DNA of 64,000 nt, from positions 32,001-96,000 of the forward strand of contig JAWODC010000036.1 in assembly GCA_046483495.1 (NCBI GenBank). Reading direction: 5' to 3'. The DNA comes from Desulfobacterales bacterium. GTDB taxonomy: Bacteria; Desulfobacterota; Desulfobacteria; Desulfobacterales; UBA5616. Both the position numbers and the translations under genes were made by a program. Shown here in pieces: positions 1-64,000 of the stretch; positions within the stretch are counted from its first letter, which is position 1, and the number at the start of each line of letters is the position of its first letter. The notes below the pieces were generated by a model, which worked only from the letters and a program-made list of their open reading frames with translations, did no database searches and had not been told where the DNA came from.

Positions 1-231
1 CGCCTTGAAAACATTTGGCGGTTTCTGTGGTCGAAGGGTGTCGACCGGGAGCAGCTGATTACCGGAAGTATGCTGTCACCGGCAACATGCTGTTTGATCA
101 ATCCCGATAAAGAGCGTACAGTTGAATACGCCTTTTCCACAGTTAAACAAATTGCGCATGTACTGCTTGAAAAGTACTGCAAATATGATATTCAGTTGTC
201 CGCAAAACCCTGAAAGCGAAGGGAGGCACGC

Positions 232-597
232 ATGAAGAAAATACTCATTGCCGATGACATGGCTGAAATTCGAGAACTGGTGAGCCTGACGCTTCAAAGA
301 GGGGATTATGTTATCTATGAAGCCCAAAACGGGAAAGAGGCTGTTGATCTATCGAGAACACATCAACCGGATTTAATCATCATGGACATTTTGATGCCCG
401 GAGAAATCGACGGTCTTGAAGCAACAAGGCATCTGAAAAGCTTCCCGGAAACGAAAGAAATTCCAATCATTCTTCTGACGGGAAAAGGAAAAGAGGTCGA
501 TAAAGAAGAAGGGCTTGCGGCCGGGGCCTTGGACTATTTTGCCAAGCCATTCAGTCCGCTGGCATTGATCCGGAAAGTCGAAGAAATTATCGAATAA
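232..597 (+). CDS. Single-domain response regulator (CheY-like receiver)
   Basis: ILIADD, DLIIMDILMP, LLT and AKPFS receiver motifs; GGAGG RBS upstream. Confidence 0.93.
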   Translation: MKKILIADDMAEIRELVSLTLQRGDYVIYEAQNGKEAVDLSRTHQPDLIIMDILMPGEIDGLEATRHLKSFPETKEIPIILLTGKGKEVDKEEGLAAGALDYFAKPFSPLALIRKVEEIIE

Positions 598-600
598 TGG

Positions 601-1731
601 GTGTTCTTCTCCAAACCCCTAAAGTACGCATCGAAAACAATCGGAATGAAATCGAATCGCTCAAAACGAGGCATCCTTTCCACCACGCTTATCGCCGTAG
701 CGCTTCTTGCCGTTTTGCCCATGCTGTTGACGGTTTACCTGTTTGAACTGGAGCAGATCGCCTTCACGGAAATGATCGTGTTTTACTCCGGCATAGCACT
801 CTTGTGCGTCTTTGCGGGGTATGCACTCCTGAAAAGGTCTTCGGATAAAATCAGAGAGCTTTCAAAAAAAACAACCGAATTTGTAGAACATCAACATATT
901 TCTCCGATAGCACTGGATGCCGAATATGAAATTCAGGCCATAGCGGATAATTTCAATTCACTGACGAGAAATTTGAAAGACGCTCAGAAGGATTTCCGGC
1001 AGCAAAGCGGTCAACTGTTGGCGTATGCCAAAGACTTATCCGAATCCTATCGAAAAATCCGGGAGGAAGAAGCGATAAAAGAAAAGTTAAGCCAGTATGT
1101 CGGCCAAAACGTGGTAAATTGGGTTATCGAATCCAAAGGAGGAATTCTGTCCCGGAACGAAAAAAAGGAAGTAACGGTCCTGTTTGCAGATATTCGGGCA
1201 TTTACCCAGATTGCCGAAACCACCCAAGCCGATGAAATCGTCGACATACTAAACGAATTTTTCTCTCTTATGGTTGAAATTATATTTAAAAATTACGGTG
1301 TATTGGATAAATTTATAGGCGACCAGGTGATGGCGGTTTTCGGCATCATCTCTTCTGAATCACCCCATCTGGACGCCGTTAAAACCGCCCTTGAAATGCA
1401 GGATTCAACCGAAAATCTAATGAAGAAAAGGGCTGAGCACGGCAAAAAAACATTTGAGATCGGGATAGGCGTCAATACGGGAGATGCCATCATTGGAAAT
1501 GTCGGTTCCGAAAACCGGAAGAACTACACCGTAGTGGGGGACAGCGTCAATGTGGCCGGCCGATTGCAGCAGCTCGCAAAGGGTGGTGAAATCGCTGTCG
1601 GTGAAAAAACCTACTCATTGACCAAGGCCTGTTTCAACTATGAAAAAATGGGCCGAATACACGTCAAAAGCAGATCTCAGCCTGTTGCAGTCTATAAACT
1701 GGTAAGAGGCCACGGGTCGAAAAACGTTTGA
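601..1731 (+). CDS. Membrane-anchored class III adenylate cyclase (2 TM, HAMP-like linker); start may be ATG 646
   Basis: VTVLFADIRAFT, DKFIGDQVMAVFG, IGIGVNTG and YTVVGDSVNVAGRL motifs; K/T specificity residues point to ATP. Confidence 0.9.
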   Translation: MFFSKPLKYASKTIGMKSNRSKRGILSTTLIAVALLAVLPMLLTVYLFELEQIAFTEMIVFYSGIALLCVFAGYALLKRSSDKIRELSKKTTEFVEHQHISPIALDAEYEIQAIADNFNSLTRNLKDAQKDFRQQSGQLLAYAKDLSESYRKIREEEAIKEKLSQYVGQNVVNWVIESKGGILSRNEKKEVTVLFADIRAFTQIAETTQADEIVDILNEFFSLMVEIIFKNYGVLDKFIGDQVMAVFGIISSESPHLDAVKTALEMQDSTENLMKKRAEHGKKTFEIGIGVNTGDAIIGNVGSENRKNYTVVGDSVNVAGRLQQLAKGGEIAVGEKTYSLTKACFNYEKMGRIHVKSRSQPVAVYKLVRGHGSKNV

Positions 1732-1844
1732 AATACCGGTCCCGTAACGCCTGCAAAAGGATTCGACTTGGCGGATGTAATTGGCGCAAATTGGACAGAC
1801 TGCAGGATGAGCTGTTCCAAGGCTCATGGAATGGATAAAAACGG

Positions 1845-2825
1845 CTACATTCCCATATCGAAATAGCGCCTCGCCAAAAAGCCGATGACGAAGGAAACAG
1901 CGGCGACCCCCAAGCTGATCAGCATCATTTCCGCAAATCGTCGCTTAAAGCGGTACCCCTTGGCAAATGAAATATAAAAGGTAAAAAGAAAAATAAGCAG
2001 CAAGGCGTTGGCAAGCGTCCATCCAAGGGCCGCTAGATGATGCGCCAAAATAAAAAAAGGCGCAACCAGAATCATCGTAGCGAACAGATATGCTGTCCCG
2101 GTGTAAAAAGATGCCCTGACCGGATTTTTCACCGAACCTTCTTCCGTCCGGATCGACAGGTATTCCGAGCCGGCCATTGAAAGGGATGCGGAAATGCCGG
2201 TTATCAGGCTTATCACGGCAATCATTTGGGTGTTCTGAAGCGCCAGCGTATAGCCGGCGATAGCTCCGGTCAGTTCCACCAGTGCATCATTCAACCCCAG
2301 CACAACCGAACCGGCGTATTGGAGCCGGGTTTCGTCGATGCCGTTCAATGTTTCGTCGTGGCCGCGTTCTCTTCTTTCAACACGCCTGACCGCCTCTGCT
2401 TCGGGAAAATCATGAGTAATCTCACGAAAGGTTTTCTCGGCCATTTCCTCGCTGTATTCCATAAGGCGAAGTGTGAACTGAAGGCCGAATATGCGCGCCG
2501 ATAGGAGATAAGCGAGAATCTTCAGCCGGCTTGGCCGGATATCGACTTTTGTTTGGCGCATTAATATACGATAGTGTGTCAACTCGTCCTCTGCAAGCGA
2601 CTTCAGGGCATTTCGGCGAGACGGCTCCCTGGCTTTTTTCGACAATCGGCTGTAAATGTGGTGCTCGGTAATTTGAGATTTCTGATACTTTAAAATCTGT
2701 TTCCTGATTTTTCCCTGCTTTCGAGTCCCCGCCCGATTAAGCCCGGTGTTTTTTTTCTCAGGTGGAGGAGTCCCAATGTCGTTTCCCTCATTACCCAGTT
2801 CGACCGTTCTCTTTTTATCACCCAT
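1845..2825 (-). CDS. VIT1/CCC1 family protein with N-terminal rubrerythrin/ferritin-like domain
   Basis: EDELTHY ferritin-like motif; VLGLNDALVE and SMAGSEYLS VIT1 motifs; C-terminal TM helices. Start placed at ATG 2825 after a GGAAGG RBS. Confidence 0.85.
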   Translation of the reverse strand: MGDKKRTVELGNEGNDIGTPPPEKKNTGLNRAGTRKQGKIRKQILKYQKSQITEHHIYSRLSKKAREPSRRNALKSLAEDELTHYRILMRQTKVDIRPSRLKILAYLLSARIFGLQFTLRLMEYSEEMAEKTFREITHDFPEAEAVRRVERRERGHDETLNGIDETRLQYAGSVVLGLNDALVELTGAIAGYTLALQNTQMIAVISLITGISASLSMAGSEYLSIRTEEGSVKNPVRASFYTGTAYLFATMILVAPFFILAHHLAALGWTLANALLLIFLFTFYISFAKGYRFKRRFAEMMLISLGVAAVSFVIGFLARRYFDMGM

Positions 2826-3236
2826 CTTGCCCTTCCTTCCGCTGCTTCTCGGCATGCGAAACGACCATAAGGTGCTTCTTTTTCATATTCTAAAAAAAAT
2901 AGTGAAGCTTTTTCAGGTGTCAAGATGCGATGAGTACTGTTTCGGACCCAAAACGCATTTTCGTGCCTGAGGCCTCTTGATTCACAAAGCCGGGAAACAG
3001 AGCGAAAACGAAGTCTACGATGCCAAAACAGCCCGAAATGCGTTTGTTTTTCTTGCCAATGTTTATCCGTTGAGGTATTGATGTGCCTTACCTTTCAATA
3101 AACCGCGCGGATGGCCAAGCGGGGGCATGTGCACATTTGATGAGCATCTTTCTACACGATTAACTGCTTATCACGATTCTTGTTTGACACCACGGATGCA
3201 TACCTCCCCCAATGGTGCGTTGTATGTCTCTTTTGA

Positions 3237-3278
3237 CCGCCTGAACTAAAGCGAATTTTCTCATTTTCAGATGGACCT
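3237..3278 (-). repeat. Terminal fragment of the ~142-bp palindromic dispersed repeat (subfamily A)
   Basis: ccgcctgaactaaagcgaattttctcattttcagatggac closely matches the reverse complement of the first ~45 nt of the copy at 29965; followed by TA. Confidence 0.7.
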
Positions 3279-3315
3279 TAATAATAAAAATTCAAATGAT
3301 GAAAGCGAGGAAAAC

Positions 3316-5025
3316 ATGACGGCTGAAATGAGCTATCCGGAATACTCATCGAAATACCCGCTGCTCGTTAAAAATCTAATGGAACGGCCGCTTTATCTTT
3401 ACCCGGATGATACAGCCATGGTGTATCGAAATGACGGCGGGGAATATTTCCGATTTACGTGGCGCCAGTGGCACGAAAGAACGTGCCGGCTTGCGCATGG
3501 CCTCGAGAAGCTCGGTGTGAAACCGGGTGACCGGGTGGCTACCATGGCTCTGAACCACCACTGGCACATGGAAGCCATATATGCCTCCATATGCAGCGGC
3601 GCCATTTCCCATCCGATTAACGTGCGCCTGTCATTAGACCACATGGCCTATACCATCACCCATGCCGAAGACAAAATTATCTTCATCGATAAAGATATTC
3701 TGCCGTTGGTCGAACTGCTTTATGACCGGATTAAAGGATCGGTTCAGGCGTTTATCTACATGTCGGAAAAAACGGAGCTGCCGGACACGAAAATCGAGCC
3801 GCTCTACTCCCAGGAAACATTGATCGAAGATGAACCTGCCATGTTCGATTGGCCGGACTTAGACGAAACGACACACGCGGTGCTGTATTACACCACCGGC
3901 ACCACAGGCCTTCCCAAAGGCGCCCTGTATACGAATCGCCAGATTTATTTGCATGCAGTTCATTCGGTGATGCTTGCCGGGTTAGCCGTCCGTATGCCGG
4001 ATGAACCCCCGAGACCCAACCAGACCATTTCCATGGTCAATGTACCTCTGTTTCACATCCATGCCTGGGGCACACCGTTTCAGGGAGCATTATCGTGCAC
4101 CAAAATGGTATTTCCCGGCAGATTTACAGCCGAAGCCTTCTGTGAACTGGTACAAACCGAAAAGGTAAACACGACGGCAATGGTGCCCACGATGCTGGCC
4201 ATGCTCCTGGAATACCCGGATATCGGAAAATGGGATCTCAGCAGTTTGACCAATATTATCATCGGCGGGGGGGCATTGCCGCTGGGCCTTAAATTAAAAG
4301 CGGAAAAACTGTTTCCCAGCATGAAGGCCACCTCGGGTTACGGAATGACCGAAACCATGGCCGGTGTGATCGGTGCTGCGGTGAAGCGGGATATGGTGGA
4401 TTGGCCGTCTGAAAAAATCGATGAGATTTTCGTTAAAACGGGGCTTGCCTATTCGCCGGCAATCGAGGCCCGGGTGGTGGACGAAAACGGGGCCGATGTG
4501 CCCCATGACAATGAGACGATTGGTGAAATCATTCTCAGGGGCCATTGGATCATGGAAACGTATTTCAAGGAACCGGAACGCACGAAAGATGCATGGAGAG
4601 ACGGTTGGTTTCATACCGGTGATGCGGCTAAAATCGACCGGAACGGATATATCACTATTGTCGATCGTATCACCGACGTCATCCGAAGCGGTTCGGAAAT
4701 GGTGCCCACGGTACTGTTGGAAAACTTGACCAACAACGCGGATTTTGTGCTGGAGGCCACCTATGTGGGTGTTCCGGATGAGAAGTGGGGTGAAGTCCCC
4801 ATGGCTATTGTAAAAGTCATGCCCGGAATGAAGAAAAAGGAGGAGGACCTCATGGATTTTCTCCGGCGGCATGGTGTAGATGCCGGTAAAATAACGCGAT
4901 GGATGCTTCCGGTATATGTGTCGTTTGTGGATGAAATTCCCAAAACTTCCGTTGGAAAATTCAATAAACTGGAGGTTCGCAGGCACATCGACGATTTCCT
5001 GAAAAAGGCCAGAAAAGTCCGGTAG
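3316..5025 (+). CDS. Long/medium-chain fatty-acid--CoA ligase (AMP-binding)
   Basis: YTTGTTGLPKG, GYGMTET, WFHTGD and PKTSVGKF motifs; GAGG RBS before ATG 3316. Confidence 0.92.
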   Translation: MTAEMSYPEYSSKYPLLVKNLMERPLYLYPDDTAMVYRNDGGEYFRFTWRQWHERTCRLAHGLEKLGVKPGDRVATMALNHHWHMEAIYASICSGAISHPINVRLSLDHMAYTITHAEDKIIFIDKDILPLVELLYDRIKGSVQAFIYMSEKTELPDTKIEPLYSQETLIEDEPAMFDWPDLDETTHAVLYYTTGTTGLPKGALYTNRQIYLHAVHSVMLAGLAVRMPDEPPRPNQTISMVNVPLFHIHAWGTPFQGALSCTKMVFPGRFTAEAFCELVQTEKVNTTAMVPTMLAMLLEYPDIGKWDLSSLTNIIIGGGALPLGLKLKAEKLFPSMKATSGYGMTETMAGVIGAAVKRDMVDWPSEKIDEIFVKTGLAYSPAIEARVVDENGADVPHDNETIGEIILRGHWIMETYFKEPERTKDAWRDGWFHTGDAAKIDRNGYITIVDRITDVIRSGSEMVPTVLLENLTNNADFVLEATYVGVPDEKWGEVPMAIVKVMPGMKKKEEDLMDFLRRHGVDAGKITRWMLPVYVSFVDEIPKTSVGKFNKLEVRRHIDDFLKKARKVR

Positions 5026-5072
5026 TGATCATCGGCTCTTCATCGATTCTTGAATGCGATGGACCAAAATCT

Positions 5073-8000
5073 CTAATATCGCATCTTTTTCAGTTCATCG
5101 GACAAGCCAAGGATCCCGTCAAAATCGAAATCGTTTACCAGTTGAGCGATTCTGTCGCGGTAAGGCGCAAATGCGGGCGAACGGGAAGCCATTTCTTCGG
5201 CAATATTCGAAAGTCCGGAGATATCCCCGATTTCGGCAGCCGCGCGCAATTTTTCGGCGGCCTCTCCGGCAAGTTCGGGAGACAGCCGACCGTCGGGTTC
5301 GAGCGTGGGCGAAGGAACCGTTTCGAAGGTTGTTTCCTTCAGGTGCCGGGCGGACCGCAGCGCATGGTCCATTTCTGTTTTAAAGGAGGAAAACGCCTTT
5401 TCCAAGGCATCCGGTCGCGGCGGATTTTCCCTGCTTGCATGTTTGACCAGGTCCACCAATTCCTCGGCGGCACCCTGCAAGTCGACGGCGGCCAGATTGC
5501 CGGCAAGCCCTTTTATGTCGTGGGCGACTTGGTGGGCCAGTTGATAATTTCCGGCATCCAGTGCCTTTCGAATATCATCGGACTTCCCCGTGTAATGGTC
5601 TGCAAATTGGACCAAAAGCTGCCGGTATAACGCCTTGTTTCCCTGAAGGCGCTTCAGCCCTTCCGAGAGGTCGAATCCGTCCAAAGAAGCCGGAATATAC
5701 TGCTTTCCCGTTGTCGACATAGCGGGTTCGGCATCGGCATTGTCGTCTATATCCGAAGAGATTGGCGCCGGCTTGACAGGAGGGGAGTAGGATCGAACCC
5801 ATCGAGCCAAAACGCTGTAGAGCTTTTCCGGATCGATGGGTTTGGTGATATGATCGTCCATCCCGGCTTCTATGCTCTTTTCATGGTCGCCTGCCATCGC
5901 ATGGGCCGTCATGGCGATGATGGGAAGTTGTCTAAATCGCACATCCCGGCGAATGGCCCGGGTGGCCGTGTAGCCGTCCATCACCGGCATCTGCACATCC
6001 ATGAGAACCGCGTCGAAGGGCCTCATCTTTATCGCATCCACGGCTTCCCGGCCGTTATTGGCCAACGAGGCCTCGACACCCGCGGCGGCAAGAATTTCCT
6101 TGGCGACCTGCTGGTTGATCACGTTGTCTTCAACCAGCAGAACCCGAACGCCTTTGAGGCCTCTCAACACATCGAAACCCGGCCGCTTGCCGTCGGCCGG
6201 AACCTTTTTTTTCGCCGTGTCTTCTTTTACCAGAGCGTTCATGATGGTGTCGAACATCACTGAAGATCGGATGGGCTTGATCAGGAAACCGTCCAGACCG
6301 GCCGCCTGCGCCTGCCACAGGATTTCCTCCCGGCCGTAGGCACTTACCATGACGATCGGAGGAACCGGAGTCAATCCCGGCATTTTTTTTATCCGCTTCG
6401 AGACCTCGATGCCGTCCATCCCCGGCAGCTTCCAATCGACAATGATAATATCGAAAGGCCCTTTTTCGATCGATTGTGCGACCGCCCGCAGTCCTTCTTC
6501 GCCGGAGGCCGCCAGCGTGACCTTAAAGGTAAAGGATTCCAGCATCTTCTTAAAAATTTCGCGGGAAGTTGGATTGTCATCCACAACCAATACATGAATG
6601 CCCCGCAATTCAGGCGGCGGCACATAGCGGATTCTTTCCCCCTCCTGGACGGTGCCGAAAACAGCGGTAAAGAAAAAGGTGCTCCCGATACCGGGGGTGC
6701 TCTTCACCCAGATCCGGCCGCCCATCATCTCCACGAGCCGCCGGCTGATGGCCAGCCCCAATCCGCTTCCTCCATATTTGCGCGTAACGGACGTGTCCCC
6801 CTGACTGAAAGAGGTGAACAGTCGTGCGATTTGCTCCTCCGTCAGACCGATGCCTGTATCGCGCACGGAAAACTGGATGAGTGCTTTTTTATTGGACATT
6901 TCGACCAATTCCGTAGAAACCACGATTTCACCCCGATCGGTAAATTTAATCGCGTTATTCGTGAGGTTTACCAGCACCTGTCCGAGGCGAAGCGGATCTC
7001 CAACCAACGATCGGGGCACGTCTTCGGCAATATGAAACAGCACCTCGAGACCTTCTTTTTCCTGCGCTTTGATCGTAATCTGGGTGAAGAGGTTATCCAA
7101 AACCTCTTCCAGATTGAAGCTGATGGATTCCAAATTCATTTTACCGGCTTCGATCTTGGAAACGTCCAGGATATCATTGATCACGGCCAGAAGCGAGTTG
7201 GCGGATATCTGAATTTTGTTAAGATAATCGCGTTGCTTAGTACTCAGGTCCGTATTGAGCGCCAGGTGCGTCATGCCGAGAATGGCGTTCATGGGTGTGC
7301 GGATCTCGTGACTCATATTGGCCAGAAAATCACTCTTCGCCCGAGTCGCCGCCTCGGCCTTGTTCCGGGCGATGATCAGTTCCTCCTCCATCTTTTTGTG
7401 GCGGGTGATATCCGTGACCATTGCGAAAGAGCCGGTTTTCACGCCGTTTTTATCATAGAGCGGGGTCGCGTGAAAAAGGCACAGCACCTTTGATCCATCC
7501 GGCCGGTCAAGGGCGATTTCATAGACACCCTTTTCACCGAAAGCTCTTCGTTTGAGCTGCTCGCGCATAATCGGAGCATTTTTTCTATCGAGAAATGCAA
7601 AGGCGGATTTGCTTATAATCTCCTCACGGGGCCTTTCTAAAAACCGGCACATCGTATCGTTGACGTCCAGCGTACGGGCTTCATTGTCCACCAACCAGAA
7701 GCCTTCGTTGGTCGTCGTCAAAATGCTTTTGAGACGGTATTCGCTCTCCTTGATCGCCTCCTCGGCTTTCTTGCGCTTCGTTATGTCACGGAATACCACG
7801 ACCGATCCGATAATGGAATCGCCTCTGCGCTGCGGGACGCTGGTATAAGAAATATCGAAAAATGACCCGTCTTTTCGCCAGAACACCTCATCCCTTCGAA
7901 AGCTGGAGATGCCTTGCGTATACGCGCTATAAATGGGGCAGTCTTTTTCAAGATGCGGTGATCCGTCGGGATTCGAATGGTGGAACAGATCGTGTATGGA

Positions 8001-8867
8001 TTGTCCGATGATTTCGTCGAGGGAATAGCCCAGCATATTTTGCGCCGCTTCATTGGCAAAGGTGCATCGGCCCTTTTTATCCGTCCCGAAAATCCCCTCG
8101 GCCACGGACTGCAGAATCAGGCGGCTGTATTCCTCCGATTCCTTGAGTTTCTCTGTTCTGTCCTCTACCAATTTTTCCAGATGGGATTTGTAGCGCATTA
8201 ATTCCGATTTGGCCTGTTCGGACTCTTCCGCGCTGATCTTACAGGCGCTGAGCGCATCCTCGGCGTTGATGCGCTCCCGGCTCACATAGGCCGCCAGCCG
8301 CGAAAACCCCGTGAGAAACGATATGACCGCAGAAAATTTCGCCTCTGAAAGCGTTGGAATCGCTTCCATTTCCTGCAGGTATGTCTGCACATCATAGCCG
8401 AATGCCGCAGCTTGCTGTTTACAATCGTCCCTGTCAATTTCACTTTGGAAAAATTGCCCTACAAAAGCATCGGCCAAATGCCTTTCATTGACGATGATCG
8501 GCAAAGCAATCAAGGAAAGCCCGTTTTTGCAGCGGCAAATAGAAAATTCTCCATCTTTCTCGAGATCCGGAAAAACCTCAGCACCGTTTTGGAAGCGCCC
8601 TGATTCAGGCAGTCCGTCGGATAGATGCATTGCATGGCATATGGGCCGCCAACCCTCCTCGAAGATAACATTGCCGTGCACATCAACAACGGAAAGGGCA
8701 ACCCCGACGGCATTGCAGAACCCCTTGAGAATGGGAACCAACGTATCGAAATTCAGCAGCGCCGGTAAGGATTCAGCTCCCGCTTCACTTGTTGTGTTCG
8801 GGTTATGGTCAGACGCGTTGGTCTGACGTGCGTTCTGTTTTTTCGTTTTCTTAGACGCCGGGGCCAT
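5073..8867 (-). CDS. Hybrid sensor histidine kinase: PocR-PAS-PAS-HisKA-HATPase-REC-REC-Hpt
   Basis: PocR-like [43 protein letters not shown] and GSGLGL; two receiver domains; Hpt [11 protein letters not shown]. Confidence 0.93.
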
Positions 8868-8950
8868 TTCCCCCCTTTTCTCAATCTGCCTGCGGCCCTA
8901 CAATGCTTCGCATGGGGCATCCACTTTCACACCGGCAGCGCCGCTGCAGT

Positions 8951-10102
8951 TCATTCAACAGCCATGATCAGCACTGCCTGATCATCATCAGCCGGATGGG
9001 CACCGGCAAATCGAGAAACATCTTCGACAATTTCTCTGATCACGGCATTCGGTTCGTCGGCAGCCGAGGCGCCGAATCGCCGCAGCAGGCGGTCTGTCCC
9101 GTAGCGCTCCTGCGCTTCATTGAATCGATCCGTCACACCATCCGTATAGAACAGCAGGCGGTCGCCGGCTTGAAGCCTCATTTCCGTAATCGGAACCCGG
9201 TCATACGGCTTGAACCCCATAAGGGATACGCCGTCACAATCAATTTCAACGGCCGAATTTCCACCCGAACGGCGGTAAATGGGCAGCGGATGTCCGGCAC
9301 GCGCGATTTTCAGGTTTTTCGTGTCGGGGTTATACAGGGCGCAGATCGCCGTGACAAAGCTCTCAAGGTTCACTTTGCAAAGGGTGTCGTTGATGTAAGA
9401 AAGAATCTTGTCAGGCTCATCCAGGCAGGCCGAACATGAACGGAAAAGAGAACACGTCATGGCCATCAAAACTGTCGCCGGAGCGCTATGGCCCTCCGCA
9501 TCCGCCACCAATAAGACGAGCTTGCCGTCGGGAAGTTTTGCCAAGTCGTAGTAATCACCACCCGTATAGCGGCTGGTTTCATAATGTACGACAAGTTCAA
9601 CCCCCTTGACCCGGGGCAGATGATCAGGCAAAAGATCCCGTTGGATTTGGGCCACGACGTTCAGCTCGTGCTCCAGTTCATCCCGCTGCTCTCGAACCGC
9701 CCGGCTCAACTTGTGAATGGTCAGGTGGGTGTTCACCCGGGCGATGACTTCCTCAGGCTGAAAGGGCTTGGCAATGTAGTCCACAGCCCCAAGCTGCAGG
9801 CCGCGCACTTTATCTTCCGTCTCGTCCAACGCCGAAAGAAAAATGACGGGAATTTTTCGGGTATCCGGATGCGCTTTTAATCGACGGCACACTTCGAAGC
9901 CGTCAATACCCGGCATCATGATGTCCAACAAAATAAGATCCGGATGCGCTTTTTCGACGATCGTCAATGCCGCCTCGCCGGTTTTGGCTACCAGCAGTTT
10001 GCAGCCGAACCGCTCAAGTGTATTCATCAACACCTGAAGGTTGGCCGGCTGGTCATCAACCAGGAGAATGGATTCGGTGATGTGCTCATTTTCTTCCGTC
10101 AT
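8951..10102 (-). CDS. Response regulator with SpoIIE/PP2C phosphatase domain (RsbU-like)
   Basis: N-terminal receiver; GGDYYD, VADAEGH, YTDGVT and ADDD PP2C motifs. Confidence 0.92.
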   Translation of the reverse strand: MTEENEHITESILLVDDQPANLQVLMNTLERFGCKLLVAKTGEAALTIVEKAHPDLILLDIMMPGIDGFEVCRRLKAHPDTRKIPVIFLSALDETEDKVRGLQLGAVDYIAKPFQPEEVIARVNTHLTIHKLSRAVREQRDELEHELNVVAQIQRDLLPDHLPRVKGVELVVHYETSRYTGGDYYDLAKLPDGKLVLLVADAEGHSAPATVLMAMTCSLFRSCSACLDEPDKILSYINDTLCKVNLESFVTAICALYNPDTKNLKIARAGHPLPIYRRSGGNSAVEIDCDGVSLMGFKPYDRVPITEMRLQAGDRLLFYTDGVTDRFNEAQERYGTDRLLRRFGASAADEPNAVIREIVEDVSRFAGAHPADDDQAVLIMAVE

Positions 10103-10183
10103 TCTTTCCCTTTACATGGGACTTCAAACGAAGATCCTGCAAACGAGGTTGAACCGGGCCGAACTGTTCCGGCACAGGGAATT

Positions 10184-10627
10184 TCAAGTAGTCGGTTCCT
10201 CGATGTTCAGGTGCTTGCTCATGGTCAAGATATTTCGGCCCTGGACCACCTCATAGTTGATTTCATCCATGAGGTTTTTCAGAATGAAGGTGCCCATTCC
10301 CCGCTCAGGAAGCATCTCAACCTTCCTTGGATCGAACTGAAAGGGTTTGATTTTTGATAGATCTATACGTTCTCCACAATCCCGGAGTTGCATTGTCAAT
10401 CGGTCCGGGTAAAGCTGAATGTCCATTTCCAACGAATGCCCCGCTTCACAATGGTAGGCATGTTTGATCACATTGGTAACGGCTTCTACGGCACAAAGTT
10501 CGAGATGGTAAATGCCCGTTGCATCCATGGACAGCATTTCGGCTATGCCCCGAACGGCGGCGCCGACCAGGGCACAGTTTTCCAACCGGCTTTCGATAAT
10601 CACTCTTATGATTCGGATGGTTTCCAA
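10184..10627 (-). CDS. Anti-sigma factor / Ser kinase (RsbW-like HATPase)
   Basis: EAVTNVIKHAY and ERGMGTFILKNLMD motifs; TTG start. Confidence 0.9.
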   Translation of the reverse strand: METIRIIRVIIESRLENCALVGAAVRGIAEMLSMDATGIYHLELCAVEAVTNVIKHAYHCEAGHSLEMDIQLYPDRLTMQLRDCGERIDLSKIKPFQFDPRKVEMLPERGMGTFILKNLMDEINYEVVQGRNILTMSKHLNIEEPTT

Positions 10628-10632
10628 GGGTG

Positions 10633-10977
10633 TTACCCCTTTTCAGAAATCGCTTTTAATGCCTCTTCTTCCGAACCGAAAATGTCGAATACCCGATCCA
10701 TACGGGTCAAACGGAAAAGGCTCATGACGGTTTCTTTTACGGTGCAAATCACAATTTTCCCCTCATTGCCGATCTTCTTGAGACCCGAGACGATGGCTCC
10801 AAGACCGCTGCTGTCCATGAAATCCACTTTGGAAAGATTGAGCACGATTCTGCGGTTCCCGGAATCTATCCAATCGCTTATCTTTTGGTGAAAATCCGTT
10901 GCAGTAGCAGCGTCGATCCTTTTTTCCAAGGGCCTCACAATCAAGACATCCGCTATTTTATTTTCCTGCAGTCGCAT
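10633..10977 (-). CDS. STAS-domain anti-sigma factor antagonist (RsbV-like)
   Basis: VDFMDSSGLGAIV phospho-Ser motif; start at ATG 10977 after GGAAGG. Confidence 0.92.
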   Translation of the reverse strand: MRLQENKIADVLIVRPLEKRIDAATATDFHQKISDWIDSGNRRIVLNLSKVDFMDSSGLGAIVSGLKKIGNEGKIVICTVKETVMSLFRLTRMDRVFDIFGSEEEALKAISEKG

Positions 10978-11175
10978 AGCATCCTTCCATGTAAATATTT
11001 TCCGATTCATATCACGATTGCATGAACTCGAGTATCAACCGGTCATTGCTTTTTATACCAAATGAGTCGCCTGAAATCAAAGAATCATTTCATGCGGTAT
11101 TCGCCGCAAAAGAACCACAAACAATGCAGAAAGCACTCCCCTGCCGGGAATGCCCGATAGAAATTTCGGACAAAA

Positions 11176-12468
11176 TTACCAAAGCGCATCCATGCCGATG
11201 TGCTTCTCCTCTTGTAGTTCGGCGTACTCCTGGTCGGTCACACCGATCAGGTCTTTATACACGTATTCGTTGTGCTCCCCGAGCCGGCAGGGAGGCTTAC
11301 GGATGCTTAACGGCGTTTTGGACATCCGGCAGAACTCACCGGGATGGCTGTGGGTGCCGACCTCTTCCTGGGTAACCTCCTGAAACCATTTTCGATCATT
11401 CACATGGGGGTCCTGGTGCACGTCTCTTTCATCCATAAGGGGTCCGGCAGGGACGCCCTCCTGCTGAAGCCGGTGCATCAACTCGTAATTGTCCAGGCCG
11501 AGTGTCCATGACGCCACATGGGCATCGAGTTCATCCTGGTGCTGCAACCGTGACAGGTCGTCGGAAAATTTTTCCGACAGGGCCCAATCGGGATCTCCCA
11601 TCACCCGGCACAACCCCCTCCACTGGTCGTCATTGAAGACGGATATGGCGATCCAGCGATTTTCACCTTTACAGCGGTAAACTCCATGGGGCGCCGCGGA
11701 CGGGTGACGGTTGCCGATAGTTTTCTGGACTTCTTTGTTCATGGCGAAGCGCATGAGGGCATCCCCGGTGTGGTGGATCATGTTTTCGATTTGAGCGAAT
11801 TCGATAAATTGGCCTTCACCGGTTTTGTCCCGGTGATGAAGCGCCATAAGAACGGCAAATGCCATGGTCATTCCGCTCAGCGGGTCCATCCAGACCACCG
11901 AGGTGGTGGTTGTCGGGTCACTGTCCGGATATCCCCTGAGCCAATTGAAGCCTGACATCGCCTGGATTTGTGACCCGTAGCTGAGATAGTGGGCGTAGGG
12001 CCCTGACTCGCCGTATCCGGGGGCGGACAACATGATCAGGTCCGGCTTTATTTTTTTCAGCTCGGAATAGCCGATACCGAGTTTGTTCACCACCCCCGCC
12101 GAATTATTTTCGACAAACACATCGGCAACGGCGATCAGCCGCTTGAACATTTCGACTCCCCTGGATCTCGAAAGGTCCATGGTGCAGGACATTTTGTTGC
12201 GGGCCGTGGCGTTGAACACCGGGAACCTGTTCCACGGCCGCTCTCCCGGATCCCTGTTTGGATAACCCCCACCGATAGTGCCCTGAGCAGCCACGAATTC
12301 ACGGGTGGGCCTCGGCACAAATCCCCGCGTGATGGGGGCGTAGCGCTGAAGGGATTCCACCCGAATCACCTCGGCCCCGAGATCCGCCAGGACCTGCCCG
12401 GCATAGGGGCCGGCAAAAACGACGGTGATTTCAATAACCCGTATTCCTTCCAATGGTAATTTCGCCAT
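11176..12468 (-). CDS. Class III CoA-transferase (CaiB/BaiF family), probable catalytic subunit
   Basis: PLEGIRVIE..AGP..LADLGAEVIRVE; retains Asp in WMDPLSG. Confidence 0.9.
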   Translation of the reverse strand: MAKLPLEGIRVIEITVVFAGPYAGQVLADLGAEVIRVESLQRYAPITRGFVPRPTREFVAAQGTIGGGYPNRDPGERPWNRFPVFNATARNKMSCTMDLSRSRGVEMFKRLIAVADVFVENNSAGVVNKLGIGYSELKKIKPDLIMLSAPGYGESGPYAHYLSYGSQIQAMSGFNWLRGYPDSDPTTTTSVVWMDPLSGMTMAFAVLMALHHRDKTGEGQFIEFAQIENMIHHTGDALMRFAMNKEVQKTIGNRHPSAAPHGVYRCKGENRWIAISVFNDDQWRGLCRVMGDPDWALSEKFSDDLSRLQHQDELDAHVASWTLGLDNYELMHRLQQEGVPAGPLMDERDVHQDPHVNDRKWFQEVTQEEVGTHSHPGEFCRMSKTPLSIRKPPCRLGEHNEYVYKDLIGVTDQEYAELQEEKHIGMDALW

Positions 12469-12491
12469 ATCGAGTCCTTTTGTTCTTTTGC

Positions 12492-13688
12492 TCAGATGGT
12501 TCCGGCCGCGGCAAGCCGAAGAAGATCCTTACGGTTATATCCAATGGCGCCGTAAATCTCCTCGTTGTGCTGTCCGAGAAGGGGGGCCGTCGTTTTCAAT
12601 TTCCAGGGCGTTTTCTCGGGACGGAACGGCGGGCCGGGGTATTTCAGTCTTCCCGCCGCCGGGTGGTCCCCCTCCACGAAGAAGTTTCGCTCGTTAAAGT
12701 GAGAATCTTCCATGACATCCCGGGCTGTGTTCACCTTCACGACAAATACTCCCTGTTTCTGGGCGGTTTCCATTGCCTCCTGTTTTGTGCGCTCCAGAAA
12801 CCAGGGAAGATACGTCGCCTCGAATTCACCCTGCCTCTCCATGTCGAAAATATTCGGAAACCGCTCCATCAGATCGGGCTGACCCAGCATTTCGGCAAAT
12901 GCAGGCCAATAGGTGGGTGTGACACCAACCTCGACATACCCGTCACAGGTCCACACGGCGCGAAACGGGAGAATGCCGAATGCCGGCTCGCCTTCACGGC
13001 CCGCCACCTCTCCGGTGTAGGAATGCGCCAACAATTGAATGATGCGGCGGTCGATGCTGTTTAAATTCACCTCCATAATATTGACGTCGATGTGCTGTCC
13101 CACGCCCTGCCGGCGGCCGGCAAATACCCCGGCCATGGCCGCAGTCGCCGCTGCATTGCCGGTCTGGTACTGCATGGCGTAGGGGGCGAGTTTCTGGGGT
13201 TCTCTGTCAGGAAGACCGCAGATAAGGAGACTGTGCGCCATGCCCTCCATGATGAGATCCGAAGCCCGGAAATCGCGGTATGGCCCGCTCTGGCCGAAAT
13301 TGGATATTGACACCATTACTAAAGCCGGATTGACCTTTTCCAGCGTTTCGTAGTCCAGTCCAAGGCCCGGCATGACCTTGGGGCTGAAGCTTTCCACCAG
13401 CACATCCACCTTCTTCACCAGTTCCAGAAAAATTTTCCTCCCCCGAAAGCTCTTCAAATCCAGGGTTATGCTTTTTTTATTTGTGTTGAGGTTCAGAAAC
13501 ATGCCGCTTTTTTCCGGATCGAAAACATCGTTGGGGAACGGCCCCATTCTCCGGGCGGGGTCCCCATCACCGGGTTTTTCAATTTTTATCACTTCGGCAC
13601 CGAAATCGGCGAGCAGCTTTGTGCAATACGGCCCGGCGATATGCCAGGTCAGATCCAACACGCGAATGTCGTCTAATGCCTGTTTCAT
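12492..13688 (-). CDS. Class III CoA-transferase, probable non-catalytic subunit
   Basis: VLDLTWHIAGPYCTKLLADFGAEVIKIE and NTNKKSITLDL; AMQYQTG at the usual catalytic Asp position. Confidence 0.88.
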   Translation of the reverse strand: MKQALDDIRVLDLTWHIAGPYCTKLLADFGAEVIKIEKPGDGDPARRMGPFPNDVFDPEKSGMFLNLNTNKKSITLDLKSFRGRKIFLELVKKVDVLVESFSPKVMPGLGLDYETLEKVNPALVMVSISNFGQSGPYRDFRASDLIMEGMAHSLLICGLPDREPQKLAPYAMQYQTGNAAATAAMAGVFAGRRQGVGQHIDVNIMEVNLNSIDRRIIQLLAHSYTGEVAGREGEPAFGILPFRAVWTCDGYVEVGVTPTYWPAFAEMLGQPDLMERFPNIFDMERQGEFEATYLPWFLERTKQEAMETAQKQGVFVVKVNTARDVMEDSHFNERNFFVEGDHPAAGRLKYPGPPFRPEKTPWKLKTTAPLLGQHNEEIYGAIGYNRKDLLRLAAAGTI

Positions 13689-14167
13689 GTTTCTCCTTTG
13701 CCGGGGCGGTCAGGTGACGTCGCTGTAAACGTTTTTCTGAAAACCCCTCATCCGGTCATAAATTCCGTCGAAGAGGGATGCCAGGTTCCAGTATTTTCCC
13801 ACTTTTCCATGATAGCCTCCCTTCTTTGAAATTCATGAAAAAATGGTGGATCGGTAGATTAGGGGCACCACATCCAAGAGGGTTTCACCAAAGGCCCGGG
13901 CAGATATGGCAAATTTAAATTATCAAAAAGTCCCGCCAAATGCCACGTAAAAATAGACTTTTATTCTGAATTAATTTCGCTTATTTTTTGGATTTCCCCC
14001 GCGACAGGCTATAAATACGCCTTTTATTGACATTCATATCGGGATGTGTTTGGAATGAAACTGACTGCCGGCCTAAACCGCCTCGGTCCCAAGTAGACTT
14101 GCTTGCCGACTTCGGGAGACTAAACGCAACCCCGAAACAAACGAATTCCACATAAAGGAACCCAGAA

Positions 14168-15007
14168 ATGCAGCCTGAAGATTTTAAAGAAATCCTCTAT
14201 CAAAAAGACGATGCCGGCATCGTGACGCTTACCCTGAACACCCCCTGGCGAAAAAACGCCATCAGCGGTGTTACCGGCGTGGAACTGTGGTGGGCCGCAC
14301 ACCTGTTTCAAAAAGATGACACGGCACATGCGATGATTTTGACCGGCGCCAAAGATCCGGGCAGCACCGATCCGGCCGGGGAGGCCTTTTCCAGCGGCGG
14401 ATACTTCACGCCGAATGCGGCCGATATTGATCCGGAAATCCTGGATCAGATCGATCCAAAGGACATTGCCGCCAAACGCCTGACTGAAAAAATGTGGTAT
14501 ATCGACAAGCCCGTGGTCGCCGCCATCAACGGCCTTGCGATCGGGATGGGGTTCACTCTTCCCCTCTCCTGCGCAGACCTGATATATATGTCCGAACATG
14601 CCTGGATTCGGTTGCCTTTTGTTCGGCTGGGGATATTGCCGGAGCTGGCATCCACCTTTCTTCTGCCGCGGCTGGTGGGCATGCAGCGCGCCAAAGAAAT
14701 CATGCTTTTCGGAGAAGACATACCCGCCCAAAAAGCCTATGAAAACGGACTCGTAAACAAGGTGCTCCCCCATGACGAACTGTTGCCTTACGCAAGAGAA
14801 ACGGTATTGAAATTGATTCCCCCGGGCGGTCCGGCAATGGCGGTTAAGCTGACCAAACGGGCGCTGCACCGGCAGCTTTGCAGTGAGATCACCCGGGCGC
14901 TGGATGAGGAAAACATCGGGTTGAACGTCGCGTTCAAAAGCGAGGACTTTGCCGAAGGAGTAAAGGCACGAATCGAAAAGCGGACCCCGGTGTATAAAGG
15001 GCGATAG
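14168..15007 (+). CDS. Enoyl-CoA hydratase/isomerase (crotonase superfamily)
   Basis: KPVVAAINGLAIGMG, PFVRLGILPE and EDFAEGVKARIEKR motifs. Confidence 0.9.
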   Translation: MQPEDFKEILYQKDDAGIVTLTLNTPWRKNAISGVTGVELWWAAHLFQKDDTAHAMILTGAKDPGSTDPAGEAFSSGGYFTPNAADIDPEILDQIDPKDIAAKRLTEKMWYIDKPVVAAINGLAIGMGFTLPLSCADLIYMSEHAWIRLPFVRLGILPELASTFLLPRLVGMQRAKEIMLFGEDIPAQKAYENGLVNKVLPHDELLPYARETVLKLIPPGGPAMAVKLTKRALHRQLCSEITRALDEENIGLNVAFKSEDFAEGVKARIEKRTPVYKGR

Positions 15008-15010
15008 TCA

Positions 15011-15152
15011 GTGCCCACCCGGAAATGAGAAAATTCGATTCCGTTCAAGGCAGCCGGGAAATATTTACCGCAGGAATACATTGAGTATTTTGAGAATTAA
15101 AATTTTCCGGCCAACGAAGAATGGAGTGAATTAGACATTTCTGGATGTCTAG
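15011..15152 (+). repeat. ~142-bp palindromic dispersed repeat (MITE/ERIC-like), subfamily A
   Basis: Aligns end to end with the copies at 29965 and 49859; imperfect terminal inverted repeats; starts 3 bp after the crotonase stop codon. Confidence 0.88.
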
Positions 15153-15219
15153 TTAACCTCCGGTCGGTGCAGGTGTATGCGATTGAACAGCTACAGATGA
15201 GGTCAATTTCTTCCACCGG

Positions 15220-18045
15220 TCACCGGTCTCCGTTTGTTCTGGACCGGTTTACTGATTCAAGGCCTCGCAGGATAAACGGCAAAATTCCCCCATGACGGTA
15301 ATAGGTCATTTCAACCGGCACATCGATACGGGCGGTTACCGTGAATTCGATGGAGGTGCCGCCCGGCACTGCCGCCCGCACCAAGAGGTCTGCGCCGGGT
15401 TCGATCCCGTTTTCGATGCCGGTGATGTCGTAAATTTCCGTACCGTCAAGGCCAAGCGCTTCCTGATTTTCGCCCGGCTTGAACTGGAGCGGCAGAACCC
15501 CCATACAGACCAAATTGCTGCGGTGAATGCGTTCAAAACTTTCGGCGATTACGGCCCGGACACCCAACAAGGCAGTCCCCTTGGCCGCCCAATCCCGGGA
15601 ACTGCCCGTGCCGTAATCTTCTCCCGCAATGATCAGAAGAGGTGTACCCTCCTTTTTGTAAGCCATGGCGGCCTGGTAAATGGACATTTCTTCATTGGTC
15701 GGCAAATACCGGGTCCATCCTCCGGTTCTTTCAGGGACAAGCCGATTTTCCAATCGAATGTTGCCGAAGGTGCCCCGCATCATCACCTCGTGATTACCCC
15801 TTCGGGAGCCATAGGAGTTGAATTCTGAAATCGAAACGCCCTGGTTTCTTAAATATTTTCCGGCCGGTGAATCCGGCGGAATGGCCCCGGCCGGGGAAAT
15901 GTGGTCCGTTGTCACGGTATTGCCCAGCAGCACAAGAACCCGCGCGCCCTTGATATCCGTGAGCGGGGGTACGGTGAGGGTAACGGACTGAAAAAACGGC
16001 GGAGGTTTGATATAGGTGGAATTCTCATCCCACTGAAAAACGGCCCCTTTCGGCGTTTTTAACTCGTGCCAGAGTTCCGAACCGTCAAAAACGTCTGCAT
16101 AGACCTTTTCATACATTTCAGGTGTGATAAACCCGGCTGCCGCTTCTTTCACTTCTTTCACCGACGGCCAAATATCGCTCAAATACACCGGATTCCCCTC
16201 CGGGTCATGCCCGAGGTGCTCATTTTTCAGGTCATAGGCCACATTTCCGGCAAGTGCGTATGCCACCACAAGCGGGGGTGAAGCCAGGTAATTCAGCTGG
16301 GTAAGAGGAGAAATCCTGCCGGCGAAATTTCGGTTGCCCGACAGCACCGACGCCGCCATCAGATGGTTTTCCTGCACAGCCCGCGCAATGGGTTCGCTGA
16401 TTGCACCGCTGTTGCCGATGCATGTCGTGCAGCCGTATGCCACCGTGTGAAAACCCAGTGTTTCCAGATACGGCATCAGGCCCGAGGCTTTCAGGTAATC
16501 CGTCACCACCCGGGAGCCCGGGGCCATGCTGGTCTTTACCCAGGACTTGGTCCTCAAACCTTTTTCAACCGCCTTTTTGGCAAGCAGACCGGCCTGTATC
16601 ATGACCGCGGGATTGGAAGTATTGGTGCAACTCGTAATGGCGGCGATAATCACGGAACCATGAAACAATTTAAATTCCCTACCGTTTATCAGCCTGACCC
16701 TCACACCTCGTGAGGAATTGGATACCGTGCAATTCTCGAGTGCGGTATCGGCCGATTCGGCGATATGCCCGCCTTCATCCTCCCAGTGATGCTCTTGAGC
16801 GACCAGGTCCGCCGGATCACCTTGTCCGATTTCACAGGCATGCCTGGTTTCCTGCTCAAAAACCGATGGCAGCCGGTCAAGAGGGATCCGCTCCTGAGGG
16901 CGTCGGGGGCCGGCCAGACATGGGACAACGTCTCCCATGTCGAAATTCACGATATCGGTATAATCCGGATCCGGCGTGTTCCTATCCCTAAAAAGCCCCT
17001 GAGCTTTCAAGTAGCGTTCAATCAATTCGATGTGGTTTTCAGGCCTGCCGGTAACCCTCAGATAGGTCAGGGTTTTTTCGTCAACGGGAAAAAATCCTAC
17101 CGTGGCGCCATACTCCGGTGCCATGTTTGCAATGGTGGTGCGGTCCTCAAGAGGCAGATGATCCAGTCCGGGTCCGAAAAACTCGACGAACTTTCCCACC
17201 ACTCCTTTTTCACGCAGCAATTGGGTTATGGCAAGCACCAGGTCGGTCGATGTAGCACTGGATGGGAGTTCACCGATCAGATTGAATCCGATCACCTCCG
17301 GCGACATGAAATAATAGGGGCGCCCCAGCATCACGGCTTCGGCTTCGATGCCGCCCACGCCCCATCCCAAAACGCCGGCTCCGTTTATCATGGTGGTATG
17401 CGAATCCAACCCCACCAGCGTATCCGGAAACGCCAGAATTTCACCGCCGATGGATTTCGTGAATACCACCCGTGCCAAATATTCCAGGTTTACCTGATGA
17501 ACGATACCCGTATCCGGGGGAATCACCTTCAAATTTTTAAAACTGTTATGCCCCCATCTTAAAAATGTGTATCGTTCGGCATTTCGTTCAAATTCTTTTT
17601 TTACATTCAATTCCCTGGCTTGCGGTGTGCCGTATTCATCAACCTGAACCGAATGGTCGATGACCAACTCCGCCGGCACGTTAAGCCTCACCCTCATTGG
17701 ATCGCCGTAGAGGCGTCCGGCCGCGTCACGCATGGCGGCAATGTCGGCCACGGCAGGAACACCGGTAAAATCCTGCAGCAGTATTCGGGCCGGCATGAAC
17801 GGTATTTCAAACAACTCCTGCGAGCCGGGGCGCCATCGGGCAAGCCGGGCCACCTGGGATTCGGTTATCGTATCGCCGTCTTCGCTTCGAATCGCATTTT
17901 CCAATAAAATTTTGATAGAAAACGGCAACCGGTGAATGCCGTCAAAACCCGATTGGGAAAACGTGTCGAGATCATAATAAACAACGGACTGCGTCCGGGT
18001 GATTAACTTTTCCAGAACGCCGAACCGGTTTCTCAAACCCGCCAT
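15220..18045 (-). CDS. acnA: Aconitate hydratase A
   Basis: LLQDFTGVPA, DSHTTMING, AITSCTNTSNP, YGCTTCIGNSG and GSSRDWAAKG motifs; GGAGG RBS before ATG 18045. Confidence 0.97.
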   Translation of the reverse strand: MAGLRNRFGVLEKLITRTQSVVYYDLDTFSQSGFDGIHRLPFSIKILLENAIRSEDGDTITESQVARLARWRPGSQELFEIPFMPARILLQDFTGVPAVADIAAMRDAAGRLYGDPMRVRLNVPAELVIDHSVQVDEYGTPQARELNVKKEFERNAERYTFLRWGHNSFKNLKVIPPDTGIVHQVNLEYLARVVFTKSIGGEILAFPDTLVGLDSHTTMINGAGVLGWGVGGIEAEAVMLGRPYYFMSPEVIGFNLIGELPSSATSTDLVLAITQLLREKGVVGKFVEFFGPGLDHLPLEDRTTIANMAPEYGATVGFFPVDEKTLTYLRVTGRPENHIELIERYLKAQGLFRDRNTPDPDYTDIVNFDMGDVVPCLAGPRRPQERIPLDRLPSVFEQETRHACEIGQGDPADLVAQEHHWEDEGGHIAESADTALENCTVSNSSRGVRVRLINGREFKLFHGSVIIAAITSCTNTSNPAVMIQAGLLAKKAVEKGLRTKSWVKTSMAPGSRVVTDYLKASGLMPYLETLGFHTVAYGCTTCIGNSGAISEPIARAVQENHLMAASVLSGNRNFAGRISPLTQLNYLASPPLVVAYALAGNVAYDLKNEHLGHDPEGNPVYLSDIWPSVKEVKEAAAGFITPEMYEKVYADVFDGSELWHELKTPKGAVFQWDENSTYIKPPPFFQSVTLTVPPLTDIKGARVLVLLGNTVTTDHISPAGAIPPDSPAGKYLRNQGVSISEFNSYGSRRGNHEVMMRGTFGNIRLENRLVPERTGGWTRYLPTNEEMSIYQAAMAYKKEGTPLLIIAGEDYGTGSSRDWAAKGTALLGVRAVIAESFERIHRSNLVCMGVLPLQFKPGENQEALGLDGTEIYDITGIENGIEPGADLLVRAAVPGGTSIEFTVTARIDVPVEMTYYRHGGILPFILRGLESVNRSRTNGDR

Positions 18046-18327
18046 AAACGCCTCCTGCACGACGAGCGAAAGTTGACTGGTAAAAGAAAATTATCTTTTT
18101 CATTACTATTACTTACAATAAAAAACTTTACAAGGATTTACAATGCCAATTTTTTCGTCATGCAACCCTTCAGCCTCTGGCTTCGGGCTCGTTTTTATAA
18201 CCGGTGGGTACACCAAACCTCCGGCATACGAAATTTTTTCTTGAAATATGCATCCATAAATGAAAAATTCTATCTGTTGCCCCGGATATTCAATCAAACA
18301 CTTACATACGCGTGTATGGCTGTAAAC

Positions 18328-18591
18328 ATGACAAAAGACGATATGACCGATCAAAAAACAACAACACGACCCCGGACCGCCCTCGACCACATCTGGAATC
18401 CGACACCCACGGATGTGAACGTCGCCAGAATCGTTCTATGGATTTGCATTATTCTAACACTGGTTCTGCCGCAAGTGGTGGAGGATTTATCGAACAACCA
18501 GACATGGCATTTTATTTCCATCGGTTCCATTTTTCTGGCGTTTGCAATTCGAATAGTCATGCAGGTCAGGCTCTCATCGAGGCGTGACTGA
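18328..18591 (+). CDS. Small two-TM hypothetical membrane protein (start 18328 or 18343)
   Basis: Two hydrophobic helices (IVLWICIILTLVL; FISIGSIFLAFAIRIV); the upstream part of the ORF-track call looks like promoter DNA. Confidence 0.55.
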   Translation: MTKDDMTDQKTTTRPRTALDHIWNPTPTDVNVARIVLWICIILTLVLPQVVEDLSNNQTWHFISIGSIFLAFAIRIVMQVRLSSRRD

Positions 18592-18800
18592 ATGTCAAAT
18601 GTTGCGCTCTTGCCCTGCGCTTCGCTCAGAGGCCTTTTCGCAGTTTTGAGCCGCGGGGAACCGTTCGGTCGTATACCTTTTTTTCTCATAAGAATTTCAT
18701 CGCTTTTTTTTCATTGAAATCACAATCGGGATTGTTTCGATCAGCGGGTGCCAAGCAGTCGGAACGCCTCAATGCGTCGAGCAAATCGGTGCTAATTGTT

Positions 18801-18829
18801 TTGTCATTTTCTTTGGAATCTGGTATGTT
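18801..18829 (+). promoter_or_regulatory. Candidate sigma70 promoter for the acyl-CoA ligase/dehydratase cluster
   Basis: TTGTCA-N17-TATGTT with an extended -10 TG, in AT-rich intergenic DNA. Confidence 0.4.
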
Positions 18830-18964
18830 TTTAATTTTATGAGTGATGTTTTCAATGGATGCCGTTCACAAAATGGGTTCTATGCAGTCCATTCGCCGTG
18901 CCGATACACATCTTCCGGGCAAGCCCGATAAGTACCATCAATGAAATAGGAGCTCGAAACAGAT

Positions 18965-20590
18965 ATGACGCACAACATGACCGAATACGATCAGACCTAC
19001 GCCCGGTTTACATTGGAGGTCCCGGAATATTACAACTTCGCCGCCGACGTCATCGAACGATGGGCGCTCGATCCCGATAAAACGGCCATGCTGTGGTTGG
19101 ATGATGAGGGCCGTGAGGTTCGAAAAACGTTTGACGACATCTCCAGGGCATCCAAACGGCTGGCCAATGCACTGAAAAAGCGAGGCGTCAAAAAAAAAGA
19201 CGTGGTCATGCTTATTCTGCCGAGGAATATCGAATGGTGGGAGGCCCTTACCGCCTGCATTCGCATGGGCGCCATAGCCGCACCCGGCACTACTCAGCTA
19301 TCGCCGAAAGATCTGGAATACCGTGCCAATGCGGCCAATGCGGCCTGCATCATAACCAACCACGAAATCGGGGCGAAATTCGAAACGGTTGCTGACCGCT
19401 GTCCATCCGTTAAAAACAAAATCATCATATCGGAACCCAGGGACAAGTGGCTCTTCTACGACGACGAGAAAGCCGCGGCCTCGGATGAATTCAAGCCGGT
19501 AAAGACCAAAAGCCAAGATCCCTGTCTCGTTTATTTTACCTCCGGAACCGTCGGAAACCCCAAAATGGCCCTGCATACCCATGCCTCATATCCTATCGGA
19601 CACCAGGTCACCGGCAGGTTTTGGCTGGATTTGACACCTGACGATTTGCACTGGAATCTTACCGATACAGGATGGGCAAAGGCCGCGTGGAGCAGTTATT
19701 TCGGTCCGTGGTCCTGTGGTGCCGCCATATTTGTTCACCATTCCGAACGGTTCGATCCCACCCGGACATTGCAGCTGCTGGAAAAGTACCCCATCACCAC
19801 ATTGTGCGGATCACCGACTCTCTACCGAATGCTGGTTTTGAAGGAAGTCCACACTTTCCAATTTTCCGCACTTCGTCATTGCGTCGGTGCAGGCGAACCG
19901 CTGAACCCCGAAATTATAGAGGTGTGGAAGGCGGACACCGGCCTCACCATCAGGGATGGGTACGGCCAAACCGAAACAACGCTGTTAGTGGCAAATTTCC
20001 CCTGCATCGAACCCCGTTTCGGTTCTATGGGAAAACCGTCTCCCGGCTTCGAGGTCCGTGTTGTCGATGATGAAGGGAACATATTGCCGTCGAATACAGA
20101 GGGAAATATCGCCATCCGGGTCAAGCCCCATCGCCCGGTGGGTCTTTTCAAGGAATACTGGGGGGAACCGGATCGAACCGCATCTGTCTTTCTTGGAGAC
20201 TGGTATCTCACGGGAGACCGGGCGCGCGTGGATGAAGACGGGTATTTTTGGTTTATCGGCCGGTCCGATGACGTGATTTTGTCGTCGGGGTACCGCATCG
20301 GCCCTTTTGAAGTCGAAAGTGCGCTGATCCGGCACCCGGCCGTTGCCGAATCCGCCGTGGTTTCGAGCCCGGATGCAATCCGCGGAGAAGTTGTCAAGGC
20401 GTTTGTGGTCCTGACCCCCGAGTATAAGCCAAGCGACGATCTGATAAAAGAGCTTCAGGAACACGTAAAAAAAGAAACCGCACCCTACAAACATCCCCGG
20501 AAAATCGAGTTCGTCGATTCCCTCCCAAAAACGGTGTCCGGCAAAATCAGGCGCTTCACCCTCAGAAACAGGGAATGGAGCAGAATGTGA
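18965..20590 (+). CDS. Medium-chain acyl-CoA synthetase (ACSM-like)
   Basis: YFTSGTVGNPK, DTGWAKAAW, GYGQTET, SSGYRIGPFEVE and LPKTVSGKI motifs. Confidence 0.93.
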   Translation: MTHNMTEYDQTYARFTLEVPEYYNFAADVIERWALDPDKTAMLWLDDEGREVRKTFDDISRASKRLANALKKRGVKKKDVVMLILPRNIEWWEALTACIRMGAIAAPGTTQLSPKDLEYRANAANAACIITNHEIGAKFETVADRCPSVKNKIIISEPRDKWLFYDDEKAAASDEFKPVKTKSQDPCLVYFTSGTVGNPKMALHTHASYPIGHQVTGRFWLDLTPDDLHWNLTDTGWAKAAWSSYFGPWSCGAAIFVHHSERFDPTRTLQLLEKYPITTLCGSPTLYRMLVLKEVHTFQFSALRHCVGAGEPLNPEIIEVWKADTGLTIRDGYGQTETTLLVANFPCIEPRFGSMGKPSPGFEVRVVDDEGNILPSNTEGNIAIRVKPHRPVGLFKEYWGEPDRTASVFLGDWYLTGDRARVDEDGYFWFIGRSDDVILSSGYRIGPFEVESALIRHPAVAESAVVSSPDAIRGEVVKAFVVLTPEYKPSDDLIKELQEHVKKETAPYKHPRKIEFVDSLPKTVSGKIRRFTLRNREWSRM

Positions 20591-20681
20591 ATCGAAGGGC
20601 CGGAAAACCAAAACAAGCTGCATAAGAAGATGCGGCGTTTTTCGTTTTCCGGGTGAGGTCGGCCGGTTTTTTCTCAAACGG

Positions 20682-21815
20682 TTGGATAATAGGAATAATA
20701 TACCATTGGTTTCCATCGAATCATTCGTCACAGCAGCTGAATGTCAGAAAAAGCGTTTTGCAGAACCGCCTTCAGACGGGAAAAGATACATCGGCTATTT
20801 CTGCACCTATACGCCCGTGGAACTTATCCATGCTGCCGGCTTTGTTCCCGTTCGCCTGATCGGCGAAACCGCGAGAATATTTCGGGCGGATGCTCTGACG
20901 CCAAGCTTCATCTGCCCTTTTTTGAGGCGCCTTACGGAAGACGCATACCATGGCAATTACCGTTTCCTCAGCGGCGTGATCCAGGGGTATACCTGCGATG
21001 CAGCCTGCGGCATGATCAATGTTTGGGCGGAAAACATCGGCGGCGAAATATTTCACAGCCTCCCGATCCCCTACACCGATTCTTCCGAAGCCGGAAATTT
21101 TTTCAGGTCGGCCCTTTTGGAATTAACCGAAAAGCTGAATCGGGCCGGGGGAACTTACACGGAAGAATCTCTGGCGCATTCAATGGTGCTTTACGGGAAA
21201 ATTCGACAGCTGTTGTTGAATTGTTACAGCATGAGATATGAAGGCCGGCTGCCGCTGAGTGCCGGAGAATTTCTCACCGTTATTCGGGCCGGATTTGCCA
21301 TGGCTCCCGAAGATTACCTGGTCGATTTGGAGAGGCTCACGGCAGAATGCAAAACAGCCGATCATCTTCCGAAAAGCGGCATTCCCGTCCTGGTATCCGG
21401 AAGTGTGATCGAGACGCCCCAAGTGCTCGAACTGCTCGAAACATCCGGTGGCCGCGTCGTAGCCGATGATCTCTGCACGGGTTTTCGCCATGCATATCCG
21501 GCAAACGGTGAAGGCAAAAGGCCGTTGGACCGACTGATAAACCGCCATATGAATCGTCTTCCATGCCCTTCACGAGTGAGGGCGATAGAAAGAGCGCCCC
21601 GGCTGCTCGACCGGATTCGACAATCCGGTGCAAAAGGGGTGGTGTTTATGTTGCAGAAATTCTGTACTCCCCATCTGGCGGATCTGCCCATCCTTACCGA
21701 CGAACTGAAAAAAGCCGGGCTGCCGGCCCTCATCTTCGAAATGGATGAAACCGGCTCGATGGAGGGACAGCTGCGAACCCGCCTCGAAAGTTTTTTCGAA
21801 ATGATTGAGGAGTGA
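20682..21815 (+). CDS. 2-hydroxyacyl-CoA dehydratase family subunit (HgdB/FldC/BcrC-like)
   Basis: IGYFCTYTPVELIHAAG, SFICP, TCD, DDLCTG, KFCTPH and QLRTRLESF motifs; TTG start uncertain. Confidence 0.88.
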   Translation: MDNRNNIPLVSIESFVTAAECQKKRFAEPPSDGKRYIGYFCTYTPVELIHAAGFVPVRLIGETARIFRADALTPSFICPFLRRLTEDAYHGNYRFLSGVIQGYTCDAACGMINVWAENIGGEIFHSLPIPYTDSSEAGNFFRSALLELTEKLNRAGGTYTEESLAHSMVLYGKIRQLLLNCYSMRYEGRLPLSAGEFLTVIRAGFAMAPEDYLVDLERLTAECKTADHLPKSGIPVLVSGSVIETPQVLELLETSGGRVVADDLCTGFRHAYPANGEGKRPLDRLINRHMNRLPCPSRVRAIERAPRLLDRIRQSGAKGVVFMLQKFCTPHLADLPILTDELKKAGLPALIFEMDETGSMEGQLRTRLESFFEMIEE

Positions 21816-21816
21816 C

Positions 21817-23070
21817 ATGCACAAAAGCGGAAAATCCCGAAAGCGCCTTAAGACGGCAAAAGACTTGAACCGATTGGTGGCCGATTTCTACGTGGAGTGC
21901 AACACCGCAAAGGCGACCGGCAAGCCCGTCGGATGGATGCCGCCGATGAACGGGGTGATCGAAATCTTTTATGCGATGGACCTGCAGCCGGTATTCCCGG
22001 AAAACTGGTCCCCGGTATGTGCCGCCTTCGGCCTCACTCCCGAACACTTCGACATCAGTGAAAGCCTGGGATATTCGCGTGATTTGTGCGGATACCTTCG
22101 CAATATTGTCGGATATGTCCACAGTGACATGAACAGCGAAACGGTTCCTCTTGGAGGACTTCCCGAGCCGGATATCATCTTAACCCCCGGTGGGGGCTGC
22201 ATCCCCGTGATGAAAATTTTTCATGCCCTGGAACGCCGGTTTCCCGAAGCCCGCGTGTTTACCGGCGATCTGCCCCAGGTGGCCGTAGATGATATCAAGC
22301 CGTATCATCTGGCATTTGCACTCAGCGAAATGAACCGCCTGATCGATTTTCTGACTGAAACCACGGGGCGCAAGCTGGATGAGGACCGACTAAGGGAAAC
22401 CGTGCGGTTATCCGACCGTGCATGCGCCTTGTGGGACGAGATCATGAGCTTCCGACGATTTATTCCCACACCGATTTCCGCTGCCGAAATCGGCATTATG
22501 TTCGTGATGGTGACCCGTCAGGGCACACAAACAGCCGTGGATTACCTGACCCGGGTCCGCGATGAAGTGCGGGAGCGGGCCGAAAACGGCATCGGCATGA
22601 TCGAAGAAGAAAAAATACGGCTGTTCTGGGACAACATTCCCTTGTGGTATCACATGGGAATTTTCAACTATTTCGAAAAAATGGGCGGGGTGGTGGTTGC
22701 CGAGACCTATTCGGCGGCATGGTCCCTGCGGTTGGATCCCGATCATCCCTTTGAAAGCCTGGCCCGAAAATCCCTGATGTCCTATCCGCTGGTTTCCTGT
22801 GTTTCCATCGATCGGCGCAAGGAAATGGTGCTGAACGCCTGCAGACAGTACGCCATTGACGGCGCCATATTGCACCGGAACAAGTCTTGCGTACCCATTT
22901 CCCTGGGCCAAATGGATATCAAGCGGGCCCTTGAGGAAGAATTGGGAATTCCTTCGGTGATTATCGATGCCGATCATATGGACCACCGGAATTTTTCCGC
23001 CGCCCAGTTCGAAACACGGGCCGACGCCTTCATGGAAATGCTCTTGGAAAAGAAAGGATTGAACCTCTGA
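21817..23070 (+). CDS. 2-hydroxyacyl-CoA dehydratase family subunit (HgdA/FldB/BcrB-like)
   Basis: FPENW, GYSRDLCGY, NKSC and DHMD..FS..QFETRADAF motifs; GAGGAG RBS before ATG 21817. Confidence 0.88.
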   Translation: MHKSGKSRKRLKTAKDLNRLVADFYVECNTAKATGKPVGWMPPMNGVIEIFYAMDLQPVFPENWSPVCAAFGLTPEHFDISESLGYSRDLCGYLRNIVGYVHSDMNSETVPLGGLPEPDIILTPGGGCIPVMKIFHALERRFPEARVFTGDLPQVAVDDIKPYHLAFALSEMNRLIDFLTETTGRKLDEDRLRETVRLSDRACALWDEIMSFRRFIPTPISAAEIGIMFVMVTRQGTQTAVDYLTRVRDEVRERAENGIGMIEEEKIRLFWDNIPLWYHMGIFNYFEKMGGVVVAETYSAAWSLRLDPDHPFESLARKSLMSYPLVSCVSIDRRKEMVLNACRQYAIDGAILHRNKSCVPISLGQMDIKRALEEELGIPSVIIDADHMDHRNFSAAQFETRADAFMEMLLEKKGLNL

Positions 23071-23075
23071 ACCCC

Positions 23076-23864
23076 ATGTATGTCGCCGGAATCGATATCG
23101 GCTCCCTCAGCACGGACGTCGTCGTCCTCGATCGAAATGCACATGTCGTATCATACTGCGTAACGCCCACCGGCGCCAACAGCAAGGCTGCCGGAGAAAG
23201 AGCATTTCAATTTGTGCTAAAACGAGCCGCGCTCTCCCCCGAGGCCGTTCAATATATCGTTGCCACGGGTTATGGTCGTGTCAGCGTGCCCTTCGCCCAT
23301 AAAGCCGTGACGGAAATCACCTGCCATGCGCGGGGAGCTCATCACCTGTTTCCCCGAACCGGGACCGTCATCGATATCGGCGGACAGGACAGCAAGGTCA
23401 TTCGATTGACCCGCCGGGGCAAGGTGTCGGATTTTGCCATGAATGACAAATGCGCCGCCGGCACCGGACGCTTTCTGGAGGTCATGGCGAGGGCGATGGA
23501 AATCGAACTGGAAGACATGGGGCGCCTTTCCCTCTGCTCCACCCGTGATGTCCCGGTCAGCAGCATGTGTACGGTTTTTGCTGAATCCGAGGTAATTTCA
23601 CTGGTCGCCCGGGCCGTGCCCAAAGAAGATATCATTAAAGGAATCCACACGGCCATTGTTTCACGCATAAGGGGAATGATGGACCGGATCAAGACGGAAC
23701 CGGAATTGACCATGACAGGGGGTGTGGCCAAAAACATCGGCATCGTAAACACCATCAGCACCCTGTCTGGTAATCCGATCAATGTGCCGGAGGAGCCGCA
23801 AATCGTCGGTGCCTTAGGCGCAGCATTAATCGCCCGGGACGCGCTTGATGCCGAAACCCAATGA
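23076..23864 (+). CDS. CoA-substrate-specific enzyme activase (HgdC/BadF-type ASKHA ATPase)
   Basis: GIDIGS, TGYGR, EITCHARG, DIGGQDSK, MNDKCAAGTGRFLE and CTVFAESE motifs. Confidence 0.95.
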   Translation: MYVAGIDIGSLSTDVVVLDRNAHVVSYCVTPTGANSKAAGERAFQFVLKRAALSPEAVQYIVATGYGRVSVPFAHKAVTEITCHARGAHHLFPRTGTVIDIGGQDSKVIRLTRRGKVSDFAMNDKCAAGTGRFLEVMARAMEIELEDMGRLSLCSTRDVPVSSMCTVFAESEVISLVARAVPKEDIIKGIHTAIVSRIRGMMDRIKTEPELTMTGGVAKNIGIVNTISTLSGNPINVPEEPQIVGALGAALIARDALDAETQ

Positions 23865-23975
23865 GGTCCGCCGGCCGGAGCCGACCGCCGATTCTGCTCC
23901 GGTGCTGTGGACCTGTCACTCGTACTTGTGTATGATGCAAATTCCGTTTTACACTTCAAATCAAGGAGGACCAAG

Positions 23976-25217
23976 ATGACAATGTGGATGTCGCCCTTAC
24001 CCGTACGGGATGCCTACGACCTTCTCACGCGAAAACTGGCGTATCCCGCTTCGGAAACACTAAGAAAAATCCTCGAAAGCGTCATGAGCCCGGAAGAGGC
24101 CCAACTGCTCATCAAGATGCCGGCCACAATCGATTCACTCGCCGAAAAAGTGAAACGCGACCCGAAAATCGTCGGCGAAGAGGTCGAACGGATGTTCTTC
24201 GCCGGCCTTATTATCGAAATGCCGGGATCCGACGGCACGCCCACGTATTCCACCCCGATCCCTTATTGTATCGAGACCGCCAGTGACCATATGATGTGGG
24301 CGATCGGCGGCAATGATGTGACGAAATCGGGCAACATCACCGCACAGGATTTATGGGATCTGCTGGATGAAAAGACCCTTCAACTATGCGGTCTCTGGAA
24401 TAAGTTCTTCTACGAGGAGTGGTACCGGTGGCAGCGCCCCAATGAACTCGTGCACCGCACAATGGCCATGCTCGGCGGTGCGGAGGGGTTAGCCCACACG
24501 TTTGGGATTATGCCCGCTATCCGGTCATTGGAGAAGAGCGAGGCCCTCGGCACGGAGATACTTCACGAATGGGATCTGCGGGAATTCGCAAGAAGGGGCG
24601 AAAAGGGCATTTATACCCGCGTCTGCACGTGCCGAACCCGGGCACGCGGATGTGACTTTCCGCTCTGGGTTTGCGGCGCCGTATTCGACGGCATGCCCGG
24701 GCGGGATGTCAACGCCGAAATTCAGGCGGACCGAAGGCAGCAACTCCACAAGTATTCCGGCGAGGAGTGGCTGGAAGTCATGATCCTCGGGGAAGAGGAC
24801 CACATGATGGTCCACATGGGCGATGCCTGGATGAACGGCTGCAACTGCTGCCGGGATTGCTGCAATTGGCTGAATCCCCTCCGCATGTATACCGAACCAT
24901 GGGAAGGTGTGCACCCCGGGCCTTACCGGGCCGTGGTCAATACCGGGATCTGCGAAAGCTGTACCTCGAACTGCATACCACGATGCGCCTTCAACGTGAT
25001 AAAGGCCGTAAAAGACCCGTCCACGAATAAAGTGACGCCGTACATCGACCCGGACAAATGTGTCGGCTGCGGGCAATGTGTCGTCGGTTGCAAGGTTGAA
25101 GGGGCCATCAAAATGGAGCTGGCCGAGGCGGCCGGTGCCCATGTCCCGCCCATGGGAGGCCGGGCAAAGCTGCCGGACAATCTTCCGGGATTCAAGCCTA
25201 AAATCCCAAGACCATAA
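23976..25217 (+). CDS. Cys-rich Fe-S protein with C-terminal 4Fe-4S dicluster
   Basis: AGGAGG RBS; CTCR, CNCCRDCC, CESCTSNCIPRC and CVGCGQCVVGC motifs. Confidence 0.85.
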   Translation: MTMWMSPLPVRDAYDLLTRKLAYPASETLRKILESVMSPEEAQLLIKMPATIDSLAEKVKRDPKIVGEEVERMFFAGLIIEMPGSDGTPTYSTPIPYCIETASDHMMWAIGGNDVTKSGNITAQDLWDLLDEKTLQLCGLWNKFFYEEWYRWQRPNELVHRTMAMLGGAEGLAHTFGIMPAIRSLEKSEALGTEILHEWDLREFARRGEKGIYTRVCTCRTRARGCDFPLWVCGAVFDGMPGRDVNAEIQADRRQQLHKYSGEEWLEVMILGEEDHMMVHMGDAWMNGCNCCRDCCNWLNPLRMYTEPWEGVHPGPYRAVVNTGICESCTSNCIPRCAFNVIKAVKDPSTNKVTPYIDPDKCVGCGQCVVGCKVEGAIKMELAEAAGAHVPPMGGRAKLPDNLPGFKPKIPRP

Positions 25218-25248
25218 CCGATAACCCAACCATCACTATTTCGACCCT

Positions 25249-26007
25249 ATGAGACTGGAACATAAAACAGCAATTGTAACCGGCGCCGGCCGCGGAATCG
25301 GCCGCGCCGTGGCCATGCGGCTTGCCGAAGAAGGCGCCGGCGTCATCGTGTGCGATATCGAGAAAAGCTTCGCCGAAAGCGTTGTACGGCGGATTGAAGA
25401 AGAAGGCGGCCGGGCCGTTCCAAGCTCTCTGGATGTCACTGACGAAGACCGGGTGGACATGGTGTTCGAGGCGGTCGCCGAAGAATACGGCGAAATTCAC
25501 ATTCTGGTAAACAATGCCGGAACCCGCAAGGACGTCCCGTTCCACAACCTTACCGAAGATCAGTGGGATATGGCAATGTCGGTTCAGACAAAGGGGACTT
25601 TCAACTGCACCCGGGCTGTTCAGAAGTACATGGTGCGGCAGAAGTACGGAAAAATCGTCAACATTTCAGCACCCGTGCCGGCCGGTCCTGAAACAACCGG
25701 GCAGACCGCCTATGCCGCTGCAAGCGCCGCCATTTGGGGATTCACCAAAGCGCTGGCCCTTGAACTGGGCCGTTACAACATTAACGTCAACTGCGTGGCT
25801 CCGGATTTTATCGACACACTGATGACGCGGGAACTTGCCAAGCGGAAGGGGATGTATCTTTCCGACGTAGAGAAATTTACCATTGCCAAGGTTCCCCTGC
25901 GCCGAATGGGCACCCCGGACGATGTCGCCAATGTCGTGGTGTTTTTGGTTTCGGATGAAGCGGGCTTTGTTTCCGGACAGATAGTCGATGTCAAGGGTGG
26001 CCCGTAA
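25249..26007 (+). CDS. Short-chain dehydrogenase/reductase (FabG-like), atypical active site
   Basis: TGAGRGIG and LVNNAG motifs; YAAAS in place of YxxxK. Confidence 0.88.
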   Translation: MRLEHKTAIVTGAGRGIGRAVAMRLAEEGAGVIVCDIEKSFAESVVRRIEEEGGRAVPSSLDVTDEDRVDMVFEAVAEEYGEIHILVNNAGTRKDVPFHNLTEDQWDMAMSVQTKGTFNCTRAVQKYMVRQKYGKIVNISAPVPAGPETTGQTAYAAASAAIWGFTKALALELGRYNINVNCVAPDFIDTLMTRELAKRKGMYLSDVEKFTIAKVPLRRMGTPDDVANVVVFLVSDEAGFVSGQIVDVKGGP

Positions 26008-26018
26008 GGGATGTTAAC

Positions 26019-26702
26019 ATGCATTTTATGCCGGAGGACGAGGGTTACGAAGAGAAGCTGTGGCCGGACGGCTACAAAGCCGTTATTCGAAACCGGCTTC
26101 GGGAAGGCATCGCTGAACATCTGAAAGCCGATTCCACCCTTGAACATGTCTACAGGCTGCAGTATGCAGATCGGTTCTTAGAGGTGGGTCGATTTGTGGA
26201 AAAAATTATCGATATGCTGGTGGTCGGTGCCGAAAAAGGAGGCGATCAGGCTTTCGACGATATCGTTAATGCTTTTCTGTATGAACTTCCCCTGCCGGAA
26301 CCGCGGGAGTATACCCGCTATCTGCTGCTTTCGAAAATTCCGGAACCGGCTGGACGGCAGTTGAAGCAAATCGTGATGGATGAATACCGTGAAGACGAGG
26401 TGTTCATTCACGCCTACAGAGTCGGCTATTGGGATCTCTACACAGATTTCGAACACTTCCTTGATGCTGCAGCCGAATTGGCCGAGGTCGGAGTGTTAAA
26501 CGGCATTGACGATATGTTGTCCGCCGTATATCAGGCATTTGCCGCCCGCGGTCCGCTGCCGCCGGCCCGCCGGAACCCGAAACGGGTCAAGAACTGGTTT
26601 GTGCCCAAGGGAAGCAAAGTGCGGGATGTCCCCTTATCCCGTCGTGCAAAACAGAAGAAAAGAAGGGAGAGCAATAATGCAAAAAATAGCCGTTTGCGGT
26701 AA
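26019..26702 (+). CDS. Hypothetical protein with internal ~75-aa duplication
   Basis: Fills the gap in the operon, AAGGGA RBS, two homologous halves; overlaps the start of the next gene. Confidence 0.75.
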   Translation: MHFMPEDEGYEEKLWPDGYKAVIRNRLREGIAEHLKADSTLEHVYRLQYADRFLEVGRFVEKIIDMLVVGAEKGGDQAFDDIVNAFLYELPLPEPREYTRYLLLSKIPEPAGRQLKQIVMDEYREDEVFIHAYRVGYWDLYTDFEHFLDAAAELAEVGVLNGIDDMLSAVYQAFAARGPLPPARRNPKRVKNWFVPKGSKVRDVPLSRRAKQKKRRESNNAKNSRLR

Positions 26703-27462
26703 GGGCGGATGCGGCAAAAGCGTGGTAACCCGACTGCTCGCCGATGGACTTTACACCCGGGGGCACCGTGTTCTTGTGGTGGATGCCGATGAATCGAATA
26801 CGGGACTTCCGCGAATGCTCGGTTTCGAGCACGCGCCCAAACCACTCCTCGATTTTTTTGGAGGAAAAGAAAAAGTAGAGTCGGAATTGTCTGCATTGAT
26901 ATCGGCAGGCGCTTCCGAGGAGTCGATACAACTTTTAAAAAGCGGCATTTCCACTTCCCAAATACCGCCGGAATTCATCGTGGAAAAAAACGGCATCCGT
27001 TTGGTGGAAGTGGGAAAAATTCTCATGTCGCTGGAAGGCTGCGGCTGCCCCATGGGAATCGTCAGCCGATCCTTTCTGAACATGCTTCAGCTCGAACCGG
27101 ACGAAACGGCCCTGGTGGATCTGGAGGCCGGTGTGGAACACTTCGGTCGGGGTGTGGAGACCGGCGTCGACTGCGTTATCGTGGTGGTCGACCCCTCGAT
27201 CGATTCGGTGCAGCTGGCCGAACGCATCAGCGAAATGTCCGAACAGATACACATTGCCGATGTGTGGGTGGTGCTGAACAAAATTGCATCCTCACATGTC
27301 GCGGACCGCCTGAACCGCCGCCTTTCCGAAAGCGGCATCAAGGTCATCGGCACCATTCCCATGAATGACGAAATTTTCGAGTCCTGCCTGGACGGACGGC
27401 CGATTCAGGGGAGAGTTGCCGGAAAGGAAGTGGATCGGATTCTCGATTACCTGTTTCCATGA
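26677..27462 (+). CDS. CooC-like MinD-family ATPase (Ni insertion)
   Basis: KIAVCGKGGCGKS, EGCGC and DLEAGVEHFGRG motifs; start at ATG 26677 after GGGAG. Confidence 0.88.
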   Translation: MQKIAVCGKGGCGKSVVTRLLADGLYTRGHRVLVVDADESNTGLPRMLGFEHAPKPLLDFFGGKEKVESELSALISAGASEESIQLLKSGISTSQIPPEFIVEKNGIRLVEVGKILMSLEGCGCPMGIVSRSFLNMLQLEPDETALVDLEAGVEHFGRGVETGVDCVIVVVDPSIDSVQLAERISEMSEQIHIADVWVVLNKIASSHVADRLNRRLSESGIKVIGTIPMNDEIFESCLDGRPIQGRVAGKEVDRILDYLFP

Positions 27463-27468
27463 CAAAAA

Positions 27469-29010
27469 CTACCTGCCGACACTCGGGAACAAAGACGTAT
27501 CGGTGTGAGGCAGAAATTTTGCGGCTGAGAACCTGTTCATAAACGCCTGGTTGACGTTCAGCTCCAGATAGGTGATGCGGTTTCGTATTTCGTCGATCTC
27601 ATCCATACATGCGCAATGGGCAAGCAGCATCGCGGCGCCGTTGAGGGAGCTGTTGCCGAGGGGCTGGAAACACCGCAGCGGAATATCCGGCAGCATTCCG
27701 ATGGATACGGCCGATTGTGGATTGATAAATGATCCGAAAGTGCCGGCCACATAAAACTTGCGAATATCGTTGAGCTCAATTCCTACGGATTGCGTGATCG
27801 TCTCGAGAATGGTGTACATGGCGGCCTTGGAGCGAACCAGGCTGTCGATATCCGCCTGGCTGATGGTCAGATCCTTTCCGGTTGCCGAATGTTTTGCGAA
27901 AACCACCTTCAGGTGCATCAAACCATCCTTTTCAAAGCAGCGCTCGCCGCAAACGGACGGTACAATCCGCCCTCTGAAATCGATCATCCCGGTCAGAAAA
28001 AGCTGGGCCGCCAGGTCGATGACACCGGAACCGCAAATACCCACCGGCGGTGTTTCACCGATGGTATGGAGTTTGAAATCATGCGTCTTGGGATCTATTT
28101 CAACACGGTCGATGACCCCCCGGGCGGCCATCATCCCCATTCGGGTCACACCGCCTTCAAGCGCCGGACCGGCCGCACCGGCGCAAGCGATAAGCCAGTC
28201 TCGGTTTCCGACCACCACCTCCGCATTTGTTCCCACATCCACCAGAATACCGGTTTCTTCTTCACCATGCAGGCCGGCATACAAAATTCCCGCAATGAGG
28301 TCTCCGCCGAAGTAGCTCCCCACGTTGGGGAAAATAAAGGCGCGCGCCGCAGGATGGAGATCCAGGCCTAAATCGGAAGCAGCCGTAACACCCGGACGGT
28401 TGACCGCCGGGATATAGGGTTCCCGTATCATCCATCGAGCATCCAGCCCCATGAACAGGTGAGTCATGGCGGTATTGCCGGCGACCGCCACAAGGTAAAT
28501 GTCTTGAGATGAAACTCCCTGCCCTCGACACAAGGCACCGATCTGCTCATTCAGGCCGGAAATGATCAGGTGTGTAAGGTGATTCAACCCCTTCGTGTTT
28601 TGAGCAAAATGAATTCTCGCCAGAATGTCGGGGGCGACGGCGATCTGGGGGTTGTCGAAAGCGGCCTCACCGCACGGTTCGCCGCTTGCAAGATCGATCA
28701 GCCGCAAAACGACACGACTGGTCCCTAAGTCCACTGCGATGCCTAAAAGATGGCCGTTAAAATCGTAGGGAGCCAGATCGATGAGTTGCCAGACACTGTC
28801 GTTTTTAAACAGAATGCATGTCGCCTTGTAGTCGTATTCTCGAATCAGAACGGGTATCCGCCTGATGAGGGCAATATCCGAATATACCTCTGTGGATCGT
28901 AACGCCGACTTCAAGGCGCCGATCAACCGGTCCGTGTCCGCTGTATTATCCTGCAGGGTCGGCGGGCTGAGTTGTACCCGTAAAATCCACCTGTTGGTCT
29001 CCGCCGTCAT
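27469..29010 (-). CDS. ASKHA reductive activator of corrinoid proteins (RACo/DUF4445), lacking ferredoxin domain
   Basis: AVDLGTS, AGNTAMTHLF, VDVGTNAE, AAGPALEG, GICGSG, AGTFG and GNSSL motifs. Confidence 0.9.
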   Translation of the reverse strand: MTAETNRWILRVQLSPPTLQDNTADTDRLIGALKSALRSTEVYSDIALIRRIPVLIREYDYKATCILFKNDSVWQLIDLAPYDFNGHLLGIAVDLGTSRVVLRLIDLASGEPCGEAAFDNPQIAVAPDILARIHFAQNTKGLNHLTHLIISGLNEQIGALCRGQGVSSQDIYLVAVAGNTAMTHLFMGLDARWMIREPYIPAVNRPGVTAASDLGLDLHPAARAFIFPNVGSYFGGDLIAGILYAGLHGEEETGILVDVGTNAEVVVGNRDWLIACAGAAGPALEGGVTRMGMMAARGVIDRVEIDPKTHDFKLHTIGETPPVGICGSGVIDLAAQLFLTGMIDFRGRIVPSVCGERCFEKDGLMHLKVVFAKHSATGKDLTISQADIDSLVRSKAAMYTILETITQSVGIELNDIRKFYVAGTFGSFINPQSAVSIGMLPDIPLRCFQPLGNSSLNGAAMLLAHCACMDEIDEIRNRITYLELNVNQAFMNRFSAAKFLPHTDTSLFPSVGR

Positions 29011-29032
29011 TACCTACCATCCATTCCAACGT

Positions 29033-29872
29033 TTAAAGCTCGAAAATCATATCGGCGGCTGTTGAGAAGCATTCGAGGGTTTTGTTTCGCTTCGAAATTA
29101 TCCGGTTGCATTCACAAACAATTTCATCCACTTCAATATCCGATCGGTCCTGACTGATATGAAATAAGCCCAATCTGCCGACATTCGAATCGATCGCCAG
29201 ATCGACGGCCTGCCGGTAGGATGAATGGCCCCACTCGATAAATGATGTGTATTCTTCAGGGGTATATTCAGCGTCATGCATCAGAAGGTCCGCATCTTCT
29301 GAAAAGGCCAGATAGTCCTCATAATGAAGCCCGTTCGGATGGACAAACCCCAGTTCATTATCCGTCAGAAATACAAACACAGCGCCGTCCTCGATAAATT
29401 TGTAGCCGTTGCCGCCATTGGGATGGCTCAACGGAATCGGTTCTATGGTGATGGACCCGATATTGAAAGCATCCGGACATCCTTTTTCATACACAATGGA
29501 TGCGCTGATATCACCATATTTTACCGGAAAATTGGGAGGGGAAAGAACCTTTGAAATCATCTTTTCAACGTACTGCCCCTGAAACGGGCAGCGGTAAACC
29601 TTTATTTCAGTTTTTTTCAAGTAAATGGGTTTAAAAAAGGGGAATCCCATGAGGTGATCCCAATGGGCGTGGGTAAAAATGAGATGAAAATTATACCGCT
29701 CTTCTTCCATGAGATGGTTGCCAAGCCTTCGTATCCCGGTGCCCGCGTCGACGATGATAATGTCATCGTTTTTGGTCCGAATTTCCAGACAGGTCGTATC
29801 GCCGCCGTAATTAATGTATTCTTTTCCGGATACGGGTATGGAGCCCCTTGATCCCCAACATTTTATATACAT
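29033..29872 (-). CDS. MBL-fold metallo-hydrolase
   Basis: WGSRGSIP, DAGTG, THAHWDH and WGHSS motifs. Confidence 0.9.
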   Translation of the reverse strand: MYIKCWGSRGSIPVSGKEYINYGGDTTCLEIRTKNDDIIIVDAGTGIRRLGNHLMEEERYNFHLIFTHAHWDHLMGFPFFKPIYLKKTEIKVYRCPFQGQYVEKMISKVLSPPNFPVKYGDISASIVYEKGCPDAFNIGSITIEPIPLSHPNGGNGYKFIEDGAVFVFLTDNELGFVHPNGLHYEDYLAFSEDADLLMHDAEYTPEEYTSFIEWGHSSYRQAVDLAIDSNVGRLGLFHISQDRSDIEVDEIVCECNRIISKRNKTLECFSTAADMIFEL

Positions 29873-29964
29873 GTAAGGCCCTTTCGGAAGGGAAGACTTT
29901 TCGCCGCACCGCCGAAGCGACGAGGAAGAAAACTTACAGTGCGAATGGATGAAAGAACTCTAAT

Positions 29965-30106
29965 GTGTCCATCCGGAAATGAGAAAATTCGCTTCAGTTC
30001 AAGGCGGCCGGCCAATTTTAACCGCAGGAACAGCTGAGTATTTTGAGGATTGAAATTTTCCGGCTAACGAAGAAATGAAGAGAATCAGCCATTTCTGAAT
30101 GGACTC
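29965..30106 (+). repeat. ~142-bp palindromic dispersed repeat, subfamily A
   Basis: Termini gtgtccatccggaaatg / catttctgaatggactc; homologous to the 15011 and 49859 copies; last base lies in the stop codon of the prmA-like gene. Confidence 0.9.
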
Positions 30107-30951
30107 TAGTGTGTTTCCCCTAAGAATGTAAACCAAACCCCGTTTTGATCCCATATTTTCGCAATGTCAGCCCTGTTTTCGATCAATCGGTGCCTGATTG
30201 CATTTGCTTCGCTTTTAAGCAATCCGGAAAGCAAAAAGCGTTTTTTTTTATAAAACCCGTCGGTCTCTACCATTTTTCTCATCATATCATAATGGATGTT
30301 GGCTATCATAAAATCCACCGGATAGTCCACAAAATTTTGGGCAGAACCCTGGATCGGGAGCATTTTTTCGGACATTCCATTTAGATGTATATTTTTTTGG
30401 GCTGTTTTTACCGAAAGCGGATTGATGTCGACCGCAAGCGTAAGCGCTGCTCCCAAGCGGGCTGCGGCCAATGCCAATATGCCTGTTCCGGTACCGATAT
30501 CCAATACGGTTTCCGGCACTCGAGATGAAAATGCCATGTGAATAGCATCGAGGCAATCTCGGGTAGTCGGGTGAAGACCGTTACCAAATACGACTCCGGG
30601 ATCGATTAGAATTGAATGCAAATGATCGCCGCCTGCCTTTTCACATCTGCTCCAGGGCGGCGATATCATAAAATCGGACACCTGCATCGGTGCAATTTCT
30701 CCGCCATGCCACTCTTCATATGACAATTGGAACGTGTCCAGCAATTTCAGCTGCCGGTTGCGCTTCAGCAGCCCGCCCACCTCGTCTTCGGCGGGTTTGG
30801 CAAAGAACAAAAACGAATAGCCGTCTTCTTCCCAGTTGCCGATGAATGCTTTCGAACGAAAGCGGTACCCGGGATGGAGGCATCCTTCGAGGTAATAGAT
30901 ATGAAGATCTTCGTACGGTGGGTTTGACATAGACGCCGTAGTCATGAGCAC
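30106..30951 (-). CDS. prmA: PrmA-like (ribosomal protein L11) SAM-dependent methyltransferase; start uncertain
   Basis: IDPGVVFGNGLHPTT, VLDIGTGTGILA, ANI and LSGL motifs. Confidence 0.75.
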   Translation of the reverse strand: MLMTTASMSNPPYEDLHIYYLEGCLHPGYRFRSKAFIGNWEEDGYSFLFFAKPAEDEVGGLLKRNRQLKLLDTFQLSYEEWHGGEIAPMQVSDFMISPPWSRCEKAGGDHLHSILIDPGVVFGNGLHPTTRDCLDAIHMAFSSRVPETVLDIGTGTGILALAAARLGAALTLAVDINPLSVKTAQKNIHLNGMSEKMLPIQGSAQNFVDYPVDFMIANIHYDMMRKMVETDGFYKKKRFLLSGLLKSEANAIRHRLIENRADIAKIWDQNGVWFTFLGETH

Positions 30952-30952
30952 T

Positions 30953-31645
30953 TCACTGCTCCGAAATGTCAGAGCCGGGAAGGTTATCGATATACCACTG
31001 AAGCGGATCGATCAATTCAAACCCCTCGGCCTTCAATTTTTCTTTTACCGGATTGACGTTCATGGCCAATAAGTACGGAAAAACCGCCCGCTTTCCGGAT
31101 TCCCAGTATTTAACTGTTAATACACTTCCCATGGAAATGTTTTCCTCAACAATGATGTCGACGATTTTTTTCAGCTCTCCGACCTTGTCTTCAACCACGA
31201 CACCCAAAAGCGTTCCGGGCTGCCCTATCCCCATAACATTGATAAAGGACCGCAACAGATCCCGGATGGAAATAATGCCTTTGAGTGTATTGTTTTCACC
31301 CACCACCGGCAGGGCACCGATCCGCTCCTTCTGAATCAGCAGCATGGCATCCTGAATGGTGTATGTCGGCGAGATGCACATGGGATCCCGGGTCATAATA
31401 TCCCTGATTCTGAGTTCGGCAATCGCGTCTTTTTCATTTGGCGTGCATTCGAGGTTTTTAAAAAGGCCGGGCGGCATGGCGCTTCTGATGTCACGATCCG
31501 TCACAATGCCGATCAGACGGCCGTCTTCGTCAACGACAGGCAAGTGCCTGATCTTGTTTTTTGCCATTTTCTCCTGAGCCTCGAAAATATCCGCATCAGG
31601 GCTGATGACAATTACTTTCCGGGTCATGGATTTACTGACGAACAT
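30953..31645 (-). CDS. CBS-pair + ACT domain protein (AcuB-like)
   Basis: IRHLPVVD..LIGIVTDRDIR and IGALPVV CBS motifs; C-terminal ACT-like EDKVGEL. Confidence 0.88.
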   Translation of the reverse strand: MFVSKSMTRKVIVISPDADIFEAQEKMAKNKIRHLPVVDEDGRLIGIVTDRDIRSAMPPGLFKNLECTPNEKDAIAELRIRDIMTRDPMCISPTYTIQDAMLLIQKERIGALPVVGENNTLKGIISIRDLLRSFINVMGIGQPGTLLGVVVEDKVGELKKIVDIIVEENISMGSVLTVKYWESGKRAVFPYLLAMNVNPVKEKLKAEGFELIDPLQWYIDNLPGSDISEQ

Positions 31646-31684
31646 AGCGTTTTCCTCTCTTCCGAGCCGGAAATCCGGCGAAGG

Positions 31685-32659
31685 TCAATCAAACTCTATC
31701 ATAGACAGGGGTTCATCCATTAGAATTTCCAAATGGTTGACCACCAGTTCGGGAAGCCTCTTCAATGAGTATCCGCCTTCCAGTACGGATATGATTTTTC
31801 CGTTTGTGAATGTCCCGGCCAGTGCCGTAATTTTCTGCATCATCCAGGCAAATCCGCTCGTGGATAACTTGATGCCGGACATGGCGTCATCGAAGTGGCC
31901 GTCGAAACCCGTCGATACCAGGATCACCTGGGGCCGAAAACATTCGAATGTCGGGATGAGGTCTTTTTCAAAAATCCGCTTATAGGTTTCATCCCCGTCA
32001 CCCGGCAGAACCGGATAATTTTTGGTAAAGCCGGTTCCCGGTCCGATGCCTCTTTCAAATATACGACCCGTACCGGGGAATGCAAAAGATGGGTGCTCAT
32101 GAATGGAATAGTAAAAAACACCGGATTCCGCCTCAAATATGTGTTGTGTGCCGTTGCCGTGATGCACGTCGAAATCGATGATGCCGATCCGGTCAACGGC
32201 GAATTCACTCATCATGTATTTAACCGCTATGGCGACGTTTGCAAAAAAACAAAAACCCATGGCCTTGTCGGGTTCTGCATGGTGACCCGGCGGTCGTACA
32301 GCGCAAAATGCATTTTCGATATCACCGTTCATGACCAATCGGGCGGTCTTCAGAATACCGCCGACCGCCAACCGTGCGGTATCGAAGGTTTCCGGGCACA
32401 TCCGATTATCCGGATAATCGAGCATATCCGCTTTTGACCGACAAAGCTGTTCGAATCGTTTGATGTACGTTTTTTCATGAACCGCCTCGATCCATTTCAT
32501 TTCGGGAAATTCGGCGGTAATCGGGATAAGCTTCGTCATCAGACCGGATTTTTCTACAGCCCCCTTAATCACTCGAAGCCTGTCAGGATTTTCCGGGTGA
32601 TAGGTACCGGTAGAATGGTTCAAGTATCGATCATCATACAAAAAACCCGTTTTTCTCAT
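31685..32659 (-). CDS. Histone deacetylase family protein (AcuC-like)
   Basis: HPENPDR, RPPGHHA, DFDVHHGNGTQ, GFD.H.DD and LEGGY motifs. Confidence 0.93.
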   Translation of the reverse strand: MRKTGFLYDDRYLNHSTGTYHPENPDRLRVIKGAVEKSGLMTKLIPITAEFPEMKWIEAVHEKTYIKRFEQLCRSKADMLDYPDNRMCPETFDTARLAVGGILKTARLVMNGDIENAFCAVRPPGHHAEPDKAMGFCFFANVAIAVKYMMSEFAVDRIGIIDFDVHHGNGTQHIFEAESGVFYYSIHEHPSFAFPGTGRIFERGIGPGTGFTKNYPVLPGDGDETYKRIFEKDLIPTFECFRPQVILVSTGFDGHFDDAMSGIKLSTSGFAWMMQKITALAGTFTNGKIISVLEGGYSLKRLPELVVNHLEILMDEPLSMIEFD

Positions 32660-32743
32660 AACCCCGTCTTTTTCCGACCGGTGCCTGCCACCGAAAAATC
32701 CTTTCTTCGATAATCGAATGCGCCGGTGACGGCACCGTTTGTT

Positions 32744-33496
32744 TTACGTTTCCAAAATTTTGTCGAAGATAGCATATGCCGCCCGCACCGCTGCATTTTC
32801 CTCGGGGATCTCGATTGTGGGACGACCGTCAAAATCAAATGCATACACCGTTTCGTCATCCGGAATAGTCCCTGCAATTTCGAGCCCTTCTTCTTTGACC
32901 GCAGAAAGCGCTTTTTCCGGCAGCGGCTCTTTTACCCGGTTGATCACCAAGAAGCTCTTGGATACGCCGATGTTAAGATTTTTTGCCAACTGATAAATTC
33001 GAATCGCGGATTCTATACCCCGCCTGGAGGTGTCGGATACAATCAGCAGCACATCGACGTTCTTGGTTGTTAAACGGCTGATATGCTCCATGCCCGCTTC
33101 GTTATCCATAACGATGTAATCATAGTTTCCCGTCAGCTTTTCAAGAAACTGGGTCAAAAGCGTATTGGCGGCGCAATAACATCCCGCTCCCTCCGGTTGT
33201 CCCATGACAATCAGGTCGTAGCCGTCGGCCTCCGCCACGGCTTCCTCCATACGCATGGAAATAAAAATATCCTTGGTCATCCCGGACGGTACCATCCCTT
33301 TTTTCATATCTTCACGGGCACCGCCAAGTGTATCCGTAACCTGCAATCCGAGGACTTCGTTTAGATTGGCGTTGGAATCCGCATCAACCGCAAGTATCGG
33401 GCCCTTGTTCTTTTTCTCCAAATACTTTATCAGCAATCCGGCAATCGTGGTTTTGCCGGTTCCGCCTTTTCCTGCAAGTGCTATCTCATATGGCAT
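32744..33496 (-). CDS. cooC: CooC/AcsF CODH/ACS nickel-insertion ATPase
   Basis: IALAGKGGTGKTT, GAGCYCAAN and DNEAGMEHISR motifs. Confidence 0.88.
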   Translation of the reverse strand: MPYEIALAGKGGTGKTTIAGLLIKYLEKKNKGPILAVDADSNANLNEVLGLQVTDTLGGAREDMKKGMVPSGMTKDIFISMRMEEAVAEADGYDLIVMGQPEGAGCYCAANTLLTQFLEKLTGNYDYIVMDNEAGMEHISRLTTKNVDVLLIVSDTSRRGIESAIRIYQLAKNLNIGVSKSFLVINRVKEPLPEKALSAVKEEGLEIAGTIPDDETVYAFDFDGRPTIEIPEENAAVRAAYAIFDKILET

Positions 33497-33824
33497 AGGT
33501 TGTACATTTCCTTTCATTGTATGACAAGCTGTCTCATAATCTGTATTTCCAATCGTTATTCGAGGCCACTCGGCCGTTTAAATTTCCCGGATGCTCATCT
33601 GATATGAAAAAACAAATAATTATGCAAGCTTAAACCGATAGTCAAGTAAAGTTTTACATGCCCTGTAAGGCCGAAACGACGTTGCCGCATGAATCCGCCT
33701 ATTTCCTTGCAATATCTATATCCGGATGATAATACAATAAAAACTGCCAAAAAGCAGGTTAGTGCGCCCCCAACCCATTTGACCATAATATAAACCCTAT
33801 TTATGGCGTTAAGGAGAGATTACC

Positions 33825-34139
33825 ATGCTGGAAACCGTAAAAAAAACCGTTTTGGCCGGCATCGGATTGGCCCTTAAAACAAAAGATGAAGTGGAAGAAT
33901 ATGCAAAGGAAATGGAAAAAAAATTGAACATGACGGAGAAGGACGGCAAAAAATTTTTAAAGGATATTCAAGCCCGTTGGGAGGAAGCCCAAAAGAAACT
34001 CGAAGAGCGCGTGGAAAAAACCGTTAAAGATATGTTGAAAAAAGCTGATGTTGTTACCACAGAGGAGCTCAAAGGGCTTAAAAAGGAGATTCGAGACTTA
34101 AAAAAAGCCGTTTCCGATATCAGTGAATCACATAAATAA
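33825..34139 (+). CDS. Phasin-like / polyhydroxyalkanoate synthesis regulator-like coiled-coil protein
   Basis: KKTVLAGIGLA N-terminus, helical body, AAGGAG RBS; sits directly upstream of an ABC1 kinase. Confidence 0.7.
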   Translation: MLETVKKTVLAGIGLALKTKDEVEEYAKEMEKKLNMTEKDGKKFLKDIQARWEEAQKKLEERVEKTVKDMLKKADVVTTEELKGLKKEIRDLKKAVSDISESHK

Positions 34140-34151
34140 TGTCTGTTTAGA

Positions 34152-35849
34152 ATGCTGAGCATCCGAAAAATAGGCGTTCTGGGACGCACATATCGCCATC
34201 TGAACCGTTACCGTCAGATCCTGACGATTCTCTTTCGCTATGGTTTCGGCGATTTTATCGAAATGCTGAGAATCGATCAATACCTGGAGGTCGGTCTTCA
34301 GTTTATTTCGAAAAACCGAAAAGAACGGCTGGAAAAGCTCAGCCGGGCCGAAAAAATAAGAATGACGATCGAAGAACTGGGTCCCACATACATTAAACTG
34401 GGCCAAATATTGTCCGTTCGTCCGGATCTGATTCCACCGGACCTGGTGGAAGAGCTTTCAAAGCTGCAGGACGATGTGGCGGCTGTCCCGTTTGCCGATA
34501 TTCGGCATGTGATTGAAAATGAATTGCGATGCCCGATCGAGGACGTATTCGCTTCTTTCGATGAGGTGCCGTTGGCATCCGCCTCGATCGGGCAGGTTTA
34601 CAGGGCGGTTTTGAAAAACGGAGATGCCGCAGCCGTAAAGGTTCAGCGTCCCGGAATCCGCAATATCATTGAAGTCGACCTGGAAATAATGCTTCACCTG
34701 GCCACCCTGGCGGAAAAGAACATCGAAGAGATGGCCTTTTATCGGCCGGTCAAGATCGTCGAGGAATTTGCGGACACCCTGGAGCGGGAAATCGATTACA
34801 CGATCGAAGCGTCAAATCTCGAACGCATTGCCGTAAACTTCATCAAAGACTCGACCGTTTACATTCCGAAAGTATACCGGGATGCCACCACATCCCGGGT
34901 TCTGACCATGGAATTTATCGACGGCATTAAAGTGTCTCAAATTTCATGTCTTGAAGAATGCGGGCTGGACCCTAAGGAAATTACCAAACGAGGTGCGGAA
35001 ATCTGCCTTAAGCAAATCTTCGAACACGGTTTTTTTCATGCCGACCCGCATCCCGGCAATATATTCATTCTGCCGGACAATGTCATTTGCCTCCTGGATT
35101 TCGGCATGGTGGGCTTAGTGGATAGACAGACCCGTGAAAATTTCGTCGAACTTGTCGATAGTGTGGTGCACCGTCACGAAGCAAGGGCAGCCCAGGTGCT
35201 GCTCAAGGTTACCGAATGGGACATCGAGCCGGACATGCGTGTGCTCGAGAGAGATATCGCCGATTTTATAGGAAGACACTTTTACAGGCCGCTCAAGAAT
35301 ATCAGAATAGGCCCTTTTCTGAAGAATCTCCTCGATTTAACCTCCCGCCATCAGCTGAGGATGACGCCTGATGTCTTTATGATGTTGAAATCGTTGGCGA
35401 CCCTGGAAGGTGTGGCCGTCATGCTGGACCCGGACTTCGACATTATCGCGAGCGCCGAACCGTTTATCCGGCGCATCAAAATGGCTCGATTCCATCCTCA
35501 GCGGATCACCGGTGATTTCCTTTATACGGCATCGGATTTTCTCGAAGTGGTGCAGCAGCTCCCCAAAGACCTGCGAGAGCTTTCCAAGTTTATCAAAAAC
35601 CGCCGTATACCATTGGCGATCGAGCACCAGGGGTTGGAAAGCATGCTCCACACCCATGACCAGATCAGCAACAGGATTTCCTTTTCCATCGTAATCGCCG
35701 CATTGATTATCGGATCGGCTCTTATCGTCATATCCGAGACGCCGCCGTATGTTTTCGGAATTTCGCTGATCGGCATTATCGGATTCCTTGCGGCAGCCCT
35801 GATGGGAATCTGGCTTTTAGTCGCAATTTTAAAAAAGGGCAAGTTATAA
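34152..35849 (+). CDS. AarF/ABC1/UbiB family atypical kinase
   Basis: [35 protein letters not shown] and LDFGMVG motifs; C-terminal TM helices. Confidence 0.93.
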
Positions 35850-35871
35850 CCGTTGCACATTCACTGATACT

Positions 35872-37395
35872 ATGAAACGAATCGAAGAAATATCATTACT
35901 GTACGAAATCAGCGAAGCCTTAAATGAGCATCTCGATCTCAAAAAGGCGCTGTACGGGGTCCTTGAAATCTTATCGAATTCCATGGAACTCGCCCGTGGA
36001 ACGATAACCCTCGTCAATCCGTTAAGCAATGAGATCCACATCGAAGTGGCCCACGGCATATCTTCCTCCACCATGGAGAGTGTCACTTACAAGGTGGGTG
36101 AAGGCATAACCGGCCGGGTTATCGAATCGGGCAAACCCCTCGTTATTCCTAAAATCAGCGAAGAGCCCCTGTTCCTGAACCGAACGGCATCCCGCAGGAA
36201 AAAGAAGGACCGGGAGCTCTCATTCATCTGCAATCCCATTAAGAAGGGGAATCAGGTGATCGGCGCCATCAGCGTCGACAAACCCCTGGATTCCGATTAC
36301 TCGCTCGAAGTCGCCCAGCAACTCATGGCCGTCATTTCCACCATGATCGCCCGGCATGTCGGCAATCTTGAAACCATTCGGCTGGAAGAACTCCGCCTGC
36401 GTCGCGAAAATGAGCGGCTCCAAAACGAGCTGAAGAACAAATACAAGATCACCGATATCATTGGAAACAGCAGCAGGATGAAAGAGGTTTTTCAAATGAT
36501 ATCCCAGGTTTCCAAAAGCAATGCCACCGTTTTAATCCGGGGGGAAAGCGGCACCGGGAAAGAGTTGGTGGCAAACTCGATCCATTACAACAGTCTTCGA
36601 GCGGCAAATCCATTCGTCAAGATCAATTGTGCGGCCATGCCGACAAACCTGATCGAGAGCGAGCTTTTCGGACACGAGAAAGGGGCCTTTACCGGCGCCA
36701 TACGGCAGAAACGGGGCAAATTCGAACTGGCACATAAAGGGACCCTGTTCATGGACGAAATCGGGTCCATCGATTTGGAAGTCCAGGTAAAACTTCTTCG
36801 TGTCCTCCAGGAGAAGGAATTCGAGCGGGTGGGGGGACAGAAAACGATCGCCGCCGATGTACGGATTGTCGCCGCCACCAACAAGAATCTCGAGCAGGCT
36901 GTCGAGGAAGAAACGTTCCGCAGTGATTTATATTACCGGTTGAATGTTTTCCCGATTTATCTTCCTCCCCTCCGGGAGCGAAAAACGGATATTTTGCTTC
37001 TTGCCGATCATTTTCTGGAAAAGTACGCGGCGGAAAACAACAAGCCCATTAAACGATTTTCGACACCGGCCATTGACATGCTGATGCAATACCACTGGCC
37101 CGGCAATGTCCGAGAGCTGGAGAACTGCATTGAACGGGCCGTGCTGCTGTGCGAAGAGGGCGTTATTCACAGTTACCACCTGCCGCCGACACTGCAGACC
37201 GGTATGGAATCGAACACCGTGCCGTCGCTTTCCCTCGAGGATGCGGTCGCCCGCCTGGAGCGCGAGATGATCATCGATGCCCTCAAGAACACGCGCGGCA
37301 ACACCACCAAGGCCGCACGCCTGCTGGACACCACCATCCGCAAGTTCAACTACAAAGCCAAACGGTACAATGTGGATTACAGGCTTTATCGGTAG
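35872..37395 (+). CDS. GAF-domain sigma54-dependent transcriptional activator (NifA-like)
   Basis: N-terminal [26 protein letters not shown] and WPGNVREL motifs; C-terminal HTH. Confidence 0.92.
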
Positions 37396-37454
37396 GATTC
37401 AAGATTTGGATCATCACATTTAATCGGCATTGACCGGAAATTAGCTTGATCCGA

Positions 37455-37490
37455 CCAGGGGATCGGTCGAGCGGCAAACCGATCCCCCGG
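37455..37490. terminator. Hairpin between convergent activator gene and glnA
   Basis: ggggatcggt-cgagcggcaa-accgatcccc inverted repeat. Confidence 0.6.
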
Positions 37491-37502
37491 GCGAAAAGAG
37501 GG

Positions 37503-38915
37503 TTATATGTCATAGTACAGGAAGAATTCATGGGGATGAGGACGGAGCCTTACCGGGTTGATTTCATTCTCCTGTTTGTAATCGATCCACTTTTCGATTA
37601 CGTCTTCCGTAAACACATCGCCCTTTAGTAAAAACCCGCGATCATCGGAGAGGGCGGCTAATGCCTCATCCAGCGATCCGGGGGCGGATTCGATGTCGGC
37701 CAACTCCTCGGGCGGCAGATCATAAATATTCTTGTCCATCGGATCGCCCGGGTCGATCTTGTTTTCGATGCCGTCGAGCACCGCCATCAGCATGGCCGAA
37801 AAAGCGATATACCCATTGCATGACGGGTCCGGTGTTCTAAACTCGATGCGCTTGGCCTTAGGCGATTCCGAATACATGGGAATGCGGATTGCGGCACTCC
37901 TGTTTCGACTGGAGTAAGCCAGGTTTACGGGTGCTTCGAATCCCGGGACCAGCCGTTTGTACGAATTCGTCGTCGGGTTTGTAAATGCGCACAGGGCCTT
38001 GCAGTGCTTCAAGATGCCGCCGATCGCGTAAAGCGCCTCCTGCGATACACCCGCGTATTTATCCCCGGCAAACAGGGGGGAATTGTTCTTCCAGATGCTG
38101 ATATGGGTGTGCATGCCCGAACCGTTATCTTCGAACATGGGTTTGGGCATAAACGTCACCGTGTGCCCATGACGGTAAGCGACATTCTTCAAAATATATT
38201 TAAACCATACCAGTTGGTCTCCCATTTGCACCAGCGGTTTGAACCGCATATCGATTTCGGCCTGTCCGGCAGTGGCCACTTCATGGTGCTGGCATTCCAC
38301 CTCGATGTCGAGATCCTCCAGTGTCAGCATCATCTCCGACCGAATATCCTGGAATTTATCCGTTGGCGGAACCGGAAAATAGCCCTCCTTGTGCCTGGGT
38401 TTATATCCCAGACTCGGATTTTCCTCCCTGCCGGAATTCCAGATGCCTTCAATGGAATCGATCTCATAAAACGCCATATTTCGGGTCGATTCAAAACGGA
38501 TGCCGTCGAAAATAAAAAACTCGGCTTCAGGCCCAAAATAGGCGGTATCCCCTATCCCGGTTCGATTCAAGTAGTTTTCCGCCTTTTGGGCAATGTGCCG
38601 GGGATCCCGCGTATACGGTTCACGCGTTACCGGGTCGACGATATTCCCGATGAGCACCAATGTTGGAACCTTGTAAAATGGATCCATTTTTGCCGTTGAC
38701 GCATCCGGAACGACGAGCATATCGCTGGCATTGATCGGCTGCCAGCCGCGAATGCTCGATCCGTCAAATCCATATCCGTCTTCGAAGCTCGACGCTTCCA
38801 GTTCACCTATCGGCAGTGAAAAATGCTGCCATATGCCGGGAAAATCCATAAACCGCACGTCAACTACCCTGGCCCCCTTTTCTTTTGCCATTTCAATCAC
38901 GTCTTTTGGTCGCAT
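37503..38915 (-). CDS. glnA: Glutamine synthetase type I
   Basis: [34 protein letters not shown] motifs and adenylylation site KNIYDL; start MRPKDV after AAGGAG. Confidence 0.97.
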
Positions 38916-39033
38916 AACCTTTCTCCTTTTTGTTGACTTTAAGCATGTCGCCGCCGCTGGTAACCCATCGGAAGTGCCCTGACATCGCTTCTGCCGGAAG
39001 AGGCTCGGCCACGGCGGCTCCGGTTTCAATCCA

Positions 39034-39387
<354 letters not shown>

Positions 39388-39411
39388 TTAGATGGTCATC
39401 GAACCCGTAAA

Positions 39412-40716
39412 TTACACGATTTCAAATGCCCTTTCCCCATGCAGGGAACTGTCCAGACCTTTGATCTCCACGTCTTCTTCCACACGTATCCCACCGGTGA
39501 CAAGCTTGGTTGCGAGCACCACTACGACGGTGCCAAGGCCCGTGTAAGCAGCGGTCCCGACGATGGAAACAGCTTGAATCAAAAGCTGCTCGGGATTTCC
39601 ATAAAGGAGTCCGGTACCAGCGGAATTGATCGTTGGATCAGCAAAAATGCCTGTCGCCAGTGCTCCCCACAAACCGCACATTCCGTGAACACCGAAAGCA
39701 TCCAGAGAGTCGTCATAGCCCATTTTATGCTTGAGTACGCCGACACTGTAAAATCCGAGCAGGCCGGCGACCAGTCCGATCGCCAGGGCTCCTGACAGGT
39801 TCACAAATCCGGCGGCCGGCGTTATGCCTACCAAGCCGGCGATAATTCCGGAGGCAAGCCCCAGAACGGTTGGTTTTTTATTGAAAATCCATTCAGCGAA
39901 CATCCACGACAGGCCGCCTATAGCTGCGGAAGTATTCGTGACCAGAAAAGCCGAACCGGCAAGCCCATCCGATGCGAGTTGGCTGCCCGCATTGAAGCCG
40001 AACCAGCCGAACCAGAGAAGCGCGGCACCCAAAGCGGTTAAAGTGACACCCGACGGGAACATGGCCTCCTTGCCGTACCCCCTTCGTTTTCCCAGCATCA
40101 GGGCCAACACGAGGCCGGCTACACCGGCATTGATATGCACCACATTGCCGCCCGCGAAATCGAGCGCTCCCATTCGGCCCATCCATCCGCCCCCCCAGGC
40201 CCAATGAGCGATGGGAGCGTAAATGCATGTTATCCACAACAGTGCGAAGACGATCCATGAAGAAAACTTCATGCGGTCGACGACAGCACCCGACACCAAT
40301 GCAACCGTGATGCCGGCAAATGTCATCTGGAACAGAACGAACACAAATGTGGGGATGGTTCCCGAAAGGCTTTCAACAGTGATTCCACGCAAAAACACGT
40401 GCTCCAAACCGCCGATCATCCCTCCCAAATCGGTTCCGAACGCCAGTGTATATCCCCACATCACCCAAACGACACCGGCGATGCAGTAGGAAACCAGGGA
40501 CATGGCCAACGTATTGAGCTGGTTTTTGTACCGGGACATGCCCCCATAGAAAAGGGCGAGACCGGCGGGCGTCATCATCATGACGAGGGCTGTGGAAATC
40601 ATCATCCATGCCGTGTCTCCCGCATTGAGCGCATCTTCAGCGCCGAGTGCCGATGATGCCGGAAAAAGCACCGACACGCAGACTGCAGCCATCCATGTTT
40701 TCATCGTCATTTTCAT
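39412..40716 (-). CDS. amtB: Ammonium transporter
   Basis: GLALFYGG, FQMTFA, DFAGGNVVHINAG, LWFGWFGFNAGS and DDSLDAFGVHG motifs; start chosen by RBS spacing. Confidence 0.96.
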   Translation of the reverse strand: MKMTMKTWMAAVCVSVLFPASSALGAEDALNAGDTAWMMISTALVMMMTPAGLALFYGGMSRYKNQLNTLAMSLVSYCIAGVVWVMWGYTLAFGTDLGGMIGGLEHVFLRGITVESLSGTIPTFVFVLFQMTFAGITVALVSGAVVDRMKFSSWIVFALLWITCIYAPIAHWAWGGGWMGRMGALDFAGGNVVHINAGVAGLVLALMLGKRRGYGKEAMFPSGVTLTALGAALLWFGWFGFNAGSQLASDGLAGSAFLVTNTSAAIGGLSWMFAEWIFNKKPTVLGLASGIIAGLVGITPAAGFVNLSGALAIGLVAGLLGFYSVGVLKHKMGYDDSLDAFGVHGMCGLWGALATGIFADPTINSAGTGLLYGNPEQLLIQAVSIVGTAAYTGLGTVVVVLATKLVTGGIRVEEDVEIKGLDSSLHGERAFEIV

Positions 40717-40838
40717 TTCCATTCTCCTTTGTTTGGCATCTTTCGGCCCAAAGCCGGTTTTGGCATTTCCGATCAATTCGGGTTTTCAATACGCGTAATA
40801 ACCTGCTCTGAACCCACTTCAACGGTATCCAACAGGCG

Positions 40839-43466
40839 CTAAAATGTCCGGATCACCTTCGACAAAGCCGTCTTGATCCGATCTTCCTGATCCTTTGAAT
40901 CAACTTTTTGCCCATCAAAATCCCTTACATAGAAAACGTCTACAACCTGGTCCGCTTTGGTGGCGATTTTCGAAATCCATACGTCAAGCCCCATGTGGAA
41001 AAGGGTGTCGGTGATGTCGTAGAGAAGTCCGAGGTAGTCATATGCAAACACTTCAATGATGGTAAAAAAACTGGAGCTCGCGTTATCCACCTCGATGCGA
41101 ACGGGTTTTACCGCTATTTTGGGTCCGCCGCAGCCGTAAGCCGCCGTTTTTTCCTGTATGGCGGGGGCCAAATCCATACGCCCGTCCAGCACGGATATCA
41201 GGTGATTTTCGGCACGATGCCATTTTTCACTTTCAAATATCGGATCCGGAGGCGGTTTGACTTCAAAGATATCCAGCGCCGTATTATCCCGCCACGTAAA
41301 GGCCTGTGCGTTTAAAATATCGATGCCGTTTATCGTGAATGTCCCGGCAATTTTGGAAAAAAGGCCGGGTTCATCAACAGCGCAGATGGTCACCGTTCGT
41401 GTGTCCGAACTGTGATTCGTTTTGATGTTCCATACCGGCTTATTCGCTTTCAACGCGCTACGGAGTTTCAGGTGAAGCATAATATCCTCGATCGGCGTAT
41501 ACAGGAGATATCGGGGGGACATGATGCGTATCACCGCCTCGGGATCACCGGGGTATCCCAGGATCAGCAGCGCCTCTCGAATTCGATTCTTCTTCTCATT
41601 CCGAACGTGAACGGCCTCCTCGGAAGCCAGTTCGCCGGTTTCCAAAATCTTTGCTACTCTCAAGAACAGGTCTCTCAGCAATGTCGCCGTCCAGTCATTC
41701 CAAGCGTTGGGCCCGGTACTGACGGAATCAGCCACCGTCAGCAGATAAAGCATTTTTAATTTTTCAATATCTTTAACCTTGCCGGCGCACGTGATGCAGG
41801 TCTCCTCGTCACCGATGTCTCTACGGGTGGCGATCTTAATCAAGAAGAGATGATCGTTAATCAGGCTCGCCACGATTTCGGCATCATCATGCGAAAACCC
41901 CAGGCGGTCCAATATTCGCAGCGCCAGCATTCGCCCTGACTCGGAATGGTCGTCCACCGTGCTCCCTTTTCCGATGTCATGCAGCAGGGCGGCCCAATGA
42001 AGCAGGTCCGGACGGCTGATTTCATGATACAATTTATCGCACAGCGGTTCATTCACCCGCCCTTTTCTTCTCCGCCATCGCTGCAGCACTTTCACGGTAT
42101 GCAGGGAATGCTTGTCAACCGGAAAAAGGTGGTAGGCATCGAATTGGATTCGGTTTGTAATCTCCCTGAATTCCGGAATAAAGCGATTCATCATATCGGC
42201 ATGACACAATTGATCCAATGCAGGGTGGTCCGGGTCGCCGGAAACGAGCAGTTTCTCGAGGAGCCGGATCGGGCGGGAAGATCTGAAAAACGATTCATCC
42301 AGCAACGGCGCAAAATCTTTAATCAAACGAATTGCCTCGGCACTGAGCGGCGTGCCGTATCGGTCGCTTTCCCTGAATATTTCCATCATGGTGATCGGAT
42401 TGGATAAAACGGTCTCCGGGTAAACAAAAGTGATCATGCCCCGATGAATCACCACATCCGCCGCTTTTGTCGCTTTTGTTTTCTTTTTCTTTCGGCTGTT
42501 TGCCTGTTGATATCCCAGCTCGCTGAGGACGATATGGTAAAGCTCTTTTATAAATTCCATGTCCTTATGAAGTCTGCCCAGGAAGCGCTCAACCGGCTTT
42601 TGATGATCGGTTGCACAAAATGCCAATGATTCAGCCATTTGGATCTGATAATCGAAATACAGCCGGTCGTTCTTGCGGCCTGCGAGATGGTGCAGTCGAC
42701 TCCTCACTTCCAGCAGGAACGAGAGCGCCCGATCCAGCTGCCGGAATTCATCATGAGACAAAAACCCTTCATACTCCAAATCTCTGGGCGTTTTCACATT
42801 CGCCCGAATTCGGCCGATCCACAATAGGGTATGGTAGTCTCTCAGTCCGCCCTGCCCCTCCTTGAGGTTCGGCTCCAGCCGGTAAGTGGAATCTCCGAAT
42901 ACTTCATGACGTTTTCTGTCGGACGCCACCAGACCGCGAATGATTCGGCTCGATTTTTCATTCCGTACTTTTTTGTGAAGCCCGTCCATAAGATCTAAAT
43001 ACAAGTTAGACCTTCCACAAATGAACCGGGAGTCCAGCAATGCGGTCAATACGGTGATGTCCCTGCCGGCAAGCTTGATGGATTCCTGTACCGAACGCGT
43101 GGCATGGCCGACATCCAGCCCCATATCCCAAAGCGGGAAAACCATCTCCTCGATAAGATTTTCCACGCCTTTAATGGTGTTTTCGAACAAAATTAAAACA
43201 TCCACATCGGAAAAAAGGCACTGTTCTCTTCTGCCGTATCCACCCTGTGCCAGAATGGCGTAAGGGTACTTGGTGATGTTCAATCCCGGCCCGATGGTGC
43301 TCGTTTCAAACCGCATGCGAAAATAATCATCCAGCAGCTCTGCATGCCGTTGAGGAAAATTCGGCTCATTTCCGGCAATGAATGCGGAAATCAGCCGTCT
43401 TCGGCTGTTCATCAGCAGCGCTGCAGCACTGTTTTCGTTAGTTTGTCTCATCTCGGCGGAACCCAT
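40839..43466 (-). CDS. glnD: [Protein-PII] uridylyltransferase
   Basis: GGYGR..SDVD, EPNLKEGQGGLRD, HD domain (LLHDIGKG) and two C-terminal ACT domains. Confidence 0.95.
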   Translation of the reverse strand: MGSAEMRQTNENSAAALLMNSRRRLISAFIAGNEPNFPQRHAELLDDYFRMRFETSTIGPGLNITKYPYAILAQGGYGRREQCLFSDVDVLILFENTIKGVENLIEEMVFPLWDMGLDVGHATRSVQESIKLAGRDITVLTALLDSRFICGRSNLYLDLMDGLHKKVRNEKSSRIIRGLVASDRKRHEVFGDSTYRLEPNLKEGQGGLRDYHTLLWIGRIRANVKTPRDLEYEGFLSHDEFRQLDRALSFLLEVRSRLHHLAGRKNDRLYFDYQIQMAESLAFCATDHQKPVERFLGRLHKDMEFIKELYHIVLSELGYQQANSRKKKKTKATKAADVVIHRGMITFVYPETVLSNPITMMEIFRESDRYGTPLSAEAIRLIKDFAPLLDESFFRSSRPIRLLEKLLVSGDPDHPALDQLCHADMMNRFIPEFREITNRIQFDAYHLFPVDKHSLHTVKVLQRWRRRKGRVNEPLCDKLYHEISRPDLLHWAALLHDIGKGSTVDDHSESGRMLALRILDRLGFSHDDAEIVASLINDHLFLIKIATRRDIGDEETCITCAGKVKDIEKLKMLYLLTVADSVSTGPNAWNDWTATLLRDLFLRVAKILETGELASEEAVHVRNEKKNRIREALLILGYPGDPEAVIRIMSPRYLLYTPIEDIMLHLKLRSALKANKPVWNIKTNHSSDTRTVTICAVDEPGLFSKIAGTFTINGIDILNAQAFTWRDNTALDIFEVKPPPDPIFESEKWHRAENHLISVLDGRMDLAPAIQEKTAAYGCGGPKIAVKPVRIEVDNASSSFFTIIEVFAYDYLGLLYDITDTLFHMGLDVWISKIATKADQVVDVFYVRDFDGQKVDSKDQEDRIKTALSKVIRTF

Positions 43467-43533
43467 ATTCGACCTTCTTTTTTTTGGCTGCGAACCTATG
43501 AAAAGCTTTATACTTACGGTTTCCGTATTTAAG

Positions 43534-43550
43534 AGCAAGGCCTGTGCCAA
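43534..43550 (-). promoter_or_regulatory. sigma54 (-24/-12) promoter upstream of glnD
   Basis: Minus strand reads TTGGCACAGGCCTTGCT, an exact TGGCAC-N5-TTGCW match, ~70 nt before the glnD start. Confidence 0.85.
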
Positions 43551-43626
43551 AAGACTGGACAAAAATTATTCGTAATGTTTTAAATGATTTATATTAAGGC
43601 GGGCATACTGAAATGCTGAATAAAGG

Positions 43627-43671
43627 TTACATTTCCGTATAAATTAAGACCGGTGATTTACAAAATTGTAA
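43627..43671. promoter_or_regulatory. Candidate tandem enhancer (UAS) boxes TTAC-N6-GTAW
   Basis: TTACATTTCCGTAT (43627-43640) and TTACAAAATTGTAA (43658-43671), 31 bp apart, ~80-120 bp upstream of the sigma54 site. Confidence 0.55.
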
Positions 43672-43816
43672 TTTTGCAAGCTGAACCGAAAACCATCCGG
43701 ATTAAATTTGGAAATGGTGGGGATTTGGTCTCGAGCAAGGGGTTGTTGAAGGCACAAGCAGCTGTTGTTGTGCCGACAGTGGAAGTAAGGCGCGCCCCTT
43801 GCAGCCGAAATGGCTT

Positions 43817-46678
43817 TCAGGATGAGCCACCGATAATGCGGTGCCACACATCGATAACACGATGCCTCAGAGATGCGAATCGGCCGATCGGCGCTTTGGG
43901 CGGCTTTTCCTGGAGAGTCAGTCGGTGAATAGCCGTGCGAAAAGTCAAGTAGGCATCGTGCAAGGCTTCAGCGGAGTTGTCGTCGATAATACGATTTTGT
44001 TGAAGAGTGTTCAAAATCCTGACATTATCCGTCCATTTCAGCAGTTCGGGATGCCGGTGGGATTTCAACAACACCAGATACTGCACCAAAAATTCGATAT
44101 CGATGATGCCGCCGGTGTCCTCCTTTAAATCAAACATACCGGAATCCGTTGAAGCACGCGCTTTTCGAATCTTATCCCGCATGGCTCTGATGTCTTGTTT
44201 AAGAGGGATTTCATTCCGTTTGGTGCTCAGCACATCGAATCGAATCGTTTTACATCGTTCGGCCAGCGTCGGGTCCCCGCAAATCGGCCTCGCACGGACA
44301 AGCGCCTGTTGTTCCCATGTCCACGCCTGTGTTCGTTGATATGCAGAAAAAGATTCGATGTGGCTGACCAGCGGACCGGCATTCCCACTTGGGCGCAGGC
44401 GCATATCCGTATCGTAGAGCTTTCCCGCACGGGTGTCTGCCGTGAGCAGGTGAACGATGCGCTGACCGAGTCTTGAATAATAGTAAGCGTTCTCAATGGG
44501 CCTATCGGTGCCGAATGTCGATCCCCTTTTCCCGGCATGGAGAAATACAAGGTCCAGGTCGGAATCGTATCCCATTTCGATTCCACCGAGCTTGCCGTAC
44601 CCGACGATCAAAAACCCTGATTCGCAAGCATGGCCTTCTAAATCACACAGAGGTGTCCCATGCCGAAGATGCATATACGTCCACGCCAAGTCTAAAACCT
44701 GTTCAAGGACGGTTTCCGCAATGTCAGTCAGATGATCGCTGACACGCTTGACCGTCAGCATGCCGGCAATATCGGCAGCGGCGACCCGCAAAAGATTCGT
44801 CTGCTTGAAAATACACAGGTTTTCAATCCGGTATTCAAGATCACCGGCCGGTGAACGTTTCATCTGGTGATTCAATTCGCTTTCCAAACCGGATTTTTCA
44901 GGCGGCGAATACAGCGAACCCGGATGGAGAAATTCATCGAGAATCACCGGATGTCGGGACAGGAATCGGATAATCCAGGGGCTCTTTTCTGCAAGACGCA
45001 CCAAGTGGGACAGGACGCCGGGATTTTCCAAAAGAAGGGCAATATAACTGGTGCGCCTTTGGATGCTTCTAATCAGATCCAGAAGACGGAACAACACGGC
45101 TTCGGACTCGTCACAACCAGCAGCGGCTTCCAACAGGTTCGGTACCAGCCGGTCGACCCGTCTTCTCCCGTTTGGGCTCAATGCGCGGGTTTCCGGCGCT
45201 TCTTTGAGATAGGCAAGAGCGCTTACAATGCCGCTCGGATCGGTGTAGCCGATGCTGCGGATAATGTCTTCGGCCCCGATATCCTTGGGATTTTGCCATA
45301 TTTCTTCTGAGCCCCTTTGTACGGCACCATCGTCATCCGCACCGAGCAGCTGACTGAAATGGCGGTGCACGATTTTTCTCAGGCGGGTCAACTCGGCATC
45401 GAAGGCCTCATGGGTCTCAAATCCCATAGAAAAAGCGATGCGCATTCGCCCGAGGGCGTCTTTCGGAATCAGGTGCGTTTGCAGATCAGATATCTCCTGA
45501 AGGTGATTTTCCGTTCTGCGCAGGAAAAAATAGGCATGGATAAGATCTTCCCAACTTTCCCGACTGATAATGCCTTCATCGAAAAGTGCATTTAGCTGCT
45601 CATCCGTGCGGCGCCGCCGAAGGGACGGCACCACGCCGCCCCGAAGAATCTGAAACACCTGGCAAAAAAATTCGATCTCCCGAATACCCCCTGATCCCAG
45701 CTTCAGGTTGTCCGCCATATCCTTGCGCTTTACCTCAACCGAAATCTTCTTCTTCATGTCCCTGAGCACGTCCAAAACGGTATAGTCCAGGTAACGGCGG
45801 TAGATAAAAGGTTCCAATCTCAGAAGCAGGTCGTCTCCGGCGGTTTTATTTCCGGCGATGACACGTGCCCTCAGCCATGCATACCGCTCCCATTCCCGGC
45901 CATGCTGCTGGTAGTAATCTTCCATCGCATCAAAACGCATCACCAGCGGACCGCTGTCACCAAACGGCCGCAGACGCATATCGACCCTGAACGGACCGAT
46001 ATCGGAAGCAGAGGACCCCAGGACTTGAATCAGTCGGCGGGCGAGGGATGAATAAAAGGACGATAATTGGTTGGATTTTTGCCGGCTGACGAATGCCGGA
46101 GCGTCTGGATAAGCAAAGACGAGATCGATATCGGAAGAAAAATTAAGTTCTGTACCACCGAGCTTTCCCATACCGATCACCACAAGGCCCGGGGTGTCCT
46201 CATCGAAGCCGAAACCTCCCCCCGGTTGACGCGCATGCCACCGATGCAAGCGGTCCAGTGCTGCATCTACGCATGCATCGGCAAAGGCCGTCAGGTCGGC
46301 GAGGGTTTCGGGCAGATCGGCCCAGCCGGCGAGATCCCGCCATGCAATGCGGATCATTTCCCGTTGCCGGAATTGGAGCAGCTGTTGCCGCAGACGTTTT
46401 TCATCTTCGCAGCCGTTCAGCCGTTCGGATAATTCCCTGTGATACCTGCCGGGTTCATAAACGGTAAACAAATCCCGACCGAATATGAGATCGAATAGAA
46501 TGTCCGGGGCGAGAATACAGTTGTTTGAAACGAAATCGCTGAGACAAAATACGAGGTCCAGGCTCTTCAGTACACGTTCGTCATCAGGTAGGACCAGGTT
46601 GCGGAAATTCAGTGAACGGAATAAATCTGCTTTCTTTTCAGAAAGATGCTCAATTAAGTGTGAAGGGATGTGTTTCAT
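43817..46678 (-). CDS. glnE: Glutamine synthetase adenylyltransferase/adenylyl-removing enzyme
   Basis: Two NT domains: GMGKLGGTELNFSSDIDL and GYGKLGGIEMGYDSDLDL; DMRLRP twice. Confidence 0.96.
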   Translation of the reverse strand: MKHIPSHLIEHLSEKKADLFRSLNFRNLVLPDDERVLKSLDLVFCLSDFVSNNCILAPDILFDLIFGRDLFTVYEPGRYHRELSERLNGCEDEKRLRQQLLQFRQREMIRIAWRDLAGWADLPETLADLTAFADACVDAALDRLHRWHARQPGGGFGFDEDTPGLVVIGMGKLGGTELNFSSDIDLVFAYPDAPAFVSRQKSNQLSSFYSSLARRLIQVLGSSASDIGPFRVDMRLRPFGDSGPLVMRFDAMEDYYQQHGREWERYAWLRARVIAGNKTAGDDLLLRLEPFIYRRYLDYTVLDVLRDMKKKISVEVKRKDMADNLKLGSGGIREIEFFCQVFQILRGGVVPSLRRRRTDEQLNALFDEGIISRESWEDLIHAYFFLRRTENHLQEISDLQTHLIPKDALGRMRIAFSMGFETHEAFDAELTRLRKIVHRHFSQLLGADDDGAVQRGSEEIWQNPKDIGAEDIIRSIGYTDPSGIVSALAYLKEAPETRALSPNGRRRVDRLVPNLLEAAAGCDESEAVLFRLLDLIRSIQRRTSYIALLLENPGVLSHLVRLAEKSPWIIRFLSRHPVILDEFLHPGSLYSPPEKSGLESELNHQMKRSPAGDLEYRIENLCIFKQTNLLRVAAADIAGMLTVKRVSDHLTDIAETVLEQVLDLAWTYMHLRHGTPLCDLEGHACESGFLIVGYGKLGGIEMGYDSDLDLVFLHAGKRGSTFGTDRPIENAYYYSRLGQRIVHLLTADTRAGKLYDTDMRLRPSGNAGPLVSHIESFSAYQRTQAWTWEQQALVRARPICGDPTLAERCKTIRFDVLSTKRNEIPLKQDIRAMRDKIRKARASTDSGMFDLKEDTGGIIDIEFLVQYLVLLKSHRHPELLKWTDNVRILNTLQQNRIIDDNSAEALHDAYLTFRTAIHRLTLQEKPPKAPIGRFASLRHRVIDVWHRIIGGSS

Positions 46679-46708
46679 TCAGATGGTTTTTCGGGCCTGA
46701 ATGAGGGG

Positions 46709-47251
46709 CTACCCGGAATTTTCATTGTTTTCCTCGGGATTATCGGTTTCCTTCTCGGCTTGGCTCCTTGCGGCCAACATGTAAAACCCGATGTCCGGGT
46801 CCTCGTGTTTGTGTTCCGGAAAGGCAAGCCCCAAATGTTTACCGGAGACGCTCTTGACGGTGACCATCCGACGAATCAATGTTCGGGGGGCGTTATCCAA
46901 ATGAAATTCCACCGTAAGCCAGTCGCCGATGTTGAATTTTTCTTTGGAATGGACCGACATCTTCAATCCTCTACGGGAAATATCAACGACGGTCATTGTT
47001 CCTTCGGCTACCGGCCGCCCGGCTGACGACCAGGCGGTATAACGGCCGGGAAGATCAACCGCCTTTCGATAAAACCGCCTTTTTTCCAGAATGGCGTTCC
47101 AGGAATTGCCGCATTTGCAGGTGATTTTTACACTCACCGTTCTGTTAATATCAGGATACTTCGATAAATCGATAACCTGTTGGCGATTGCAGACGGAACA
47201 GGCAATAGTGGCTGTATTATCTCTGTTAATAAATGCTTTGGCACGCGTCAT
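46709..47251 (-). CDS. PilZ domain protein with N-terminal CxxC..CxC module
   Basis: KRRFYRK and DISRRGL PilZ motifs; CSVC and CKCG. Confidence 0.8.
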   Translation of the reverse strand: MTRAKAFINRDNTATIACSVCNRQQVIDLSKYPDINRTVSVKITCKCGNSWNAILEKRRFYRKAVDLPGRYTAWSSAGRPVAEGTMTVVDISRRGLKMSVHSKEKFNIGDWLTVEFHLDNAPRTLIRRMVTVKSVSGKHLGLAFPEHKHEDPDIGFYMLAARSQAEKETDNPEENNENSG

Positions 47252-47388
47252 ATTCGCCTCGATTTGGATTGAAAGCCGGAATCAGCAGGGATTAGAAAAG
47301 GGATTAAACATCAGGAAGCATTTTTGTCAACAGCAAAGTAGACGTCGAAAAGCAGAACAGGCGCTCGAAGGCTTCCATTTCAAAAAAA

Positions 47389-47447
47389 CGAAAACGCCGC
47401 TCCTGGGCCAAAAGATGCCGCCTCGAATCGAATCGGTCGGTGGCCGC
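47389..47447 (+). repeat. Right-arm fragment of palindromic repeat, subfamily B
   Basis: cgaaaacgccgctcctgggccaaaagatgccgc matches 56597-56628; ends ggccgc|TA in the usp stop codon. Confidence 0.75.
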
Positions 47448-47839
47448 TATTTAACTGTGACTACAGGGCACGAAGCCTCCAAAATAACATACTGTGCCGT
47501 CGATCCCATGATCAGTTTGCCGATTTTGGACCGGTGTTTTACCCCGATGATGATTTCATCGAACTGATGTTTTCTTGCAAAATCAACCATATCTTCACCC
47601 GGCGACAGACTTCTGACGGCAATATGGGTTTCACAGACAATGCCCTCTTTCGTGAAGCTTTCTTGAATATCGCTCAGACGATTCTGTAATGCGTCGAGTT
47701 CGGCCATGTGCAGTTCAGGACTGTGGCCGGAAGCGGTGAATATCGTCACTTGGGCATTGAAAGCGGCGGCGTGTCTTCGGGCCACTTTCAGGGTTTCCGG
47801 AAACTGCTTGGTGCCGTCATAACCGACGAGTATCTTCAT
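47447..47839 (-). CDS. Universal stress protein
   Basis: KILVGYDG and IIIG..GKLIMGSTAQYVILEASCPVVTVK motifs. Confidence 0.92.
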   Translation of the reverse strand: MKILVGYDGTKQFPETLKVARRHAAAFNAQVTIFTASGHSPELHMAELDALQNRLSDIQESFTKEGIVCETHIAVRSLSPGEDMVDFARKHQFDEIIIGVKHRSKIGKLIMGSTAQYVILEASCPVVTVK

Positions 47840-47978
47840 CGTTATTGTCCAATGTGAAAGGTTCGAAGCCGTATCAACTTAATATTAAAGGGGCGCAGTA
47901 TACATGTCAATATACGATTTTACAGGCCGCTTATTCAATGATTCGGGAATCCCGACAACAATGATTCAAGGGGAAACG

Positions 47979-49661
47979 CTATACGGAACCCACCCTCAAT
48001 GCTCGGCCGCCACGGTTGCGTGTAGCTTTCTTATTTTCGATCGCAATCACGCCGTTGACCAGCAGCCATTCTACACCCTCGCTGTAATGATGGGGATCGC
48101 TGTAGGTGGCGTCATCTTTTATCCCGGATTTGTCCCAAACAACGATATCCGCGTAAGCGCCCGTTTCGATTTTTCCCCGGCCTTTCATCCTGAATTTTTC
48201 AGCCGGCAGCGAGGTCATGGAGCGAATGGCTTTCTTAAAGGACATGAGTTTTTCGTTTCGTACGAATTGATTGAGTTTTTTGGGAAAAGTGCCGTATACG
48301 CGGGGATGGGGAAGCGACATGCCCATCGGAACGGTCCAGCCGTCCGAGGCGGTCATGATATAATCGTGAGGCATCAGTTCCCGGACGATGTTCATGTCCT
48401 GAAAAAAATAAACGGCTATGGGCAGGGTTTTTTCGCATACCATATCCGCATAGCACCGGGCGGGTGTCGTTTGCTCTATTTCGGCGATTTCCTTGAGCGT
48501 TTTTCCCTCGTAGGATTCATTTTCGGAATGCATGGTGATCATGGTCTTTTCCGGAGGATAGATCGAGAAAACCGAATCCATGGCCCGTATCATCCGCCGT
48601 TTGCCGTCCCCCGTCCTGAATTCCTCCTTGATGCCGCTGCTTGTTTTCATTTCATTCGGCAGCAAATGGGATAATAAGGTCGAACCGGCTGCATAGGGAT
48701 ATTGATCGGCATGAAGCTCAACGCCTTGACGGCGGGCCCCTTCGATACGTTCGAGAACGTCCTCTGAACTCAGCCGATTTATAGGCAGGCTGATTTTAAG
48801 ATGGGAAATTTGAACGGGGATATCGGCTCTTCGGCCGATTTCGATCATTTCATCGATGGATCGGATAACCCCGGCTCTGCCGTCCGGATAGCCCCTGCCG
48901 GACTCATCCCGCATATGGCTCGTAAAAATACCGCCATACTTGCGAACAACCCCGGCCAAGGCGATCAATTCATCCGTCCGGGCCAGGTATCCGGGAGCGT
49001 ATTCCAATCCGGTGGAAAGGCCGACCGCACCCTTTTCCATTTCTTCGGCCACCCTCTTTTCCATTGCATTCAGCTGCCGACCGTTGAGTTCTTCCGGCTG
49101 TTTTACTCCGAAAAGCGCTTCCCGGATCATTCCATGAGGAACGAGGGTGTAGAGGTTCGTGCCGAAGCCGACGGAATCCGCCAGGTTCAGCCACTGATCG
49201 ACATCCGTATAGCCGTAGCCGCAATTACCCGTTACCACGGTCGTAACCCCTTGGTACACGTAATTATAATTGCCTTTCCAGCTCGGCATGATATACGCCA
49301 GATACCGTTTCAGCCCGCTTTTCTGAAATGTCAGGTCACAATGGGTGTGAACATCGATAAATCCGGGGGTGACGACTTTTCCACTCGCCTGAATCACCGT
49401 TGAGGCCGGGGAATCGATTCCGCCGAGCGAAACGATTCGGTCTTTTTGAATGCCGATATCCGCGACAAAGGGTTCTGCCGAGGTCCCATCGAAAATGGTT
49501 GCATTTTTGATCACAACGTCTAGATCACCATGACCGCCACGGCCGCAGCCGACCCCAAGGCCGGGAACGGCTGTCGATACGGCCAGTGCCGCGGCTGTTT
49601 TAAGCGATCGATCCAGAAATTCCCTTCGCGTATACGATTGTTCAGGCGGGTTGTTGACCAT
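47979..49661 (-). CDS. N-acyl-D-amino-acid deacylase family amidohydrolase with Tat signal
   Basis: TRREFL Tat motif; PGFIDVHTH, GNCG, STGLEYAPG, HMRDE and HPRVYGTFP motifs. Confidence 0.88.
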   Translation of the reverse strand: MVNNPPEQSYTRREFLDRSLKTAAALAVSTAVPGLGVGCGRGGHGDLDVVIKNATIFDGTSAEPFVADIGIQKDRIVSLGGIDSPASTVIQASGKVVTPGFIDVHTHCDLTFQKSGLKRYLAYIMPSWKGNYNYVYQGVTTVVTGNCGYGYTDVDQWLNLADSVGFGTNLYTLVPHGMIREALFGVKQPEELNGRQLNAMEKRVAEEMEKGAVGLSTGLEYAPGYLARTDELIALAGVVRKYGGIFTSHMRDESGRGYPDGRAGVIRSIDEMIEIGRRADIPVQISHLKISLPINRLSSEDVLERIEGARRQGVELHADQYPYAAGSTLLSHLLPNEMKTSSGIKEEFRTGDGKRRMIRAMDSVFSIYPPEKTMITMHSENESYEGKTLKEIAEIEQTTPARCYADMVCEKTLPIAVYFFQDMNIVRELMPHDYIMTASDGWTVPMGMSLPHPRVYGTFPKKLNQFVRNEKLMSFKKAIRSMTSLPAEKFRMKGRGKIETGAYADIVVWDKSGIKDDATYSDPHHYSEGVEWLLVNGVIAIENKKATRNRGGRALRVGSV

Positions 49662-49858
49662 TGCAGGTCTCCTTTTTCCGGGAATTCGAACAGCAGCAGA
49701 CCGCGAGGAGTCACTTATTGCTTGACAGTGGAAGCGGTCTCAAAATAAACATTTTGATTCGAATGCAATCGATGCGCATGTGGACCCGCGATCGATCGCA
49801 TGCGCGCGAATAATCAGGGCGTATACGCAGCATCAACGAAGAGACGATTGTGATAACA

Positions 49859-50000
49859 GTGTCCATCCAGAAATGGCTAATTCGCTCCATTTCGGCGTTG
49901 GCGGGAAATTTTAATCCTCAAAATACTCAATGTATTCCTGCGGTTAAAATTTCCAGGCCGCCTTGAACTGAATCGAATTATCTCATTTCTGGATGGGCAC
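49859..50000 (-). repeat. ~142-bp palindromic dispersed repeat, subfamily A (best-preserved copy)
   Basis: 17-bp terminal inverted repeats gtgtccatccagaaatg / catttctggatgggcac with 1 mismatch; inverted relative to the 15011 and 29965 copies. Confidence 0.92.
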
Positions 50001-50099
50001 TAAATAGCATCATTCGGGAATGACTTCAAGAACGTATTCCGCGGCCCCTTTTTACATTCCGGAAATTCGAGCGACCGGGAATGCGGTTCAGGAGGATGA

Positions 50100-51584
50100 A
50101 TGAATCGTACAGACACATTTCCCCCGTTAGGCGCACTTTTCAATCCGAAATCGATTGCCATCGTGGGGGCGTCGAAGACGATCGGGAAATGGGGATTTAC
50201 CTTTCTGCTTCACTTGATCAAAGGCGGGTATACCGGCGAAATATATCCGGTCAATCCCACGATGAAAGAAATACTTGGAAAGAAGGTATATCCGTCCATC
50301 TCGGCGCTTCCGGGTCCGGTGGATACGGCCTTCATCCTGATTCCTCCCGACCAGGTAGCGCAGGCCATCGCAGACTGCGGCAAAATCGGGGTGACCGCCT
50401 GCGTGGTCATTACCGCCGGGTTCAAGGAAGTAGGCCCCACCGGTGCGTCGCTCGAGCAGGAAATCGCTGAAACGGCGGATAAAGCGGGCGTCATGATCGT
50501 CGGTCCAAACTGTGCCGGAATCGCCAGCCCTTACCCATCTCGGCTGTATTGCATGATGCAGCCCAATTTTCCGCCGGCCGGCCATATCGCCGTGGTTTCC
50601 CAGAGCGGGAATCTTGCCGGATCCCTGATGCATCTTTGCTGGAAGCAGGACATCGGCATCAGCCGCTGTGTCAGCGTCGGCAATCAGGTTCAGATGAAAA
50701 CCGAGGATTTTCTGGAATATTTCATTACCGATGACCGGACTCATGTGGTTCTGGCCTATATCGAAAGCGTTGCCGACGGCAAGCGGTTTATGGAAACGGC
50801 CCGGCGTCTGACCCGGTCGAAACCGTTCATCGTCATTAAAGGCGGAAAAACATCCACCGGCAGCCGGGCCGCCAAATCCCACACCGGCGCCATTGCAGGC
50901 TCGGATGCAGCATTCGATGCCGTGTGCCGGCAATGCGGCATTATCCGTGTCGATGATGTGGAAGACATGTTCGACACGGCGGCGGCATTTCTGTCACAGC
51001 CCTTGCCTCGCGGTAATCGCGTCGGCATTGTCGCCAACGGGGGCGGCTGGGGGGTGATTATGGCGGATGCCTGTGCCGAGTCCGGCTTGAATGTCGTCGA
51101 GTTGCCGGACGAAACGCTCCGGCAGCTCGATAAGCGGCTGCCGCCGTGGTGGAACCGGCAGAACCCTGTCGACCTGGTCGCCGGCATGAGCCGGGGCGCC
51201 TTTTTCAAATCATTGGAGGCTCTGGCAGGTTGTGACGCTGTCGACAGCCTGATCGCCATGGGTTTCGGCTATGGCAAACCGTTTTCAGATATCATTCGCA
51301 CGGTGACGGAAAACGGTCAGCTCAAGGTTGCTGATTATGTGTCCGGCGCCCTCCGTTCGGACGAACGGGGAAAGCATTTCATTCTGGATTTAATCCGGAC
51401 GCATCAAAAACCCGTTCTGCTGACTTCGGAGTACGGAATCGGGGCTGAAGCCGATGAAAATCGAGCTATTTTAGACTTGCGGAAGGCGAATATCCTGTCC
51501 TATCCGTCCTCGGAAAAAACCGCCCGCATACTGGCCCGACTGGTGCAATACGGGAATTACAGGTCCCGTATCACCTGTAAGTGA
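50100..51584 (+). CDS. ADP-forming acyl-CoA synthetase alpha subunit (CoA-binding)
   Basis: PKSIAIVGAS, YPVNP, ITAGFKE, GPNC, SQSG and phospho-His motif SHTGAIAG; no ATP-grasp domain. Confidence 0.88.
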   Translation: MNRTDTFPPLGALFNPKSIAIVGASKTIGKWGFTFLLHLIKGGYTGEIYPVNPTMKEILGKKVYPSISALPGPVDTAFILIPPDQVAQAIADCGKIGVTACVVITAGFKEVGPTGASLEQEIAETADKAGVMIVGPNCAGIASPYPSRLYCMMQPNFPPAGHIAVVSQSGNLAGSLMHLCWKQDIGISRCVSVGNQVQMKTEDFLEYFITDDRTHVVLAYIESVADGKRFMETARRLTRSKPFIVIKGGKTSTGSRAAKSHTGAIAGSDAAFDAVCRQCGIIRVDDVEDMFDTAAAFLSQPLPRGNRVGIVANGGGWGVIMADACAESGLNVVELPDETLRQLDKRLPPWWNRQNPVDLVAGMSRGAFFKSLEALAGCDAVDSLIAMGFGYGKPFSDIIRTVTENGQLKVADYVSGALRSDERGKHFILDLIRTHQKPVLLTSEYGIGAEADENRAILDLRKANILSYPSSEKTARILARLVQYGNYRSRITCK

Positions 51585-51612
51585 ATGCACGTTTTCCAAC
51601 GGGAAACGTCAT

Positions 51613-52791
51613 CTATATGTCTTCTATCATCTCCAGAAAGCTCTGTATCCGCGTCTGCATCGGTGCAAAAGCCGCTTCGCTGTAGTTATGCTCGATATAA
51701 ATGCTTGGAATGCCTATCCCTTTTAAGTAATCAGTCATTGCGGGGATTTCATAACCATGAGCGTCACAGTACCGCAGGGCCTGAAGAATAACGCCTTCAA
51801 CATTGAACTGTCCGACAAATTCACCGATATACCCGAAGCGGTGTTCGAGATCCTCGGAATATTTCCTTATCGTCGCTCCTTCGCGTTTTTCCTTAAAGGT
51901 GCGGGGGCACTGAATACCGGTCAGGTAGTGCTTTGCCAGACCATCCAGCGGGTCGTCCGTAATCTCGACATCCGTAAAATAGGCACGGCTGCCGACACAG
52001 GTATCGTCCATCACGATATCGGCATCGAGATTTTCGATCATTTTCAGTAATGCCGTGTCATCGATAACGCCTCCCCATAACATCAGACGGGTGCGGTTTT
52101 CAGAAGCCAATGGTTTCCGGGAATGAAGATCATTGATCACTTCCCTTAGAAGGACGTTTCCTTCATCTGTGGGCAGGCTCATGATACCGATCAGCACTTC
52201 CAGCGTTTCCACGCCGGAGATCAGCGGCGGGTCGACCTTTTTACAATCGTAGAGTGAACGGACAAGCGCCCGCTGCTCATTCTGTAAAACGACGGCCTTT
52301 CGCAGCTTTTCATCGGAAATGGGTTCACCGGTGTACGCCTCCAGGGCTTTTTTGTAGTCCTGCAACAACCCTTTGAAATAGTCCAAGGCACCCGCATGGG
52401 TCGTATGAGGCATGTCGATGAAAAAAGAAAAAGGTGTCTTGACATTGATTTTCCAGTTGTTGGCAAACTGTGCACCCACATCGCAGGTATGAACGAAAGT
52501 GACACCGTCCAGAAAATCGTATTTTCCCTTCAGCCCGATATCCAGAAGACTGCGCAGGAAGGGGCATACCACCGTCGGCAGGTATGTGTCGGCCTGCGTC
52601 ACCGGCTCCCGCATATTTCCGAAAAGCCTGAATGGGACGAGATCCACGGCGGTCATCATTTCGACCACCGGATAGATGCACAGGTATCCCATTACTCGAC
52701 GGCCGCTTCTTTTAAGCTCTCTGATTCTAAGCGTCCGGTCTGAATAAAGCCGGTTTGCCCCGGCCAGTCCCCTGATTTCCCGATCATTCAT
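51613..52791 (-). CDS. 2-hydroxyacyl-CoA dehydratase family subunit (HgdB/BcrC-like)
   Basis: GYLCIYP, VCP, HTCD, DDTCVG, RYCDAHGY and TRIQSFLEM motifs. Confidence 0.88.
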   Translation of the reverse strand: MNDREIRGLAGANRLYSDRTLRIRELKRSGRRVMGYLCIYPVVEMMTAVDLVPFRLFGNMREPVTQADTYLPTVVCPFLRSLLDIGLKGKYDFLDGVTFVHTCDVGAQFANNWKINVKTPFSFFIDMPHTTHAGALDYFKGLLQDYKKALEAYTGEPISDEKLRKAVVLQNEQRALVRSLYDCKKVDPPLISGVETLEVLIGIMSLPTDEGNVLLREVINDLHSRKPLASENRTRLMLWGGVIDDTALLKMIENLDADIVMDDTCVGSRAYFTDVEITDDPLDGLAKHYLTGIQCPRTFKEKREGATIRKYSEDLEHRFGYIGEFVGQFNVEGVILQALRYCDAHGYEIPAMTDYLKGIGIPSIYIEHNYSEAAFAPMQTRIQSFLEMIEDI

Positions 52792-52815
52792 GTCTGATTC
52801 TCCTTCTTATTTGTA

Positions 52816-54180
52816 TCACCAATCGAATCCGGCTTCTTTTCTTACGGCTTTGTAATGGTCCATGGTTTCTTCAAAAGCTTCCGCCTTTCGCAAAGCGTCT
52901 TCCGGATCAAATAGGCGGGTATCCACGATATCTCCCTCGATGGAAATACCGGGCACCTTAAAGTGGCTCATCATACCGCGCTCCATGAGGTTCAGGCTGG
53001 CGGTTGCCGTCCGGCAGGTCAGCAGGGGGTGGAGAAACCCGCCGTCGATTCGGAAATCCTGTATAGGCTTTAGGGACAGCCTGGGGGCGGCATCCGTCGT
53101 CCTCATTTCTTCTTTTATTTTTTCGGCCTCGTCCGGCCCGAAATTGACATCGATCAGATGATCCATTCCCTGGTGCCGATAACGGACCAGCCGCTCCACC
53201 GGATCGTCAACTCCGGTGAGATCGATCGGCCTTGGCGGGTGGTAGGCCACCTCGGTAACGAAGTTCCATCCTCTTTCCGCCAATGTATCGAAAAACTTCA
53301 GGGCATGCCACGGCGGGAGGCCTACAAAAATCATCCTGTATTTTTCATCCGTATTGATCGCGCTGATGCCGTGGTCTACCCGGTATTTGACTTCTTCGAG
53401 CATGTCTTTGTAGAGCATGGTGACGCCTTTTGGATCCGTGGTTCGAAAGAGGGAAGCCGACATGCTGCTCCAGAAATCCCTCGCGTGCATCGGACCGGGA
53501 CGTGCCATGCGCAGTTCGTTGATTTCATACCACACGGCGTCCATGGCCATGGTGTTGTCGATGTCTTCCCGAAGCTTTGCCCAATCCATTTTTCTGCCGG
53601 TTAAGCGCTCTAAAAAGGCGGCAAATGCCTTGAGTTCTTTGACTAAAAATCGGATGCTGCGCTCGTGGGCTCCCTCCATGAGATTTTCCTTGCCGTAGGC
53701 GGTGGGGAATTCAATCACCCAGAGCGGAACTTCCATATATTTGCTCAAGGCCTGAAACCATTTGAACCGGGCATCACAGCCCATACCCGAACCCACCAGC
53801 AGAATGGGTTTGGGCATCCCCCCCTGCGGCAGCCCCGGGGGAATTTCCCAGTCAAGCTCGGTCATCCGGGCCACATACCCGAGACAATTCTGGGCATATC
53901 CGCACAAATGCGTGGGAAACCCTTCGGCCTCCGAGCGCTCAAGAAACTTTTCGGCTGCACCCGTGGCCGCGCATACGGTGCCATAATTCTCCGGATAAAC
54001 GCTGTCGATGCCGATGGCGTTCAGAAAAGGGCTGGCGTATGACTCCTGCATGCACCAGGCCACGAGCCGCCCCTCTTTTTGGGCTTCCTGCGCCGCCTGA
54101 TAGTTCTTGTCCATCAGAGCGCGCAGCGGATACATGGATTTAAGGCGATTGATCGGCCGTTTTTTTTCTCCGGTAGACAT
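52816..54180 (-). CDS. 2-hydroxyacyl-CoA dehydratase family subunit (HgdA/BcrB-like)
   Basis: YPENYG, GFPTHLCGY, GCD..KWF, TCR and EGDIVD motifs. Confidence 0.88.
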   Translation of the reverse strand: MSTGEKKRPINRLKSMYPLRALMDKNYQAAQEAQKEGRLVAWCMQESYASPFLNAIGIDSVYPENYGTVCAATGAAEKFLERSEAEGFPTHLCGYAQNCLGYVARMTELDWEIPPGLPQGGMPKPILLVGSGMGCDARFKWFQALSKYMEVPLWVIEFPTAYGKENLMEGAHERSIRFLVKELKAFAAFLERLTGRKMDWAKLREDIDNTMAMDAVWYEINELRMARPGPMHARDFWSSMSASLFRTTDPKGVTMLYKDMLEEVKYRVDHGISAINTDEKYRMIFVGLPPWHALKFFDTLAERGWNFVTEVAYHPPRPIDLTGVDDPVERLVRYRHQGMDHLIDVNFGPDEAEKIKEEMRTTDAAPRLSLKPIQDFRIDGGFLHPLLTCRTATASLNLMERGMMSHFKVPGISIEGDIVDTRLFDPEDALRKAEAFEETMDHYKAVRKEAGFDW

Positions 54181-54512
54181 AACCTGATCCTTTCTGATAA
54201 TAAATCAACATTCGGGGTTCACAAAAATGCATTTCGGACCATTCGCCGGCATCTTTTCAATCAGCCGACGCAGCCGAATGGATCAAACCGCTCCGCTCTT
54301 GCATAGCAAAGCCGAAAGTCGAGCACATCATTCATCCCTTGTGAAAATGGCCCTGAAAAACGGAGTTCCTATTCGAAAAAGATCGTCAAATAAATCGTAA
54401 TGTAAAGAAGTACTGTTGAGAGAGGGCCGCCTTGATCGTGATCATTCAATGAAATGCCGTGGTCTTGGTATATCAAAAATTGCCGAAATTTAAAACTCTA
54501 TAGGAGAATTCA

Positions 54513-55784
54513 GTGAAGAGCATACCCCATTCGGGAATACCGAATCCTTCCCGCTACCCCCATGAAGTCGTTAAAGAACAGCTGCCCGGGGGTATCGAGC
54601 TTAGCAATTTCTTTTTTCGGTACGGCGCCAACATATATGTGTTTACCTATGAAAAATTCGGACGCACCCTGCATACCTTCATCGATGCCGGCTATGCGGA
54701 CCACCAACGGTCGATCTTCAGGATTCTCGAAAGCAACGGCATTCGTCTATCCAATATCGAAAATATCATCATTACGCATCGACACCCCGACCATTGCGGC
54801 CTTGCCGCCGCACTGGCTGAAAAATCCGGAAGCGCGATACTGGCCCACGCCAATTTCAAACGATTCGTCGACGGCGATATCAGCCCGATGGAACGCAAGT
54901 GGATGGGAAAATTCGATCCCACACCACTGGCAAAATGCAACATGGTTTATCTTGAACCCGGCAACGGAAACGGTGTCGCCGAGATCGGCGGTTTGGCATT
55001 TCCCCGCATGGGTCCCGGCATTGACATCGGTGGGGCGTGCAGACTCGAAATCATCACCTGTCCGGAAAGTACGCCTACGCACAGTCCGGACCAGCTGCTG
55101 ATCCTTTATTCGCCGCAGCGGTTTCCGTATTGCAGTACAGGAGTGAATGCCGCGTTTAAGCCCACGGATGACATCATTTTTTCCGGCGATCTCTGGTTGA
55201 TGCAGGGGCCGATATTCGAAAAAAGCCTCAGAAGCCTTCGGTTTAAAATCAAGTTCTTTTTTCTCCAATGGTCTGCGTTTATTTTCGGCCGCGGCACCGT
55301 TCGCCGCCTGCCGCGCGAACAGGATGCAGCAGCAAAGGATGCCGTAAAAAGGGGATTTGGTCTTATCCGGGTAAAGCCCGGTCACGGCAGGGAGTTTCTG
55401 GGAAGCAGCCTCATTCCCAATACCCTGTTGGCAGACCGGGATTTGCTCGTTCATTTAGGGTTCGCGATGGATGCGGATAAATCCATCCTGGAATCCAAGC
55501 ACCTGCTGCCCAGGATCGACTCGCTTCTGGAGAACGCGTATACATATTTTGTCGCCACCCTGAGGCAATGGATAGCCACTGGCTACTGCCTAAGTGAAAT
55601 ACGCGACCTCCTCGTTCGAATCTATAAAGAGCAGAGCGGCGGCGGCAAGCTGGTGGAGCAGGACCGCGCCGAAAGAAGGGTAAGGCTTGCCCGGATGCTG
55701 CAAAGACTGGCATCGGAAAGCATCGAGACCGATGATCTCAACTGGATTGCAGAAGCCGCGTTGGCTCGGGTCAGCCGCACCTAA
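54513..55784 (+). CDS. MBL-fold metallo-hydrolase, function unknown
   Basis: FIDAG, THRHPDH, FSGD and PGHG motifs; AGGAG RBS before a GTG start. Confidence 0.8.
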   Translation: MKSIPHSGIPNPSRYPHEVVKEQLPGGIELSNFFFRYGANIYVFTYEKFGRTLHTFIDAGYADHQRSIFRILESNGIRLSNIENIIITHRHPDHCGLAAALAEKSGSAILAHANFKRFVDGDISPMERKWMGKFDPTPLAKCNMVYLEPGNGNGVAEIGGLAFPRMGPGIDIGGACRLEIITCPESTPTHSPDQLLILYSPQRFPYCSTGVNAAFKPTDDIIFSGDLWLMQGPIFEKSLRSLRFKIKFFFLQWSAFIFGRGTVRRLPREQDAAAKDAVKRGFGLIRVKPGHGREFLGSSLIPNTLLADRDLLVHLGFAMDADKSILESKHLLPRIDSLLENAYTYFVATLRQWIATGYCLSEIRDLLVRIYKEQSGGGKLVEQDRAERRVRLARMLQRLASESIETDDLNWIAEAALARVSRT

Positions 55785-55828
55785 CCTTCGGCCGGGGGCC
55801 CGAAAAACGTCTAACCGTGGTCAAAAAC

Positions 55829-55857
55829 AGAGGGGCCCTGCGGATGCAGAACCCCTC
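55829..55857. terminator. Hairpin between convergent genes
   Basis: gagggg-ccctgc-ggat-gcag-aa-cccctc stem-loop. Confidence 0.5.
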
Positions 55858-55875
55858 GACATACCGAGAAATGTC

Positions 55876-56286
55876 TCAGGCCAGTTGCTTGCCGGCGCCC
55901 GGCCCCGGTGAAACGCCGTAAATAGCATCGATTTTAAAAATCAGAGCCCCTTTCGATTTCAGCGGAAAACCGATCTTGTTTCCCCGCTCTTCGATCCATT
56001 TCGCCGTGTCCTCGTATCGCGGTCCCGAAGTTTCGATGGTTACGGTACCCTTGAGTTGATACCCTTCCTGCCCTTCCCAGAAGGTAACCGCGGCCTTAGG
56101 GTTGGACTTCAAATTGGCCGCGGTTTTGTTTAAAAACTGATCGGAAATCAGAATGGTCTCGTCATCCAGTATGCGCTTGGCGCCTACCGGCACCCCGTTG
56201 GGTGTTCCATCCTCGGTGGCCGTAATCAGAGTAACTGCAGGTACTTTGTCAAACAGTTCTTTCATGCGATCCGTCATCTTTGCCAT
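55876..56286 (-). CDS. Pyridoxamine 5'-phosphate oxidase-like FMN-binding protein
   Basis: ATEDGTPN, KTAANLKSNP, GYQLKG and PGPGAGK motifs; AGGAGG RBS. Confidence 0.85.
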   Translation of the reverse strand: MAKMTDRMKELFDKVPAVTLITATEDGTPNGVPVGAKRILDDETILISDQFLNKTAANLKSNPKAAVTFWEGQEGYQLKGTVTIETSGPRYEDTAKWIEERGNKIGFPLKSKGALIFKIDAIYGVSPGPGAGKQLA

Positions 56287-56383
56287 GCGATCAATCCTCC
56301 TTTCAACTTCAACTAATCAACACGTATTTTGGGTCCAACATCTCTTTCCCAAGCGCCAAACCCGCGAAAACGACTTTTCAATA

Positions 56384-56438
56384 CCCATCACCTCTTACCA
56401 TAACCTATCACCTATTACCCAACAACCATTACCCATAA
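56384..56438 (+). repeat. Degenerate heptamer tandem repeat (~8 units, CCYATHA-like)
   Basis: cccatca cctctta ccataa cctatca cctatta cccaaca accatta cccataa. Confidence 0.7.
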
Positions 56439-56449
56439 CCCGATTTTTT

Positions 56450-56497
56450 AAACGCCGCTCCGGGCCAAAAGATGCCGCTTCCGAATCACATCGTCCC
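56450..56497 (+). repeat. Right-arm fragment of subfamily B repeat abutting the full copy
   Basis: aaacgccgctccgggccaaaagatgccgcttccg (56450-56483) is identical to 56600-56633. Confidence 0.85.
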
Positions 56498-56642
56498 GTG
56501 GCCGTCCGGAAGCGGTAGGTTTTGGTCCGGAGCAAGGCATGAGCCCTTTTTGGAACCGCAGGAATAGTTTAAACTATTTCGAGGATTCCAAAAAGGCGAA
56601 AACGCCGCTCCGGGCCAAAAGATGCCGCTTCCGGACGGCCAC
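56498..56642 (+). repeat. 145-bp palindromic dispersed repeat, subfamily B
   Basis: Perfect 18-bp terminal inverted repeat gtggccgtccggaagcgg / ccgcttccggacggccac; same central and bulge motifs as subfamily A. Confidence 0.92.
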
Positions 56643-57733
56643 TACGCGTAGGGGGCTATGTCTACGCCCCTCATCCAAGCCCGCTCCCGATACCACGATA
56701 TCTCATCATCCGGAGGCGTTTGGATATCCTTTTCGTCCTTACGAACCAAACGAATTGCCTCTACCGGACAAGTCGTTATGCAAAGTCCGCAGCCGATGCA
56801 TTTCTCCGGAATCACCGAATAGGCTTCATCGCCTTCTTCGATGGCGTTGATCTGACAGCGCTCATCGGCACAGGTGCCGCAGGCTGTACACAGGTCGGAG
56901 TCGATTGCGGCATAATAATCCGAATTGACCACAGTCCACGCGGGAATTCCCAGTTTGTTGATGCTGCTTAAAACACCGCAGCAGCAGCCACAGCAGTTGC
57001 ATATGAAGAAATGGCCGTTTTTAAAATTGCTGGTCAAGTGTACCAGCCCTAATTCTTCGGTCTTCTTCAGTAAGGCTCGGGCTTCCTCCCTGGAAACAGC
57101 ACGGCCGGTTGGATGGTTGTCAAACATTTTGGGAATTGGCGCCATTGCCATGCATACTTCCAGAGGCCTTGTGCATGGCTTGCCAAGAATGCCCTGCTCT
57201 TTTTTGCAGATGCATTCCATCACCATGAATGATTCATTGCTCTCCAACAGCTTGGTGATTTTTTGATACGGCAAGGCCTCCTGGAGCATCGAAAGCTCTT
57301 CTTCAATGGGAAGCGTTTGCATCATCTGGGGCGGATTTCCGAAAAACTGCTTGCCGTAGACCGGGGCGAACTCTTCGTTCAGCTCCGCGAATTCCCTGTC
57401 CAGCCGGTTCAGTTGGAGTTCATAGAGGCCGAAAGCCCACGGCACCATTTTAAACAGCCGGGTGCCGCCCAGGGCTACCGACATGACCTGTCCCCGCTCT
57501 CTCATACGGATAAGCTTTTCCTCCAGCGTTTCCAGCGGACGGCCGGTCCGCTCGGAAATCTCTTGCGCGGTTTCAAATGTCAGCTTTAGATCACAAAACA
57601 GGTCCGCTTCGTCGGGATCGAAAATCTTTTTCAGCAGTTTCATTTCGGCGCCGTTTTCCGTTGACGGGAAACCGTTGGGAAGCGTGTCTAAAACACGAGC
57701 CAATTTGCGATAAACATCCTCATTCATTTTCAT
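56642..57733 (-). CDS. Cys-rich Fe-S protein with C-terminal 4Fe-4S dicluster (paralog of 23976)
   Basis: CICK, CNCCGCCC, CTACGTC..RC and CIGCGLCITTCP motifs; GGAGG RBS. Confidence 0.88.
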   Translation of the reverse strand: MKMNEDVYRKLARVLDTLPNGFPSTENGAEMKLLKKIFDPDEADLFCDLKLTFETAQEISERTGRPLETLEEKLIRMRERGQVMSVALGGTRLFKMVPWAFGLYELQLNRLDREFAELNEEFAPVYGKQFFGNPPQMMQTLPIEEELSMLQEALPYQKITKLLESNESFMVMECICKKEQGILGKPCTRPLEVCMAMAPIPKMFDNHPTGRAVSREEARALLKKTEELGLVHLTSNFKNGHFFICNCCGCCCGVLSSINKLGIPAWTVVNSDYYAAIDSDLCTACGTCADERCQINAIEEGDEAYSVIPEKCIGCGLCITTCPVEAIRLVRKDEKDIQTPPDDEISWYRERAWMRGVDIAPYA

Positions 57734-57786
57734 TTACCTCCTGCAATATGGGATGGACTGCAGTCACCCGAAAAAGGGGCGCGCTA

Positions 57787-58590
57787 TTATGAGGTTGCAT
57801 GCCGAAGCGCAAGTTTTTCGAACATTCGGACCAGTCCGGCCACCAACGTGTAGATGTGTTCGATAGCCATATTCTTGTCGGCGGTTGAATCGAAAAAAAG
57901 CTTCAGATCAGACTCGAGACCTTCTTCAGGTTTCCAGTAGCAAATCAGAATCGGAATTTTCGGCAGGGGATGCAGAACCAGGGAAATGTCGCTTTCATAG
58001 TGATCTTCCACCTTCCGGCCGTTGAAGATATGGATCAGGTCCTCAAAAAACTCCGTATACGAATCGGCAATTTTTTTCATGGGCTTTTCGCACCGCTGCA
58101 AAAATAGCCCCTGCCGGGGTTGTCCTCCGACAAGCTCCCGGAATGACACCCAATTTCCGGAAACCGGAATCCCCTCGCAAGTCAGTATGTAGTTTAAAAT
58201 CGGCATTACCACCCAGGGATTAATGTGGATATCCGAGGCCATATTTCCCTGCCGGTCAACGTGAAAATCCTTGCCGAAAACTTTAATCGTGAGCCGTCCG
58301 TTCGAAAAGGTTCCGCCGATACGTTTTGCCGCTGCCGCCAAATCCAGAGCGGCGACTTTTTCCTTCAGACGTGACAGAACTGCTTCACCGTCCTCCTCCG
58401 CCGGTTTGGCAGGCTCAGCCGAAGCGCAGCGGGCAATGATTTCCGGATCGATATAGGGGCACTCGTCCAATCGCCGTTTGCCGGCAAACACCGCCGCTGC
58501 AAAGGCCATGCATGTTTTTTCCCCGCACTGCCGGCAGTTGGATTTATTGAGAAGCTTCAGGATGTCAACCGGGCTTTTTAAATCAGTCAT
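57787..58590 (-). CDS. DUF3786-like protein with N-terminal putative Fe-S domain
   Basis: NCRQCGEKTCMAFA..CP N-terminus; WVSFREL.GG and LPKIP..LFFD C-terminal region. Confidence 0.8.
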   Translation of the reverse strand: MTDLKSPVDILKLLNKSNCRQCGEKTCMAFAAAVFAGKRRLDECPYIDPEIIARCASAEPAKPAEEDGEAVLSRLKEKVAALDLAAAAKRIGGTFSNGRLTIKVFGKDFHVDRQGNMASDIHINPWVVMPILNYILTCEGIPVSGNWVSFRELVGGQPRQGLFLQRCEKPMKKIADSYTEFFEDLIHIFNGRKVEDHYESDISLVLHPLPKIPILICYWKPEEGLESDLKLFFDSTADKNMAIEHIYTLVAGLVRMFEKLALRHATS

Positions 58591-58608
58591 GCTGTATACT
58601 CCTGCTCC

Positions 58609-59868
58609 CTACGTCCCGATAGTCCAGGAAGAGAGGTACTTTTTCTGTTCCGGCGTCAGTTTGTCGATGGATATCGACATGGCTTTTAATTTTTCCGTTG
58701 CGATCATTTTATCGATGTGCTCGGGAACGCCATACACCCGGTTTTCCAGCTTTTGTTTGCTTTTGACCATATATTCGATGCTCAGCGCCTGGTTGGCGAA
58801 GCTCATATCCATGACGCTCGAGGGGTGGCCCTCGGCCGCCGCGAGATTGATCAGCCGCCCCTCTCCAAGAACATTGATGCGCCTCCCGTTTTCAAGGGTG
58901 TGTTCGACGACGAAGGCTCTGATTTCCCTCTTCCGCTTTGTGATGCTGTTTAAGCCATCGAGATCGAGTTCCACATTGAAGTGCCCGGAGTTGCACACGA
59001 TCGCACCGTCTTTCATCACCGCAAAATGAGACTTTCGAATGACATTGAGGTTTCCGGTGACCGTGCAGAAGAAGTTTCCGATTTTTGCCGCATCTTTTAT
59101 GGGCATCACCGTGAATCCATCCATTACGGCTTCGAGTCCGGCGGTGGGATCCACTTCGGTGACGATGACAGCGGCTCCCATTCCCCTGGCCCTCATGGCC
59201 AGCCCCTTGCCGCACCATCCATAGCCGCACACGACAAATTTGGAACCGGCGATCAGCCGGTTGGTGGCGCGTATGATACCGTCGATGGTGCTCTGACCGG
59301 TTCCATATCGGTTATCGAAAAAATGTTTGGTGTGAGCGTCATTCACGGCGATAATCGGATATTTAAGGATCCCGTCGGCCGCCATGCTTTTCAGGCGGAT
59401 AATGCCGGTGGTGGTCTCTTCGGTGCCTCCCTTGACGGATTCGATCAGCTCGGATCTCTCCGAATGCAGCGTGGAAACGAGATCGGCGCCGTCATCCATC
59501 GTATAGTGGGGTTTTTTATCCAGAACGGCGTTTATGTGCTGATAATACGTTTTATTGTCTTCACCTTTTATGGCGAAAACCGGAATTTTGTCCGACTTGA
59601 CCAACGAGGCGGCCACATCATCCTGGGTGCTTAATGGATTCGATGCGCAGAGAAAAACCGACGCCCCTGCCGATTTAAGAGTTTGCATCAGGGATGCCGT
59701 TTCCGTGGTAACGTGAAGGCATGCGGCGATGCGAACCCCGCTCAATGGTTTTTCCTTTTTAAAACGATCCATGATGCGATTTAAAACCGGCATGTTCTGG
59801 TTTGCCCACTGGATGCGCCGGGCGCCTTCGCCTGCCAGCTCGATATCCTTGATGTGGTAATCCATCAT
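58609..59868 (-). CDS. ahcY: Adenosylhomocysteinase
   Basis: [40 protein letters not shown] and AAAEGHP motifs; start MMDYHIKD after GGGAG. Confidence 0.97.
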
Positions 59869-59884
59869 AATGCTCCCTTGCTGA

Positions 59885-61054
59885 TTATATCCCCGCTTTT
59901 TCCCTGATCGTATCGGCCATATTCGTCTTTTCCCAAGTGAAATCCGGGCTTTTTCGTCCAAAATGACCATAGGCCGCTGTGGCCTTATAAATCGGCCTTA
60001 ATAAATCGAGATATTCGATTATGGCAGCGGGCCTGAGATCGAATACATCCGATATAATTTCCCGGATGCGTTTTGAAGGAATTTTACCGGTGTCCATGGT
60101 GTCCACGAGAATGGAGACCGGTTCGGCAACACCTATGGCATAGGCCAACTGTATTTCGCACTTTTTCGCCACACCCGAGGCAACCACGTTTTTAGCCACA
60201 TGGCGCGCCATGTAAGATGCGCTCCGGTCCACTTTGGAGGGGTCCTTTCCCGAAAAGCACCCTCCCCCGTGACTCCCCTGGCCGCCGTACGTGTCAACGA
60301 TGATTTTTCTTCCGGTGAGTCCGCAGTCTCCCATCGGTCCCCCAACAACGAATCGGCCGGTCGGATTGATGTAAAAGCGGGTTTCCTCGTCAATCATTTC
60401 ATTCGGAATAATCCGTTTGATGACGCTCTTTATGACAGCTTCCCTGAGGTCTTCGTATTCCACATCCGGTTTATGCTGTGCCGAAATGACGACCGCATCG
60501 ATCCGCTTCGGTGTGCCGTTTTCATATTCCACGGTCACCTGACTCTTGCCGTCCGGCCTTAAAAAATCCAGCGATCCGTTTTTGCGCACTTCCGCCAGTC
60601 GCTTGCACAGTTTGTGGGCATATATGATGGGCATGGGCATGAGTTCGGGTGTTTCATCACAGGCAAAACCGAACATCAGCCCTTGGTCGCCGGCGCCCTG
60701 CTCCAGGAACAGCCCTTCACCCACATTGACCCCCTGAGCGATATCCGGAGATTGATGATCGATGCTGGTTACAACCGAACAGGTCTGCCAATCGAATCCC
60801 ATCTGCGAAGACCGGTAGCCGATATCCCGGATGGTATTCCTGACGATCATGGGCATATCGACGTAACATTCGGTCGTAATTTCACCGGCGATAAAAGCAA
60901 GTCCTGTCGTTACGAGCGTTTCGCAAGCGACGCGGCAATTCGGATCCTGAGCGATAATGGCGTCTAAAATGGCATCTGAAATGGCATCCGCCACCTTGTC
61001 GGGATGGCCCTCCGTAACCGATTCGGAAGTGAAAAAGAATTGATCGTTCGTCAT
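59885..61054 (-). CDS. metK: S-adenosylmethionine synthetase
   Basis: [33 protein letters not shown] and [11 protein letters not shown] motifs. Confidence 0.98.
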
Positions 61055-61080
61055 ACAATGTCTCCTTTATATTAGCGGGT

Positions 61081-61926
61081 CTATGGGACCAGTATTTTAT
61101 TGTCGATCAACCGGGTCTTGCCGACCATGACGGCAAGCGCCATCAGCACGGGACGGGTTATGACGGGTACGTCTTCCAGCGTATCCGGATCACAGATCGT
61201 TATATAATCGATCCGAGTATCCGGATAGGAGGTAATCCGGTCTGCTGCTTCCGATATGATTTCGTCTGCTTGCATACAGCCCTTTTTTAAGGCGTTTTCC
61301 GCATTTTGCAGCGAGTGGTACAGCGATAAAGCCGCAGGTCGCTGCTCATCCGAGAGATAGGCGTTGCGGCTGCTCATGGCGAGTCCGTCCGGCTCTCTGA
61401 CGGTTGGTACTCCGACGATTCGAATATCGAAATTCAAATCCCCGACCATCCGGCGGATAACGGCGAGTTGCTGATAGTCTTTTTGTCCAAAAAACGCGAT
61501 GTGCGGTTTGATGATGTTAAACAACTTGGATACCACTGTAGCCACGCCCCTGAAAAAGCCCGGCCTGGAAAGACCGCACAAATGTTCAGGAAGCTTTTCC
61601 AGATTGATGTAGGTTTGAAAATCAGGACCGTACAACTCCGCTGCTTTGGGATGAAAAACCGTGTTCACACTTTCTTTCCGGGCGAGTTCGATATCCCGCT
61701 CGAGATTTCGCGGATAGGTCTCGAAATCTTCGTTGGGCCCGAACTGGGTGGGATTGACAAAAATGCTCAACACCAGTTCATCACATTGTTTTCGGGCCTC
61801 TCGGAGCAGCATGAGATGTCCTTCGTGTAGAAATCCCATTGTGGGGACAAATCCGATAATCGAACCTTTTGCCCTCACGGCATCGGCATGGCATTGAAAT
61901 TCTTTGGCGGTGGTGATGATATCTAT
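61081..61926 (-). CDS. panC: Pantoate--beta-alanine ligase; probable ATA start
   Basis: FVPTMGFLHEGH, SIFVNPTQF, FGQKDYQQ, GLAMSSRN and TRLIDN motifs; a PanC-like N-terminus extends in frame to ATA 61926. Confidence 0.93.
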   Translation of the reverse strand: MDIITTAKEFQCHADAVRAKGSIIGFVPTMGFLHEGHLMLLREARKQCDELVLSIFVNPTQFGPNEDFETYPRNLERDIELARKESVNTVFHPKAAELYGPDFQTYINLEKLPEHLCGLSRPGFFRGVATVVSKLFNIIKPHIAFFGQKDYQQLAVIRRMVGDLNFDIRIVGVPTVREPDGLAMSSRNAYLSDEQRPAALSLYHSLQNAENALKKGCMQADEIISEAADRITSYPDTRIDYITICDPDTLEDVPVITRPVLMALAVMVGKTRLIDNKILVP

Positions 61927-62030
61927 GGCCCAACCCTCTTTCTGATAGGTGTTTAAATTTATTATTCTTATACTGAAGTTTTCGACGCGTCAAGCAAGAA
62001 AAAAAGAGAAATTCGGCGGCTCATCCGGTA

Positions 62031-63242
62031 TTACACAGTCCCTATGACCAGGTTAAGTTCCAAACCTCCATGAAAAATGGGATGCCGTGTATGGGAAAAC
62101 GGCAGGCCTCGAAAACGGTTTTCCCGGGGCATCACCCATACGACAGTCCAATTTCGATAGTCCCGCATGAGCTTGTCGACAACGGCTCGATAGAATGAAA
62201 GGGGTTTCGATTCATCGGTCAACCGAATACCATAAGGCGGATTGAGAAAAACAATTCCGCTTTGCGAGGTGTACGCTTCGGGGCGGCTTCGAAAAAAATC
62301 CCGGTGCGCGACAGAAATGATGCGTGACAACCCGTACTTCTCGACCGTTTTTTCCAAGGCGCTCACAGCATGCCCGTCCACGTCCGAGGCAAACACAACC
62401 GGTGACAACGGAAACTGAAACCGTTGCCGTGCTTCCTTTTTCATGTACTCCCAAAGCTTTGGCTTAAATGAGGGCCAGTCCATAAACGCAAACTCCCTGA
62501 ACCACCCCGCAGGTATTTTGGCGGCCGTCATCGCGGCTTCGAGGGAAATCGTTCCGGAACCGCACATGGGATCGATCAGCGGGCGCACTCCGGTGTATCC
62601 GGCAAGCCGCAACGCAGCGGCGGCCAGCGTCTCACGCAAGGGCGCTCTGGCAGGATGGCTTTTTAGACCCCGCTTGTAAAGGGGCGTTCCGCTGCTGTCC
62701 AGGGACACCGTAAAACAGTCGTTCTCTCCCCTGATATAGATGTCGAACAGAGGTTCGGCGCCGCTGCCGTCATGATCGTCCACTGCTGCCGAACCATGCA
62801 TCATGCCCGATAAAAAATGATGCTCAATCGCATCCGTATGGTAAAGCCGGCATTTGGAGGTCGAGGCCTTCAGGCGTATTCGGCATGAGGGGTCGAGATA
62901 AAGATTCCATGGAAAATTTCCTGCCGCTTTCTCAACCTGTCTGAAATTGACGGCCTTGAATGTACCGATACGCATCAAAATACGGGTTGCCGTGCGCAGG
63001 TGGAGGTTTGCGGCATAGCAGTCGGCAAGTCGACCGGAAAACGTTACGCCGCCGGGAACGGCTGAGGGCTTTACAATCGGCAACTCCAACGACAAAAGTT
63101 CTTCAGCGCATATGCCGTTTAAACGAGGCGATGTTGCGGCGAAAAAGGCGTGTTTCCTCCCGATGATGCGGCGTTTCACACGTTTTTCATGGGAGGTTGA
63201 CTTTCCGATGGGCATTCTGTATTTTATCCCGGCAACCATCAC
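62031..63242 (-). CDS. THUMP-domain RNA methyltransferase (RlmL-like); true start probably downstream of 63242
   Basis: ANLHLRTATRIL, SLDSSG.PLYKRG, APLRETLAAA, DPMCGSGT and NPPYG motifs. Confidence 0.88.
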   Translation of the reverse strand: MMVAGIKYRMPIGKSTSHEKRVKRRIIGRKHAFFAATSPRLNGICAEELLSLELPIVKPSAVPGGVTFSGRLADCYAANLHLRTATRILMRIGTFKAVNFRQVEKAAGNFPWNLYLDPSCRIRLKASTSKCRLYHTDAIEHHFLSGMMHGSAAVDDHDGSGAEPLFDIYIRGENDCFTVSLDSSGTPLYKRGLKSHPARAPLRETLAAAALRLAGYTGVRPLIDPMCGSGTISLEAAMTAAKIPAGWFREFAFMDWPSFKPKLWEYMKKEARQRFQFPLSPVVFASDVDGHAVSALEKTVEKYGLSRIISVAHRDFFRSRPEAYTSQSGIVFLNPPYGIRLTDESKPLSFYRAVVDKLMRDYRNWTVVWVMPRENRFRGLPFSHTRHPIFHGGLELNLVIGTV

Positions 63243-63365
63243 ATAATCTCTTCACCTTGAACAACAAAAGGTATTTATAATTCAAAAACGGTTTGCACGC
63301 AAAAAGATTTTCACCACATCTATTGCCGTGCGTTCAAACATGCATCTACCAAGAGGAGGGTACGA

Positions 63366-63806
63366 ATGGCTGGTATCAACAAAGCAATCATTGTGGGCAG
63401 ACTTGGAAGAGACCCGGAAGTGCGGTATACGGCCGACGGCCGTGCGGTCACCAATTTCAGCGTCGCCACCTCTGACGAATGGAAAGATAAGGAAACCGGT
63501 GAAAAAAAAGAGCGCGTTGAATGGCACCGAGTCGTTGCCTTCAACAAGCTTGGCGAGATCTGCGGCCAATATCTCTCCAAAGGCAAACAGGTGTATATCG
63601 AAGGGCGCATTCAGACCCGGGATTGGGAAGATCGTGAAGGCGTTAAACGATATACAACGGAGATCATCGCCTTGGACGTCCAGTTTCTGGGATCGAAAGA
63701 CGATGGCGGTGGGGGCGGCGGAGTCAAAAACCAGGTGCGGGACCCCTATGCCGATTCGGAGACATCCTTCGGCGGACCGCCTTCAGACGATGATATCCCG
63801 TTCTGA
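63366..63806 (+). CDS. ssb: Single-stranded DNA-binding protein
   Basis: [21 protein letters not shown] and C-terminal DDDIPF. Confidence 0.98.
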
Positions 63807-63845
63807 GGCAATATCGGCAAAACCTTATCTTTTCCCCGGACAAGA

Positions 63846-63878
63846 AAAATGGCGGCTTCAACAGAAGACCGCCATTTT
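63846..63878. terminator. Bidirectional intrinsic terminator between ssb and tatA
   Basis: aaaatggcgg...ccgccatttt inverted repeat between convergent genes. Confidence 0.7.
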
Positions 63879-63903
63879 ACGCAATCCGGCTATGGGTGGG
63901 GCT

Positions 63904-64000
63904 TCAATGCGAATTATCCGATTCGATCTTCTCCGGTTCTTTTTTGTCTTCCGAAGTGGCTTTCTTGAAATTTCGGATGGCTTTTCCCATACCGGCGCCG
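63904..64000 (-). CDS. tatA: Twin-arginine translocase TatA/E subunit, 3' part (truncated by window edge; absent from ORF track)
   Basis: Manual translation GAGMGKAIRNFKKATSEDKKEPEKIESDNSH*, the TatA amphipathic helix plus charged tail. Confidence 0.85.
   Translation of the reverse strand, partial: GAGMGKAIRNFKKATSEDKKEPEKIESDNSH

Follow-up and report, generated by a model that had tools for sequence, protein, structure and literature searches.

Bacterial MITEs that fold as long hairpins form a sort of their own, in which the relevant passages of Delihas 2011 (PMC3184786) place ERIC, Correia/NEMIS, RUP, Chunjie and bcr1. Other MITEs have been attributed to the IS5 family, namely ATR of Neisseria meningitidis and BrickBuilt and MITEPgRS of Porphyromonas gingivalis; according to the parts of PMC4596501 that deal with them, IS5-family ISPg elements and their MITEs have GAGACC-type ends, and Table 2 of that paper prints the inverted repeat of ISNme1 (IS5 family). 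The D. autotrophicum genome paper, in the passages concerned, mentions only a high repeat number (PMC2702500), and the relevant sections of a 2024 MITE review name no Desulfobacterota MITE (PMC10969869). Our literature search, with ISfinder not covered, found no published description of the Desulfobacterota family reported here.

We describe this family from a 64,000-nucleotide stretch of a Desulfobacterales genome (the window), from the remainder of that genome and from its relatives. The repeat is a MITE, gene-less, non-autonomous and of the long-hairpin sort. To the explanation as a whole, in which a DDE transposase would act in trans on this MITE and its core is selected among source copies, we assign a probability of roughly 0.8.

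Copies in the window, the genome and the phylum

Four full copies of a ~142-bp repeat that forms a hairpin over its whole length are present in the window, together with three fragments of it. Each of the copies named in an earlier note on this DNA is real, lying where the note had placed it or a few bases away. The subfamily B full copy (56498..56642, + strand) is a 145-bp imperfect palindrome that matches positions 1-142 of our nhmmer model; its termini are GTGGCCGTCCGGAAGCGG / CCGCTTCCGGACGGCCAC, its core runs from ACCGCAGGAATA to TATTTCGAGGATT and its predicted fold has an energy of -101.9 kcal/mol (z = -14.9). Subfamily A is represented by full copies at 49859..50000 (- strand; fold z = -9.5, model match), the best preserved of the window, with flanks TATTTA and TGTTAT in element orientation, and at 29965..30106 (+ strand, ending at 30105/6; fold z = -5.5, model match). 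The stretch at 15011..15152 (+ strand; z = -4.3) is likewise a copy of subfamily A, but its right terminus is degenerate and the model match stops at 15147. A left-arm fragment of subfamily A at 3235..3276 (- strand, model positions 3-45) is 91% complementary to 29967-30001, and a right-arm fragment of subfamily B lies at 47377..47424 (+ strand; contig C34 79377-79424) and is 89.6% identical to element positions 88-134. When compared with dinucleotide shuffles, the full copies of the window fold as a single long hairpin with z = -4.3 to -14.9, and in the ACCGCAGGAATA-carrying + orientation none of 200 shuffles is as stable as the real copy. The features ascribed to both subfamilies, a GTG start, CAAGGC at nt 36 and a common core ACCGCAGGAATA...TATTTYGAGGAT, are all seen in the copies. 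CAAGGC had also been called unpaired; the position of the motif stands, its unpaired state does not, as the predicted folds leave just the AA within it unpaired.

The third fragment, at 56450..56497 (+ strand), is a partial right-arm module with a 14-nt linker and adjoins the B copy on its upstream side; 56450-56483 is an identical copy of 56600-56633. It is no stray piece, since by eye a similar right-arm stretch lies just 5' of six of the nine full B copies inspected. Such partial right arms stand at 56450-56497 of the window and 5' of B copies on contigs C4, C11, C18, C37 and C58, and they end in ...GCCGCTTCNGAAT plus about 14 nt, the normal terminus being replaced. It seems that either the B source copy is a unit of ~195 bp, combining a truncated copy with a full one, or B inserts beside older B ends. 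Close by, window positions 56219-56424 show a high metatranscriptome contig depth (110-178 in one run); they correspond to the 5' end and leader of a minus-strand 136-aa ORF (55876-56286) that has a strong ribosome-binding site. A C/A-rich ACC-repeat tract (56380-56440) lies further upstream of this gene, and a similar tract is found upstream of the B copy on contig C37.

A search of the host genome (4.19 Mb, 94 contigs) with an nhmmer profile of 143 model positions gave 245 distinct family loci, of which 146 span at least 120 of the 143 positions, 59 span 60-119 and 40 are shorter still; their summed length is 27,097 bp. The near-full copies cluster into three main subfamilies of 65, 37 and 9 members, plus divergent singletons, and not into the two first proposed: A is the 65-copy subfamily and B the 9-copy one. 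By crude ORF calls, under which 87% of the genome is ORF, 116 of the 146 near-full copies are intergenic. Copies lie 10-15 kb apart, in both orientations, on most contigs and form no cassette arrays. The element contains no ORF and is too short for a transposase gene. On contig C45 two inverted family ends lie 1182 bp apart (69853-71034) around a 273-aa ORF that by eye resembles enoyl-CoA hydratase/crotonase; the arrangement could be a composite, gene-carrying unit or a coincidence.

A BLAST search with one copy as query covered 40 further genomes sampled from the order; 24 of them have the family, and nearly every matching genome belongs to a different taxonomic family. Identity across the order is 90-100% in the centre of the element (query positions 32-120, and most of all 49-95), whereas the arms differ. 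In a scan of one genome for each species, the exact core pattern occurs in at least 124 stretches. Among the matches listed, almost all records come from Desulfobacterales, Desulfobacteraceae, Desulfococcaceae, Desulfatiglandaceae, Desulforegulaceae, Desulforhopalus, Desulfonema, Desulfatitalea, 'Deltaproteobacteria' MAGs or Desulfobacterium sp. N47; a few short core-bearing contigs binned outside those groups are taken to be mis-binned. An even sample of the phylum had the exact pattern in 45 of 401 genomes (own genome included), with the highest counts being 137 + 145 matches in one genome and 107 + 84 in another; the reversed pattern, used as a control, gave 0 matches in every listed genome of this sample. 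Judged by terminus counts, genome G036 has about 160 copies (171 + 150 matches) and G155 about 235 (229 + 242 matches). In the phylum sample, copy numbers go up to about 280 per genome. The loop motifs, whose failure to hold genome-wide would have counted against the earlier note, are conserved throughout the own genome and phylum-wide. Since the family makes up 0.65% of the host genome and reaches roughly 160-280 copies elsewhere, it is liable to break assemblies and seed rearrangements and could serve as a strain-typing marker. Its hosts, sulfate-reducing Desulfobacterota, are an environmentally important group.

Fold, termini and candidate transposases

The stems of A and B differ by paired changes: pair 11-133 is AT in 58, GC in 29 and GT in 36 cases, and pair 54-90 is TA in 64 and GC in 45 of the genome copies. 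RNAalifold returned no structure for all 146 near-full copies. The structure tests used a consensus fold and a cleaner alignment of 75 copies (138-146 bp), of which the window supplied 4 and other genomes 71; for this alignment RNAalifold gave 30 pairs across the inner ~107 nt, 20 of them with changes on both sides. Paired cells amount to 95.6% versus 86.8% in column shuffles (0 of 500 reach 95.6%) and the covariation score is 0.299 versus 0.132, a control that overstates independence because the copies are related; the number of pair types and a second control are independent of kinship, and in the latter, with partner columns slid by 1-3, at most 53% of cells are paired and the score is at most 0.078. 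The outer stems were left out of the covariation test because the terminus types are offset by one column, but they too change in pairs within the own genome. The pair table and the 75-copy test thus bear out the claim that the stems change through compensatory substitutions while the motifs between them stay fixed.

Folding depends on the strand. In 73 of the 75 copies the ACCRCAGGAATA-bearing strand is more stably folded than its complement, with mean energies of -59.4 versus -44.7 kcal/mol (RNA parameters) or -29.3 versus -24.5 kcal/mol (DNA parameters), because G-U (G-T) pairs conserved on the former correspond to A-C on the latter. This fits the earlier suggestion of selection on a single-stranded form; we know of no established role for such strand asymmetry in DDE transposition. 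Within subfamilies, variability in the apical loop (5-7 nt, model positions 70-74) is 2-3 times that of the remaining element, which would fit either a loop that lies exposed when a single strand folds or arms that are corrected from a template. Nearly all copies of the complete genome G041 differ from one another in the apical loop.

The element is bounded by terminal inverted repeats (GTGTCCATCCAGAAATG / CATTTCTGGATGGACAC and equivalents), whose pairing the predicted folds and the pair table both show. Ends of the window copies are of GTG type, written GTGYCCATCCRGAAA, GTGTCCATCC or GTGGCCGTCC. Target-site duplications were tested on the 84 of 146 copies with intact ends, with shuffled left-right pairings as control. 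The 6-mer flanks are identical in 11 of the 84 and differ by at most one mismatch in 25, compared with means of 0.8 and 4.4 (maxima 4 and 12) in shuffled pairings; of the lengths 2 to 10 tested in the own genome, none besides 6 is enriched. The flank logo reads T-A-n-Y-Y-A and the duplication is TAnnTA, with varied hexamers (TATTTA, TACTTA, TAGAGA, TAACTA, CGGGTA and others). A genome of the same genus (G001) has kept both genes that flank the 49859-50000 copy, separated by a 116-bp spacer without the element; intergenic divergence (about 75% identity) accounts for the lack of a base-precise empty site there. Further evidence of movement comes from genome G039, in which six core-less 46-bp elements (loci L225-L230), each consisting of two termini and a short common spacer, occupy six different sites, with perfect 6-bp duplications in four and duplications one base off in two. 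Dispersed in this way, they indicate that the termini suffice for transposition. This 'mini-MITE', present at six or more sites of G039 and at each with a 6-bp TAnnTA duplication of its own, has spread without the core. Short GAGACC-type derivatives (36-56 bp) are heterogeneous, lack clear duplications and are probably independent internal deletions. The earlier idea of a non-autonomous mobile element is therefore upheld by duplications in the own genome, in other genomes (see below) and at the G039 derivatives.

The duplications also bear on the likeness to enterobacterial ERIC/IRU elements that the earlier note had suggested. ERIC has a similar architecture, an imperfect palindrome of about 130-140 bp that is intergenic and multi-copy, and the likeness is architectural alone: a blastn search with one copy found nothing at E <= 1 among 20,395 E. 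coli records, the host phylum differs, and the relevant passages of PMC3184786 give 5'-TA-3' at both ERIC termini versus the 6-bp TAnnTA found here. We regard membership of that family as having next to no probability.

Across lineages, a near-invariant core (ACCRCAGGAATA-loop-TATTTYGAGGATT) is common, whereas termini and duplication length differ. In other genomes, at least four types of terminus flank this core. The GTGTCC type (terminus GTGTCCATCCAGAAATG) has exact 6-mer duplications in 6 of 16 copies and the GTGCCCGAAC type (terminus GTGCCCGAACGAAAACC) in 8 of 15, the latter mostly TAnnTA-like by eye; the GAGACC type (GAGACCTTTGAAAAATG) has exact 5-mer duplications in 18 of 37 copies, and the GAGCCA type (GAGCCACTTTCAAAACG) exact 4-mer duplications in 12 of 18. 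For one transposase family, it would be unusual to produce duplications of 4, 5 and 6 bp within a superfamily. Additional GC-rich hairpins of 30-50 nt, placed at fixed positions inside the element, lengthen some copies to about 190 bp (seen in L021, L099, L115, L122 and L132). In G155 (T4 lineage), the left and right termini of nearly all listed copies differ at one fixed position (GAGCCAC... versus GAGCCAG...), which would mean a conserved C-C mismatch in the terminal stem.

Could the element be SINE-like, a rod-shaped RNA copied into DNA by a reverse transcriptase, with the 'inverted repeats' being simply the base of the rod? G-U pairs favour RNA, and the termini covary like other stems and differ between lineages. 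Somewhat more of the partial copies retain the 3' end than retain the 5' end (42 versus 24); since a fragment of half a palindrome fits either strand, this count is unreliable. Both ends are precise, however, the duplication length is fixed per terminus type, the core-less 46-bp derivatives are still mobile and one terminus type is the inverted repeat of a DDE insertion sequence (see below), so that we consider a retro-element highly improbable.

No autonomous element with GTG-type ends was found in the window or the own genome, in agreement with the earlier statement that the window has no cognate transposase. A terminus-pair scan of the own genome gave eight pairs, 746-1897 bp apart, that are mutually dissimilar and whose ORF listing holds no evident transposase; its repeats of 250 bp or more lie mostly at contig ends. 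Besides chance-level half-motif matches, the core motif is absent from the own genome outside family loci. Two IS5-like transposases had no tblastn match there, and the lone DDE_Tnp_1 gene of this genome (C25) was dismissed as a partner since its ends differ. Nor did inspection by eye of the listed terminus matches of G005 and G039 reveal an autonomous element of GTGTCCATCC type. The complete genome G041 (about 25 copies) yielded no autonomous GAGACC-ended element: its solitary GAGACC ends are truncated fragments, and all 13 core matches lie in MITE copies. A recurring CAGATCTTTGAAAAA in G041 was rejected as a partner end, as it is internal to an unrelated insertion sequence of 1.6 kb whose duplications measure 13-14 bp. 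That sequence is one of two unrelated multi-copy insertion sequences without MITE ends at G041 loci L135-L138 and L145-L156, the other being 1.8 kb, IS4-like and bounded by CATAGGTGATCGG. In the sampled part of G155 (about 235 copies) no autonomous element was found either; the solitary ends sampled are fragments or lie at contig ends. MAGs commonly lose insertion sequences, and because they often lack them the missing partner is weak evidence.

For sister lineages a candidate emerges. IS5/IS1182-like insertion sequences (DUF772 + DDE_Tnp_1) with GAGACC/GAGCC-type ends are present in Desulfobacterales genomes, and one of their transposases passes NCBIfam transpos_IS5_4 (167 bits, cut-off 140). 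The element at L239 of G015 is 1323 bp long (left end GAGACCTTTGCAA, right end GAGACCTTTGCAAAATA); that at L160 of G036 is 1391 bp and has GAGCCTCTTGCAAAA at each end, a 15/15 match to the terminus of the L102 MITE. Related elements were found in G061, G091, G062 and G155. The interiors of these elements bear no likeness to the arms or core of the MITE, which is therefore no simple deletion derivative. Of the two IS5-like transposase queries, the first was found in 9 of 151 genomes and the second in 6 of 41, and 20 of the 25 MITE-bearing genomes of the relatives set are without the second; these transposases are too rare for an association with the MITE to be demonstrable. None of the IS5-like ends seen matches the start of the window copies, GTGYCCATCC or GTGGCCGTCC. 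From the anatomy of the element we infer a DDE transposase acting in trans; for the GAGACC-type relatives the enzyme would be an ISNme1-like IS5-family transposase, and only for such sister lineages can a partner be named with some confidence.

The whole-length hairpin, its conserved bulges and strand-specific fold, and the combination of a hypervariable apical loop with conserved stems, are also what might be expected of an element that moves as a folded single strand, by means of an HUH/Y1 transposase (as IS200/IS605 PATEs and REPIN-RAYT) or a tyrosine recombinase (as integron attC and folded phage att sites). Orientation relative to GC skew is also weakly biased (81 versus 55, p = 0.03 uncorrected). 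This replication-strand bias is too weak for use, and far below the much stronger one of IS200/IS605. HUH/Y1 and tyrosine recombinase systems work without duplications, whereas those found here are fixed in length and variable in sequence; the copies are dispersed in both orientations and not in cassette arrays, and one terminus type equals the inverted repeats of an IS5-family DDE element. We consider movement as a folded single strand very unlikely.

Probable selection on the core among source copies

Divergence from the subfamily consensus, core versus arms, is 15.2% versus 10.1% in A, 6.1% versus 6.9% in B and 4.1% versus 4.1% in C. Within subfamilies the core decays as fast as the arms, and individual insertions are therefore without host selection for the core. 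Even decay, the mobility of core-less derivatives and the conservation of the core, taken together, place selection on the core among the source copies. Probably it is selected there because it raises the rate of propagation, in that source lineages which keep the core would leave more descendants. We speculate that the core, a central ~47-80-nt stem-loop, acts as a one-strand hairpin, of DNA or RNA; it may instead nucleate cruciform extrusion or serve as a site for a host factor. That the core is more conserved than the termini is not predicted for a plain TIR-only MITE. We infer that it is not strictly needed for transposition and not needed by the host.

The earlier note had also considered a mobile structured RNA, and much about the element would suit a non-coding RNA or cis-acting RNA element with a defined structure, which the host keeps as a regulator, stabiliser or processing site and whose mobility is secondary: the strong covariation, the G-U-rich and strand-specific fold (73 of 75 copies), a core that is near-invariant across families and phylum, and optional GC-rich hairpin modules at fixed sites, as in many RNA families. 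Service to the host is contradicted by an orientation that is random with respect to flanking genes (37 versus 32 in tandem contexts, no bias) and by the loss of the core of inserted copies at the same rate as the arms. The target-site duplications and proliferating core-less derivatives are those of a DNA transposon. Rfam gave no match to the window at gathering scores, and for one copy at E <= 10 chance-level matches alone. In Logan contigs of four salt-lake metatranscriptome runs, core words have a depth of 157-1340 versus 2-26 for neighbouring genes, with the loose ends being other arm types; this depth says nothing on expression, because repeat depth sums copies and organisms and may include DNA, and so cannot separate expression from copy number. 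A host RNA is in our estimation improbable. Readings of the core as a promoter, terminator, IHF site or short ORF were dropped after inspection by eye, since the bases that each would require vary between lineages.

Within the preferred explanation of a MITE whose core is selected among source copies, a bolder version can be proposed, in which the core is a portable functional module that swaps its inverted repeats, rides different transposases and enhances its own propagation in cis via a folded single strand (DNA or RNA). A core that swaps its ends would account for the four or more terminus types and for duplications of 4, 5 and 6 bp. We hold this version to be doubtful; if true, it would amount to a 'transposition booster' or mobile structured nucleic acid, a thing not known from bacterial MITEs. 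One core with several ends and with core-less derivatives is a natural experiment on what, besides inverted repeats, spreads a MITE. The family is also a caution for RNA-motif discovery, as strong covariation and strand-specific folding can arise from a transposon without host selection on its copies.

Comparison with known systems

The commonest lineage of the superfamily, the GAGACC type, has the terminus GAGACCTTTGCAAAA, which equals the inverted repeat of ISNme1 in 15/15 positions (as printed in the table of PMC4596501). The window copies differ from this kind in their GTGTCCATCC/GTGGCCGTCC termini and 6-bp TAnnTA duplications, the match to IS5-like elements being limited to sister lineages. 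ATR, BrickBuilt and MITEPgRS resemble the present family in that all are non-autonomous and have just the termini in common with their presumed parent; the conserved core of the present family is absent from the IS5-like elements inspected. In contrast to IS200/IS605-type PATEs or REPINs (no duplication, subterminal hairpins, Y1 transposase), the present family has duplications, and unlike integron attC sites, which stand in one-orientation cassette arrays beside an integrase, its copies are dispersed in both orientations.

ERIC/IRU elements (about 127 bp, Enterobacteriaceae) are likewise intergenic, multi-copy, MITE-like palindromes that fold over their whole length. ERIC has a conserved centre, and longer and shorter internal variants were reportedly described by Wilson and Sharp in 2006. 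The present family has no sequence similarity to ERIC/IRU, belongs to another phylum and has 4-6-bp duplications where the relevant passages on ERIC give TA flanks (PMC3184786). The same source describes two further parallels. Chunjie, a MITE of the former deltaproteobacterium Geobacter uraniireducens, also forms a very stable hairpin but is 178-235 bp long with 21-bp inverted repeats and 9-bp direct repeats (PMC3184786), compared with about 142 bp and 4-6-bp duplications here. The bcr1 element of the Bacillus cereus group (Firmicutes, about 155 bp) is mobile-element-like with 5-bp direct repeats and likewise keeps a double-stranded RNA-level fold by compensatory changes (Delihas 2011, PMC3184786); in this respect it is the closest precedent among mobile repeats. 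A core that exceeds the ends in conservation, a strand-specific fold and several terminus types and duplication lengths are unusual for a MITE, but they do not set the element apart from the known MITE kind.
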